Part shown: positions 1-64,000 of the stretch, in pieces
Numbering within the stretch: position 1 is the stretch's first letter
How the letters are laid out: the number at the start of each line of letters is the position of its first letter
Source of the DNA: Isurus oxyrinchus
Lineage: Eukaryota
Reading direction: 5' to 3'
Length of the DNA stretch: 64,000 nucleotides
Assembly: GCA_026770705.1 (NCBI GenBank)
Contig: JANJGN010000014.1
Span: 125,364,001 to 125,428,000 of the forward strand
Notes under the pieces: model-generated
Told to the model about the DNA's origin: nothing
Database searches by the model: none
The model's input: the letters and a program-made list of their open reading frames with translations, nothing else
Translations under genes and position numbers: made by a program

Positions 1-1402
1 ATCTACCTGGCTATGTGAAGAATTGTCTAGGCATGTCCTGTACACAAAAAGCAGGTCAAATCCCACCCGGCCAATTACTGCCTCATCAGTAAAGTAACGG
101 AAGGGGTCATCAACCGTGCTACCAAGCGGTATTTGCTTAGCAATAACCTGCTCAGTTTGGGTTCCGCCAGGGCCTCAGCTCCTGACCTTATTACAGCCTT
201 GGTTCAAACATGGACAAAAGAGCTGAATTCCCGAGGTGAGGTGAGAGTGACTGTCCTCGAAATCAAGGCAGCATTTGACAGAGTGTGGCAGCAAAACTGG
301 AGTCAATGGGAATTGGGGGGGGGTGGGGGGGGAGCGCGGAGGAGGACTCTCTGCTGGTTGGAGTCATACCTAGCAGAAAGGAAGATGGTTGTGGTTGTTG
401 GAGGTCAGTCATCTCCAGGACATCACTGCAGGAGTTCCTCAGGGTAGTGTCCTTGTCCCAACCATCTTCAGCTGCTTCATCAATGACCTTCCTTCCATCA
501 TAAGGTCAGAAGTGGGGATGTTCGCTGATGATTGCACAATGTTCAGCACCATTCATGACTCCTCAGATAATGAAGCAGTCCACGTCCAAATGCAGCAAGA
601 CCTGGACAATATCCAGGCTTGGGCTGACAAGTGGCAACATTCGCACCACAGAAGTGTCAGGCACCGAACATATCCAACAAGGGCGAACCCAACCATTGCC
701 CTATGACGTTCAATGGCATTACCATCAGTGAATTCCCCGCTATCAACATCCTTGGGTTTACCATTGACCAGAAACTGAACTGGACTAGCCTTTTAAATAC
801 TGTGGCTACAAGAGCAGGTCAGAGACTAGGAATATTGAGGCGAGTAACCACTTCCTGACTCCCCAAAGCCTGCCCACCGTCTACAAGGCACAAGTCAGGA
901 GTCTGTTGGAATACTCCCTACTTGCCAGGATGAGCGCAGCTCCCACAACACTCCAGAAGCTTGACAGCATCCAGGACAAAGCAGCCCGCTTGATTGGCAG
1001 CACATTCACACCCTCCACCACCGACACACAGTAGCAGCAATGTGTACCATCTACAAGATGCACTGCAGAAGTTCACCAAGGCTCCTTCGACTGCACCTTC
1101 CAAACCCAAGACCACTACCATCTAGAAGGACAAGGGCAGCAGATAGATGGGAACATCATCACCTCTAAGTTCCCCTCCAAGTCACTCACCATCCTGACTT
1201 GGAAATATGTCTCCGTTCCTTCACTGCTGCTGGGTCAAAATCCTGGAACTCCCTTTCTAACAGCACTGTGAGTGTACCCACACCACGTGGTCTGCAGTGG
1301 TTCAACAAGGCAGCTCATCACCGCCTTCTCAAGGGCAACTAGGGATGGGCAATAAATGGTGGCCCAGCCAGTGAAGCCACGTCCCATGAATGATTAAAAA
1401 AT
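1..1402 (+). mobile_element. Non-LTR retrotransposon 'family A' (CR1/L2/Jockey group), RT half and 3' end, frameshifted
   Basis: ORF fragments [45 protein letters not shown]. 3' end gggatgggcaataaatg...cccatgaatgattaaaaaa is shared with copies at 16.3, 22.1, 22.8 and 40.4 kb. Confidence 0.9.
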
Positions 1403-3907
1403 AAGTAGTTCTAAACTATAGTATTAATTTAATAGTGCTAGTCTTTCTTACTTTATAATATACAGTAAAGCTTATTTTTGTTTAAAAACATGAAATCTTG
1501 TGGCATGATTCTTTTGGTTCTTCACTGGGTATTCGGATTTCTCTTTAAACATTAACGGTCCCCAACAAGATTATAACATTGTCACCAAATTTATTGTTTA
1601 AGCTGAATGATGGAAACTGAAATGATATTTCTTGCTTTTCTGAGTGGGCTGGATGCATTGTGCTACCTTCAGTGCAAAATAGAGGGTAATTGTTAGTTTT
1701 CTAGCACGTTACACGCATTAATAGCATGGTCTCACAGGTCCAATTTCCACTTCTGGAAGTTGAAGGGGATTCAAACATCCTCTGTTATGATGATATCGTG
1801 GATAATTTATCACCTCAGCCTAAGCAAGGCTGTAGTTAAGTGAAAGACATTTCCATGCCTGATTGTTCCAAGAAACTAAAGATCCTTAAAGCAGCTGGCT
1901 ATTTCAGGCACACGTTCTCCACATAACTAACGGCAAAGTGTGCAGTTTGAGCTTAATTTTCCCCCCACAATTTTTCAAACCAATAGAATTGCACGATGCA
2001 ATCTTCTTGGAGACTACAAAACATTGTAGCTTAGAAAAAGAGGCAAGTGAGTTTGGGGAGTTAAACTCACAAGTGGACTCAAGTTTTGAAACCTCTGCTG
2101 TAACAAATCTCACTCCAAACAGACTACAACATACAAGAAACAGAAAAGTCATTTGCACCAGATCAGTGTCTTTCTGGTAATTGATACTAATGTTTTCCCT
2201 TAGCCAAGGTAGCATCAAACTGCTGCCTAGCAGGTACACTGTGGGGCACGATGGGGGCTGAAGTGGAGCCAGGTACCTGAGCTTTACAGAAAACTTTCAG
2301 CTCTCTGATCAAAACAGCTGCTAATCTCTCAGGTTAAAGTGAAGTCAGTCACTCAATTTACAACTTAGAACAGAACAAGTCTACCAAATAATCATGCCAA
2401 ATCCAGACATACATGCAAAACTAAAACCTCAGTTTGAGTCACTACATTAGAATTCACTGGCAGGATAACTTGGAGTAACTATTTTCCACATATGGCATCT
2501 TTAAACCAGCACTTAAGTAGAACCCCTGGGAAGAAAATATTTCCACCAAATTACAGTGATACCTGAAGCCAACCACTTTTAAACTCAATCCAGATAACAA
2601 TCAAAATTTAAAATGTGCCACAATTACACTCCAGAATCCAACAGGGTGGTGACAGCAAACTAAATCCCAACAGCACGCAAACTTGAAGAAAATAGTAGTT
2701 TGTGATTAGATACAGCCAAAAGAAAAATAAAACTTATCCATTTACAAACTTGCAGAGTTCTCTATAAAACTGGAAGAAACCAGATGAATTATTAATTCTG
2801 ATTTTAGATGCACATAATGTAAATCCTCAGGATTAACCTAAATATAAGATGCTCTTTAAACAATTGACAGTGGCTATGAAACAAATGATCCTTACCATTT
2901 AACTCACATCCAGGGATGCTCCACAGCCAGCTTCAAGTACATTTTTTTGTGAAAACACTGCCATTGTACAATCCAAGCCAATTCAAAGCATCTGTTAAGG
3001 CAGAAACTAAAAACAGGTCTCAAATGGGCTATTTACTGGACATCTTGATCCAGTTTCCATTCGCACCCATAAATGCAGATTCACAACTTTTATTTCTCCC
3101 CAGTTCAAGTTGGACTGTAAGGTCACTGTTTAAATTCCTTTGGAAATGTGCCCCCTTCTACAGAAAGTGAAAATAATCTTCTGTTCTTAAATTGTAATCA
3201 AATTACAATTAAGTCATATAAAGGTCCTACAAAATTACAACAAATATCATTGACCTGAGTAACAAAATCCTTCCACTGCTGAAATTATGGAGCAATCCTT
3301 CAATTTATATCGCCCAGGACTCCCAACACACTTGTATGTGCTGTTTGTCAAAGTGCACAATCCAGAGAACACAAAAATCTTATCCCAGTGACAGTGGATG
3401 AATCAGCATGCTTCTGATAAATTTCAAGGCAACTTACAGAGCAACTGATTAAGAAACATTTAAAAGTTGAGACTGTTACCAGAAGGGAACGTTTTAGAAG
3501 AAACAATAAAAGTGTAGCTGACAGGATAGACACTCACATTTAAAAGCACACACAAATTATCCTGAAGGAGCATCTGTGGTAGTGCATTACAGGCCTCCAG
3601 ATCCTCCACACCCTTTCTAATAAGCATTTGCCCTGTGGAGTGCGTTTTTAAACACCAGCTGTCATGCAGGAAAATCCTGGTAAACACTATGATTTGGCCA
3701 GGTTTTTTTGCTCAAATCAGGAATTTCTCTATTATATTTAAAGTTAGTTATTCATCACATTTATATCTCTTTCTATTTAACCTGCAATTAATGAAAAACC
3801 AAAATCTATTTTTTTGGTAACCTCCCTTCCCCTATCCACTCCTCTTTCCATGCCATGTGTACAAAAAGCAGGCTTGCCACCTGCTCCTAGGCCTCTGGTT
3901 TTATTAC

Positions 3908-4046
3908 CCTTTAAACCACCATTAGCAGGAATCCAAGAGCAATCAGCTGACGTTTTCATTTTCTCTCCATGCAGAAAAGATCCTTTCGTGGATCTGTCAC
4001 GGACAAGCGATCCAACTAACAATCATTTGATCAGAATTTATATGAC
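3908..4046 (-). other. Candidate internal exon (5' leader/uORF end) of the minus-strand transcript
   Basis: Acceptor gatttaactttttgcag|GTCATA at 4046. Donor ambiguous (AGG|gtaata at 3908 or CAG|gtggca at 3881). Non-repeat sequence. Confidence 0.4.
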
Positions 4047-4639
4047 CTGCAAAAAGTTAAATCTGTAATTATCTAACTAATTACCAAAACCAATTTTTTT
4101 ATCTCAAATGTAGATGCAACTTAATTACAATTAAAACGAAACAGAAAGTAGATACAAAAATGTAGATTCAAAGGATTGCTGTGTCCCGTTGAAAATGAAA
4201 AACCAACTTATGTAAAATGTGTACACTACAATGAACAAAAAAAAAACTTTGCTTAAATTAAGATCTCTGTATTTATGAGGAACGCATAAATTGAGCATAC
4301 GGGTCTGAATTTTGCATTCAATATACTTGATATCAAAAATATAAATGTTTTAAATAAAATATACTTTTGCATTGTGACCAGTGCACAGGAAATCTTGGAT
4401 AGCTAATTCTGAGAACTCTCTCAGGTGTTTTCTCATAACAAGTGTGATTATGTCATCCGCTGCAACATGATTCAAGGAGCGTGCACATTAGTGTGGAAGT
4501 TGACTGTCCACAATCACAGAGGACAAAAAAGAACGTAGAAATCAGAGCATACATTCAAAACAATTCAACACACAGATCAATAACAGAAAATAGCTTACAA
4601 AATGCACTTTTTAAAAAATGCAAGTGTCTCATAGCGTTT

Positions 4640-5795
4640 CACGGCTATCTTCAGCTGCTTCATGAATGACCTATCCTTCAGAAGGTCAGAAGTGACACAA
4701 CTAATTATTGCACAATATTCAGCTCCAGTCACAATTCCTCAGACAGTTCATGCCTATAAGCAGCAAGATCCGGACAACAACCAGATTGGACTCATATGTG
4801 GCCCCATACAAGGTAATGGTCATCTCCAACCAGAGTGTGCCAAACCGACTATCATTGGCATTGCCATTACCCAGTTCTCCACCATCAACATCCTGTGTTA
4901 CATTCCCCATGGGGGAAATTGTAAACCAAAATTACCAAAAATGACCTCCAAAGGAGGAATTATCACTTTTTGTAACTTCTATTTTAACATGAATCCGAAT
5001 CAACATTAATTAAACACAAGTTAACTTCAAATAAAAAGGTAAACTCACTTAAAAAATGGTTGTGACATCAAAGATACATCTTACACAACCACAAGCATTC
5101 CCCTTCAGCACATATGGCATTACATAGCTACACAGTTCCATAACATGCAGTTCTTTATTCATGCAGGGTAATTCAGGAATCCTATCCGACAACAGCTTTC
5201 ACCTTCCAGTTACTAGGACCACCTACGTTAATGTTGTGGTCATTAGAAAAAGTTGGAGGCTTAATATTCTACAGTGCGCAATTCACTTTCTTACTCCCAA
5301 AGCTTCTACACCATCTACAAAACCAAAATGGGATGAAATATTCCCCACTCTCCTAGGTGAATGCAACTGCAACATTCAAGAAGCTCATTATCATTCAGGA
5401 CAATGAGTCCATTGAATTGGTACCTCATCCACCAAACTAAACATCCATCCCCTTCACCATACTGTGGCTGTATTGTGTTCTGTCTACAGAATACACTGCA
5501 GCAACTCACCAAGGATTCTTCAGCAGCGCCACTCCATTCTGTGACTTCCACCATCCTGAGGGTGGAGGACAGCAGGTGAATGGGAATGCCATCACTTCCC
5601 AGGTCTCACACCATTTCAGTATGGATGTATATCACCATTGCTTTATCATTGCTGGGTCAAAATTCTACTAACATTGTGGAAACACCTTTACCACATAAAC
5701 TACAACGGGTTAAGGCAGCAGCTCACTACTTTCTCAGGGCAGGTAGGCGTATTCAATAAAGGCCATCTTTGCCATGAAGCCCACATCCCAAGAAC
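4640..5795 (+). mobile_element. Old, fragmented family-A LINE remnants
   Basis: cttcagctgcttcatgaatgacc...aaggtcagaagtg (4650-4900) and cttactcccaaagc...aataaa...cccacatccc (5270-5795) resemble the copy at 1-1402. Confidence 0.65.
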
Positions 5796-6689
5796 ATTAT
5801 TTTTTTAATTTGGAAGGTGTTAGTGGATACCAAGCAAGAGTTAAAGGAATGATGCAAGGCAAAGAGATGGATTTTGAAGAGCCTTTGAAAATGCAAAGAT
5901 GTGGCATTGAAGATGAGCGTTAAACATCCACAATGGACCATCACGACTGAATGGTGTAACATGTGCATGTGGTTACATGCAGAGCAAACCCCTTCACAAA
6001 GTTTTGGGAAATACCATATTCCCCAGTACAATTACTCAGCATATATTTCCCTCCCTGTGCTAAAGCTTACAGCCAACTTTACAAAATGACCTACGGCATA
6101 TCTGAATTCTAGCTTTTAAAAAATGTGAGATGTTACAGTTTATTCTCCTTGTCAAAAGATATACCGAATTTTCCGATTTATAGCTATCAGATAGAAAAAA
6201 AAATGCATGTAAGATGATAAAGCACCATAGTATAAATGTCAAATTTAGAAGAGAATGAATTATGATCCAAAAAACAGTGCCTCGAGTAACTAGAAGGCCA
6301 ACTGAACAACAACAATTTGGCAGCACAGACCATATTTGCGTAAACCGACTTATGAACAATTTGATCACAATTGGAACCAGCCTATGTTAAATTTCCTTTT
6401 GGTAATGTCTGCAGCTCAGTCTTTTCATGCTGACCAGCACCTGATCAACCACTAGTAGTAAGTTCATGTTTCACGATATGATCAATGAAGCTGTAGATAC
6501 TTAGTCATGATAGTAAGGAATGTTAGCACATCCCTTTAACTTAGTGTTGGTAACAGTGGAATTAGGTAAAGTGGAAGACAGATGTAGAGCAACTTCTCTC
6601 TACATTTCCCAACAATTCACCACTACCTAAAATACCACTGTACAAATAACACTTGCCATTCTCTGGGCACTCAGTCAGACTATCAATTA

Positions 6690-7280
6690 GATTCAAAGGA
6701 ACAAGAGTAAGCTATTTGGGCACTCCACCCTCATCCACCATATAAGGTCATGGCTGATCTGTACCTCAACTCCATTTACCTTTGATTTATATTCCTCTAT
6801 ATCCATACCCAACAAGAATCTATTGATGTCAGTATTGAAAATTTCAATTGATGTAGCACCCACAGCCTTTTGGCAAGAGTTCCAGATTTCCATTACCCCT
6901 TCTGGAAGTCAATTGAGACAACATACATAAAATTCCACCATTCCTGTTCAGGAGTTCAAAAATTTAATCTAGATTAATCAAAAATTCCTGTCCTTCACGA
7001 ATCCATGCTGACCTTCTGAACAGCTCATATTTGTCAAGTGTTCAGCACTCTGTCTCCAATTATAGGTATCAGTAACTTCCCAACAACTTATGTTAAACAC
7101 ATAGGTCTGTAGTCTTCTGGTTTCTCCCTTCTTAAATAAGGGACTGATAATCAAATTTCCAAACTCACTGCACAATTCCTGAATCAAGGGTAGTTTGTAA
7201 ATTATGACCAACACATTTGCAATTTCCTCAGTCATCTTTTAATATCCAAGTGTGAAAAATAGACTCTGGAGATTTTTCTA
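6690..7280 (-). mobile_element. Degraded CR1 LINE fragments (3' end and RT piece)
   Basis: Minus-strand translations EIWNSCQKAV...FNTDINRFL and EIANVLVII...PLFKKG...QHGFVK. Confidence 0.7.
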
Positions 7281-8325
7281 TACCAAGACCATTTAAGCTC
7301 AGCATACCATTTTTCTTATATATACTAACCAACCTGCTTTGCCCTCCTTGAATCTCATTCTGTTGAAATGAAAGTTCACATCTCCTTCAGCGAACCTTAA
7401 CATTGAGAATCTATTTACCTCATTGGATTCCCCTTCTCCAACAAAGTTCACGCTTCTAAAACCCAGCCTTGATAGTCTCTAATCATTTTTTCCCCATTTA
7501 CTTAGCATTGTCTTTTTACATTTCCACCTTTGATGGCACTGTGGACCTTGGCTCTTTGCTCTTTTATTATTTTTTTCTGAATTAAGAACAGATATTTCCC
7601 AGAAATGGAATTGGCTAAGTTCAATACATAGAACCCTTATGAGCCTGCAGAGGGCAAACACATTTGAAGAGAAATCAGAGAGGCAAAAGGACCAAATTAC
7701 ATACATGAACATCTTGAAAAGTAAAAATAAATTTACACACTTTCCTGATTTGCAACAGAACGTGCAATTGTTGCTAAATTGGCACACGACTGGCATTTAA
7801 TTCCAAGCCATTTAAGCACTCATGCACACTCATAAGACCTCAAACATTTCTTGATTTGCATTCCTTCCCATCATAAATAACAAGCTGAAAACATTGTAAT
7901 CTCAGATTCTCCACTGGTACAGAGGAAATGTGAAGTCCCATTAATGTTCACAAATTTTGAATGCAGACATTTAAAAACTTGAATTTCTGTTTAATAGTAA
8001 ATTATATTATCTTTCTCAATTTTGGGCTCTGCCCCATAAATTAAATAGCAATATAAACATTCGTGCTAAAGTACTTGTGGAGAACACTGAAAATAAATGT
8101 GTAGACATTCGATTAATTATTACACAACAATTGTCCCTTTTCAAAGAACATCTAACGCACTGCAAAATGTCAGTTTACTAGTAATACAGCTCCTGAATCA
8201 ACCCCAATGGAAAAGCTGAAAATGTTACATTTTAACTGTTTAAAAAATAACTTGCACACTCTTGAATGGCATTCCACCCTCATGAGACCTTTTTCTTATG
8301 CAAGCGGGCATCAAAAGGCACATAC

Positions 8326-8450
8326 CTAGTGTAGGGGAGCACCTCTCATTTTTCTGTCCCATGGTTAAAGTACCGTACTGGAATGAGTGCAGAAACCTTT
8401 CGGGGTAGAACAAAATCATAATTGGAACAAACATGCCAGAGGTGTCATCC
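8326..8450 (-). other. Candidate internal exon of the minus-strand transcript
   Basis: Good donor CTAG|gtatgt at 8326 and weaker acceptor aaatgctag|GGATG at 8450. The frame is open across the whole 125 nt. Confidence 0.45.
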
Positions 8451-9000
8451 CTAGCATTTTAGAGATTTAAGATAAATATTACAGCTACTTCACTGTTCAA
8501 ATCATATCAACTGATATAATTCAAAAGGAAACATGTTATCTTATTTTTACCATTCAATAGCCTGGTCTGCTCATAGAAGGAAGTTTAGGGATGTTATTTT
8601 ATGCTAAATATATTAATTAAACGTAAATCAGAAATCTGCTTGAAATTTCACTTGAAAATTAAATAACTGACATTACTATTCGCCTCTGGTAAATTAATGG
8701 GCAGAAGTCACAAAATCAATCAGCTTCTCATTTAAATAAAAATATTTATCCTACAAGTACAGTAAGAAAAATTATGAACAGTGTTTAGGTTATAAAGTAG
8801 TCATGCACCATCCCCAATGCCCATGTTATAGCAGTAACATTGCATGCAAATAATGATTGTAACTATAACGGTAAATTGTTTCTCTAGCCAAGTGACCAAG
8901 AGGACGCAATATGGAGACTGTGCAAGGCAACATTTTGCCATAGCAGTTTTCTACAATCAAATCATTTACTATTTGACTGGGGTTGGCGAGTGGCATGTTC

Positions 9001-9681
9001 CAACTGATGCAATGACATACTTAGCCTCTTTGACATCCAGCATCAACAAAAGCACTTTTCCACAGAAAAGTGGAAGGTTGATTCGTCATAAAATGTCTTC
9101 TATATCTCCAGAACAATATATCTCAATACTACTATATAAAGCCCCAAGCAAGAATTTCATCAATCTGGCATTTTCAACAGCAGCCACCTTTGTGTTGCAT
9201 CCAGCGCAATTGATATTTTAGTTCCAATTTGTGTTGTGGTCTCATAGCCATCAGGAAATGGAATAAAGCTTTTCAAATGTATTTTATTTAGGAGCCTTAC
9301 AGATGTCAGATTTCCATCTCATTTGTCTTGGCTGGATTCACAACTGATGCAATGACATACTCAGCCTCTTTGACATCCAGCGCCAACAAAAAGCACTTTT
9401 CCACAGAAAAGTGGAAGGTTGATTCGTCGTAAAATGTCTTCTACATCTCCAGAACAATATATCTCAAGACTACTATATAAAGCCCCAGGCAAGAATTTCA
9501 TCAATCTGGCATTTTCAACAGCAGCCACCTTTGTGTTGCATCCAGCGCAATTGATATTTTAGTTCCAATTTGTGTTGTGGTCTCAAAGCCATCAGAAAAT
9601 GGAATAAAGCTTTTCAAATGTATTTTATTTAGGAGCCTTACAGATGTCAGATTTCCATCTCATTTGTCTTGGCTGGATTCA
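9001..9681. repeat. Direct tandem duplication, 2 x ~340 bp
   Basis: Units 9001-9340 and 9341-9681 both run caactgatgcaatgacatac...gtcttggctggattca, with about ten differences counted by eye. Confidence 0.95.
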
Positions 9682-12009
9682 AACCCACATTCCAAGAACG
9701 AAGAGCATTCTAACCCACAGACGGACACAAACTTTTAAAAGATTATTATAGTCTGCAGTTACAAAAAAGCACCCATAAATCAAATGAGAAGATATTTCAA
9801 AAGCAGCACAAAACTCTGAGCAGGCAAGTTCAAAGAAATCATCCTTTCAACTTAAATTTGTAGTTTTGCAAGAGTTGGATTTATCTAGACCCTGAAATAT
9901 AGATTAAAATGGCTGCTTTAACAAATTTAAGAATTCTGTCACTTTAAGCCTTAGTTTAAAAATAAGTTTTCATGAACATTTTTCCTCTGCCCCCTCTATT
10001 GAAAAATTGCATATTTTAACATCAAATAGAAAGATAAACACAACATAGTTGTCTGTCTCCACTTAGACACAACTTAACAGTAGCTACTACTTTTTGTTTA
10101 CGGTCACATTCTCTCTGGTTTCCATTTCCTGCTTTTTCTTCCCAAAACTCATATCCCTCTAAATTAGTAGGAGCAGTATAGATTCTCCAATAAACAATGG
10201 AACATTTAATTTAGATACTATTTGCAATTAGTTTAACACAAGTGGTTGCTTTGGGAAATTATAATGAATTGAATCCTGGGATTACTATTCAAATGTATTG
10301 AGAAGCATAAATTTTCTGTATTTGCATGGTAGATAGGAACTAAATTCACTACAAAGTCAAGCCATTTCAAGTCTAGGTACCCTTTAACAATATAACAACT
10401 GTCAACTATTTCAGTGTCAACTTCTTTGACACTGAAAATTAATTATTACAAATGTAGAGTCTCATTCCTTCAAGTTTTAAAAGTTGGAGATTTAACAGAA
10501 CTAAAGTTTATTAAAATGTTTTAACTTTGTCTTTCTTCTCTCTTAATCCAACATTTCAATCTCTACTACTTTTTCAGTACCTTATTTGACATATCATTCA
10601 ATCATTTACTTAGAATCCCTTCAGTCCTTGGACTGTCCTTTAATTTGATAACAGTTGGTTGCTCTGTTCACTCTACTCAAAGGTACCCCATTTCCATCTC
10701 ACACTTCCAGAAACTTTGACTGCAAAATATCAGAGATTACATAGGAAAGGGAAGGTCTAACAGCAGGTGCCATACATTGACTGACTACAATAAATTCTGG
10801 GCCGGCTGTTGGTGTATTGACTGCTTAAATCTTTGCTTAGACAACAAAAACAAAGCTGAAGTCAGACATTAAAAAAAATGTTTTCAATTTCCTCTAATTT
10901 TTCTGGTACATTTCAAAAGAGTGATTTTCCCTCTAAGATCTATGATATGCATGTGTAATCTTGAGGTGTTTTAATGCTGGTAGAGCACATAGCAATTTCC
11001 ATTACAAAAAGTTAGAAATTTTCTTTATAAAAAAGGGTCCTATTACTTGCCATCAGTTCAATTTAACTGCAAATGCACAGATGTTGATTTGATACAGCAA
11101 GAACAGGGATGAATGGGGATAGGCAAGGGAGTCATAGAACTGCTCTCCTGGGTCCTTTTTTTTAAAAAAAGTGCACAATGAGCATACTCGTGAGACAATT
11201 TACTTTTATTAGGATGGAGAATACACTGCACACAAATGGGCTGTTACACCTGAAAGGGAGTGCTAAAGGCATCAACAATACTGTAGATTCAAGCACAGTG
11301 TTTCTAATTCCAGAACTTCCAAACCACTTATCCACATTCTAAGGTCTACATCCACCTGAGTAGAGGTGGTCATCACAACCCTCAGACACAATTCTAAAAT
11401 ACCAATCCTGGTCACCTCCCACGGTTAAGTGATCCTTGCCCAGGACCACTGAAGCTCTATAGGTAAAGTTAGATGCACAGACTGCTCACCAATAAAGGCT
11501 CCCATTCTCTATTCCCACCTCACAACAGAAATAGCAAATACAAAGTATATAACTGATCGTGTCAAACCACAGGTTATTCTTGCTCCAAAAAAAAACACAA
11601 TGCCCAATTTTTTAAAAAGCATAATATAGTACAAAATAACCATTAAATTATATGAGATTTGTGCTCAGCGAACATAGTCACTCTAGTGATTGCAAATTGT
11701 TTGACCACTACAAAAAAAACTTTATTTTGCACTTTACAACTACCTATCATATCTTTGATGTAGCACAACTGAGGGACGCACTTGGCATCATAAACTACAA
11801 GAATGACAGTCCATGAATGACATTTGAATTTCTGACGATTAGGCTTTCAGTCCAGTCCTGCATGAAGAATTTTAAATTCTGGAAAACGTTCATGATTAAT
11901 TAAACTGGGAAATCCTGCAGACATTCTGATATATCATAAAAGGTTGAAGTTATTTTGAAGAAATCATAAATTAAGTGTCTTAAACAAATCCATAATAAAG
12001 CAGGGTGGA

Positions 12010-13420
12010 ATGTCATGAAGCCTCTATTTCTCAGCTACATGACGCTCCTTGGCAAAATCATCCAAAAACATTAGGTTCCTCATGTACTCCGAGGACACCA
12101 CGTTTCTTGACCCCAATCAATGTCACCCATTTAGTTGCCTCTGTCACATAACCCACTCCACCTTGCCCATCAAACCCAACTTCCCAAAATGTTCCTCCTG
12201 TTCTGGTTCCAAAAAGCACACTTTTCTCCAGTGAGTCTCCCATGTTCAGTCATACGCTTCCCAAACTCAAATTATGTGAAACACTTAATGCTCCTGACCT
12301 CATTCCCATTAAACTGTTGATCATTCAACTTTGCTTCCTGGATTTCCTATTATCTGGCATAATAATAAATGGTTGCCTCTCCTCAGGTACTGTTCCCTTC
12401 CCTTTCAAACTCCCTCCACTCTCAAAAAACATCCTCGATTCCTGTGTCCTTGCAAACTGCAGCTTCATCTCCAACCTCGCTTTCCTCTCCAAAGTTCTTC
12501 AATGAGTTGTCAATTCCCAAATCTATGCCCATCTTTTCCTTAACTCCATGTCTGAATCTCACCAAATAATTTTTCGATCCTGCCATGTTCTAAAATGCTC
12601 AACATCCACCCTCAAATGACCTGCAATTTCCTCCAGTTAGGTATTGGAAAAAACAAAGACATTCTCTTAGGTCCCAGCCACAAACATCAAGCTCTTACCA
12701 CTGATTTTGTCTTGCTCTCCAGGCCTTGCCTTACATTAAAACTAGCTGTTCATTACTTCAGCATCCTATCTGACCCCGCATCCTCTTTGTCACAAAGACT
12801 GCTTACTTTCATTTCCATAACATTTCCCTTCTCTGGCTGCCTCCATCCATCTGTTGCTGAAACAGACATCCATGTTTTATTCACCTCAAGACTCAAATTT
12901 CTCTTGGTCAGATTCCCAATCTTAACACTCCAAAACTCTGCTGTTTGTAACATAATGTACACCAAGGTTCACTCATCCATCACCACAGTCTTCTCTGACA
13001 TACACAGGAGGAACTGTGGGACCTGAAGCCAATTTCAATTCTCAACCGCATGTTCAAGTCTCTTCTTAATCTCAGCCATCTCTATCACTAACATTCTCCA
13101 GCTTTACAGCCCTCCGAGAACTCTGCACTTTTCCCAATTCCAGCTTCTCATGCATCACCCTTTGCCCAACCAATGGGACTTCAGCCTTCTAAACTCCAAG
13201 CTCTGGAATTCCTTTGTGGAATTCCTCTCTGCCCCTACTTGTCTCATCTCTTTTAAGGCCTTCCTTAAAATCTACCTCTGACTGAGCTTTTAGTCACCCC
13301 ACCTGGTAGCACATACTTTGGTTTGTTGCCACTATGCGTCAGTTTACACTTCTGTGAGTGCCTCAACAAATTTTGCTACGTTAAAGGCACTACATAAACG
13401 CAAGCTGCTGTAGTGTTGTT
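12010..13420 (+). mobile_element. Degraded L2 LINE (RT to 3' end)
   Basis: Translation IINGCLSSGTVPFPFK...ANCSFISNLAFLSKVL (L2 NYRPISNLPFLSKVLE motif). L2-type tail tacgttaaaggcactacataaacgcaagctgctgt. Confidence 0.8.
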
Positions 13421-14384
13421 ATATTATATCAAAGAACTCCCTAACAAATCCAGGTCAGGTTTTGGAGAATCACAGAGTTCTACCGAAGAAATGCGTATGC
13501 ATCCTTAGTCTCTGGATGATCTCACTGAGCTCAGAATCTCTCAAAACAAGTCTTTGTCCGCTGCTGTTATCAGGCCACATGCAATCCTGATTAAATTTAC
13601 TGGATTGAGAATTCACCTTCCAATCTGCATGGAGAGAGCTGAGACACTAAATTTATTAGGAAAATCAAGGGCAGGGCAAGAAATGGAATTAGAGCCAGAA
13701 GCTAAAGGAAGGGCTCATCAAAAAAGTAAAGCCAAATGTTGAGACTGGTAAAAGCAAACTAAATAATGAAACACAATTTTAAAAAGATAACAGGAGTTAA
13801 GAAGAAAACCACCCAAGTAAAAACATAAGCCAAAGCAAGTTTCTTAAATTTAGTCACCCTTTTTTTGGTCTTCACTTCAACCCTATAATCATGCATAATT
13901 ATGCTCAAAATAAACAACACAACCCTTCTAGTTTGCACTGGATGGGATATGAATGAAGAATAGCCTTTTAAACATGCAGACAGAACCACAAACTCCCTTT
14001 TAAAAAAATATCCACTACAGCAATGCCCAAATTTACAATCAAGAAACTCAGAACATCAGAGCAGAAATGCTGGCAATTTGGCTCATCTTTTCTGCACTTT
14101 TTTTCTCCATTTCCTTTAAGCCACTGTTCACATTAAATCCTTTAATATTCATTTTTTTCAAACAACTATTTAATTCCCCTTTGAAAGTACTTCAACAACA
14201 ACTTGTGACAGAGTACTCCACATTCTAACTACCCACTGTGTAAAGATTTTTTTCTAATCTCCCCTTTTATTCTTTTATGATGTTAAATTTGGGCACTCTG
14301 ATTACCGTCTCAATGGAAGCAAACCACTATTTATCCCATCATAATCTTGAAGACATCTAGGCATCCTACCTCAACATTCTTGGC

Positions 14385-14640
14385 TACAATGCTTGCTAGG
14401 CCACATCAGAAAACAGCCAGCAGGAGTCAATTATTTAGTGAGGGACTTGCGTCACATGTAGGCCAGGTTGGATAAAAATGGCAAGTTCCCTTCCTTAAAG
14501 AATATCAGTGAAACAGTTGATTCTTAAAATAATCTAGCGGTTTTTATGGTCACTTTTTCTTTTAATAGCAGCCCATAAATTGCCTTTTCATTGAATTCAA
14601 TTTTGCAACTCATCATGGATAGAATTGAGCTACAACATTA
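14385..14640 (-). mobile_element. Degraded stand-alone copy of the family-A LINE 5' head (SINE-like)
   Basis: gcttgctaggccac...gtcacatgtaggccagg...ccttccttaaagaatatcagtgaaacag aligns with 25750-25990. Confidence 0.65.
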
Positions 14641-14844
14641 CATGATATTTTTCTATCTCTCGATATCCTAGTGAATCTATGCTACCCCTTTTCCACTGCT
14701 TGTATTTCTTTCCTACAACGTTGGGCCTAAACGGTTTTGACAGAAAGAAAATTCATCTGTCTAAATAGTTCCTTTCACATCCTTAGAAAATCTGAAAAGT
14801 CTTCACAGACACTTAAGTAGGCAATACTCCAAATACAACTTAAA

Positions 14845-15110
14845 TAAGACCTTATGCAAGTTTAACATTAAGAATTTATATAGAATCTTAGGGCATCACA
14901 AAGCACTTTACAGCCAATGTATTTCTTTTGATGTTTAGTCGCTGTTATGATGCAGGGAAACGTGAAACAATTTGCAGATAGCAAGGTCCCAAAAACATGA
15001 TAAATAATCAGATTATCTGTTGAAGTAATGTCAGCCAGCGTACCAGTAACACCTCCAGCTCTTCTTCAAATAATGCCATAGGATCTCCAACATCCATTTA
15101 AAACTTAATG
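14845..15110 (-). mobile_element. Deu-domain SINE remnant with L2-type tail
   Basis: caaagcactttacagccaatg...ctcttcttcaaataatgccataggatc is the reverse complement of the Deu core seen at 29405-29815. Confidence 0.65.
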
Positions 15111-15119
15111 CCTATCTGC

Positions 15120-15625
15120 CCTATTTATGTGAAAAACAGCATAACAAGGGTTATCAAACAAAACATAACACCAAACCACGCAAGGAACTTTAGGTCAAAT
15201 GACCAAATGTTTGATCAAAGAGCTAGGTTTTAAGGAGGAAAGTGAGGTAGAGAGATGGAGAGGTTTAAGGGGGAGAAACTTCAGCGTTTAATACTTTGAC
15301 AGCTGAAAGCAAAGCCAAGAGTGGTGAAGTGATTAAAACTGGGGATGTTCAAGAAGCCAGAATTGAAGTAGTGCAGGGCTCGCAGAGGGTTGTAGGGTCA
15401 GAGGCAGTTACAGAGATAGGAAGGGGTGAATCCATGGGGGTGGGGTGTTGGAAACAACAATGAGAATTTTAAAATTAAACATGCTTAATTGGGAGCCAAT
15501 GTAGGTCAGTGAACACAGAGGTGAGAAGAACTTGGTTCGAGTTAGAACACAAGCAGTGGAGTTTGAATAACCTCAAGTTTACAAAGGGTAGAAAGTGGGA
15601 GTGAAGTTTGGACATAACAAAGGCA
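15120..15625 (-). mobile_element. L2 LINE 3' fragment
   Basis: gaccaaatgtttgatcaaagagctaggttttaaggagg...gttacagagatagg matches the reverse of the L2 3' region at about 13.2 kb and the copies at 44.9 and 58.9 kb. Confidence 0.7.
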
Positions 15626-16289
15626 GGTGCAGCTTCCTACACTGGCAATGAGAAAGGTGGCATCATGATGGTTTCTCATGGCCCCCTCACATTACACATG
15701 TAAAGCATTTTTATCAAATTATACTAGTGTGCTTGTGTGGCTAGTACGTTTTTTTAGAAAAATTTTCATACCTCCTAAAGACAAAGTTAACTCTACATGC
15801 AATTGCACAGTAAATGAGCTTCCGATCCAAATATATGGCTGGCAAAGTGTCAGAAATTTCTGTATCCTGTCACTAGATTTACAAAAAGGACTATTTATCA
15901 CAATTACACAAAATAGAGCGATCAGAGAGCACAAATGAAATTTCAGAAGTAATCCATTATTCTTTAAGATCCACCATTCCTCACCGATTGATCATACCCG
16001 AATTGCTAAGGCTGCCTCCAAATAGTTTGGTTTCCTCTATCATTTCCCCTCCATGCTCATCTAAGACTATACAAGAACTGAATATTCTTTCATAGCCGAC
16101 AACACTGTTCTAGCAGTGTCTCCTTACTGCAACTCCTTTCTACCCAGGTACCAACATATTTTGAAGGTGGCAGCAAAAAGATTCTACACCACTGATTAAA
16201 GAATCCTCCCCAGTTCGATCATGCACTTTCACACTTTCCTAGAGGAAGTTCTTGTCTGCTTTAGCTGGGTCAGGGAAGGGGACGTCCTT

Positions 16290-16492
16290 TACTTCACCTA
16301 CATCGCCATTCCTTCACTGTCACTGGGTCAAAATCCTGTAACTCCCTTCCTAACAGCACTATGGGTATTCCCCCAACACATGGACTCAGCGATTCAAGAA
16401 GGCAGCTGACCAGCCCCTTCAAGGGCAATTCAGAATGGGCAATAAATGCTGGCCTGGCTGGCAACACCCACACCTCATGAAAGAATAAAAAA
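16290..16492 (+). mobile_element. Family-A LINE 3' terminal fragment
   Basis: ccttcactgtcactgggtcaaaatcct...gggcaataaatgctggcc matches 1215-1402. Confidence 0.85.
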
Positions 16493-17680
16493 GCTAATTG
16501 CAACTCCTGCAATTTTGTTAGGGAGACTCACAGTCTGGATCATTCTTTCTTCTCCACAAAGGACAGTGTGGTCAGCTCACATCAATTCAAATTAGCGATA
16601 TAAAATGAAATTACACTTCACGGACAGAGTGAATGACATTTGCAGCTTATGATTAAACATAAAAAATGTGGCCAGTGGATCTAACATACCACATCTGGAT
16701 AGCCCAAAACCTGATGCTCAGCAAGCAGTAGAAAGCAATAACAAAAGGACTGTGTGCTAACCTACTGGAAGTAAATACATTGAAACAAGCCAAACTTCTA
16801 GTTTTCCTAATCTCCTGCAACTTCCAGCTACCTTGATCTCAGATAAACTCTGAACATTATTGTACAATAGACATCCCTCCTTAAGGAAAAAAATTATTTT
16901 GGGTAGCTGCAATGCTGTTTAATGCATTAAAAAGGCATAGCACTCACCTCTTCATTTGTTGTTTTCAATTCCTGAGGCTATGGTTACCACTGCAAAGGTC
17001 AATCTAAACAACAACTCCTAAAAATAAAGTTACCTGACAACAAATGTGCTAATTCTGCCCTATATACCACAGCACTGAATTCTGGCTCGCTTTTTTGCAA
17101 TGCATACATACCCTAATTTAAGAAACAAAGAATATAATTTATAACAAATTAAATACAGATTATTGTGGCTTGAAATGAATATAACTGTGGTGCAAAAATA
17201 GTGCAGGCCAATATATTTTTCCTGTTAGAAAGGAAGGAGGTCGCTTCACTTGGCTGAAATGTGAATACTTGTCTTTTGAAGATCCAGACCACTAAGAGGT
17301 ATTCTTTGGAAGTCCAAAATGCCAATAATTCACAGCAATATTCAGACTCTCCTTCTCCATTGATAACAGGAAGGATTAATTTAAAAATGGCTTTTGCAAA
17401 AAAGACATTTTGAAGTCCACAAAATCTGATTGCTTCTGATTTGAAAACTTTCATTTTCTCCACACAATGATAAAATAACAAAAAAGCAGGGTGGGGGCAA
17501 ATCATTTTGATGCTGTGCAGCACAATTTTAAGCAGAATAAAAGATCAATTAGGATTTGAATGAGATAAAAGTGAACAAAAATTCTTCACCCCAGCCCTCT
17601 AGAAATCTTCTCAGTCCCTTCCAACATCTCATTTAATCACTATCTAACATTGAAAACACAAGATTACAAATTTTACCAAC

Positions 17681-18156
17681 CTGTGTAAGTCACTGAATTC
17701 CAGCACGTTTTTCACATCTGTAGCAGGCACTACATGGCATGTCTGATTTAGCCATAAGAAGGTTGGTTGGTCTGTTCTCCCACCCTGGTACATCACACTC
17801 CTCTTTAGATTCATCACTGGGTGCAAGTCACCATTATAGGTTCCATTACATAAGCAGTGATCAGATTGCAAGGTAGTGTAGACAAGTGCAACTACCACTG
17901 TTTACCTCACATATTAATGGCGTCCGATTTGTAAACCCAAAGCTGCTAGCTTTCTGCAGGTCAGGTCGATTATATTTATTAGTGTTGCCAACAAAGGAAA
18001 TGGTGCATCTGGCATCAGCTGTACTTGCGCATTGCAAGAGCACCCAGAGACATATTGTCGAGACTGGAAAGTGTTTGTAATCTGACAATTGGTTGCAAAA
18101 GTGGAAAATGTTCTCTTTAGCAATGACTTCACTCAAGTTTGTGACCAAAAAGAAAC
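17681..18156 (-). other. Candidate large 5'-leader exon, AUG-rich
   Basis: Strong acceptor attttgttttcag|GTTTC at 18156. Donor CAG|gttggt at 17681, alternative GAG|gtaaac at 17906. Unique sequence with 14 ATGs. Confidence 0.5.
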
Positions 18157-19824
18157 CTGAAAACAAAATGTGTAGGATTTGAACATTTTAACCAAAGGAA
18201 AGCATGCCAAGGAAAGGGTTCAGATTGTAGCATTCATATACCTCCATGCAATGCCTACATTACAGATTGAAGTGCTCAGGTTATTAACTGGTTAACAGGT
18301 TTTTAAAAAAAAAATCAGATTTCCAGGTAAAAAACAATATACCATTACACCTTACAGAACTGGTTTGCAAGGATCATTAATATTAGTCTCGCATCAACTA
18401 CATTAAAAATTCATGATCATCTTTTGTTTGGAGAAGCTGCTGATGCTTATCTCCCTTCACTCAGCAAATAAAACCAAGCAGCCCCCACAAGAATGCCCAC
18501 ACCCAAGAATGCTAATGGCTTTAAATCAGATTTGTAGCAAGATGTTTTCCAGCCTATATCATAAAACCTAACATATAAAGTATACATTTACATTAAGTTT
18601 ATGACCAGTTAACATGGAGTCCCATTTCTATACCAACAGCATACAAATAGCACAAAGTATAGCATTATATTTGACAACTGTACAATGCAGCTATGCTGTG
18701 CAGGTCCAACCCGCTCAGATGTTCTTCTCATTTCACAGAAATAGACATGTCATGACCAGCCATGTGATCATGATACATCCCTCAGCAAGTGAGGCTGGCC
18801 AAGGTAAGTCACGAGTGGCTGACAGTCAACCTCACGACTGGAGGTAATTATTCTAATCTTGTGGTCAGCCATGACATTCCACTTAAAACCGCTTCCAAGA
18901 AACCAAATTGTTTATTAATGGTCTGTTTAGTTGTGGGCCATTCTGCATTACATTTGGAATTCTAACCCTGAGTACTTAAGGAGCAGATGCTCCCGGCCTA
19001 AGATTGTCACAGCTCTCCACAATCCACGGTGTATTTCACTCAGATTAGAATGGAGCTAGAGAGCAAGTATCCAAGATCATAATGAAACTTGGCCACATTT
19101 AATGAAAAGTACATCTGGAACTGACTCTCAGATTTCCTTTAACCTTCAAGCCATCATGGCACTTAACATTGTTAACAGGATAACCATCCCTCTTGTATGA
19201 CATTTTCCCCAACTTAATTCAGTTTCTTGCACTGTTACTCAATTATTTATAGCAGCCATCTTCATCAAGTCAGAGGGGAGAAAACTTGTATACCTAGTGC
19301 ACAGGTGACCTAGTTTTCAGTTGCCATATCTGGCTTCACCACACCACACTTTGATGTGAGTCAGTCAATTAGGAGACACAGTAAGTTGCTTTAACTCATG
19401 GTGAACTCAAGGTTAAATGTTTAACTTTTAAGGGCAGACTTCACAAACTTGCTTTGTATTTCTTTGATTTAAGAAGGTTGACCTAGCCCTTTTGCGATGT
19501 TCATTCTGTACTAATTTTTACTCCAGGGTCCTGGAGGACAAGGATAGTCCTTGGTTCCCTTCCTCTGCAATCAACCACCTCTGTGGACACCTCTTTCCTG
19601 TCCTTTACAACATCCAACTCAAATGGAAACCTTCAGGAGTTCATTTCTTCTTAAGCAAGACTATAAGCATAGATGCCTCTACCACATCATCCACTTGTCT
19701 CCAACTCCATCCACCCACCCAAATACAGCCCCCTTCCTCATTCTAATGCAGAATCCCTGCCTTATTGCAGCTTCTCAGCTAATTCCTGACCTCTCCAAAC
19801 CAATTGCCCATGATGCTGCATCAA

Positions 19825-19863
19825 AACAAAAACAGAATTACCTGGAAAAACTCAGCAAGTCTG
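19825..19863 (-). mobile_element. ~40-bp Penelope 3'-end micro-insertion
   Basis: aacaaaaacagaattacctggaaaaactcagcaagtctg is nearly identical to the Penelope end and is flanked by gcatcaa (19818-19824, 19864-19870). Confidence 0.85.
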
Positions 19864-22054
19864 GCATCAATTCCATTTGTTCAGCTCAGCTTTTTAGTTG
19901 ATTTTAATGGTTCTTTTCCTCAGGCACTGCAATTCAGCCCTTCAAAAGATTGCCTCAAGATCCAGTTCCCCTGTCCATGTGCTGTACCTCTCCTTTTAGC
20001 CCAATCACTGGTCATATAATCTTCAGCTGCTCCTACTCACTCCTCCAAGACCCTTCCTAAACCTTACTATATTTCTCCTCTCCCTGAAAATCAGGTGCTT
20101 CAAAAGGTGTTCGGTCAGTTATCTTGACACATAGTCATGAACTGCCTTGGGATGTTACTTTATTTTCACAGGGACAATCAAAATGATAACTACAGTTATT
20201 GAAAGACCCAACTTTACTGAGCTCCGAGACATATTTTACCCAAAAGATAAAAATGAGAGATTGAAAGCTGTGTGAAAATAGAAATATTTACTCAGTCATG
20301 GAAGTAGTCATTTTTGAAGTTACAGAATATTTAATTAACTGATTGTTGTAAACAGAAAGAAAATATTAAAATAGTCAAAATGATAGTAATCACTTGGAGG
20401 GTAATGAATGTATAGGAATGATGGAATGATTACAAGTCTAGCAGTGTGACAAAATTGGTTTGAAGTTTGAGATGTTCCTAGCAGTCACATGATCTCATAT
20501 TTGGCCGTTGCCAGTAGTCAACCATAGATCACTCAAACTTAGTGACTAAATCACATTAATTCAGTGTGAATGAGATCATATAATTGACATGAAACACAGA
20601 AGGTCACTAGCATAATCTGCCATGCCAGCCACAATTTAGCCAATCTTTTTCTCAAGTCAATAGTTGTGGAACAAAGTCCAACAGATTCTCTGATTACTCG
20701 AGTTATAAACACTGGAGCAGAATCTTGCAGAAGCCAACTTTTCCCCCGATTCATTACAATTAACATTGATTCAAGGAGTGAGAGAATTTTTGACTTGGAT
20801 GATCAGGTGTTATTTCAAAATGTTCAAGTATATTAAATAATTCTGGCTACTGTACAGAAACAAAATCTATACTTCATTGCAGGCTCTAGAAAGAGCAAGT
20901 GAGCATAGCCAGCATTATGAAAGTCAACCTTTTAGTTACTGTTCCTCTGGGAAGGTTACAGATTAATCCACTTTATGTTTATCCTAATCATTTTCCTTTA
21001 GAAATTAAGCACACAATGCATTCCATTAAAATCAGGCTCCAACATTAAACCTTACTTAAACAGTGAGTGTCTACAGAGCAGACAGAAGTGATAAACAGCT
21101 GGTTTTTATACAGCCACAAGTGGCACATTCAATCTTTGGAATTCTTCTATCGTGATTATAATCCCAAAATAATAGGTTCATTAAATTGATAATAATGAAA
21201 CATTATATAGGAAATATTTCCACACTGTTTGAAACACTCCGGATTAGATAATCTTTGAGAAATTTCAATTCCTCAAAATTTACAATGCAGAATAGCATCA
21301 TTGTTTCCAAAGCAAAAAATATGTGGATCATGCCAAAGACCAAAAACTGGTAATCTAACCCCTCATGGGGGAAACAGATAAGTGCTTTAAAAAAAATGAA
21401 AAGTTTCAGTCTAAAACTATAGAGAATGTATTCCAAAGTCTTATATTAAGTTTTTAATCACCCGATCTAATATCTGATGTAGCTTGCTGTCTTTGTTTGA
21501 TAACAGTCCTTTTATGATGTTAAAAAGGTGCTATATAAATACAAACTGTTGTTGCTTAAAGGTACAGTGAATCTAGCCACATAAAGACCAAATGCAGGAA
21601 GTAATCTGTGCCACACTGATCATTCTCATTTATATATTCTCACTTCATGCTTGAAAAGCATCTAAAAGCACATGTTTTAAGTGGTCATTACAACCAGAGT
21701 GCACGTTTTACATCTGAGTATCCAATCCATATTTATTTTGGTGATTATCAATTGGTAAAAGATGTTTTTTTTTAAAAGACAGAACTCTCTGAATCTCCTA
21801 GTACCTGGCTAAAGATGTATAGGGCAATGACACTAGAAAATGGCTGCGCACTCAAACCAGTTTTAAACATAACTATTAAAATGCCTTCTGAATTCAAATG
21901 CAGCAATATGGAAGGTTTGCCCATGAATGACACCCCTAAAATCAATCGGTTTAAGGGTCAGTGCATTGGTTTAATATATTATCTCAGAATGCCAGCTCAA
22001 CATGAGTGAGTACAAACTATCCAAGATTCCATTTAGCTGGAAATGTTGCTTTGC

Positions 22055-22580
22055 TTTTTTTTAATTCATTCACAGGACGTGGGCTTCGCTGGCTGGGCCA
22101 GCATTTATTGCCCATCCCTAGCTGCCCTTGAGGAGGTGGTAGTGAGCGCCCTTCTTGAACCGCAGAGTCCATGTTACGTAGGTACACCCACAGTGCTGTT
22201 AGGAAGGGAGTTCCAGGATTTTGACCCAGCAACAGTGAAGGAACGGCAATATATTTCCAAGTCAGGATGATGAGAGACTTGGAGGGGAACTTCAAGGTGC
22301 TGGTATCCCCATCTATCTGCTGCTCTTGTCCTTCTTGATGGTAGTGGTCATGGGTTTGGAAGGTGCTGTCTAAGGAGCCTTAGTGAATTCCTGCAGCGCA
22401 TCTAGTAGATGGTACACAATGCTGCTACTGTGCGTCAGTGGTGGAGGGAGTGAATGTTTGCGGATGCAGTGCCAATCAAGCGGGCTCCTTTGTACTGGGC
22501 GGTGTCAAGCATCCCAAGTGTTGTGGGAGCTGTACTCATCCAGTAGAGTATTTTATCACACTCCTGACTTGTGTCTAGTA
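22055..22580 (-). mobile_element. Family-A LINE 3' fragment
   Basis: Reverse complement of about 900-1402 (ggccagcatttattgcccatccctag...ggagttccaggattttgacccagc). Confidence 0.9.
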
Positions 22581-25425
22581 GATGGTGCTGAGGGAAGGAA
22601 AGGCCTAGAGCTGGAAATACCTCTGAAATTTAAAGATTTTACAAAAATCTGAAATACCCACCAAATATATGTGAATTAACTTCACTAATTTATTATGGAG
22701 GAGGGCTATCACCAGTAAGTTATCCCTTATTTTAAAAGGCAGAGGTCATGGGTTGGAAAGCCCCTGGAAGTTGCACAAACCACCACCCCAAGTTCTCTGG
22801 ATTTTTAAAATTCTTAGGGCATGGATGTGGCTGGCTGGGCCAGCACTTTTACTGCCCATCCGTGATTGCCCTTGGTGAGCAGCCTTCTTGAACTGCAGGT
22901 GGTGCAGGTAGACCCGCAGTGCTATTAGTAGGAAGTTCCAGGATTTTGACCCAGCAACAGTGAAGGTACAGTGATACAGTTCCAAGCCAGGATGGTTTGC
23001 AACTTGGAAGGGAACTTGCAGGTGGTGATGTTCCCAAGTATTTGCTGCCCTTGTCCTCCTTGGTGGTACAGCTCACGAATTAGGATGTGCTGTCAAAGGT
23101 ACCTCGGTGATTTGCTGCAGTGTATATTGTAGATCGTACACGTTGTTACAGTGCATCGGTGGTGGAGGGAGTGGATGTTGAAGGTGGTGGATGGGTTGCC
23201 AATCAAACAGGCTGCTATGTCCTAAATGATGTCGAGCTTCCTGGGTGTTATTGGAGCTGCACTCATCCAGGCAAGTGGAGAGTGTTCCATCACACTCCTG
23301 ACTTGTACCTTGTAAATGTTAGACAGGCTTTGGGGAGTCAGGAGGCGAATTATTCGCCACAGGATTCCTAGCCTCTGACCTGCTTTTGTAGCCATGGTAT
23401 TTACACGGCTCGTCCAGTTCAGTATCTGATCAATGGTAACCCCCAGAATTTTGATAGTGGGGAATTCAGCAATGGTAATGCCATTGATTATCAAGGGGAA
23501 ATGACTGGATTCTCTCTTGCTGGAGATGGTCATTGCCTGGTACTTGTGTGGCATGAATGTTACTTGCCACTTGTCAGCCCAAGCCTGAATGTTATCCAGG
23601 TCTTGCTGAATATGGGCATGGACTGCTTCAGCATGTGAGGAATTGCAAATGGTGCAGAATATTGTACAATCAGCAGCAAACAGCCCCACTTTTGATCTTT
23701 TGATAGAGGGAAGGTCATTGATGAAGCAGCTGAAGATGGTTGCGCCTAGAGCACTACCCTGAGGAGTACCTGCAGTGATGTCCTGGGACTGAGATGATTA
23801 ACCTCCAACCACAACCATCTTGCTTTGAGCTAGGTATGACTCCAACCAGCAGAGAGTTTTCACCGCACCACCCCAATTCCCACTGACTTCAGTTTTGCTA
23901 GGTGTCCTTGATGGCACACTCGGTCAAATGTTGCCTGATGTCAAGGGCAGTCACTCTCACCTCATCTGTGAAGCTCAGCTCTTTTGCTCTTGTTTGGACT
24001 AAGACCAAATGTAACGAGGTCAGGGGTTGTGTGGCCCTGGTGGAACCCAAACTGAGCATCAGTGAGCAGGTTATTGCTATGTACCACTTGATAGTACTCT
24101 TGATGATCACTTGCAACACTTTGCTGATGGAGTGTAGACTGACGAAGTTGTAATTGGCCAGGTGGTATTTGTCCTGCTTTTTGTGGACAGGACATACTGG
24201 GCAGTTTTCCACATTGCTGGACAGGTGCCAGTGTTGTAGCTGTACTGGAACAGCTTGGCTAACAGCATAGTTAGTTCAGGAGCAGATGTCTTCAGTACTG
24301 TTGCTGGAATGTGTCAGGTCCTACAGCCTTTGCAGTGTCACGAGGAGTGGATCGGATTGGCTGAAGACTGGCATCTGTGGCGTTGGTGGGATCATCCACT
24401 CAGTACTTCTGGGTGAGGATGGCTGCACATGCTTCAGCCTTGTTTTTTGCAATGATGTGCTTGGCTCCCCCATCATTGAGGACGGGGATATTTGTGGAAC
24501 CACCTCCTCCAGTGAGTTAATTGTCCACCACCATTCATGACTGGATGTGGCAGGACTGCAGAGCTTATGGTGCTTTTGATGTTTGTCATGTAAGTAGTCC
24601 TGTGTTATAGATTTACCAGGTTGACACCTCAGTTTTAGGTATGCCTGCTGCTGCTCGTGACATGCCCTCCTGCACTCTTCATTGAACCAGGGTTGATCTG
24701 TCAGCTTGATGGTAATGGTAGGGTGGTGAATTTGCAAATTGTGGTTGCATACAATTCTGCTGCTGATGGCCCACAGCACTTCATGCATCCCCAGTTTTTA
24801 GTTGCTAGATCAGTTCGAAATCTAACCCATCAGCACAGTGGTAGTGCCACACAACACGATGGAAGGTATCCACAATGTGAAGACGGGACTTTGCCTCCAC
24901 AAGATGGTCATTCCTACCAATATTGTCATGCACAGATGCATCCTTGATAGGTGGGCTGGTGAGGACGAGGTCAAGTGGATTTCTCCCTCTTGTTAGTTCT
25001 GTCACCACCTGCCACAGACACAGGTTAGCAGCCATATCCATTTGGACTCAGCCAGCTCTGTCAGTGGTGGTGCTACCGAGCCACTCTTAGTGATGGACAT
25101 TGAAGGTCCCCACCCAGAAGACATTCTGTGCCCTAGCCATCTTCAGTACTTCTTCCAAGTAGTGTTCAACATGGAGGAGTACCGATTCATCAGCTGAAGG
25201 GGAAGACGGTAGGTGGTAAATCAGCAGGAAATTTCCTTGCCCATGACTGATCTGATGCCAGTAGAATTCATGGGGTTCAGAGTCAATGTTGAGAACTCCC
25301 AGGACAAGTCCCTCCCGACTGTATACCACTGTGCCACTGTGTCGATGGGACAGGACATACCCAGGATGGTGATGGTGGTGTCTGGTGGTGTCCGCAGGGT
25401 ACGATTCTGTAAGTATGACTGTCAG

Positions 25426-25564
25426 TCTGCTCTGAAGAATCATATGGACTCGAAACGTTAATTCTGTTTTTCTCTTCACAGATGCTGTTAGACTGCTGAG
25501 TTTTTTCAGCATTTTCTGTTTTTGTTTCAGATTTTAAGCATCCACAGTATTTTGCTTTTGTCTT
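25426..25564 (+). mobile_element. Short Penelope 3' element with canonical hammerhead core
   Basis: CTGAAGA...ggactcGAAAcgtt followed by gatgctg...gctgagtttttt...ttttgcttttgtctt. 8-bp TSD actgtcag (25418-25425, 25565-25572). Confidence 0.85.
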
Positions 25565-26025
25565 ACTGTCAGGTTATTGCCTTACTAGTCTGTAGGACAG
25601 CTCTCAAAATTTTGGCACAAGCCCCCAGATGTTAGTGAGGAGGACTTTACAAGGTCGACAGGGCTGGGCTTGCCGTTGTCATTTCCAGTGCCAAGGTGGA
25701 TGCTGAGTGATCCATCCAGTTTCATTTGTTTTTGCAAAATTACAACCGAGTGGCTTCTTGGGCCATTTGAGGGCTTATAAAAGTCAACCACATTGCTGTG
25801 GGTCTGCAGTCACATGTAGGTCAGGCCAAGTAAGAATGGCAGATTTCCTTTCCCAAAAGGACATTAGTGAACCAGATGGGTTTTTACGACAATTGACAAT
25901 GGTTCATGGTTACTATTACCAAAACTATTTTTTTTTAACTCCAAATTTATTAACTGAAGTTAAATTCCACCAGCTGCCATGGTGGGGTTTGAACCCATGT
26001 CTCCGGAGCATTAGCCTCGGCCTCA

Positions 26026-26346
26026 TTGTACGTGAATCCAGAGCTAGGGGGCACTGTTTTAAAATTAAGGGTCACCCTTGAAGGACAGAGATGAGGAGAA
26101 AATTTTTCTCTCAGAGGGTTGTGTGAGTTTGGAATTCTCTGCCTCAGAAGATGGTGGAGGCGAGGTCATTGAATATTTTTAAGGAAAAGGTAGAATAGAT
26201 TGTTGTTAGGCAAGGGAATCCAAGGTTATCGGGGATAAATGGGAATGTGGAATTTGGAACGCAAGCAGATCAGCCATGACCTTACTGAATGGCGGAGCAG
26301 GCTCAAGGGGCCGAACGGTCTACTCCTGTTCCTATTTCTTATGTTC
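26026..26346 (+). mobile_element. CR1 3' end inserted into the family-A head
   Basis: ESRARGHCFKIKGHP...FFSQRVV..WNSLP and tail ggccgaacggtctactcctgttcctatttcttatgttct. Confidence 0.9.
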
Positions 26347-26873
26347 TCTGAATTACTAGCCTGGTGCTATTATCAGTACTAACAAAGGATTGTGTTGCAC
26401 TTGATTTCACCATCCCAATCCCATTAATAAAAATGAAACAAAGCAATATCTATGTTACTGTTGCTTTCAGTTCCTTTTACGTCACACTGATTTATACCGA
26501 CAAAACTGACATGGTTTGTCGTGGCAAGACTCCCACTGAATTCCATGTCATTATACAAAACAAATTTAACACTGAAATCAAGTCCTAGTCTCTAGCATCC
26601 ATGCAATATTAAACTTCCTGCACTTCCAATGCACCCACTTCTCATAAGCTTCATAAAGAATTCAATCTTACCAACACAAACAAAAGTGAGACTATCCTTA
26701 AAAAGCCAGCTACATATTCCATAAATTTCAACTCATTGAAAACTCTGCTGCCCGTACCCTATTTTTGCCACTTTTGCCTGCCAAAGTAAAGGTACACTTT
26801 GGAAGGAGTAATTTGACAACGGAGTATTCAATGAGCAAATAGGAAGTTCTGAGGAACAAAGGGAATGTTGATG

Positions 26874-27100
26874 CCCAGAGGGTGGTGACGGTCTGGAATG
26901 TGCTGCCTGGGAGGCTGGTGGAGGCAGGTTGCCTCACATCCTTTAAAAAGGACCTGGATGAGCACTTGGCACGTCATAACATTCAAGGTTATGGGCCAAG
27001 TGCTGGTAAATGGGATTAGGTAGGTAGATCAGGTATCTCTCACACATTGGTGCAGACTCAATGGGCCGAAGGGCCTCTTCTGCACTGTGCGATTCTGATT
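26874..27100 (+). mobile_element. CR1 3' end, young subfamily
   Basis: QRVVTVWNVLPGRLVEAGCLTSFKK..DEHL. Nearly identical to the reverse complement of 45100-45325. Confidence 0.9.
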
Positions 27101-27490
27101 CCTGTCCTTGCTACACTACATTATCACCCAGTGCTTCAAAATTAAAATTCCTGCGCACATCGTTATGTTCCTTCGTGGCCTGGGCCCTCCTCTCATCTCC
27201 TGCAGAACACAGAACCTCTGGCTGTGACCTCTAGTGCACCTACTTCTTTGCCCCACCATTGGCACCCATATCTTCAGCTATCTCAGCTCCATGCTCTTGA
27301 ATTGCCTCCCGTAGCTCCTCTTCCTTGTCACTATCCCACACTCAAGCCACTTCTTTGATCAAGCTTTTAGGCATTACTTCGAACATCTCCTTTGGCTAGA
27401 AGCCATTTTTATTTGAGCATACATCATGAAGTAGCTTGGTATTTTTTTTTCTATATTAAAGTCATACTAAAAGCACAAGTTGCTGTTGCT
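27100..27490 (+). mobile_element. L2 3' remnant
   Basis: ccccaccattggc...cttctttgatcaagctttt...aaagcacaagttgctgttg L2-type tail. Confidence 0.6.
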
Positions 27491-29404
27491 CTTTAACATT
27501 GCATGGCATTAAAAAGCTGTAACTTCTTCCAGTATTCTGCCCAATATTACTACAACAGATGACACAACAAAAACAGGGATCCATCATTTCACTGCTTTAC
27601 CAGGGAGACTGCTTGCTCAGAATGGCTGCTATTTTCGCTTAACCCAACAGTCGTAATAAGTTGTTTTGAATGTTGATGCGATAGGATGCTATAGAAAAAG
27701 TAAAGAAAAGCTTTCCTATGAATCTTTTTCTAATGCTATCAATTTCAATGCCTTGCTACAAATATTAAAAAGCAAGAGGACAGTCAGATTGTTTTAGATA
27801 CACTCAGAACTGAATCAGGCCACTCTTCTTCATAGACCATTGATCCTTCTACACCTGATCAATTCTTTTTTCCTGTGTTCTACTGAAGTCAGCATCCAAT
27901 AGGGAAATAGCACATTGCAGAAGTAAATTCCAAAATATGGATACCACCTTCTCATTGTGAGCTCATGGTCTTTTTAAGCTTACAAATCATAACCTTAGAT
28001 CTTGATTCTGCAAAAGCAAAAAGTCTAACCACCTGATCGATCTTATTCATCAGTTTAAAAACTGGATTCAACTATCTCCCATGCAGAAAAAAAACTACCT
28101 CCGCCAATGTAGCCAGGATAACCTTCTTTACTTTCTTCAATGGTTCAGGTTTTTAGGTCATTCTCACTAGCTTTTTCTTTTCTGAAGGGTACACAGTGAC
28201 AACAACATTTCTAAGTATGATCCAATACTTCAAATACATTGTGCAACTTGCATCTCTTCCTTAATACTTACCGAGATAATTGGCTTTCCATTGCCTTTCA
28301 ACATTTGACATTTTCTCTGATCTACCATAACGGTGCACTTATGTACTTGTTTCACATTTTTATTTTTAAAATTTCAATATTGATTATTTATTCAGCCAGA
28401 TAAGTTTGAATTCCATCACCCTCTTCAGAATATTCTTGTTTTCCAGACAATGATGACATCCACAACTTAAATTCTTACAATACTCTCATTAAACTGTACA
28501 TTATAAGTATTTCAAGCACAAGTCCCAGAACCAATCCCTATAGTAGACTAGTCACAGCTACCTAATTAGAACAGTCATTGATAACTAAAATCTATTTCTT
28601 GTCCAGACATTTCACTATCTAAACTACAACTTAATTATTTCCAGAAGCTGGCAATTCAGTGCTTTGTAAATGAACCTCATTACACTCCTGGTTTAGAAAA
28701 CATCTGATAACAACCACAAAATATTCTAGTTCAGATTTTGGTAGCTGGCACAATCCAGGCCACATCAACAAAAATTATGGTTGTTTCAATTAAATTATGG
28801 CTGTTTCTCTTAAAACTACTTACATTATAAAACATTTAGACTCAAAAAATATTCCAACTCCGAGAAACCTTATGACCAGTTACTGTAATGAATTGTTGCC
28901 AAAAAGTTTTTGACATATAATTTATTCCTCACTCTAGTTGGTGAAAGGCTGACTTTATTTTTAAACTAACAGCCCACCCTAACTCTGCCCACTACAACAA
29001 ATGAATGTTCTAAGAGTCTCATTGTTCAACAGCAAATTGCCAACTTAGCTCACCACTTTTTACAGTGCAAGTTTCTCAATGGGATAAAAGCTGAACGAAC
29101 AATCATGTTTTTAGCTTCCTGTTTATACTTGCCCTCAACTTTAAAAACTTCTCGCGTTGTCATCTATTATAGCATGAAGCTCAATTTCCATTCATACCAC
29201 CCAAAATGACATGAATCATTGACAAAAGTTAATCACTGGAGTCGAGGCTTGAGCTTCAAGGCAGATTGGCATGAGATACTTCTCAACTCTGGCCACGGTA
29301 CTTCAACTGCAGCATTTCTTACACAATACCATTTTAATACCTGTTATTGCATGAATGTACATGAAATGATTTCTGAAGTGTGTTCATTACAGTATTTGTA
29401 TTAG

Positions 29405-29815
29405 CTGAGCTCAGTGGGTAGTATTTGCATCTCTAGATCAGAGGGTTTTGGGTTAAAGTCACACTCCAGAAACATGCGCACAAAAATCTTGACTGACTTC
29501 AGTACACCACTAAGGGAATGCTGTCCCATTAGAGTTGCATCCTTTCGGATGAGACATTACACCAAGGCCATGGCTACTCTCTCAAGTGGACATAAAAGGT
29601 CACTTGGCACTATCGAAAAGAAGGGCAGGGGGAGTTATCTCCGGTGCCCTGCCAATATCAATCAATAAAAAACTCATTCTGTCCATAATGACATTACTGT
29701 TCTAATTATTTATGTTTCCAACAATGACTACAATTGAAATGTACTTCTTCATTGGATGAAAAACACTTTAGGATGTCCTGAGGTCATGAAAAGCCCTTTA
29801 TAAAAATGTAAGCCT
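29405..29815 (+). mobile_element. tRNA-headed Deu-domain SINE (SacSINE1/AmnSINE-like)
   Basis: Head gctcagtgggtag...gggttaaagtc, Deu core ctttcggatgagacatt...gtggacataaaagg...ggcactat..aagaagggcaggggg, L2-type tail. Confidence 0.75.
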
Positions 29816-30971
29816 TTTTTTCCTTATGCTCTCTCTCATCTACATTCTTCCAAAAGTCAAGACAACAAGCATTTAGCCTGTTCTCAACAATGTTGCTCTA
29901 CAGCTAGGAGGTATAAAGGCCAGAGTATCAATTTCCCTCTGCTTTTTGTTTCTTTTTTTCCCCAGTGACAATTTATCAGGTGAGAAACTACATTGGCAGT
30001 GGTTCACGCAAGTACAATCACCTTCCACTTTTACATTTCCATGCTATACAAGGCACATTATATGAACTATTAAAAGCTTGTGAATAATGTTCAAAACAAG
30101 GATCGAATTATCTGCTTTAATAAAAATTCAGACTTAAACAAGGGTTCAGCATTAAATCCTCTTTTAAATATAGCATGGAAAGCTTAACACAATCCTATCT
30201 CAGCAGTTCTCTTACCTCTTGCAAACCTTCAGAAAATTCCTTTTTAAAATCACCTACGGCAAGTATTTTTATAAAAAAACTCATCAAGGTGAAGGATCAG
30301 TGCTGGGGAAGAGGCATGCCAGGTGAACGACAGTGCAACCACACAAAGTTCACTCAACTTTGCTCCAACGATATGGTCGAATTTTGGTTTTAGAATGTTG
30401 CTGCTGCAAGTTACTTGGAATTAAATTGAGGGTCAATGCACAAAGAACCCTTAAAGACAGAAAATATGCTTGCATCCATTAACTCTGACTGTTTTAAACT
30501 CAGGTAAAACTTAAGAGGTGAATCTGCCATCCAATCTTCCAGAAATTCTTTTGCATATTCACAAGAAACCATTTTCCCTCTGCTTTCATCTGACCTATTG
30601 CCAATATCTATTGTGTCAATTCTACTTTCTGCTTCCACTCATAACAGTCCCTCACAAAAATCTTTGCGTTGTGCGTAAGGCAAGTCAGGTTTTCCTGGAA
30701 TTTAAAATTGCAATGATCAGGAGTTACAAATCTACATGCTGAACCTTATATTGGAAGCTTGTGAAGCATGAAGCAAATAAAAGTTAAAGTCACACTAACT
30801 ATACCAGAGTTGAAAACAAAGAAAACTGCGGATGCTGGAAATCTAAAACAAAAACAGAATTACCTGGAAAAACTCAGTAGGTCTGGCAGCATCGGCGGAG
30901 GAGAAAAGAGTTGACGTTTCGAGTCCTCATGACCCTTCGACAGAACTTGATTTCGAGTCCAGGAAAGAGTT

Positions 30972-32636
30972 TCCAGGACTGTCACTGACCTCATCTCCTC
31001 TGGGGATCTCCCTCCCACAGCTTCCAACCTGATAGTCGCCCAACCTCGGACGGCCCGCTTCTATCTCCTACCCAAAATCCACAAACAGAACTGCCCTGGT
31101 AGACCGATCGTCTCAGCTTGCTCCTGCCCCACAGAACTCATTTCTCGTTATCTTGACTCCCTTCTCTCTCCCCTTGTCCAGTCCCTTCCCACCTACATCC
31201 GTGATTCCTCTGACACCTTACGTCACATCAACAATTTCCAGTTCCCTGGCTCCAACCGCTTCCTCTTCACCATGGACGTCCAATCCCTCTACACCTCCAT
31301 CCCCCACCAGGATGGTCTGAGGGCCCTTAGCTTCTTCCTCGAACAGAGGCCCGAACAATCCCCATCCACCACTACTCTCCTCCGTCTGGCTGAACTTGTT
31401 CTCACGTTGAACAATTTCTCCTTCAACTCCTCTCACTTTCTCCAAATAAAAGGTGTGGCTATGGGTACCCGCATGGGCCCCAGCTATGCCTGTCTCTTTA
31501 TGGGATATGTGGAACATTCCTTGTTGCAGTCCTACCCCGGCCCCCTTCCACAACTTTTTCTCCGGTACATCGATGATTACTTCGGTGCTGCTTCATGCTC
31601 TCGTCGGGACTTGGAAAAATTTATTAATTTTGCTTCCAATCTCCACCCCTCCATCATTTTCACGTGGTCCATCTCTGACACTTCCCTTCCCTTCCTTGAC
31701 CTTTCTGTCTCAATCTCTGGTGATAGACTGTCCACCAATATCCACTACAAACCCACCGACTCCCACAGCTACCTCGACTACAGCTCCTCACACCCCGCTT
31801 CCTGTAAGGACTCCATCCCATTCTCCCAGTTCCTTCGCCTTCGTCGCATCTGTTCCGATGATGCTACCTTCAAAAACGGTTCCTCTGACATGTCCTCCTT
31901 CTTCCTTAACCGAGGTTTTCCACCCACGGTCGTTGACAGGGCCCTCAACCGTGTCCGGCCCATCTCCCGCGCATCCGCCCTCACGCCTTCTCCTCCCTCC
32001 CAGAAACATGATAGGGTCCCCCTTGTCCTCACTTATCACCCCACCAGCCTCCGCATTCAAAGGATCATCCTCCGCCATTTCCGCCAACTCCAGCATGATG
32101 CCACCACCAAACACATCTTCCCTTCACCCCCCTTATCGGCATTCCGTAGAGATCGCTCCCTCCGGGACACCCTGGTCCACTCCTCCATCACCCCCTACTC
32201 CTCAACCCCCTCCTATGGCACCACCCCATGCCCACGCAAAAGATGTAACACCTGCCCCTTCACTTCCTCTCTCCTCACCGTCCAAGGGCCCAAACATTCC
32301 TTTCAAGTGAAGCAGCATTTCACTTGCATTTCACCCAACTTAGTCTACTGCATTCGTTGCTCCCAATGTGGTCTCCTCTACATTGGAGAGACCAAACGTA
32401 AACTGGGCGACCGCTTTGCAGAACACCTGCGGTCTGTCCGCAAGAATGACCCAAACCTCCCTGTGGCTTGCCATTTTAACACTCCACCCTGCTCTCTTGC
32501 CCACATGTCTGTCCTTGGCTTACTGCATTGTTCCAGTGAAGCCCAACGCAAACTGGAGGAACAACACCTCATCTTCCGACTAGGCACCTTACAGCCTTCC
32601 GGTCTGAATATTGAATTCAATAACTTTAGGTCGTGA
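30972..32636 (+). CDS. Penelope RT + Cys-rich linker + GIY-YIG endonuclease (N-terminally truncated, stop-free)
   Basis: Frame is open from 30972: FYLLPKIHK..GRPIVS, MDVQSLYTSIP, KGVAMGTRMGPSYA, LRYIDD, LPFLD, CPRKRCNTC, LVYCIRC..C..LYIGETKR.L..RFAEH, terminal GLN. Confidence 0.93.
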   Translation, partial: SRTVTDLISSGDLPPTASNLIVAQPRTARFYLLPKIHKQNCPGRPIVSACSCPTELISRYLDSLLSPLVQSLPTYIRDSSDTLRHINNFQFPGSNRFLFTMDVQSLYTSIPHQDGLRALSFFLEQRPEQSPSTTTLLRLAELVLTLNNFSFNSSHFLQIKGVAMGTRMGPSYACLFMGYVEHSLLQSYPGPLPQLFLRYIDDYFGAASCSRRDLEKFINFASNLHPSIIFTWSISDTSLPFLDLSVSISGDRLSTNIHYKPTDSHSYLDYSSSHPASCKDSIPFSQFLRLRRICSDDATFKNGSSDMSSFFLNRGFPPTVVDRALNRVRPISRASALTPSPPSQKHDRVPLVLTYHPTSLRIQRIILRHFRQLQHDATTKHIFPSPPLSAFRRDRSLRDTLVHSSITPYSSTPSYGTTPCPRKRCNTCPFTSSLLTVQGPKHSFQVKQHFTCISPNLVYCIRCSQCGLLYIGETKRKLGDRFAEHLRSVRKNDPNLPVACHFNTPPCSLAHMSVLGLLHCSSEAQRKLEEQHLIFRLGTLQPSGLNIEFNNFRS

Positions 32637-33040
32637 GCTCCCTCCCCCATCCCCACCCCCTTTCTGTTTCCCCCTTTTTTTCCCCCTTTTTTTTCCCTAT
32701 AAATTTTATAGATTTTTCTTTTCCCACCTATTTCCATTATTTTTAAATATTTTAAAATCCTTTATGCTCCCCCCACCCCCACTAGAGCTGTACCTTGAGT
32801 GCCCTACCATCCATTCTTAATTAGCACATTCGTTTAGATAATATCACCAACTTTAACTTTAACACCTATGTGTTCTTTGGTACCATTGTTACTGACATCT
32901 TTTGATGATCTGCTTCTATCACTGCTTGTTTGTCTACACAAGCACCTCTGTCTCTCTCTCTCTCTCCTTCCCCCCCCCCCCCCCCCCCCCACACACCTTA
33001 AACCAGCTTATATTTCAACTCTTTCCTGGACTCGAAATCA

Positions 33041-33079
33041 AGTTCTGTCGAAGGGTCATGAGGACTCGAAACGTCAACT
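33041..33079 (+). ncRNA. Minimal type I hammerhead-ribozyme-like motif with variant core
   Basis: AGTT-CTGTCGA-A-GGGTC-atgag-GACTC-GAAA-CG-TC-AACT: stem I AGTT/AACT, stem II GGGTC/GACTC, palindromic ACGT at helix III. Copies on the minus strand at 30909-30947, 37671-37709, 54018-54056, 61348-61386. Confidence 0.75.
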
Positions 33080-35367
33080 CTTTTCTCCTCCGCCGATGCT
33101 GCCAGACCTACTGAGTTTTTCCAGGTAATTCTGTTTTTGTTTCTAACTATACCAGCCTTGGGCAGACACCACAATTTTTATTTTCAGCACTGTGCTTTCC
33201 CTGACCCCCTTCTGATTTCCAATCATTTGGACAAGAGGAGGAAAAGAGGAAGATGGGTAAAGAAATCCATTAGTGTGCAATTTGTACAATGTTTTAAGGG
33301 AGTCACACCATATACAAATATAAAAATAAGTTAAAGTCTGAAATTGCTGCCCCGATTCAAAATACATCAATGACATTTTAATGCAGGAAACAAAAGATCC
33401 GATATTTTTCATGATCTAATCAAGGTCAACAGCAAAAAAAATCAATCACTGCAAAAAGCAACACATAGAAAGTCAACAAGAAATATTAGGACAATTACCA
33501 TCTCTAGTCTTCCTAGCTACTCACTCTCCTACCTGGTTCAATTATATTCCTAAAAGCTTCAACCAGCCCCATTTCTACTGCGAGTCAAGTTTCACTCATC
33601 TCCATTACATCAGGCTGCAAATCTGCTTCTCTGCATTTCTCCTGCTCTCTTTCACCGGTCCTTTATCAGTGTTCAAAAAATAAATTTTCTAAAAACCACA
33701 GGCCTACTGCTGTGTAGGTTAGTTCTGCCTTTCATTCGTAAAAAGCACATCAATATTGTTCTTCCTCAATCTTTAACCTCACTTTCTCCCTTTCATTAAT
33801 ATCCACCCTCATCTCACTATTCCATTCAAAAGCACAATCCTTTTCATTCATACAATTCCAACTGCTCATGTTCCCTCTCAGCTTCAGTCCTTCCAAAGCT
33901 GTGGCTCCGACAGTACCCATGCACATTTAATCATACACCATCTCTGCTTTCCCTCTCTCTTCTCCCTGCAGGCTCTGACTGCAGCAATATTCTTGAATCA
34001 ATTGCAAGTATACCTCAGTTCATATGCTTCCAGTTTCTTTCCTTAGCTTTGCTCTATTGCAATGTTCTTGTTTGTACTATACATAAGCTGGCTCGCTCTC
34101 TGAATTGCACACAGCAACATCCCTCCTGTTACATATCCCTTCCCCCATGGCTCGGGTGTAGCTTTTTGCTCTCTGTACTAGCAATTTCTGCCAGTACGTC
34201 CCACTCTCATTCATACATTTCCAATCTCTTCCCTCCCTAATAATCTCACTGCTGCCATCAAAACCACCCTGCCAAATACAGCCTCTACATCACTGTCCTT
34301 AATGTTGTTATAGATTTTAAAATGCTGAAATTTTCTTGTTTCCTGCTCCACACACTGACTTTACTGCGCCAGTTTCTCTGCTGTTGATATAGCCACCACA
34401 TCACCTAAGCTTTCATTCATCCATTCCAGAATTACTGCTGCACGTTCTCCACTTCGATGATGTCACTAAGATGTTCAATTATCTCATGCACTTATTTCCA
34501 GCTTTATCGAGTTGTTTTAACAAACCATTTATTTCCCACAGTCTTCTCTTCTACAACCAATGTCATAATACATCACCATTCTTTTTCATACCTACACAGT
34601 TGCTATCCAGTACATGTTACAGGTTCTATAGCACACTGCAGGTCTTTTCCAACTGCACCACCCTCCCACTATCCTGTTGGTAGCCAAGTGTCAATCAGAT
34701 ACATCATTTTTACATTTTCCTCCCCAATTTTACATCACTCATTGGAAAAATTGCATTTCAACATTACATTCCTCCCCCCATCCCCCCCCCCCCCCCCCCA
34801 ATCATAACCTGTGCTATCCTCCACTGCACCACTGCTGTGAATAGTATCAACATGATCTCATTCACTGATTTTGTATTCCAGTCTTCAATTCTCTCCCTGG
34901 ACTAACAATACTGCAACATGTTCAATACTACACACGTTCTGAACATGTGAAAAAAAAACATAAAACGCACGCGTTTTTTTTAAAGAAGATTTAATAGCAA
35001 ACCTGATCCATTATCTCCATACTGCATCATTAACACTTTACAGTGGTTGCAATGTATACCATTTCTCCCTTTAATTGCGAAGCACGTCTCGGCTGGTGAC
35101 ACAGTCAGTAACTCACTCACTCGCTTGCTCTCTCCCCACTAAGCATGCAGTTAAATTGCCAGGAAGGTTGCACTCTTGTACTCCTCCAGCAACTGCTCCC
35201 CGCCCCCACCCGGACCCGTGCAGCGCCCGCACACTACCCGCCCCCCACCCCGCCTCGAGCCCCGCGGGTTCACCGGATTGCGCCGCTCGCGCTTCTACCC
35301 CCCTCCACCCCCGGGGCCGTTGGGCTGAGGAAACCGCCACCGCCGCTTGCTCCCCCATTCCGGATAC

Positions 35368-35470
35368 CTGGTTGATTCTTCTCCCACTCTCCGTCCGTTC
35401 TTCTTCCTCCTCCTCCTCCTGACTCCTTTTCACTTTTACATCATGGCTCCCGCTCTGCCGGTCAGTCAGT
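35368..35470 (-). other. Candidate first (non-coding) exon of an unidentified minus-strand gene; TSS not determined
   Basis: Donor AACCAG|gtatcc at 35368 inside the CpG island. Purine-rich exon body with GGAGCC-ATG-ATG-TAA (35436-35444). Confidence 0.55.
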
Positions 35471-35697
35471 TAGTGTATGTGTGTGTGTTGGGGGGGGGGG
35501 GGGGGCGGGGGAGGGAAAGGGAGGTCGAGGGGTAGTGGTGGTGGGGGATGAGGGTAAAGGGGAGGGGACTCAGCACAGAGCGGTAAATTACGGAGTCGCT
35601 CCGTTTCCACTCGGTGTCGATTCACGGCCTGAACGATTCAAACGCCACTCACTGCAAAGCTCCAGCCAAAAAAATTTTTTCCCCCCCCTGCCGTAGG

Positions 35698-35945
35698 GCG
35701 CATGCGCGCACCTTGTCAGCCCAAGTTCGTCCCGGCCGCAGAACGCATGCGCGCCCCTTGTGCCCCCCCAGTTCGTCCCGGCTGCAGAGCGCATGCGCGC
35801 CCCTTGTGCGCCCCCCCCATCCCCCCAGTTCGTCCCGGCCGCAGAGCGCATGCGCGCCCCTTGAGCACCCAGATCGTCCCGGCCGCAGAGCGCGTGCGCG
35901 CCCCTTGCGCACCAAGCCCGTCCCAACCGCAGAGCGCATGCCTCG
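35698..35945. repeat. ~45-bp GC-rich minisatellite, each unit carrying an NRF1-like GCGCATGCGC
   Basis: Motifs at 35698, 35743, 35789, 35846, 35890, 35934 in unit ccagttcgtcccggccgcagagcgcatgcgcgccccttg. Confidence 0.9.
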
Positions 35946-36484
35946 AGCCTCGTCAGGCGCCGCGGTCTTTCCCATGGACCCGGCTTTTCAGGCTGTCGTT
36001 ATCCAACAGACATAGCGTGCTCAGCGCTGCCCGTTCTCCAGACGCCAGACAGCTAAACCGAGGCTGCGGTGCCGGCGGGCTGAGGGGGTAGGGGGTGGTG
36101 GAGGGGGGGGGGGGGGGTGGGTTTGAGTGTAAGCACGTGATCTCCATTTGCAGCCACGTGGTGGCAATGAGATGCAGGATCACGGAAGTGTCACAGCACC
36201 GAAGGGTCTGCACCAACTCTCCCAATGAACAATTCACCTAGTGCCATTACCCTGCCTCCTCGCTGTAACCCCTGCATATTCTTCCTATTCAGATAATCCA
36301 ATTCCCCCTTGTATGGCCCAGCTGAAACCATTGTCAATTGTCACCAACAGGACAGACCCAGCAGAGGTGGTATACAGTTGGGAGGCAGTTACCCTGGGAG
36401 TCCTCAACAGCGACTCTGGATCCCACGAAGTTTTATTGTATCGGGCCCAAACACACACCCTCAGTACTCCTCCATGTTGTACAT

Positions 36485-37397
36485 TAGAGTCATAGAGTTA
36501 TTCAACACAGAAATGGTGCCATTGTGCCCAAACTGGCCATCAAGCACCTATCCTAATCCCATTTTCCAGCACTTGGCCCGTAGCCCTGTATGCTATGGCG
36601 TTTCACGTGCTCATCTGAATACTTCTTAAATGCCCTGCCTCTACCACCCCCTCAGGCAGTGTGTTCCATATCCCAACCACCCTCTGGGTGAAAAAAAATT
36701 TCCTTAAATCGCCTCTAAACCTCCTGCTCCTTACCTTAAATCTATGCCGCATGGTTATTGACGCCTCGGCTAAGGGAAAAGTTTCTTCCCACCTACCCTA
36801 TCTATGCCCCTCATAATTTTGTATACCTCTATCAGGTCCCCCTCAGCATTCTCTGTTCTAAGGAAAACAACCCTAGCCTATCCAGTTCCTCTTTATAGCT
36901 GAAACGTTCCAGCCCAGGCAACATCCTGGTGAATCTCCTCTGTACCCTCTCCATTGCAATCATGTCCTCCTTCTAATATGGCGACCAAAACTGCATACAG
37001 TATTCCAGCTGTGGCCTAACTAGTGTTTTATACAGCTCCAACATAACTCCCTGCTCTTACATTCTAAGATAAAAGCAAAATACTGCGAATGCTGGAAATC
37101 TGATGAGTCATGCAGATCGAAACATTAACTCTGACTTCCTCTCCACAGATACTGTCAGACCTGCTGAGTTTTTCCAGCAATTTTTGTTTTTGTTTCTGCT
37201 CTTATATTCTATTTCCCAGCCAATAAAGGCAAATATCCCATATACCTTCTTAACTATCTTATCTACATGTGCTGCTGCCTTTAGGGATCTATGGACATGT
37301 ACACCAAGGTCCCTCTGATCCTCTCTACTTCCTAGGGTCCTACCATCCATTATGCATTCCTTTATTATGTTAGTCCTCCCAAAATGCATCACCTCAC
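36485..37397 (-). mobile_element. CR1 3' portion nested in the family-A LINE
   Basis: MHFGRTN...DQRDLGVHVHRSLK..HVDKIVKK.YG..AFI and a CR1 3' tail at 36485. Confidence 0.9.
37066..37195 (+). mobile_element. Short Penelope element: inverted extreme tail + hammerhead-containing segment
   Basis: 15-bp TSD ctgctctta(c/t)attct (37051-37065, 37196-37210). aagataaaagcaaaatactgcgaatgctggaaat is inverted, followed by ctgatgagtc...gaaac...tttttgttt. Confidence 0.85.
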
Positions 37398-37606
37398 ACG
37401 TCTTTGTTCAGAATGTACTCTGAGTGGGGAACTTCAATGGATTCGACCAGACTGGGTCTGCGGCAGGTCGTCAGGGAACCAAGAAGAGAGCAAACCATAT
37501 TTGGCCTCAAGCTCACAAGCCTGCCTGCCGCGGATGCTGCAGGAGTGACCACCTCACGGTGATGGAAATGAAATCCCATCTTCACATTGAGGATACCTGA
37601 CATCAT

Positions 37607-37728
37607 AAAACAAAAACAGAATTACCTGGAAAAACTCAGCAGGTCTGGCAGCATCGGCGGAGAAGAAAAGAGTTGACGTTTCGAGTCCTCATGACCCTTC
37701 GACAGAACTATACCTTTTATACCTTTTT
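37607..37728 (-). mobile_element. Short young Penelope element (hammerhead + 3' end)
   Basis: 14-bp TSD atacctgacatcat (37593-37606, 37729-37742). 37607-37709 is identical to 61284-61386. Confidence 0.92.
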
Positions 37729-38452
37729 ATACCTGACATCATGTTGTGTGGCACTACCACCATGCTTTGTGATTTCGAAAAGACCTAGCAACTCAAGACT
37801 GGACAACGATGAGGCACTGTGGGCCATCAGCAGCAGCAGCAGAATTGTACTCAACCACAACCTGTAACCTCATGGCCTGGCATATTCCCCACTATACCAT
37901 TCTACCATTACCACTAAGCCAGGGGATCAACCCTCGTTTAATAAAGAGTGCAGGAGGACATGCCAGGAGCGCACCAGGCATACCTAAAAATTAGGTGTTA
38001 ACCTGGTGAAGCTACAACACAGGACCACTTGCATTCCAAACAGTATAAGCAACAAGCGAGTTGCTAGTGATTCCACAACCAATGATCAAGCCTAAGCTCT
38101 GCAGTCCTGCCACATCCAGTCGTGAATGGTGGTGGACAATCAAACAACTCACTGGAGGAGGAGGAGAACACTCCATAAATATCCCCACCCTCAATGATGG
38201 GGCAGCCCAGCACATCAGTGCAAAACATGAGGCTGAAGTATTTGCAACAATCTTCAGCCAGAAGTGCCGAGTGGATGATCCATCTAATTGTCTTCCAGAG
38301 GTCCCCAGCATCACACATGCCAGTCTTCAGCCAATTCAATTCACTCCACATGATATCAAGTTATGGCTGAATGCACTGGATACTGCAAAGGCGATGGGCC
38401 CTGACAACAGTCCAGCAAGAGTACTGAAGACTTGTGGTCCAGAACTTGCTGC

Positions 38453-38850
38453 TGCCATGACTCACTGGGGATAATGCACTGTAATATCAAGCTCCACTAT
38501 TCCCCAAGCCATGACAAGTGAAAAATTTTGATCAAATCATCATATTTCCCCAATTCTACCTAACTGTTTAATCTGGGTTAACAAAATATGAGTACCAGGT
38601 TTATAAACTTAACAAGTAAATAACTGTTTATCGAACAAACTGTTGTTAATCAGTGGAAAAAGAAATAAATATGAACTGCTAATTTCTAAGTCTATAACCT
38701 AAACTCTACCCCTTCTTAAATCCCTATATACACACATATAAGACACACAAAAACATGGATTTGAAGGGTGGGATAAAATAGTTCAATAGCACCAATTCCG
38801 GAGTAGAGGATTCGATGTGTTGATTTTGATGGATGTCTTCCAAAATTCGC
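38453..38850. mobile_element. Partial LTR-like insertion inside the family-A LINE
   Basis: AT-rich non-LINE block beginning tgccatga...tgcactgta, similar in its start to the solo-LTR candidate at 58.0 kb. No second end or TSD seen. Confidence 0.35.
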
Positions 38851-39768
38851 TTAGTTTGGGTTCTGCCAGAATCACTATTTCCGGACCTCAGACAGCCTTG
38901 GTTCAAACATGGACAAAACAGCTAAATTCCAGAGATGAGGTGAGAGCGATTGTCCTTGACATCAAGGCAGTATTTGACTAAGTATGGCATCAAGGAGCCC
39001 TAGCAAAATTGTAGTCAATCAGAATCGGGGAAAACTGTCAGCTGGTTGGAGTCATACCTATCACAAAGGAAGATGGTTGTGGTTGTTGGAAGTCAATCAT
39101 CTCAGCTCCAGGATATCATTGCATGAGTTCCTCAGGTAGCGTCCTAGGCCCAACCATCTTCAACTGTTTCTTCAATGACCTGCATCACAAGGTCAGAAGT
39201 AGGGATGTTCGCTGATGGTTGCATGATGCTCAGCACCATTAGCGACTCCTCAGATAGTGAAGCAGTCCATTTCTAAATGCAGCAAGACCTGGACAATATC
39301 CAGGCTTTGGCTGATAAGTGGCAAGTAGCGTTTGCGCCTCTCTAGTGCCAGGCAATGACCATCTCTAACAAGAGAGAATCTAACCATCACCCCTTGATGT
39401 TCAATGGCACTACCATTCACTGAATTCCCTATGATCAACCAGAAAGGAACCGGACTGGCCATATAAATACTGTGGCTGCAAGAGCAGGTCAGAAGCCAAG
39501 AATCCTGCAGCGAGTAACTCACCACTGACTCCCCAAAGCCTGTCCACTATCTACAAGCCATGACTCAGGAGTGTGATGGAATATTCCCCACTTGCCTGAA
39601 TGAGTGCAGCTCCAACAACACTTAAGAAGCTTGACATCATCCAGGACAAAGCAGCTCACTTGATTGGCACCCCATTGACAAACATTCACTCCCTCCACCA
39701 CTGATGCACAGTGGCAGCAGTGTGTACCATCTACAAGATGCACTGCAAGAACTCACCAAGATTCCTTA

Positions 39769-40157
39769 GACATAAGACCATAAGCCATAGGGCAGAAGTA
39801 GGCCACTCATCCATCAAGTCTGCTCCGCCATTCAATGAGATCATGGCTGATCTGATAATCCTCAACTCCACTTTCCTGGCTTTTTCCCATAGCCCTTGAT
39901 TCATTTACTGATTAAAAATCTGTCTATCTTAGCCTTGAATGTACTTAATGACCCAACCTCTACAGCTCTCTGCGGGAAAGAATTCCACAGATTCATTACC
40001 CTTTGAGGGAGGAAATTCCTCCTTATATCTGTCTTAAATGGGTGACCCCTTACTCTGAGATTATGGCCTCTGGTCCTAGACTCTCCCACAAGGGGAAACA
40101 GCCTCTCAGCATCTACCCTGTCAAGGCCCCTAAGAATCTTATATGTTTCAATAAGGT
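39769..40157 (-). mobile_element. CR1 3' end nested in the family-A LINE
   Basis: NLIETYKILRGLDRVDAERLFPLVGESRTRGHNLRVRGHPFKT..RRNF.PQRVMNLWNS. Confidence 0.92.
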
Positions 40158-40450
40158 TGACACACATTTCAAACCCACAACCACTACCATCTAGAAGGAC
40201 AAGGGCAGCAGACACATGGGAACACCACAATCATCTGGAAATTCCCCTCTAAGACTCTCACCACACTAACTTGGAAATATATCACCATTCCTTCACTTTC
40301 GCTGGGTCAAAATACTGCAATTCGCTTCCTAACAGCACTGTTGGTGTACCTACAACACAAAGACTGCAGCAATTGAAGAAGGCAGCTCCCCATCACCTAC
40401 TCACAGGCCTAGCCAGCAATGCCAACATCCCATGAATGAATAAAAAAAAC

Positions 40451-40682
40451 CATCAAGCAGCAATTTTCAGATCTTAACTTCTCGCTGCATGAAAAAGTTT
40501 ATCCTCATGTTTGCTTCTTTTTCGAATTACCTTAAATCTGTGCCCTTTTATTCTCGGTGCTTCCACTAGTGGGAACTATTTTCCAGACTCCTCATAGTTT
40601 TGAATACCTGTGTCAAATCTCCTCTCAACTTTCCCTTCGCCAAGGAAAACTGTCCCAACTTCTCCAAGCTATCTACATAACT
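40451..40682 (-). mobile_element. CR1 3'-region fragment
   Basis: LEKLGQFSLAKGKLRGDLTQVFKTMR. Homologous to 41680-41925 in inverted orientation. Confidence 0.8.
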
Positions 40683-40684
40683 AG

Positions 40685-42105
40685 ATAGATTGCATCCAAG
40701 GATACTGAGGGAAATGGGAGTGGAAATTGGGGCGGCACTGTCCATAATTTTTAAATCTTTCTTAGGCTCAGGGCTGGTGCCAAAGGACTGGAGAATTGCA
40801 AACATTGTATCCTTGTTCAAAAAAGTATGTACAGATAAGCCCAGCAACTACAGGCCAGTCAGTTTAATTTTGGTTGTGGAGAAACATCTAGAAACAATAA
40901 ATGGGGAGAACATCAATTGTCATTTGGACAGATGCGGGTTAATTAAGGAAAGCCGGCATGGATTTCTTAAGGGAAAATAATGTATATCTAACTTGTTTGT
41001 GTTTTTTGATGAGCTAACAGAGAATTGATGACGGTAATGTTGAAGTCATATACATGGGCTTACTTGTGAGCAATGTTAGAGCTTATAGAATAAAAGGGAC
41101 AGTTGCAACGTGGATACGAAATTGGCTGAATGACAAACGAAACAGAGAGTAGTGGTTGATGGATGTTTTCGGACTAGAGGGAGGAGTTTCTTGGGTCAGT
41201 GTTTGGACTCCTGCTCTTCCTGATGTAAATAAATTACCTATACCTTGGTGTACAAGGCACAATTTCAAATTTTGGGGATGATACAAAATTGGAAGTATTG
41301 TGAACTGTGAGGAGGATAGTGTAGAACTTCAAAAGGACATAGACAGGTTGAAGTGATTCATTTTAGCAGAATGCAGAGAGACAATATAAATTAAAAGGTA
41401 TCATTCTAAAGGGCTTGCAGGAGCAGAGGGAACTAGATGTATATGTGCATAAATTATTGAAGGTTGGCAGGCCAGGTTGAGAGTATGGTTAATAAAGCAT
41501 ACAGGAGCCTAGAGTACAAAAGCAAGGAAGTTATGTTAAACTTGTGTAAAACATTGGTTCGATCTCAACAGGAGTATTGTGTTCAGTTCTGGGTGCCACA
41601 TTTTAGGAAGGATGTGAAGGCATTAGAGTGCAAAAAAGATTCACGAGAATGGTTCCAGGGATGAAGAATTTCAGTCACATAGATAGATTGGAGAAGTTAG
41701 AACTGTTTTTGTTGGAGAAGAGAAGGTTAAGAGGAGATTTGATAGATGTATTCAAAATCATGAGGGGTCTAGACAGAGAGATTGGGAGAAGCTATTCCCA
41801 TTGGTGGAAGGATCGAGAACCAAAGGGCACAGACTTAAGGTAATTGGCAAAAGAAACAATGACGACATGAGGGAAAACTTTTTTCATGCAGCGAGTGGTT
41901 AGGATCTGGAATGCACTATTTGGTGGAGGCAGATTCAATAAAGGCAATTCAACAGGTAATTTGATCAGTATCTGAATAGGAAGAATGTGCACGGCTACTA
42001 AGAAAAGGTGGGGGTATGACAGTAGGTGAATTGCCCCCTCACAGGGCCAGCACAAACACAACGGGCCAAACATCCTCCTCCTGTGCTGTAAACATTCTGT
42101 GATTC
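40685..42105 (+). mobile_element. CR1 RT to 3' end, degraded
   Basis: HPRILRE...DWRIANIVSLFKK...NYRPVSL, HGFLKGK, KTLVRSQQEYCVQFW.PH, RRLRGDLIDVFKI. Confidence 0.9.
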
Positions 42106-42164
42106 TTTTTTTTTTAATTACTTAAAATTTTCCTTTGATTTTGTCATTACAATGATACAACACA

Positions 42165-43357
42165 AAATTCATTGACATTTAGAAAAGTTTGGGCTAATTA
42201 ATGAAAGCCAGCATTGGTGTGTTAAAGGGAAATCCTGTTTGACCAACTTGATCAGGTTCTTAGATGAAGTAAAGGCGAGAGAGTTGATAAAGAGAATGAA
42301 GTTGATGTTGAGTATATGGACTTTCAAAAGGGGTATGGCAAAATGGAATATGATAGACATTAGCAAATTTAAAGGCCACAGGATTATTGAGGCACTGGCA
42401 GCATAGGTACAAAATGGCTAAGGGACAGAAAGCAGGGAGTAGTGGAGAATGGCTGCTTTCAGACCAGAAGGAAGTGTACAGTGGTGGTCCACAGGGCTCG
42501 GTATTAGGACCACAGCTCCTTTCAATATATAATAATGATCTGGACTTGGGTACACAAGGCATAATCTCAAAGTTTGCAGATGATATGGAACTCAGAAGTG
42601 TAGTAAATAATGAGGAAGGTAGTAAAGGACTTCAGGAGAACATAGATTGTTGAAATGGGCAGACACATAGGAAATATTATTTAATGTAGAGAAGTGTGAA
42701 GTGATATATTTTAGTAGGAAGTATGAAGGAAGGAATTATGAATTAGATGGTACAATTTTAAAGGGGATGCAGGAATAGAGAGACCTGGGATTGTATGTAC
42801 ACATATTTTTATAGCAGGCTGTTGTGCTTCTATTTCTTACTCTTGAACACAAAGGCACCAAACACTTAAATGGGATTGGTAAACTCAAATGTGGGTTCTT
42901 TATTCATGAAAATTAAGTAGCACATGTACAATCTTGGAAAGCTCTTGGGAACACACCTTACGTAGATGACTACATACTGCAGACTATCTACCATGTGGTA
43001 CCTTACATCATTTCCTATCTGGTGATGTATATAAACCATAGCCACACCTACTTGCAGGGAATCATGGGATATGAGGAAGGGGCGGGAAAATGGTATCAAA
43101 GCCCAAGATCAGCCATGATCATATTGAATGGTGGAGAAGGCTTGATGGGCCAAATGGTCTACTCTTGCTCCTATTTCTTGGGTTCTTGTATTAAGGTATA
43201 CCACAAAAGTGGCAGGACAAGTTGAGAAAGTTATTTGTAAAAAACAGATGAGGTCTTTGGCTTTAATAGTGGAGGTATAGAGTACATGAACAAGGAAGTT
43301 ATGGTAACCCTTTATGAAAAATGGTTAGGCCACAGCTGGAGTATTGTGTTCAATTCT
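42165..43357 (+). mobile_element. CR1 RT fragment with nested unknown insert (~42820-43075) and CR1 3' tip (~43077-43190)
   Basis: [22 protein letters not shown]...ISKFADD. Resumes at about 43200 (gtggcaggacaagttgag...ctggagtattgtgttcaattct). Confidence 0.8.
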
Positions 43358-44071
43358 TTGGAATTCTTTGAAGTGCTACTCTGGGTATATAACTGCAAGT
43401 GCTCACTCTTTGATATATTTCATTCTTCACAATAAACACAGACTCATTTAAAAGGATATGTGGTCACACATTTTGATCAATAATCTTTCCTAATGCTTTT
43501 TTGATCTGAACAGATCAGTAGATGTGACAGTCACTCACTTGCATGAATCATTCTGATGTGTGTTCACCGTGAAACAAGCTCAATTTTATCTTTTTAAATA
43601 AATTAATAATGAATCCATAAATGCCATTTCTAACTTTTCCCCGATATTGAGTGCCCTAGGTCATAGTTTCTTACAGTTTGCAAGAAGCAGTGGTCATTTA
43701 CAGTTTGACGGTGGTTGACATTAAAAGCGCTGAATAAATGTATTTTAATAATCAATCTAAATGATTACCACACATTATTTATTTCCTCACTTGACGGAGA
43801 GGTTTTAATATATTTAATATTTTGTTTATTTTAATTTCCTTTTGAACTGTGAGCTGAGAGAGACACGCAAGCATACATTTTAAATTGACAATTGCTCATA
43901 AAACACTTAAATCAAAGACTGACAGATTTCTTTTAACTAAGAATGCTTTGAATCGACACAGGTCAGTTGGTTTTGATTTATAATCCATAAACTAATTGCT
44001 TCCCACCACTACTTCAAATTTATATCAGTTAACAAATAGTAGAAAGAAATAAGTTTATTCTAAAACTTATA

Positions 44072-44626
44072 GGGCAGTATTTTTGCTGTCCTTCATGGAG
44101 AATTTGGTGACGAGAGGGCATTTAATTGGGCACGATGATGGCAGGTTGGGACATTGATGGTGGTGATGTGGGGTGGCCCTTGTTGAAAGTCATTCAGGGC
44201 CTGATTGAGAGACACAACATCGAGCAGGACAGGGAGGGTTGCGCTGAGAATACCCACCCACCCCTCACCCAGGCCTCGCTGCAACCGCTACAGCCCTCTG
44301 CCCTGTGACCCCCACCTGGCGAAACCTCTCCTGCCATCATTCACCTCTGGCCTGGGTTGCTCCATGATGCAGAGCCTCCGGTTTGTGTCAATCCCTGGTG
44401 GCGCTGCTGTTCAACAGAGCTGCCGGCTTCTGCTTGGCTGTTCCCAACGGGTGGGACCTCCCTGGGGTCCTGATCCTGTGGAAGGCCGGCTGGTGACCTC
44501 TCAGCTGCCTGATTGGCACATAATACCAGCGGGCCTTCTCGGGGGTGGCAGTGTGGGTCATGCACTAGCTCTGCAGCCAGTGACTGAGAGCCCTGTTGTC
44601 ACCCCATAGTCTGACTAAAATACCCA
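44072..44626. mobile_element. GC-rich non-autonomous DNA-transposon-like repeat (possibly PIF/Harbinger MITE)
   Basis: Abrupt GC-rich block with degenerate inverted ends gggcagtatttt...aaaataccc. Shares motifs (ctgattggc, cagctct, taattgg) with 63191-63812. Confidence 0.45.
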
Positions 44627-44859
44627 GTAATCTTATCATCGTGTGCTACAACAAAATGCCTGAAATTTCTAAACGGTAACCTGCACTTGAATCAATAATT
44701 CCTTTTTCAGGAAGTAGGTGTCACAAGAGGATCATCTGGACATTGCTGGAATGTATTGACAGCCAATTCATAATCTGAATTGTTTACATCCTTCACTTCA
44801 CCCAGCTACACTGCTGCTGCTCTTATTGTCTATATGTGCACAAGCATGTTAATGAATAA

Positions 44860-45835
44860 CAACAGCAACGTACATTTATTTAGCATTTTTAACATTGTAA
44901 AATGTCACAATGAGCTTCACAGAAGCATTAAAGCAGTTTGACACTGAGCCATACAAAGAGGTGATCAAAAAATTGGTCCAAGAGGTTGGCTTTATGGAAC
45001 GTCTTAAAGGAGAAAAAAGGGGTAGAGTAGTGGAGAAATGTGGGGCAGGGATTCCAGAGCTTCGGGCCTCAACAGATAAAACATGTGGCTGACAGTGATC
45101 ACAGAATCACAGAGTGCAGAAGAGGCCCTTCGGCCCATCGAGTCTGCACCGACACGTGAGAAACAACTGACCTACCTACCTAATCCCATTTTCCAGCACT
45201 TGGCCTATAGCCTTGAATGTTATGACGTGCCAAGTGCTCATCCAGGTACTTTTTAAAGGATGTGAGGCAACCCGCCTCCACCACCCTCCCAGGCAGTGCA
45301 TTCCAGTCCGTCACCACCCTCTGGGTAAAAAAGCTTTTCCTCACATCCTTCCTAAACCTCCTGCCCCTCACCTTGAACTTATGTCCCCTTGTGACTGACC
45401 CTTCAACTAAGGAAAACAGCTGCTCCCCATCCATCCTGTCCATGCCCCTCAAAATCTTGTACACCTCGATCAGGTCATCCTTCAGTCTTCTCAGCTCCAA
45501 CGAAAACAACCCAAGTCTATCCAACCTCTCTTCATAACTTAAATGTTTCATCCCAGGCAATATCCTGGTGAATCTCCTCTGCACCCCCTCCAGTGATGGA
45601 GCGATGAAATCAGGAATGTCCAAAAGGCCAGATTTGGAGGAGAACAGAGATCTTGGAGGCTTGCAGTTACAGAAGTTACAGAAATTGGAGGAGAAGGGGT
45701 CCATGGAAGGAATTGAAAACATGGATTAGAATTTAAAATGGAGGTGTTGCCAGACTTGTAGCCAATATATGTCAGAAAACACAATGGTGTTGGATGAATA
45801 GAACTTGGTGTGAGTTAGGATATGGACAGCAAAGT
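44860..45835 (-). mobile_element. L2 3' fragment split by a CR1 insertion
   Basis: Tail aacaacagcaacgtacatttatttagc at 44860. L2 sequence resumes at 45598. Confidence 0.75.
45100..45590 (-). mobile_element. Young CR1 3' insertion with open C-terminal frame
   Basis: LEGVQRRFTRILPGMKHLSYEERLDRLGLFSLE...QRVVTDWNALP. 7-bp TSD cagtgat (45093-45099, 45591-45597). Confidence 0.92.
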
Positions 45836-46754
45836 GTCTATTGAAAGAAGCAAATAATGATTACAAATTTTTTAAAAAATTTTATGTCCCCAAAACTAAA
45901 ACAAGACTAGCATTGTCCAAAAAAGAAATGTTTCCAGCAGCAATTTCAGGTCATTTGTTGACTGCTGATTAATGCAGAGTATTAGGACCCGCTGCTAATC
46001 TTCTTGTATTCATGCCCTTTGGACCAACAATTGGCATGGTATCCAAACTCAAATGCCTGCATCATGTGCTTTGATTAATGAGTTCGCACAATTGTCTATT
46101 ATTTTACATTAATACAATGATGTAAATCCCAGATACAACTGCTTGTAACAGCACCACCCAGTGGTACGAATAGCACATCTCTACAAAAAAATGCATTGAA
46201 CCTCAATCCAGCATGTTCAAGGATCAAGAAGAACACATGGAAAATAACCCCAGTTGCCAGTAAATCTAAGGTATTACAGGTTGTAAATCTACAACATAAA
46301 TCTCTTTGCTGGAATTTTATTTTGTTTCTTTCCTCCCTTTTGCACTGGCTTGTTACAGTGAAAATTTAAAATTTTCAATACAGCTCCAAGCTCCAGAAAT
46401 GTTACATAGAAACATTGAAATTAGGAGCAGGAGTAGGTTGTTCGGCCCTTTGAGCCGGATCTGCCATTCAATATGATCGTGGCTGGTCCTCTGTCTCAAT
46501 GTCAAATGTTGATTGCTCACTTGGTACAATTCCAAGGAGAGTGGCCATTGTTCATGTATGAGGCATGGTGGTGATTTTCGGGAACCTACTTAACCGTGAA
46601 AGGCATCATAACCAATCCCAATTATGTCCTTGCTAAACGTTGACCCGCTTCTCACAGCAGTTACTGAAAACCAACTAGCCCCAACCAATTTTACCCTGGT
46701 TGAAAGATTATCTGCAACAGTATATCATAAAAATGTGTTTATTTATTTAATAAT

Positions 46755-49260
46755 TTTCATTGGTTCAAGGAATGTGGCCCAGAATTTATTGCCCATCCTT
46801 AATTGCCCTTGAGAAGGTGGTGGGGAGTACCTTCTCAAACTACTGCAACCCACAGTGCGGTTAGGGGAGGAGTTTCAAAATTTTGACCCAGCGATAATGA
46901 AGGAACGACATGGTGACTTGGAGGGGAACATGGACACTGTGGTGTTTCCTTGAGCTGGCTGCTCTTGTCCTCCTAGTTTGAGTGTGAGAAACTTGGGTCA
47001 GAACAACTGTGCTAAACTTAAATAAGGGTAATTACAAAGGAATGAGGGCAAAGTTGCCTGGAGCAGACAGGGAAAGGAGTTTAGCAGAAAAGACAGTTGA
47101 TGGACAATGGCAAATGTTTAAGAAAATAGTTCATGACTCACAACAAAGATATATCCCAGTGAGAAAGAAGGATTCTAGGAAGGGGATAAACCAACCATGA
47201 TTAACCAAGGAAGTTAAGGATAGTATCAAATTGAAAGAAAAAACATACAACATGGCAAAGATTAGTGGTAAGCCAGAGGATTGAAAAAGTTTTAAAATCC
47301 AACAAAAGATGACGAAAAAAATAATAAAGAGGGAGAAAATAAACTTTGAGGGTAAGCTAGCAAGTAATACAAAAATGGACAATAAGAGCTTCTTTAAATA
47401 TATAAAAAGGAAGAGAGAGGTCAAAGTGAACATAGGCCCCTTAGAGAATGAGGCTGGGAAAATAATAATAGGGAACCAGAAAATGGCAGAGGAGTTGAAT
47501 AAATATTTGCATCAGTCTTCGTGACAAAACACACTATTAGCATTCCAAAAATACTAAATAATCAAGGGGAAAAAGGGGTGGAGAAAATAAGCACAATAAC
47601 TATCATGAGAGAAAACATGCTAGGGAATCTAGTGGGGCTAAAGGCCGATAAGTCCCTTGGACCTAATGGGTTGCATCCTAGGATATTAAAGGAAGTTGCT
47701 ATACAAATGGTTGATGCACTGGTAGCAATCCATTTGGAAAAAAACCCATTTATTCCCACTCTCTGTTTCTGGTCTGTCAACCAATTCTCAATCCATGCCA
47801 GTATATTACTCCTGATCCCATGTGCTTTAATTTTTCCCACTAGACTCTTAAACAGGACCTTATCAAAATTCTTCTTGAAATCCAAATGCACCACATCCAC
47901 TGGTTCTCCTTTATCTATTCTACTAGTTACTCCAGTAGATTAATTAAGCATGATTTCCCTTTCATAAACCCATGCTGACTTTGGCTAATCCTATTAGCAT
48001 GGATAGAAGATTAGCTAACTAATAGAGGACTGATAGTTGGGATAAGAGGGGCATTTTCAGGATGGCAACCTGTAACTAGTGGAGTGCCACAGGGATCAGT
48101 GCTGGGGCCACAACTATTTACCATACGTATTGATTTAGATGAGGGAAGTGAATGTACTATTGCCAATTTTAGGATGACACAAAAATAAGTGGGAAGGCAA
48201 GTGATGAGGATGACATAAAGAGTCTACTGAGGGATATAGACAGGTTAAGTGAGTGGGCAAAAACTTGGCAGATGGAATATAATGTGGGAAATTGTGAGGT
48301 TATGCATTTTGGCAGGAAGAATAGAGGAGCTGAAATATTAAATATTGAGTAGTTAAATGGAGAAAAACTGCAGAAAGCTACAGCACAGAGGGATTTGGGA
48401 GTCTTCATGCATGAATCCCAAAAAGCTAACATACAGGTAATAGGGAAGGCAAATGGAATGTTGGCCTTTATTTCAAAGGGAATGGAGTATAAAAATAGGG
48501 AAGTCTTGCTAAACCTATACAAAGCACTAGTTAGACCACATCTAGGATACTGAACAGTTTTGGTCCCCTTATCTAAGGAAAGATTTCCTGGCATTGGAGG
48601 CAGTCCAGAGAAGGTTCACTAGGTTGATCCCAGGTATGGAGGGATCTTCTTATGAGGAGAGGTTGAGTAGGTTGGGCCTGTACTCACTGGAGTTTAGAAG
48701 AACGAGAGGCAACCTTATTGAAACATATAAGATTCTTAGGGGGCTTAACAGGGTAGATGCTGAGAGGTTGTTTCCCCTTCTGGGAGAGTCTAGGATCAGA
48801 GGACATAATCTCAGAGTAAAGGGTCACCCACTTAAGACAGATGAGGAGGAATTTCTTCTCTTAGAGGTCAGTGAATCTGTGGAATTCTTTACTGCAGAGG
48901 GCTGTGGAGGCTGGGTCATTAAATATATTCAAGGCTGAGATAGACAGATTTATTAATCAGTAAGGGAATCTAGAGTTATGGGGAAAAGGCAATAAAGTGG
49001 AGTTGCTGATCTGATTGAATGGTGGAGCAGACTCGATGGGTCGAATGGCCTACTTCTGCTCCTACATCTTATGGTTTTATGGTCATCAGTTCAGGAGGTG
49101 CTGCTGAAGAAGCCTAAGTGAGTTGCCGCAGTGCATCTTGTGGATGGTATACACTGCTGCCACTGATCATCGGTGGTGGAAGGCATTAATGTTTAAGATG
49201 GTGAATGCAGGCTGCTTTCTCATGGATGGTCTCAAGCTTCTTGATTTTTATCGCAATTGT
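46755..49260 (-). mobile_element. Family-A LINE 3' remnant (46755-46975 and 49090-49260) split by a CR1
   Basis: atttattgcccatccttaattgcccttgagaagg...gctcttgtcctcctag, continuing as aggtgctgctgaagaagcct...gcagtgcatcttgt. Confidence 0.7.
46980..49082 (+). mobile_element. CR1 ORF2 (tether-RT-3' end) with an internal inverted segment 47731-47990
   Basis: [61 protein letters not shown]1 tail at about 49070. Confidence 0.9.
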
Positions 49261-49269
49261 ATAGTCTTC

Positions 49270-49545
49270 CCTAGCAACAGAAGTGGTCCCAATGTCCCAG
49301 GAATCTGAAACCCTCCTTTCTACACACTTCTTCCAGCCACTCATTGACAATCCTAACTTTTTTCTCCATCTGATCTAATGCGTGACAGTGGGAGTAATCC
49401 AAAGATTAAACCCCTGTTGGTTCCAATCTTTAGTCTGGGATTTAACTCCTTAAAATCTCTTTGTAAAACCTTAGATATTCTCCTATCCATGTCATTGGTT
49501 TCCATAATAAGCATAACCCCTGGAAGCTCACTCTCCCATTCCATA
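49270..49545 (-). mobile_element. CR1 ORF1 (SGNH esterase-like) remnant
   Basis: ETNDM...VLQRDFKEL..RLK...IFGLLP and FRFLGHWD, homologous to 56128-56400. Confidence 0.7.
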
Positions 49546-49757
49546 ATTGTCATTGCAATTCAAAAGAATTATAATGTAAACAAAAATATTTTAAAATATT
49601 TCTGAGAGATGTGATAAGGTGTTATATAAATGTAATTTTTTTTGAGAGAGAGAGAATTGTCTAAATAATACTGTAGAAAATTTAAAACAATCACTAAGGA
49701 ACTCAACATATATGATCCTTCTTATTGGATGAGACCTTCAGTTCTTTTAAGAAATAA

Positions 49758-50125
49758 AGGACGTGCATTTATACCACTGTTTTCAAAACCTCTGGATTTC
49801 CCAATGTGTTTCACCATCAGCTATATTTTTAAGTACAGTTGCAGTTGTTTTGTAGGCACTTTGCACATGTGAGATCCCACAAACAACAATAAGATAAATG
49901 AAAAATGAAAGCTGGTGTTGTTGAAATTAATATTGGCCGAAACCGGGAGAATCTCTTACCCTTCTTTAAAATAATACCTTGTGATCTTTTAGGTCCTCTT
50001 GGACAGTCAGATCAGGTCTTGGTTCAACACTTCATTTGAAAGACACATTTTAATATTTATGATCTTTTTGTCCTTTTCAAGGCAAAGTATGCCACCTAGG
50101 GTAAGGATTGAGTGTGATGACAGCT
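49758..50125 (-). mobile_element. Deu-domain SINE remnant
   Basis: aatattggcc..accgggagaatctc...cttctttaaaataatacc.tgtgatctttta...cttggttcaacacttcatttgaaagac is the reverse Deu core. Confidence 0.65.
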
Positions 50126-50607
50126 CTCTCTCAGCTAACATCCAATCATAGCACTCATACTTCTTGGAAGCATAGACATTTTGTTGGCATGAGCACATCA
50201 CAAAATTTTCGCAGTCAGCATGCTGCGGATCTCTTGGAGAACAACCAGTGGCCATTTAAAAGAGCATATGGCATTGTGATTGTACTGCAGGACACTTTGC
50301 AACGAATCAAGATTCCTGGTGACTTTTCAATTTTAGGCAGGGAGGCCTGTTAGGTCACTAGTCAGACTTGCTTGAAAGAATTATGTAAATTAATCTGGTG
50401 GCTGTAACTGTGTCTCAAATAGTTACAGACGGATGATCAGCAGCATTTCCATTAATGGCATAAGGATGCTTCAGGCCTCTTCCTGCTGTTGCTGCAGTTG
50501 TATTAAAACTGAGACCAGGCTAGCATGCAGAGTGGGTCATCAGCAACTTTGTCTTTAATGTTATGTGGGCTGCCAACAAATGGCAGACGGTTTCTCTGGG
50601 TGAATTA

Positions 50608-50875
50608 TTGTACATACTCGTGTAGAAGTTGAATTTTTGAGACTTTTTTTCGGGGGGGGGGGCGGCCAGAAGTCATGAGGTCAGCTTTTACATGGGTAAT
50701 GTTTTTGAGGGGTTGACAGGTGTTTAATTTGAGTCCAAGTGAAATCCAAAAAGGGCTTTGATCCCTGAAAAACGTGGTTTGACTTTTAAACAAACTATAT
50801 GAACAATTACCGTTTTTTAGGCCAAAAATCATAGGGTTGACCTTACATGGGATCAAATTTTACACGTGCATACAG
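50608..50875. mobile_element. Degenerate Tc1/mariner (Tc2/pogo-like) MITE
   Basis: Left tgtacatactcgtgtagaagttga versus right tcaaattttacacgtgcataca (inverted). Internal degenerate TCGACTTATACACG-like repeats at about 50680, 50836, 50852. Confidence 0.55.
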
Positions 50876-53402
50876 AAGTAAAAATAATTTGAAAGACATC
50901 TATAAGGTACCAAAAACCAGTATACAGCTTGTATCCACTGAGAATCATTTACGTGAAGTTGTGAGCAAATATGCTCTGGAAAAATATACCAGGTATATTT
51001 CCACTATTAATCCACTATTAATGTCCTTCATCAACTTCAAGGGAGAATTTAATAATTTAAAGAAGGATTTTACAACTGGGAAATGTTGTTGAATTTAACC
51101 TGCTAAATTGAATGCAATAAAGTTCTACATGACAATTCAATCTTTGCAGATGGCAGCTAACCAATTAATTCCAGGTCATAAATGCTGTACATCAGGGAAC
51201 CATGATGGCCCCATTCATGTTTATTACTGTAATTAAGTACTTCTTGTACAAACTTGGATCTCTATTCTACACTCACAGATTCAGGCAGCAATAATGATGC
51301 CAAAATCAATTTGAGAGCAACATGGAGAGGTCCCAGGACTGATTCATTTTCAACTCTTAATACTGAAAGAAACGAAAAGATGCACAGCAAACTATCTCAG
51401 GTCAAGAATTGAATTATTACAAGAAGACCACTATCAATCGCTCAGCCTTCATACATTTAAATAGAAAAGTTAGGAAATCCAGTGCAAGTGTATCATTTGT
51501 TTGGAAAAATGGCCACCAACACAATTCTCATCAAAATACTTTGGGTTTTCCTTATTAAAAACATGCAAACTCAACATAATTGATAGATCTGATATGGGTT
51601 CATTAGAAAGGAGATTTTCCACAAGAAATCAAAATATACAAATGCTAACTTTACAAGACATAGCGGTGGACTTTTACTTCTGGTGGTGGTGTTAAATGGG
51701 AAGTAATGGATTGTCTGTCTGTTATAAACTCCACCCAATCTTTCTTTCTTTCTGTTACAAATGATTTGAATAATGCAATTGTTGAATCATGCCTCAGTAA
51801 CAATGGGAATTCTCTACAGCTGGAATTGTAAGTCATTCTGAGTGGGTACACACTTTTTTTGTATCTCACAGATGCCTTTCAGATTAAGTTTATTCATTCA
51901 ACCAGAGAAAACTTCTGCCATTTGTTTCTTATGCCTATGTAAATTGGCACAATTCTATTCAGTGGACAGGTTTGTGCCCCTTGATCACAATAGACAAGAG
52001 GCCAATTATTCTACACATGGAAACCCAAGTCCTCTTCGGCCATGAACCGTGCTGATGAGTTTAGTTTTGTATTGTTTTATTGTTCTAGATTACATACATT
52101 TATCTTGTGTGTCGTGATGTTTTATAGAAAATAGTAGTGCAGTATTTCAAGAGTTTAGAGGTTAAAATAAACTGTTGCTGCACTTTTATTTTGAGTGGTT
52201 TGAATTGTTTAATGTGGTGTTACTGGACCTGTACCAATGGAAACCTTCTATTAACCTTGCAGGGAAAGATGGCAGGGAAGGCGTTGATTCTGGATTCTAC
52301 TGATTCCAGAAATACTTGAAGCATTTGTTGAGTACTTTCTCAAGTTTCTTCCTTTTCATGGGATTGTCCTAGATCTTCGCTGAATTCATGCCAGATCCTC
52401 TTCCCATGATTCTTAGAATTCTTACTCAGTTAACTCTCCCAGCTCCTGTTTATTTTTTTTGACTCAGTTGCTTGATATGAGTTATTTATTTGTAATTGTA
52501 TATTAATTGAATGTTTAATTGTATTCAGGTAATGGACATTAACTGGAGATTCACTTGTGCTATTCATAGGAGCACTAATTTGTTAACTAGTTTTACTCAA
52601 AGAGTATATATAGGAGCAAACTGAAACTTTGTTTGTTGAGTTTGGAGGTGCATTTTTTCTAATGTGCATCTCCTATTACACTCTAGTTCTTCACTGTCTT
52701 ACTATTTGGAATTGAGAAATATTAGCTCAGCTAGTTCATGCCATCATTTCTTGGAGCTGGTGCTCATATTTTACTTGGTCCCATGTACTTCCTGAAGCAT
52801 TGCTTACACACTCATTTCCGGAGATCTTTTCTGTTCTTTCATTAAGTACAATTTCTTCTCCGAGTTAAAAGATGATAAAAGCTTCCTTTTAAGAAAGTGT
52901 TGTTTTGTGATCTGTGTACAGCGATCATTTTGTTAAGGAGAATAAGGATGATTTTGGACTTTTGGGAAAAGTGGATGTAAGGTGGTTCCATGAGGACAAT
53001 ACCTCACATACTGTAAGGATTGGGAAGCTGATCTTGGAAATGTAACGTTGTCCATAGCAGAATTATGCCTCCCTGCTACCCACCACCATCGCAAAAATAA
53101 CTGTATGAGATGCTCTTTGGAAAAAGCAATAATTGGGACAATTAGGAGCTCTTAACCTCTAAAAAGCCTCTCTGGAAACTGAAGAATGAGAGTTGTGTAG
53201 TCAGGTTCTAGTCTAAATTATGGCTTTTCTGGCAGACTCTTGTTATGGCAGGAGTGCACCAGAAGGCCTTTAACTTTGATAAATCAAGTCTCTATCCACC
53301 TGTAGGCATAAAAGTTATGACAGTCCTTGGGTCTTGAGCAACATTAACCTTAACTGACACCGCCAAATACAATTGTTTTGGTTATGCTGTTTGTGGAACA
53401 TT

Positions 53403-53862
53403 CTCCTTCTTCTTTTGGCTTCTGCCATTTTACTCAGGGTTGCCACAATGCTGGATGATCTCCTCCCATCAGTCACCCATTACTCTTCCAATCCCATTGT
53501 GTTTAAGTCTCTCATCAACGCATCTTTCCATCTGGTCTTAGGCCTTCCTCTTCTTCTTCCTGGCACTCCCATCTCCATCGCTCACCGTTACCACATTTCC
53601 TCTCTCTCTCTCTGCAACAGATGACTGTACCATTTTAATCCCTTCTCGGCTACATTCTTTGATGCTCCCACAATCTTCACTGAACCTTTGATGTGCTGAT
53701 TCCTAATTTTGTCCTTTCTTGTTACTCCACACATCCGCACTTCATCAGTACTTGATCATAGTTTGTCTCTTCTTGATGTTGTCCAAGTTTCTGTACTATA
53801 TAACAAGTCTCACGACTGTCTTGTAGATTCTTACTTTCAGTTTCAGTGATACTTTTCTATTA
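53403..53862 (-). mobile_element. RTE-clade LINE 3' fragment
   Basis: Minus-strand translation IYKTVVR...IRNQHIKGSVK...LKWYSHL.....PGRRRGRPKTRWKDAL, (AGA)n-type tail. Confidence 0.8.
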
Positions 53863-53864
53863 CG

Positions 53865-56800
53865 TAACACTCCACAGCCCAGTTTTGTGTTGTCAGCACA
53901 CTTGGAAATATTGCACTAAGATAAAAGCAAAAAACTGCGGATGCTGGAAATCCAAAACAAAAACAAAAATACCTGGAAAAACTCAGCAGGTCTGGCAGCA
54001 TCTGCGGAGAGGAACACAGTTAACGTTTCGAGTCCTTATGACTCTTCAACAGAACTAAGGAAATATAGAAAAGAGGTGAAATATAAGCTGGTTTAAGGAG
54101 GGGGGTGGGACAGGTAGAGCCGGATAGAGGGCCAGTGGAGATAACCAAAAGATGTCACAGACAAAAGAACAAAGTGGTGTTGAAGCTGGTGATATTATCT
54201 AAGGAATGTGATAATAAAGGTACAGATAGCCCTAGTGGGGGTGGGGTGGGGGGAAGGGATCGAAATAGGCTAAAAGGCAGAGATAAAACAATGGGTGGAA
54301 ATACATTTAAAAATAATGGAAATAGGTGGGAAAAATAATCTATATAAATTATTGGAAAAAAGGGGGATCGGAAAGGGAGTGGAAATGGAGGAGAGAGTTC
54401 ATGATCTAAATTTGTTGAACTCAATATTCGGTCCGGAAGGCTGCAAAGTGCCTAGTTGAAAGATGAGGTGCTGTTCCTCCAGTTTGCGTTGAGCTTCACT
54501 GGAATAATGCAGCAGGCCAAGGACAGACATGTGGGCAAGAGAGCAGGGTGGAGTGTTGAAATGGCAAGCGACAGGGAGGTCTGGGTCATGCTTGCATTTG
54601 GTTTCCTCGTCCAAGTCATTTATATATATTGTGAAAAGCTGAGGCCTAAGAACTGATCCCTGTAGTACACCGCTAGTCACTGCCAGCCATCTGGAAAAAG
54701 ACCTATTTATTCCCACACACTGTTTCTGGTCTTTGCTAATCTTTATCTCTTCGCATAGTTATAGAAACTTTTACAGTCAGTTTTTATGTTCCCTGCAAGA
54801 ATACTCTCATACTCCATTTTCTCCTTCTTGATCAATCTTTTTGTCCACTTTTGTTTAATTCTAAACTGCTCCCAATCCTCAGGCTTGCTGCTTTTTCTGG
54901 CAATTTTATATGTCTTTTTTTTGGATCTAATACTATACTTAATTGCTTTTGTAATCCATGGTTGAGCCACCTTTCCTGTTTTATTTTTGCATCAGACAGG
55001 AATGAACAATTGTTGTAATTCATGCATACGTTCCTTAAATATCAGTCATTGCCAATCTACCATCAACCCTTTTAGTAAGGTTCTCCAATCCGTCATTGCC
55101 AACTTACGCCTCATACCCTCGTAGTTCCCTTTAGTTAGATTTAGGACCCTAATTTCGGATTCAACTTCTTCACTCTCCATCTTAATGAACAATTCTACCA
55201 TTTTATGGTCGCTCTTCCCCAAGGGACACCACACAAAAAGATTGTTAATTAATCCTTTCTCATTGCACAATACCAAGTTTAGAACAACCTGCTCTCTTAT
55301 TCGTCTAAAAAACCATCACGTACACACTCCAGAAAATCCTCCTCCACAGTATTATTGCAAGTTTGGTTTGACCAATCTATATGTAGATTAAAGTCATCCA
55401 TGATCACAGTTGTACCCTTACTGCATGCATCTCTAATTTCCTGTTTAATGCCTTCCCTTACAACTCCGGTATTGTTTGGGGGCCTTTGGGCAACACCGAC
55501 CAACATTTTCTGTCCCTTTGGGTTTCTAATCTCCACCCAGACAGATTCCACATCATGATTTTCTGAGTTAATATCCTTCCTCACTATTGCATTGATTTCT
55601 TCCTTTACTAACAGTGCTACCCCACTCCTTCCCCTATTTTTCTGTGCCTTCCTAAATATTGAATACCCCTGGATGTTTAGTTCCCATCCTTGGTCACCCT
55701 ACAGCAATGTCTCTGTAATTGCAACTATATCATAGCTGTTTATATCTATTTGCACTGTTAATTCACCTACCCTATTGCAAATGCTCCGCGCATTAAGATA
55801 CAATGCCTTAATATTTGTCTTTTTAACTTTGTTAGTCATCTTAGCTTTATTTTGCTCTATGATCCCATTTGTTTATCATCCTTGTTTTTTCTGCCTTCCA
55901 CTTTTGCTTCTTATTTTTCTGTCTTTCATTTTTATCTTTGTTTCCCCCTCCTCTGTCTCCCTGCTCAAGTTCCCATCCCCCTGTAATTCGTTTAAACCCT
56001 CCCGACAGCACTAGCAAACACCCCCCCCCCCCCCCACCCACTCCCTCGTCACCCTCAAGGACATTGGTCCGGTCCTGCCCAGATGTAACCTGTCCTGTTT
56101 GTACTGGTCGCACCTTCCCCAGCTTCCCTAGAACGGGTCCCAATGTCCCAGGAATCTGAATCTGTCCCCTCTACAATATTTCTTCAGCCCCGTATTCATC
56201 CAATATATCCTGTTATTTCTGCTCTTGCTAGCACGTGGTGCTGGTAGTAATCCTGAGATTACTACCTTTGAGGTCCTACTATTCAATTTATGTCCTAACT
56301 GCCTATATTCAGCTTGTAGGACCTCATCCCCTTTTTTCCCTATGTCGTTGGTACCAACATATACCATGTCCACTAGCTGTTCACCCTCCCCCTTCAGAAT
56401 GCCCTGCAGCCTCTCCGAGACATCCTCAACCCTGGCACCAGGGAGGCAACATACCATCTTGGAGTCTCTTTTGCGGCTGCAGAAGTGCCTGTCTGTACCC
56501 CTTACTATTGAATCCCTCACCACTATAGCCCTGCCACTCTTCTTCCTCCCCTCTTGTGCAGCAGAGCCACCCATGGTGCCATGGACTTGGCTCCTATTGC
56601 TTTCCCCTGAGAAGTCACCTCCCCCACAGTATCCAAAATGGTTTATCTGTTGGAGAGGGGACAGCCAGAGTGGACTCCTGGCACTACCTGCCTCCCTCAA
56701 CTCTGTCTGGTGGTCACCCATCCTCTTTCTGCCTCTTCAGTCTTTACCTGCAGTGTGACTACCTCACTGAACGTCCTGTCCATGACAATCTGAGCATCAC

Positions 56801-57230
56801 GGATGCTCCACAGTAATCCACCAGCTCCAGCTCTGAAATGCAGTTAGCCAGTAGCTGCATACTTCCTGCACACATGGTTGCCAGGGACACTGGAAGTGTG
56901 CATGACTTCCCACATAGTGCAGGAGGAGCATATCACGGGTGTGAGCTCTGCTGCTTAGACTTCCCTTTAGATTAAACTCATTAGTAACTCCTTTTAAAGA
57001 ATACACACTTCTAGAGGCCTTATTCCACTGCAAATACTCCCACTACATTCCAAAGTTCTCACCTTATTTTTTTTAAGTTAATGGACTGCAGCAGTTTAAT
57101 TAGTAGAAAAAGTAGAAGTAGAAGTACTCACCTGACTCTACTTACCAATCAGCTGCCTCCCCTGCGCCGCGTCACTTTTTGAATCATGATGTCACTTCAA
57201 ACTCTACCGCATGAAGGTCTTGAGAGTACG
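53865..57230 (-). mobile_element. CR1 with 5' UTR, ORF1 (Zn-finger + SGNH esterase) and internally deleted ORF2
   Basis: ORF1 CSSCTMWEV, AIVVRDSIVRG, CCLPGARVEDV, VGTNDIG, VISGLLP. ORF2 APE VESVWVEIRN...DDFNL, LGKSDH. RT GVLQGSVL...INDLD / ISKCADNT. Confidence 0.9.
53918..54591 (-). mobile_element. Penelope 3' fragment (second subfamily) with full tail, nested in CR1 RT
   Basis: DPDLPVACHFN...EAQRKLEEQHLIFQLGTLQP. Hammerhead-like motif 54018-54056. TSD ttgca(c/t)t (53911-53917, 54592-54598). Confidence 0.92.
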
Positions 57231-57279
57231 CCTCTCCTCTCTGGACTTGGCCTCTATTTCTCGTACCCTTTTATACTTG

Positions 57280-57960
57280 ACCAGGAACCAATTAAGGTCA
57301 GTGAGCACAGGGGTGAAAGATGAATGGGATTTGGTGTGAGTTAAGACATGGACAGCAGAGCTTTGGATGAGTTCAAGTTTATGGAGGGTAAAATGTGGGA
57401 GATCAGCCAGGAGTGCTTTGGGATAGTCACTCCAAAAGGTAACAGAGGCTTGAATGAAGGTTTCACCAGAAGATGAGCTGAGACTGGCAATCTTATGGAG
57501 GTGGAAATACGTGGTCTTAGTGATGTAATGAATATGAGGTTAGAAGCTTATCTGAGGGTCAATTGTGATACCGAGATTGTGAATAGATTAGCTTAATATC
57601 AGGCTGTTGCCAGCAAGAGGGATAGAGTCAGAAATTAGAGAATTGAGTTTGGACCTAAAAAATGGCTTCAGTCTTCCTAACATTTAATTGGAGGAAATTC
57701 CTGCTCAGTACCGGATGTTGGATAAGAATTCTGATAGTTTAACAATAGTGAAGGAGTCAAGAGAGGTGGTGGTGAGTTAGAGCTTGGTTTTGTCAGTGTA
57801 CACGTGAAGACTGACGCTGTGCATTTGGATGATGCTGCCGAGGAGCAGCGTATAGATGAGAAATAGGATGGGGTTAAAGGTAGAACCTTGATGGATGTGT
57901 TCTGATGCTGCAGATGATGTGTGCCAGGGAGACCAAATCCACAAGGGAAACTTGTCCACG
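57280..57960 (-). mobile_element. L2 RT fragment
   Basis: HQGSTFNPILFLIYTLLLGSIIQMHSVSLHVYTDKTKL (L2 PQGSxLGPxLFxIY...HxYADDTQL). Confidence 0.75.
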
Positions 57961-58003
57961 CTATCAACACAGTTTTGCAATTTGTATTTATCATGAGAAG
58001 ATG

Positions 58004-58829
58004 TGCACTGTATTCAGAAGTAATGAATCCACCAAGACCTTTAGAGATTTAAAAAATTAAATTAAAATATTTATTAACAAAATAAAAGATTTCAAGAGCA
58101 TACTTAAAACAACAATTAGTTACTACAATAACAACTCCTAAAATTCCCAATTAACTTGACTCCCACTTACAAACCCCCTTTAAGGCAACATTCCCAAATA
58201 GATTTTAGATTTAAAACAAAACCAAGAAGTTAACACAGTACCCACTTGACAGTGGAATTCTAAATGGCTTTCCCCAACTTCAGTTAATTTAATTAGCAGA
58301 CTTATGAACAAATGGCTGGAGGCTTCTTGAAGGCTGTTTCACACACTCCTTTTAGACCTAAGATAGGCCTCTCCTCACATAGCCTTTCATTCTCCTCTAT
58401 ATATGTTCCTCTCTCTTTAATATGTAAATTTTATTGTTCCATATGTCTTTGAAACTGTACCTTTCTCACAATATAAAAACTTTCATGTTGCCAATATTGT
58501 CAGTAACCTTTGGGAAAAATACATACTACCTTGCATATCTGGCTAGTTGTAAACAGACTAACATTCTTTTGAAATCTAAAAAAATCCCTTCACTTAGCTA
58601 AAAATACAAATCCCTTCACACTTTACATGCTAAGCTAGCATCCATGTTTACTCATTGGCATTTCGAACACCTTTCTACACCTAGCTTCTTTTGATGATTT
58701 CAAGATTGTAATCTACTTGATTCCAAATGTAATTAAATCACTCAGACAGAGCCAACTTTACTTACACCCATAAACCTACTTCACAATAAACCAGAAAAAT
58801 ATTATAAAAATTATTACGCTTTTGTAACA
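58004..58829 (-). mobile_element. Probable solo LTR
   Basis: TG...CA ends with 4-bp gatg on both sides (58000-58003, 58830-58833). Minus-strand TATA-like element (about 58400) and AATAAA (about 58072). The left end could alternatively be about 57989. Confidence 0.55.
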
Positions 58830-58879
58830 GATGCCAGAGTAAAGAGGAAGCAGGAAGAGATGCCATTGCATGTGTTTCT

Positions 58880-59530
58880 TTGGATTAGATAGATAAGAAT
58901 AAATCACAGAGGGTTGGGAGGAGGTTACAGAGACAGGGAGGGGGCAGGGCAAAGCTGGGATTTGAAAGCAAGGATGAGAATTGTAAAATCATGCATTTGC
59001 TTATTTGTGGGCCCGCCTAGGTAAGCAAGTGCAGGGTTGATGGGTAAAGAGGATTTGGTGTGAGTTAGGGCATGGGCCTCAGAGTTTTGGATGATCAAGT
59101 TTAAAGAGAGGAGAACTTGGGAGGCCAGCCAGGAGCCTGTTGGAATAGACAAGTCTAGAGATAAAAGTGACCTGGATTGAGTGTTTCAGGAGCGGATGAG
59201 CTGAGACATGGGTGGAATCAGGTGATATTATGGAGGCATTAACAGGAGGTGTTAGTGATGGTGTAGATCTGTCCTCAGAAGCTTGACACCAAGTTTGCAA
59301 ACAGATTGCTTCAGCCTCAGACAGTTGTCAGGAGACAGATGCAGTCACTGGCTAGGGAATGGTATTTGCGGTGAGACTAATGACAATAGTTTCAGGTTTC
59401 CAAATATTTAGTTGGAGGAAATTTCTGCCCATTCAGTACTGGTTTTTGGACAATCAGTCTGATAGTTTAGGCACAGTGCATGGAACCAGAGAGGTGGCCA
59501 TAAGGTAGAGCTGGGTGAAGGTAAATAAAA
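58880..59530 (-). mobile_element. L2 3'-half fragment
   Basis: IQVTFISRLVYSNRLLAGLPSS.L.KL..IQNSEA..LT.TK (L2 SRLDYxNxLLxGLP...QNxAAR). Confidence 0.8.
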
Positions 59531-60298
59531 GGGGGCCACATGTTGAAATGAGAAGGATGAGAGAAGATGTGTGTTTCCCAGATGTGCAACCCAGCTTCTA
59601 CGTTAGGTGAGTTTTTGAATATGCAGCACATGCAGAGCTTGTGTTGGTAATATGCTTGCTGCTTCTATTCATCCATCATGCTCCTTCCATCAATGCCACT
59701 TCCGTGTTGTTCCTCATAGCCGGATGCCTCTTATCAAAAAGGGCAAACCTATCTGCAACAGCAGGGGACATTTTCAGCTGCATTCAGAAATGCCATCACT
59801 TTAGTAGTTCTAGTTGCATCCATTTTTTCAGTAGCTGTCCAGTTTTAAGGCAACATTTAGTCTCAATACCCTACCACCTTGACTGCACCCCCCTGTACTA
59901 CCCATGCCTCTTTTGCTGTGTTCCGAGGGGACTGCAATAATGTGTGAATGAGCTGATCTTGCATTACCACCAGGGATCAACTCAGTGAACTGCAGACACA
60001 TTCAATGCCTGAAGAGCCATGGTCACTATTATTCAAGCTGAGCCTTGATATTAGCATCCATACATTTAACTGTCAATGGATTCCCAAAGGCTTTGATGCT
60101 ACTTTGAAGTATTATTTGTTGGGCAGGCATGTTAAGTTCGACATTTGTGGAAAATATAACTGATAATCAAGGATGGATTAAAGATATCTATGGGGAGTTG
60201 TCTCTCCAAGGAATGCTCTGTATTTAACATACAGTATTACGCCATATTTAATAAGCATAAGAAAATAATTATAAGGCAACAAAGTGCTGAGATACATT

Positions 60299-60314
60299 TG
60301 CCACCAGATGGCAC
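60299..60314 (+). promoter_or_regulatory. CTCF core motif match
   Basis: TGCCACCAGATGGCAC fits CCASYAGRKGGCRS and lies in non-repeat sequence. Confidence 0.55.
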
Positions 60315-60761
60315 CATTCACCTGAACTATTTTCACTATTTTAATATATTGCAATCAGACCTATTCATTGAACTGCAGCAATTAATATGGGCAGCGTTAC
60401 ATTTGCCATAATTAAAGGTTGCTACTTTAATTAAATTTGAATTAAAATATGAGAATTAAGAGAAGGTATGACAATCCCATGGACAAAACTACAGTATCTC
60501 TGTATAATTTTTCCAGCAAAAAACGACACGTATTATTAATAAAAATGGAAAAAAAGACTTGCATTTATGTTACATCTTTTATGACCACAGGGCATCCCAA
60601 AGCACTGTACATCCAATAAAGTACTTTTGCAATGTAGTGACTATTCTAGGGAATAAGACAGCTACTTTGCACACAGTATCCCGTGCTTTTCTTCAAAATA
60701 GTGCCATGGGATGTTTTACATTCACCTGAGAGAACAGACGGGGCCTCAGTTTAACACCTTG

Positions 60762-61442
60762 AACATATATAAGAATATATGAACTGGGAGTAGGTATTGA
60801 CCATTCTGCCCTTCGAGCCTGCTCTGCCACTCAATAAGGACAACTCCGCATTCCTACCTACCCCCAATAACCTTTCACCGCCTTGCTTATCATGAATCTA
60901 TCTAGTTCTGCCTTAAAAATATTCAAAGAATCTGCTTTCACTGTCTTTTGAGGAAGAGAGTTCCAAGAGAAAAAAGTTCTCCTCCTCTCTGTCTTAAATG
61001 GGCGACCCTTTATTTTTAAATAGTGACCCTAGTTCTAGATTCTCCCACAAGAGGAAAGATCCTTTCCACATCCACCCTGTCAAGTCCCCTTATATGTTTC
61101 AATCAAGTCGCGGCTTACTCTTCTAAAGTCCAGCAGATACACTTAGCCTGTTCAACCTTCCCTCATAAGACCCATCCCAGGTATTAGTCTAGTCCCTTTG
61201 TAGCCTCCTTATGCCCTCTTCATAACTTACTTTCCTTGCTATTTTCGTGTCATCAACAAATTTAGCAAACATACTTTCAGTTCAAAACAAAAACAGAATT
61301 ACCTGGAAAAACTCAGCAGGTCTGGCAGCATCGGCGGAGAAGAAAAGAGTTGACGTTTCGAGTCCTCATGACCCTTCGACAGAACTTGAGTTCGAGTCCA
61401 AGAAAGAGTTGAAATATAAGCTGGTTTAAGGTGTGTGGGGGT

Positions 61443-61475
<33 letters not shown>

Positions 61476-62963
61476 GGAGAGAGAGAGAGAGAGAGAGAAG
61501 TGGAGGGGGTGGTGTGGTTGTAGGGACAAACAAGCAGTGATAGAAGCAGATCACCAAAAGATGTCAACAACAATAGAACAAAAGAACACATAGGTGTTAA
61601 AGTTGGTGATATTATCTAAACGTATGTGCTAATTAAGAATGGATGGTAGGGAACTCAAGGTATAGCTCTAGTGGGGATGGGGAGAGCATAAAAGATTTAA
61701 AAATATTTAAAAATAATGGAAATAGGTGGGAAAAGAAAAATCTATATAATTTATTGGAAAAAAAGGAAGGGGGAAACAGAAAGGGGGTGGGGATGGGGGA
61801 GGGAGCTCAAGACCTAAAGTTGTTGAATTCAATATTCAGTCCGGAAGGCTGTAAAGTGCCTAGTCAGAAGATGAGGTGTTGTTCCTCCAGTTTGCGTTGG
61901 GCTTCACTGGAACAATGCAGCAAGCCAAGTACAGACAAGAGAGCAGGGTGGAGTGTTAAAATGGCAAGCGACAGGGAGGTTTGGGTCATTCTTGCGGACA
62001 GACCGCAGGTGTTCTGCAAAGTGGTCGCCCAGTTTACGTTTGGTCTCTTCAATGTAGAGGACTTTCAGTTCCTTCATCCAAGTCATTTGTATATATTGTA
62101 AAAAATTGAGACCCCAGCACTGATCCCTGTGGCACACCACTAGTTATGTCTTGCCAATCAGAAAATGACCCATTTATGCCTACTCTCAGTTTCCTGTTAG
62201 CTTGCCAATCTTCTATCCATGCCAATACGTTATCCCCTACACTAGGAGCTTTTATTTTCCGCAATGATCTTTGATGTGGCACCTTATCAAATACTTTCCG
62301 GAAATCCAAGTACAGTACACCCACCGGTTCCGCTTTATCCACAGCACGTGTTACTTCTTCAAAGAACTCCAATTAAGTTGTTTAACGTGATTTCCCTTTC
62401 ACAAAACCATGTTGACTCTGCCTGATTACCTTGACTTTTTCCAAGTGTCATGCTATAACGTCCTTACTAATAGCTTCTACCATTTTCCCTAAGACAGATG
62501 TTAAGCTAACTGGCCTGTCGTTTCCTGCTTTCTGTCTCCCTGCCTTTTTGAATAAAGGAGATACATTTGCTATTTTCCAACCTAATGGAATCTTCACCGA
62601 ACCTAGAGAAATTTGGAAAATTAAAACCAATGCATCAACTATCTCACTAGCCACTTCTTTTAAGACCCAGAGATGAAGTCCATCGGCCCGCAGCTCCAAC
62701 AATTTGTTCAGTACCACTTTCTTCTGATTGTAATTTCCTTGAGTTCCTCCCTCCCTCCCTTTCACTTCCTGATTTACAATTACTTCCGGGATATTACTTG
62801 TGTCCTCTATGGTGAAGAGTGATGCAAAATATCTGTTCAATTCAGCTGCTATTTCCTTGCTACCCCTTATTAATTCCCCGGACTCACTTTCTATAGGACA
62901 AATGCTCACTTTGTTCATTCTTTTCCTTTTCAAGTATCTGTAGAAAATCTTACTATCTATTTT
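60762..62963 (-). mobile_element. CR1 (RT to 3' end) nested in the SINE
   Basis: VLKEVASEIVDAL..WKIANVSPLFKK...[32 protein letters not shown], tail at 60762. Confidence 0.9.
61284..62060 (-). mobile_element. Young Penelope 3' fragment nested in CR1 RT
   Basis: LYIEETKRKLGDHFAEHLRSV. 11-bp TSD actttcagttc (61273-61283, 62061-62071). Close match to 32375-33142. Confidence 0.95.
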
Positions 62964-63190
62964 TACCTCATCCCAAAAATGGCTTAGTACTGCACTGAAA
63001 TACCAGCCTATTGTGCTGAAGTCCTGGAGTGGGGCTTGGATCTACAACTTTCCAAGTCAGAGGTGAGGGCACTACAAACTCAACCACTGCTGACACACAA
63101 AAATGGGGGAAACATTCTAGCTCCCACTGGGCTAAGATATGTTGCAATTTTTTGTCTTTTTAAATCAAATCAGCAACAAAAGTAATGGTA

Positions 63191-63812
63191 GGCAGGATTT
63201 TTTGGATGGTGGGATTTCCTGCTCTGCCACCTGAAGAGCCGGCAGTGAATGCATCCCCACTTACCACAGCAGTAACCTGATTGGCCAGCAGCTCTGCAGT
63301 CCCGGAATCAGCAGCAGCAGCAGCAGTGGCCAGGACTGGCCCAGGTTCTCAGTCCTGGAGTCCAGGGCCAGGTAAGTGTGGGGGGGTTCTCATATCAGGG
63401 AGTGGAAGTCAGGCCCAGGGTGGGGCGGGGAGTTGCTAGGTTGGGTTGGGACACAGGGTTGGAGTTCTTGCTGGAGAGGCCAGACGGTACAGGGAACATC
63501 TATGGGGGTGGGGGAGGAGGGAGGTGGTTGAGTGAAACCTTGGTGGAAGGGTGTCTGATGTGGAAAGGGGGCTCCTGAAGGGGACCACCCCCAACTCCCA
63601 CCCAAGCCCAGGACAGGGTGACCCCCCAGGCTTTCCCCTGTCCCAGAAATCCTCCCACCAGCCATAAAATCAAGGTTGGGCAGGAAATGGCCTTTAAGTG
63701 GCCAATAATTGGCCAAGTCAGGGCAGGCAGGGGGCAGAGGGAAGGCAATCCAGGTAAATTTAAGGGCCACCTGCCTGCGATCCCACCAGTGGGGTACTCT
63801 ATAGTTCTGCCC
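63191..63812. mobile_element. GC-rich non-autonomous DNA-transposon-like repeat
   Basis: Ends ggcaggatttt...agttctgccc. Related to 44072-44626. Confidence 0.45.
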
Positions 63813-63819
63813 AGTCATT

Positions 63820-64000
63820 TTAAGGAGGTTCTTAAATGAGGAGATGGAGAGGTGGAGCAGAATGGAGTTCCAGAATGTGGGATCTAGTTGGTTAAAGGCA
63901 CAGCCACCAATAGTGGAATGGTGAGAAGGGTTTGCACTAGAGGACAGAGCCAGAGGAACAGAGAGTTGAGTGGGTTGTAGTTCTAGAGAGAGTTACAGAG
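63820..64000 (-). mobile_element. L2 3' fragment running off the window
   Basis: ttttaaggagg..cttaaa.gaggaga...gagttccaga...aaggcacagccacca...gttacagag, as in the other L2 copies. Confidence 0.7.

What the first reader, a model, noticed from the sequence alone, without database searches (positions are those of the whole stretch)
22800..26380. APE-RT LINE with a tRNA-like Pol III head and no ORF1
Seen: the endonuclease N-terminus (VLLTNIWGL...PD.VILTESY, about 25645) lies only about 340 bp downstream of a B-box match (GGTTCAAACCC, 25985-25995). The remaining head is at 26347-26380, beyond a CR1 insertion. There is no room for ORF1 and no A-tail or TSD between head and ORF. A separate copy of the head is at 14385-14640. 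Established: CR1/L2-group LINEs usually have ORF1 and a Pol II 5' UTR, whereas tRNA heads define SINEs. Inference: an autonomous SINE-headed LINE that may also give rise to internally deleted SINE-like derivatives.
Basis: partly seen in the sequence, partly recalled or inferred. Interest (0 to 1): 0.7.

Follow-up and report, generated by a model that had tools for sequence, protein, structure and literature searches.

The report
tRNA-headed Zenon LINE of sharks
This is a worn-out copy of an abundant shark-and-ray jumping gene (a Zenon LINE) whose family begins with a tRNA-like head of the kind normally seen on small non-coding SINEs, and that head likely lets RNA polymerase III, rather than the usual polymerase II, transcribe its protein-coding RNA.

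Summary
The locus is a dead, 3.1-kb minus-strand endonuclease-RT LINE with two later insertions (CR1, Penelope end). Its 5' part matches, by eye, the published elasmobranch Zenon consensuses (PMC13343379 supplement). All 7 of them (4 sharks, 1 ray) start 5-10 nt before an A box and carry tRNA-like arms and a B box. None of 3 hagfish or coelacanth Zenons do. So the head is the family's own 5' end, not a neighbouring SINE. 'No ORF1' is already known for all Zenons. The paper never mentions the head, and 9 searches found no description. New here: the sense strand avoids T-runs, as Pol III read-through would require (T3+ runs 2-4 versus 8-9 expected; below all 74 control LINEs). The codon-level version of this test weakens once CpG sites are removed (P 0.04-0.12). 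Pol III transcription is inferred, not shown, and there is no in-frame AUG before the endonuclease. SINE-like derivatives are only hinted at. This scan found the same element before in three other genomes.

The parts
26346..26389 (-). 5' half of the tRNA-like head (degenerate A box, D-arm remnant, anticodon-like arm)
   Evidence: Matches the start of 7 published consensuses by eye; 14-mer with 1 mismatch at 26346-26359; relaxed ARAGORN hit starts at 26389 once the insertion is left out, weak
26025..26345 (+). later CR1 3'-end insertion that splits the head
   Evidence: 66-70% identical to other CR1 ends in the window; the two head halves are contiguous in consensus coordinates, by eye
25960..26024 (-). 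3' half of the head: second arm, T-arm with B box (25985-25995)
   Evidence: matches the published consensuses by eye
25646..25959 (-). 5' untranslated body and basic linker; an AUG at 25725 opens a 46-codon out-of-frame uORF that overlaps the endonuclease start
   Evidence: collinear with the published consensuses; covered by many contigs in 4 of 4 runs
25565..25645 (-). endonuclease N-terminus (VLLTNIWGL...)
   Evidence: P0062 has a like motif near its N-terminus
25426..25564 (+). later Penelope-end insertion with an 8-bp target duplication (25565-25572 and 25418-25425)
22871..25425 (-). decayed endonuclease-RT frame (RT piece 23222-23797)
   Evidence: Pfam RVT_1 E 2.3e-9; tblastn to P0021 over residues 74-883 in several frames
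22802..22870 (-). short 3' UTR and A-rich tail
   Evidence: same tail found at 6 other window sites with E below 0.01; A-runs end 4 of them
14391..14558 (-). older, separate copy of the head body, cut off by a CR1 piece; extends to about 14640 by eye
   Evidence: nhmmer E 2.5e-9; alignment

Best explanation
This is a decayed full-length copy of the elasmobranch Zenon LINE, a single-ORF endonuclease-RT element whose family begins with a tRNA-like head that likely acts as an internal RNA polymerase III promoter for the whole 3.3-kb RNA. Steps: (1) shown, a tRNA-like head sits at the 5' end of all shark and ray consensuses seen and of none of the hagfish or coelacanth ones; inferred, it was added by template switching or by recombination with a tRNA or SINE RNA before sharks and rays split. 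(2) Inferred: TFIIIC binds the A and B boxes, and Pol III reads through a body kept poor in T-runs, past the encoded A-tail to the next T-run in the flank, as with Alu. (3) Open: the RNA would be uncapped and has no in-frame AUG before the endonuclease, so the protein would need non-AUG initiation, re-initiation from the overlapping uORF, or a minority of Pol II transcripts. (4) Established for the class: the protein binds the 3' tail and inserts a copy by target-primed reverse transcription, which regenerates the internal promoter in every full-length copy. This copy is dead.
For: 7 of 7 elasmobranch Zenon consensuses (5 species) start 5-10 nt before an A-box-like motif, and show by eye a D-arm, a 5-bp stem with a 7-nt anticodon-like loop and a T-arm with a B box; 0 of 3 hagfish or coelacanth consensuses do (first 400 nt only). 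The consensuses were seeded on RT, extended and curated by hand. Top genomic insertions are as long as the consensus: 3299/3288, 3299/3293, 3322/3314. This locus holds head, body, endonuclease, RT and tail in that order, about 3120 bp net, plus about 127 bp present in another window copy. No TTTT in the first 400 nt of any of the 7 (by eye). Window copies: 1 run of T4+ in 6714 nt against 8.4 expected, P 0.004, copies not independent. Majority of copies over 1189 nt: 2-4 runs of T3+ against 8.0-9.3 expected, P 0.001-0.007, ratio 0.25-0.43 against 0.73-1.46 in 74 of 74 control LINE frames. T4 ratio 0.92-1.7 in the 6 Zenon-like controls. CR1 and Penelope of the same window are not T4-depleted. 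T4 or more is the canonical terminator (PMC3141230 abstract).
Against: There is no transcription evidence. T4 itself is not significantly depleted in the non-redundant tests: this copy 0 against 2.5, P 0.054; majority 0-1 against 1.5-1.9, P 0.2-0.39. The codon-context test (P 0.002-0.007) falls to P 0.04-0.12 without CpG-forming sites, and a CR1 ORF1 piece of the window reaches a similar ratio, 0.27 on 10 sites. This copy's own 5' part has 5 T4 runs against 1.9 expected; they are absent from the published consensuses by eye. Most control frames are richer in T than this one. Pol III elements are described as limited to about 700-1300 bp (PMC10886601; PMC3531059). An AATAAA overlaps the A-tail in 2 of 5 tails read, which fits Pol II polyadenylation. 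tRNA origin rests on reading by eye: Rfam and default ARAGORN are negative, and the relaxed ARAGORN hit is matched by 43 of 2000 random joins (368 of 2000 anywhere).
Confidence: 0.5

Rival explanations
1. Same architecture, but the LINE RNA is made by Pol II. The tRNA head is a vestige, or has become part of a Pol II internal promoter, or drives only short Pol III RNAs while the coding RNA comes from Pol II.
For: LINEs are described as Pol II-transcribed. A capped RNA solves the translation problem. AATAAA lies at some tails. T-run avoidance is only moderately significant. The whole element is over 84% alike between species, so conserved boxes need not mean selection.
Against: Both boxes are kept while the spacer between them varies by about 20 nt between species (by eye). 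T3+ depletion lies below all 74 controls.
Confidence: 0.37
2. The head belongs to an abundant SINE that shares the LINE's 5' UTR (a bipartite SINE as in Kojima 2018). Consensus extension glued it to the LINE, and this locus is a one-off SINE/LINE recombinant.
For: Such SINEs exist for RTE and Vingi. One multi-copy contig joins the head body to the last 530 nt of the LINE. One-off tRNA/L1 chimeras occur in human, though mostly as antisense halves.
Against: The same 5' end was reached separately in 5 species. Top insertions span the whole consensus in 3 species. This locus, in a further genome, has the same order. Three earlier scan notes report it in other genomes (unchecked).
Confidence: 0.1
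3. Chance neighbours: an independent SINE lies next to a 5'-truncated LINE, or the CR1 piece and the LINE were inserted together into an older head.
For: The B-box match alone is chance-level. A 12-mer with 1 mismatch recurs at 26354 and 22803 and could be read as a target duplication.
Against: Head, body and endonuclease start are collinear with the published consensuses, with no tail or junction between them. The left 12-mer overlaps the CR1 tail repeat.
Confidence: 0.03

Closest known systems
Elasmobranch Zenon LINEs (CarCar, RhiTyp, ScyCan, HypSab Zenon-1; SquAca Zenon-1/2/3; PMC13343379)
   Same: This is that family: same 5' 400 nt by eye, single endonuclease-RT frame, no ORF1, A-tail, about 3.3 kb. 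It makes up 3.2%, 4.4% and 6.8% of three shark genomes.
   Different: The paper's text has 0 occurrences of tRNA, SINE head, promoter, polymerase or Pol III in this sense: the head is in its data but unremarked.
Lepidopteran Zenon / CR1B and the Persaeus SIDE (PMC1925062, PMC6740152)
   Same: Single ORF, 5' UTR of about 300 bp, poly-A tail; gives rise to internally deleted derivatives.
   Different: Persaeus, which carries the Zenon 5' UTR, has no tRNA homology and no Pol III promoter.
tRNA-headed bipartite SINEs (Bov-tA, CoeSINE4, SINE2_Gav, SINE2-1_EC; Kojima 2018, PMC5786205)
   Same: A tRNA head fused to a LINE 5' UTR.
   Different: These are short and non-coding; here the head stands on the whole coding element.
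RTE-1_DAn and relatives
   Same: LINEs said in one sentence to contain a tRNA-like sequence; a possible precedent.
   Different: Position and function are not given in the passage read; different clade (RTE, Drosophila by its name).
Cassandra, Helenus, Ajax (TRIMp3; PMC10886601)
   Same: Retroelements other than SINEs that carry a Pol III promoter from a small RNA.
   Different: Non-autonomous LTR elements of at most 1263 bp with no protein.
Shark SINEs SacSINE1 and CmiSINEs (PMC5499810); HE1/HER1 (recalled)
   Same: tRNA-headed repeats of cartilaginous fish.
   Different: They have Deu or CORE bodies and L2 tails and are non-coding. Not aligned with this head here.

Membership tests
Zenon (CR1 group) | single APE-RT frame, no ORF1 | tested here: met
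   the closest full-length relatives are single EN-RT proteins without PHD or RNase H
Zenon (CR1 group) | poly-A tail | tested here: met
   A-rich ends at this locus and at 4 other window copies
Zenon (CR1 group) | RT falls in the Zenon clade | tested here: inconclusive
   Quick tree of 89 rows: a 37-row clade (99) apart from PHD- and RNase H-bearing elements, but no named Zenon reference was available
Elasmobranch Zenon | nucleotide match to the published consensuses | tested here: met
   First 400 nt collinear by eye; no computed identity, and the rest of the cells was cut
SINE2 (tRNA-derived SINE) | tRNA-derived head with A and B boxes | tested here: inconclusive
   Clear by eye in 7 of 7 consensuses; in this worn copy Rfam and default ARAGORN are negative and relaxed ARAGORN is weak; parent tRNA not determined
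SINE2 (tRNA-derived SINE) | short (under 700 bp) and non-coding | tested here: not met
   about 3.3 kb with EN-RT (definition)
SINE2 (tRNA-derived SINE) | transcribed by Pol III | not testable with these tools
   indirect T-run evidence only
Canonical vertebrate CR1 | esterase ORF1 or descent from such; microsatellite tail | tested here: not met
   No ORF1, A-tail; the window's true CR1 has a GDSL-like ORF1 at 56128-56736
SIDE / bipartite non-autonomous LINE | coding middle deleted | tested here: not met
   This copy keeps EN and RT

The most novel reading that the evidence does not exclude
Shark and ray Zenon is an autonomous, protein-coding retrotransposon transcribed end to end by RNA polymerase III from a captured tRNA promoter. 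It purged T-run terminators from a 2.8-kb reading frame, is translated from an uncapped RNA without an in-frame AUG, and still reached 3-7% of the genome. It may also be the direct parent of tRNA-headed SINEs by internal deletion, reversing the usual order of SINE birth.
Probability: 0.4. Interest if true: 0.82.

Novelty: new variant of a known kind. Interest (0 to 1): 0.62.

Why it matters
The LINE/SINE divide is defined as Pol II and coding versus Pol III and non-coding. A natural, very abundant family that joins a tRNA promoter to a full endonuclease-RT frame makes two open questions testable. Can Pol III express a retrotransposon protein in vertebrates, and how would that uncapped RNA be translated? 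Can SINEs arise simply by deleting the middle of such a LINE? In practice, repeat annotation may label the 5' ends of this family as SINEs or tRNA pseudogenes. The architecture is well supported; the polymerase is not yet known.

Tried and rejected
No whole genome is held for this window, so TSD-bounded copies could not be counted. Collection scans found no close relatives with DNA context: viral contigs, 0 of 11 candidate stretches confirmed; metagenome scan with a junction motif, 0; the profile scan gave 80 distant loci. In these, ARAGORN found 0 tRNAs in the 60 of 80 scanned, and no A/B pair at tRNA spacing lay upstream in the 74 examined. Only 1 of the 6 Zenon-like loci has its upstream region, so they say little about heads. 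Names for the related proteins could not be looked up. Sequencing runs: no RNA holder listed; two runs guessed to be RNA cannot show transcription. Contig depth differs between head and endonuclease bins, but contig depth cannot rank parts and this copy's divergence is uneven, so I did not use it as evidence for SINE derivatives. The joint list was cut (15 shown, 3937 not shown), so joints that skip the two insertions were not seen. Rfam found nothing meaningful. The folding of the head pieces gave no cloverleaf in this worn copy. A stop-readthrough start (an AUG one codon before a UAG, upstream of the linker) was considered by eye: it is in frame in 3 of the 5 '-1' consensuses and out of frame in 2, so rejected. 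Ingi, Vingi, RTE and HER1-type CR1 identities were rejected on domains, tail and the consensus match. No convincing TSD for the whole element. The careful tree did not finish; the quick tree was used.

Full report
Locus. On the minus strand the window holds, in order: a head piece (about 26389-26346), a reversed CR1 3' end (about 26025-26345; 66-70% to other window CR1 ends), the second head piece with the B-box match at 25995-25985, about 300 bp of body, the endonuclease start VLLTNIWGL at 25645, a 139-bp Penelope end flanked by an 8-bp duplication, the decayed EN-RT frame (RVT_1 E 2.3e-9; several frames against P0021), and a short 3' UTR with an A-rich end at 22802. Net of insertions it is about 3120 bp, and another window copy holds about 127 bp that this one lacks. 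Eight other pieces of the LINE body lie in the window, 69-83% identical. Contigs of 4 of 4 public runs (three organisms) cover every bin from 22781 to 26448, including the linker between body and endonuclease; at place 25669, 120, 119, 36 and 20 contigs show another letter. The family is therefore a high-copy repeat, and this copy is old and dead.

Identity. The nearest full-length proteins among the best 150 of 30,373 hits are single EN-RT frames of 935-983 aa, 36-42% identical over the RT piece. A quick tree groups them with this element, apart from PHD- or RNase H-bearing LINEs, but it has no named reference. The name comes from PMC13343379 (read: parts 2, 3 and 5 of 8, passages, and five supplement look-ups with sequence cells cut at 400 letters). 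It reports Zenon elements in five elasmobranchs, coelacanth and hagfish, states that Zenons universally lack ORF1 and have a poly-A tail, and that the elasmobranch ones are in no repeat repository. The first 400 nt of its elasmobranch consensuses are collinear with window 26389-25645 by eye. The host is thus inferred to be an elasmobranch. 'No ORF1' is ordinary for this clade; Bombyx CR1B has the same layout (PMC1925062 passages).

Is the head the family's 5' end? All 7 elasmobranch consensuses (white shark, whale shark, catshark, stingray, three from dogfish) begin 5-10 nt before an A-box-like motif. By eye each of the five '-1' consensuses shows a short D-stem, a stem with a 7-nt loop, and a T-arm with a B box. 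The stingray and dogfish-3 entries reach the endonuclease motif inside the 400 nt shown. None of the 3 hagfish or coelacanth entries starts this way. The consensuses were seeded on RT and extended and curated, so extension into a SINE sharing the body is possible in principle. Against that: the longest insertions equal the consensus length in three species (3299/3288, 3299/3293, 3322/3314; catshark 3220/3283; the column is not defined in what I read), and this locus shows the same order. I put the architecture at about 0.87. The tRNA origin is read by eye. Tools on this worn, split copy are negative at default or weak: relaxed ARAGORN places a tRNA exactly over the two halves, but 43 of 2000 random joins do likewise.

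Which polymerase? If Pol III reads the whole element, the sense strand must avoid T-runs (terminator T4 or more; PMC3141230 abstract; the same logic is used in PMC4494074 passages). Seven pieces of window copies have 1 T4 run in 6714 nt against 8.4 expected, and that run is absent from the focal copy; the copies overlap, so this overstates the case. The majority over 1189 nt has 2-4 T3+ runs against 8.0-9.3 (P 0.001-0.007), a ratio below all 74 control LINE frames (74 of 80 loci; 6 dropped as short or with N), whereas T4 alone is not significant. Third-base T is rare where it would create TTT (1 of 19 to 3 of 23, against 48 of 122 to 49 of 119). Without CpG-forming sites this falls to P 0.04-0.12, and one CR1 ORF1 piece does as much. 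CR1 and Penelope of the same window and six Zenon-like frames from metagenomes are not T4-depleted. None of the 7 consensuses has TTTT in the 400 nt shown (by eye), while this copy has five such runs there. The signal is suggestive, not decisive. Against Pol III stand the usual length limit of such elements, AATAAA at 2 of 5 tails, and translation: there is no in-frame AUG before the endonuclease in this copy or in the stingray consensus. An AUG about 80 nt upstream, present in 6 of 7 consensuses and here at 25725, opens an overlapping 46-codon frame instead.

Derivatives. The piece at 14391-14558 is an older body fragment cut by CR1, with no tail or endonuclease nearby. One contig of run X5 (depth 1925, against 50-107 for the other X5 contigs listed) joins the body at 25783 to the last 530 nt of the LINE with 36 letters between. 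This is a hint of internally deleted forms, as known for lepidopteran Zenon (PMC6740152, part 2 of 5), whose derivative has no tRNA homology. It is not a test.

Literature. Nine searches found no description of this head or of a Pol III-driven autonomous LINE; the library lacks most subscription papers and Repbase. PMC13343379 has 0 occurrences of tRNA, promoter or polymerase, and the whale shark preprint names CR1-Zenon with 0 of tRNA (passages). [quoted passage not shown] Also seen: PMC7245038 part 1 of 4; PMC5499810 part 2 of 6; passages of PMC11481361, PMC3531059, PMC10886601 and bioRxiv 2025.02.02.635956. HE1/HER1 is recalled. Three earlier scan notes reached the same architecture in other genomes, seen after my own identification; they are unchecked and are not counted as support.

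Verdict. A real feature of a known family: known element, known lack of ORF1, apparently unremarked tRNA-like 5' head conserved across sharks and rays, with moderate new sequence evidence for Pol III read-through. New variant of a known kind; interest 0.62.

Noticed in passing
window 30951-32636 (+), ends at about 30822-30938 and 33050-33143: Penelope-like element with an open 561-aa RT + GIY-YIG frame and near-identical terminal repeats; pieces of its end are inserted at several window sites, including inside this LINE.
   Followed up: partly
window 54399-56736 (-): Canonical CR1 remnant with a GDSL-esterase-like ORF1 and an endonuclease piece.
   Followed up: partly
window 26354-26343 and 22803-22792 (-): A 12-mer with 1 mismatch recurs at the head/CR1 junction and just behind the A-tail; unexplained, probably chance.
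   Followed up: partly
window 26346-26359 and 26000-26024; published consensuses: The anticodon-like arm looks tandemly duplicated: clear in dogfish, diverged in other sharks and here, mostly missing in the stingray. This lengthens the A-to-B spacing by about 20 nt. By eye only.
   Followed up: partly
window 25585-25725 (-): An out-of-frame uORF overlaps the endonuclease start, while the endonuclease frame has a basic, Arg-rich extension without AUG; the start codon of the family is unexplained.
   Followed up: partly
window 35075-36100: GC-rich stretch with short repeats, resembling a CpG-island gene start on the minus strand; the LINE may lie in an intron of that gene. Not tested.
   Followed up: no
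window 36367-40436 (+): A second, fragmented Zenon copy broken by CR1 and Penelope pieces; no head found upstream.
   Followed up: partly
L043: The only control LINE frame without a T4 run (1813 nt, 1.8 expected) and the lowest of the loci in the codon test; its 5' end is missing.
   Followed up: no

What the first reader, a model, noticed from the sequence alone, without database searches (positions are those of the whole stretch)
33041..33079. Hammerhead motif with a recurrent non-canonical A6U core in the youngest Penelope copies
Seen: the core reads CUGUCGA in four motif copies (33045, and minus-strand 30909-30947, 37671-37709, 61348-61386) and CUGUUGA in a second subfamily (54018-54056). 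The more diverged copy at 25432 has canonical CUGAAGA. Stem II is preserved with a G.U/A-U exchange (GGGTC vs GAGTC against GACTC), and stem I AGTT/AACT and the palindromic ACGT are kept. Established: PLEs carry minimal type I hammerheads thought to act as dimers, and A6 is a conserved core base. Inference: a natural core variant, or a ribozyme fold repurposed (for example as a protein-binding site) in an active lineage.
Basis: partly seen in the sequence, partly recalled or inferred. Interest (0 to 1): 0.75.

Follow-up and report, generated by a model that had tools for sequence, protein, structure and literature searches.

The report
Shark transposon ribozyme with altered core
A very abundant Penelope-like retrotransposon of a cartilaginous fish, likely a shark, carries a hammerhead-shaped RNA motif with U instead of the conserved A at core position 6, a change predicted to slow self-cleavage, so it would offer a natural test of whether these elements need their ribozyme to cut.

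Summary
Confirmed, with corrections. All 5 intact hammerhead folds in the window have U6. They are 4 insertions, not 5: 30909 and 33041 are the two ends of one Neptune-type Penelope-like element (561-codon RT/GIY-YIG remnant, 13-bp target duplication). U6 is inherited, not decay: two subfamilies share it, a great white shark copy reads U6, and contigs of a second organism show no other base at 3% or more (with a caveat). The published descriptor fixes A6 and finds 0 of 5. All 4 differences between the subfamilies fall at tolerated sites (P 0.01-0.03), but there is no two-sided covariation. The 'canonical' 25432 copy has a broken stem II and an ambiguous register. Best reading (0.45): a slowed, still-folded, likely protein-assisted ribozyme, tolerated because reverse transcription must read through the uncut motif. 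Cleavage is untested. Natural A6C is in print; I found no A6U hammerhead in 9 paper searches, but the key paper (Lunse 2016) was not held. The scan had no look-alike, only a different core variant in another genome. New variant of a known kind.

The parts
33041..33079 (+). Minimal type I hammerhead-shaped motif in the 3' pseudo-LTR: stem I 33041-44/33076-79, core C3-A9 33045-51 with U6 at 33048, extra A 33052, stem II 33053-57/33063-67, GAAA 33068-71, palindrome ACGT 33071-74, predicted cut after C17 33075
   Evidence: sequence; descriptor scan; pair count
30909..30947 (-). Identical U6C7 motif in the inverted 5' end of the same insertion; not an independent copy, and antisense to the 33041 motif in any one transcript
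   Evidence: 126 bp 100% inverted match; one target duplication around both
30808..30971 (-). Inverted, 5'-truncated pseudo-LTR piece with the 30-40 bp tail
   Evidence: loose ends at 30969/30971
30951..32636 (+). Stop-free 561-codon frame: 5'-truncated RT (YIDD) and C-terminal GIY-YIG endonuclease with CX4CxxC linker; the first few codons come from the inversion junction
   Evidence: full-length relatives are about 890-950 aa
32637..33142 (+). 3' UTR / pseudo-LTR ending at the main 3' end; holds the motif and a second GGACTCGAAA at 33028-33037
30795..30807 (+). Left copy of the 13-bp target-site duplication
33143..33155 (+). Right copy of the 13-bp target-site duplication
37671..37709 (-). 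U6C7 motif of an independent short insertion whose 5' end is the first base of stem I (14-bp target duplication)
61348..61386 (-). U6C7 motif of an independent insertion with the last part of the ORF (11-bp target duplication)
54018..54056 (-). U6U7 motif of the second subfamily (A10.2, U17), with tail and the ORF's last 64 codons
25428..25466 (+). Decayed older copy; stem II broken, core register ambiguous
37101..37132 (+). Decayed older copy that begins at G8 behind an inverted tail; core 5' half missing

Best explanation
This is the hammerhead-shaped motif of a Neptune-type Penelope-like element whose two younger subfamilies share U at core position 6, and it is likely a slowed but still-folded ribozyme that would cut only as a dimer and with help from the element's protein. 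Shown: the motif, its place in the pseudo-LTR, U6 in both subfamilies, and intact G8, G12 and all other core bases. Inferred: A6 became U once, in a source element before the two subfamilies split. The change would lower cleavage in Mg2+ by orders of magnitude without removing the catalytic groups. Reverse transcription would start 60-100 nt downstream at the 3' end or tail and must copy through the uncut motif, so slow cutting would cost little or even help, while occasional cutting would still release units from tandem or read-through transcripts.
For: U6 in 5 of 5 intact folds, 4 independent insertions, 2 subfamilies. A named Carcharodon carcharias protein (XP_041032644.1) that reads an antisense copy has Thr at the codon whose first base pairs with position 6, which means U6. 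In contigs of run X15 (organism B; 4224 laid) no other letter reaches 3% at 30921-31010, while this copy's private alleles at 30878 and 30901 show at 99%. Between subfamilies the motif is 35/39 identical, like the ORF end (177/197), while the 20 nt upstream are 9/22 and the UTR 59%; all 4 changes are at tolerated sites, P 0.012-0.030 in simulation. Natural A6C is slow but active: under 0.1/min (PMC3088659, section read), 0.004-0.05/min in 1-3 mM Mg2+ and about 0.3/min in Mn2+ (PMC7151607, parts 1-2 read). The anole Poseidon motif cuts only with the element's protein, uncut RNA is the main template, and reverse transcription starts at the tail (PMC11167929, parts 1-2 read). Depth does not drop at the predicted cut site (19.9M to 22.3M in X1; 0.96M to 1.04M in X15), and none of the window's copies has its 5' end there.
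Against: No cleavage was measured, and no A6U rate was found in print; A6C is only a proxy. In a full pairwise scan of a type III hammerhead, all single and double changes in the CUGA turn were of low activity except the C3-G8 swap (PMC9901934, passages). The selection signal rests on 4 substitutions in one comparison; that they miss the 14 core and near-core positions has P about 0.15 by hand arithmetic, so it does not single out catalysis. The 63 nt downstream are as conserved (55/63), so an overlapping signal could explain part of it. No two-sided covariation. The hammerhead secondary fold holds only 1-3% of the predicted monomer ensemble. No direct tandem pair lies in the window. The X1 difference table stops at 30920, and I cannot exclude that the same cut-off touched X15.
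Confidence: 0.45

Rival explanations
1. Dead relic. U6 inactivated a dispensable ribozyme in a successful source element and rode along; the remaining conservation comes from short divergence time and from an overlapping 3'-end or splice signal, not from the fold.
For: [quoted passage not shown] Catalytic mutants do not affect insertion in vitro (PMC11167929). The downstream 63 nt are equally conserved. The U6C7 subfamily also lacks the acceptor-like CAG before the ATG and has a stop after 10 codons.
Against: Conservation starts sharply at the first base of stem I (9/22 upstream, 35/39 inside), and 4 of 4 changes keep the fold, P 0.012-0.030.
Confidence: 0.25
2. Repurposed fold. The motif no longer cuts; the stem I/stem II fold is kept as a binding or positioning site for the RT/endonuclease, or as a structure that governs splicing or translation of the element's RNA.
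For: Fold-preserving changes and a sharp 5' boundary. No excess of copies ending at the cut site; 11 of the 12 shown joints in X1 start at 30937-30951, the motif's 5' arm (table 5c; 20 more not shown). In the anole element the protein-binding region includes the motif's 3' part (PMC11167929).
Against: Nothing here measures binding. The unpaired catalytic bases are all still canonical, which a purely structural role would not need. A6 is not a catalytic base, and A6C keeps activity (PMC7151607).
Confidence: 0.22
3. Compensated variant. U6 is fully tolerated in this context (extra A after A9, dimer, protein or Mn2+), and the motif cuts as well as A6 Penelope motifs.
For: A6C is barely affected in Mn2+ (PMC7151607). 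The U6C7 subfamily has the C17 cleavage triplet. With C7 and C17, A6 is predicted to form a 5-bp misfold across the core (-11.3 vs -7.3 kcal/mol), which U6 weakens.
Against: In the U6U7 subfamily U6 strengthens a misfold instead. The same CUGACGA...CGUCA combination occurs with A6 in a published Acropora Neptune motif (PMC4209133 Fig. S3). No double change rescued the CUGA turn in PMC9901934.
Confidence: 0.08

Closest known systems
Minimal type I hammerheads of metazoan Penelope-like elements (Cervera and De la Pena 2014, PMC4209133; main text parts 1-2 of 4 and the whole supplement read)
   Same: Place in the pseudo-LTR, extra base after A9, G10.1-C11.1, palindromic 15.2-16.2, no helix III, U-rich flank, inverted copies, most copies truncated.
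   Different: Position 6 is U. All 56 of 56 motifs in Fig. S3 have A6 (the descriptor fixes 'cuganga', so this is biased), none is from a cartilaginous fish, and the core variant reported is U3-A8.
Bcep176 phage hammerhead with natural A6C (Perreault 2011, PMC3088659; Naghdi 2020, PMC7151607)
   Same: A natural change at the same core position with the rest of the core intact.
   Different: C rather than U; a single phage motif rather than a high-copy retrotransposon lineage; activity was measured there and not here.
Poseidon element of Anolis carolinensis, PAc (Frangieh 2024, PMC11167929)
   Same: RT plus C-terminal GIY-YIG, pseudo-LTR hammerhead near an ATG, two 3' ends separated by a tail.
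   Different: Poseidon clade, with a motif shown to cut with protein help; this element has the Neptune/Nematis-type CX2-5CxxC linker and U6.
Naiad and most Chlamys elements (Craig 2021, PMC8557442; passages)
   Same: High-copy Penelope-like elements that lack a canonical hammerhead.
   Different: They have an N-terminal endonuclease and no descriptor-matching fold; here the fold is complete except for one base.

Membership tests
EN+ Penelope-like element | [quoted passage not shown] | tested here: met
   RVT_1 E 3.5e-08; GIY-YIG E 5.4e-04, below Pfam's cut-off but with the motif VYCIRCSQCGLLYIGET; 1851 relatives at E <= 1e-20 among 8000 scored
EN+ Penelope-like element | Pseudo-LTR, inverted 5'-truncated copy, optional 30-40 bp tail | tested here: met
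   features as in PMC8557442
Neptune clade | CX2-5CxxC linker between RT and a C-terminal endonuclease (shared with Nematis) | tested here: met
   CPRKRCNTC at residues 427-435
Neptune clade | RT groups with labelled Neptune references | not tested
   no labelled reference set was fetched; hence 'Neptune-type'
Minimal type I Penelope hammerhead | Stem I of 3-7 bp and stem II of 3-7 bp with G10.1-C11.1 | tested here: met
   4-5 bp and 5 bp in 5 of 5
Minimal type I Penelope hammerhead | GAAA, palindromic NN, U16.1, H17; extra base after A9 | tested here: met
   GAAACGTC / GAAACGTT and A33052
Minimal type I Penelope hammerhead | Core CUGANGA (A at position 6) | tested here: not met
   U6 in 5 of 5; the published descriptor finds 0
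Minimal type I Penelope hammerhead | Two-sided covariation in the stems | tested here: inconclusive
   only 2 distinct sequences; 0 of 9 pairs change on both sides, 1 on one side
Hammerhead ribozyme (catalytic) | Self-cleavage after H17, as a dimer | not testable with these tools
   no raw RNA reads were offered; contigs cannot show ends
Rfam hammerhead families | Covariance-model match | tested here: not met
   0 hits at gathering score in the window and 0 at E <= 10 in 32990-33150; whether Rfam models find A6 minimal motifs was not tested

The most novel reading that the evidence does not exclude
A shark Penelope lineage amplified to very high copy number after its hammerhead stopped cutting on its own, and selection has kept the whole fold since: a ribozyme turned into a protein-gated switch or a non-catalytic recognition structure, hidden from every search that fixes CUGANGA.
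Probability: 0.22. Interest if true: 0.7.

Novelty: new variant of a known kind. Interest (0 to 1): 0.42.

Why it matters
What the hammerhead does for Penelope-like elements is open: it cuts poorly, needs protein in the one element reconstituted, and is missing from some successful clades. A lineage that fixed a core change and still multiplied (4 insertions in this 64 kb) is a natural experiment: a 39-nt RNA and its A6 counterpart can be compared in one assay. It also shows that descriptor searches fixing A6 would miss the dominant motif in such a genome (0 of 5 found here). A specialist would find it useful rather than startling, since A6C and dispensability are both in print.

Tried and rejected
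No whole genome is held, so no count of core variants by subfamily age. Rfam: no hits. Raw-read runs X21 and X22 laid 4 and 0 reads and gave no test; the X1 difference table was cut at 30920 and says nothing about the core. Reading position 6 from proteins that translate the antisense strand: 0 hits in two word-index searches; the exhaustive search gave 4 hits, of which 1 was informative (Carcharodon), 1 stopped before the core (Heterodontus) and 2 were unrelated. No relative of the ORF in viral contigs. The one prokaryote-genome hit (L010) has T6 but no stem I and G17: chance. Rejected: U6 as per-copy decay (shared by 4 insertions); the 25432 and 37100 copies as A6 comparators; 'U6 exists to avoid a misfold' (opposite effect in the two subfamilies); an in-cis dimer of the 30909 and 33041 motifs (opposite strands). 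Literature: 9 searches. 'hammerhead + A6U' listed one twister paper (PMC11662667, listing only); CUGUCGA and CUGUUGA listed 6 and 2 papers, of which one was opened (passages, irrelevant) and the rest judged off-topic by title. Lunse, Weinberg and Breaker 2016 on Penelope hammerhead variants is not held and may already include such cores. Supplements of PMC9901934 were listed but not read; bioRxiv supplements are closed.

Full report
Observation. The sequence at 33041-33079 is AGTT CTGTCGA A GGGTC ATGAG GACTC GAAA CG T C AACT. In hammerhead numbering the core is C3 U4 G5 U6 C7 G8 A9, followed by an extra A, a 5-bp stem II closed by G10.1-C11.1, GAAA, the palindrome ACGU, C17 and a 4-bp stem I. 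The same 39 nt occur at 30909, 37671 and 61348, and a U6U7 form at 54018, all four on the minus strand. I coded the published minimal descriptor (PMC4209133, Fig. S7). With A6 fixed it finds 0 motifs in the window. With position 6 free it finds these 5, and 0 in 30 of 30 simulated windows.

The element. The motif lies in the 3' pseudo-LTR of a Penelope-like element. [quoted passage not shown] It is 5'-truncated; full-length relatives run to about 890-950 aa. The most identical relatives among the 120 listed are from whale shark, a stingray and a bamboo shark (61-69%), so the host is likely a cartilaginous fish. One 13-bp target duplication (30795-30807, 33143-33155) encloses both the 30909 and the 33041 motif, so they are one insertion with an inverted 5' end. 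The 37671 and 61348 copies have their own 14- and 11-bp duplications. The count is therefore 3 insertions of a U6C7 subfamily (98-100% alike over 100 nt) and 1 of a U6U7 subfamily (88-90%).

The older copies do not supply an A6 comparator. The 25432 copy can be read as CUGAAGA only if 3 nt were lost from stem II; in the register that keeps 4 of 5 stem II pairs, the same GAAG is G8-A9-A-G10.1 and position 6 is not A. The 37100 copy starts at G8 behind an inverted tail. That A6 is ancestral rests on outgroups. All 56 of 56 motifs in Fig. S3 of PMC4209133 have A6, though most by construction. A pattern that left positions 6 and 7 free found 9 metagenome loci of about four unrelated sequence types; 9 of 9 have A6, 5 of 9 have a stem I of 5 bp or more, and 3 of 9 have a tblastn match to relatives of this ORF in their short flanks.

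Is U6 the family state? Four independent insertions share it. Outside the window, a Carcharodon carcharias model protein that translates an antisense copy of the U6U7 type reads ...DSSTE; in that frame the first base of this codon pairs with position 6, so Thr means U6 and Ser would mean A6. Whether that is the window's own species is not known. I laid 4 of 24 listed runs on 30810-31010. In X15 (organism B, whole run, 4224 contigs laid, RNA only a guess) no other letter reaches 3% of depth at 30921-31010, which includes U6 at 30940, while this copy's private alleles at 30878 and 30901 appear at 99%. Limits: X1 (the possible source sample, 61,098 contigs) was flagged as not fully counted and its table stops at 30920; I cannot exclude that X15 was cut too; older families are clipped near 30900 and do not reach the core; X21 and X22 gave no test. 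CpG sites are 7-11% decayed in X1 and 2-3% in X15, so the family is young but not shown to be moving now.

Is the fold under selection after the change? Between the subfamilies the ORF end is 177/197 identical (13 silent, 6 replacing codons), the UTR 59%, the last 20 nt before the motif 9/22, the motif 35/39 and the next 63 nt 55/63. The 4 changes are at N7, a stem II wobble, loop II and H17. Four random substitutions keep the fold in 1.2-3.0% of simulations. This is one comparison of 4 events, there is no two-sided change, and missing the 14 core and near-core positions alone has P about 0.15 (hand arithmetic). It supports constraint on the fold, not catalysis as such.

Mechanism. G8 and G12 carry the chemistry (PMC6155905, passages) and are intact. 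Position 6 matters: a full pairwise scan found low activity for all changes in the CUGA turn except the C3-G8 swap (PMC9901934, passages). Yet a natural A6C motif cuts slowly in Mg2+ and well in Mn2+ (PMC3088659, section 8; PMC7151607, parts 1-2 of 4). I found no rate for A6U. In the anole Poseidon element the motif cuts only with the element's protein, its mutants still insert in vitro, uncut RNA is the main template, and reverse transcription starts at the tail (PMC11167929, parts 1-2 of 4). Here too the 3' end and tail lie 60-100 nt downstream of C17, so any copy that includes the motif was made from uncut RNA. Depth shows no step at the cut site and no window copy begins there. I therefore favour a slowed, dimer- and protein-dependent ribozyme that is tolerated or favoured because it spares the template (0.45). 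A like balance has been proposed for weak type I hammerheads of RNA viruses (PMC13725137, passages). Rivals: a dead relic (0.25; Naiads thrive without the motif, PMC8557442), a non-cutting fold kept for binding or processing (0.22), full compensation (0.08). Folding predictions do not decide: stem II forms with probability 0.97-0.99, but the full secondary fold is 1-3% of the monomer ensemble, and U6 weakens a misfold in one subfamily and strengthens one in the other.

Comparison and novelty. It is a Penelope-like element by the tests run, Neptune-type by its linker. The motif works like, and sits like, a minimal Penelope hammerhead but fails the defining CUGANGA test, and cleavage could not be tested; it should be called a U6 hammerhead variant, not a shown ribozyme. 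Natural core variants are known (U3-A8 in Penelope motifs, A6C in a phage). Nine searches of the held library found no A6U hammerhead and no account of shark Penelope motifs; a 2026 preprint sampled one cartilaginous fish using canonical and minimal type I models (10.64898/2026.07.22.740005; part 1 of 5 and passages). Lunse et al. 2016 was not held (title seen in a reference list) and may bear on novelty. Earlier findings of this scan had no look-alike stretch and one note on a different core variant. Verdict: real, lineage-wide, a new variant of a known kind; interest 0.42.

Noticed in passing
window 33080-33128 (+) and 53972-54017 (-): In the U6U7 and older copies a pyrimidine tract and CAG directly precede an ATG that opens MLPDLLSFS...; the U6C7 subfamily has CCG there and a TAA after 10 codons (the open TAT allele is 16% of depth in X1 and 25% in X15). 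CAG/GTAATT at 33122-33129 looks like a donor. The true ORF start is unknown.
   Followed up: partly
window 54055-54080 (-) and 33020-33042 (+): In the U6U7 copy the AG that opens stem I ends a pyrimidine tract (acceptor-like), as in D. virilis Penelope where the intron ends at helix I (PMC4209133). The U6C7 subfamily has replaced that tract. No splice joint was seen in X15.
   Followed up: partly
window 33016-33037 (+): U6C7 copies carry a second GGACTCGAA(A/C) and CAACTCTTT just upstream, repeating pieces of the motif's 3' half; predicted to compete for the 5' strand of stem II.
   Followed up: partly
window 30937-30951, 37709, 37101, about 25428: 5' truncation and inversion points gather at the motif's 5' arm, not at the cut site: 3 window copies and 11 of 12 shown joints in X1 (table 5c).
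   Followed up: partly
window 19823-19869 (-): A 47-bp fragment of the element's extreme 3' end with no motif.
   Followed up: no
window 23222-23797 (-): A separate RT fragment (RVT_1, E 2.3e-09), not matched by the Penelope proteins; probably a LINE.
   Followed up: no
window 61348, 54018, 37671, 30909 (all -): Four U6 motifs share the minus strand, so a long minus-strand transcript would carry all four; no host gene was sought.
   Followed up: no
L001-L003, L007, L008: A repeated canonical A6 minimal hammerhead with a 5-6 bp stem I and a GAAA loop in five metagenome contigs; L001 and L002 lie next to a weak match to the N-terminal part of a relative of this ORF.
   Followed up: partly
P0123, P0124: Antisense pieces of this repeat family are built into RefSeq gene models of Carcharodon and Heterodontus (an Ig-domain protein and a calpain): exonisation or gene-model error.
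   Followed up: no
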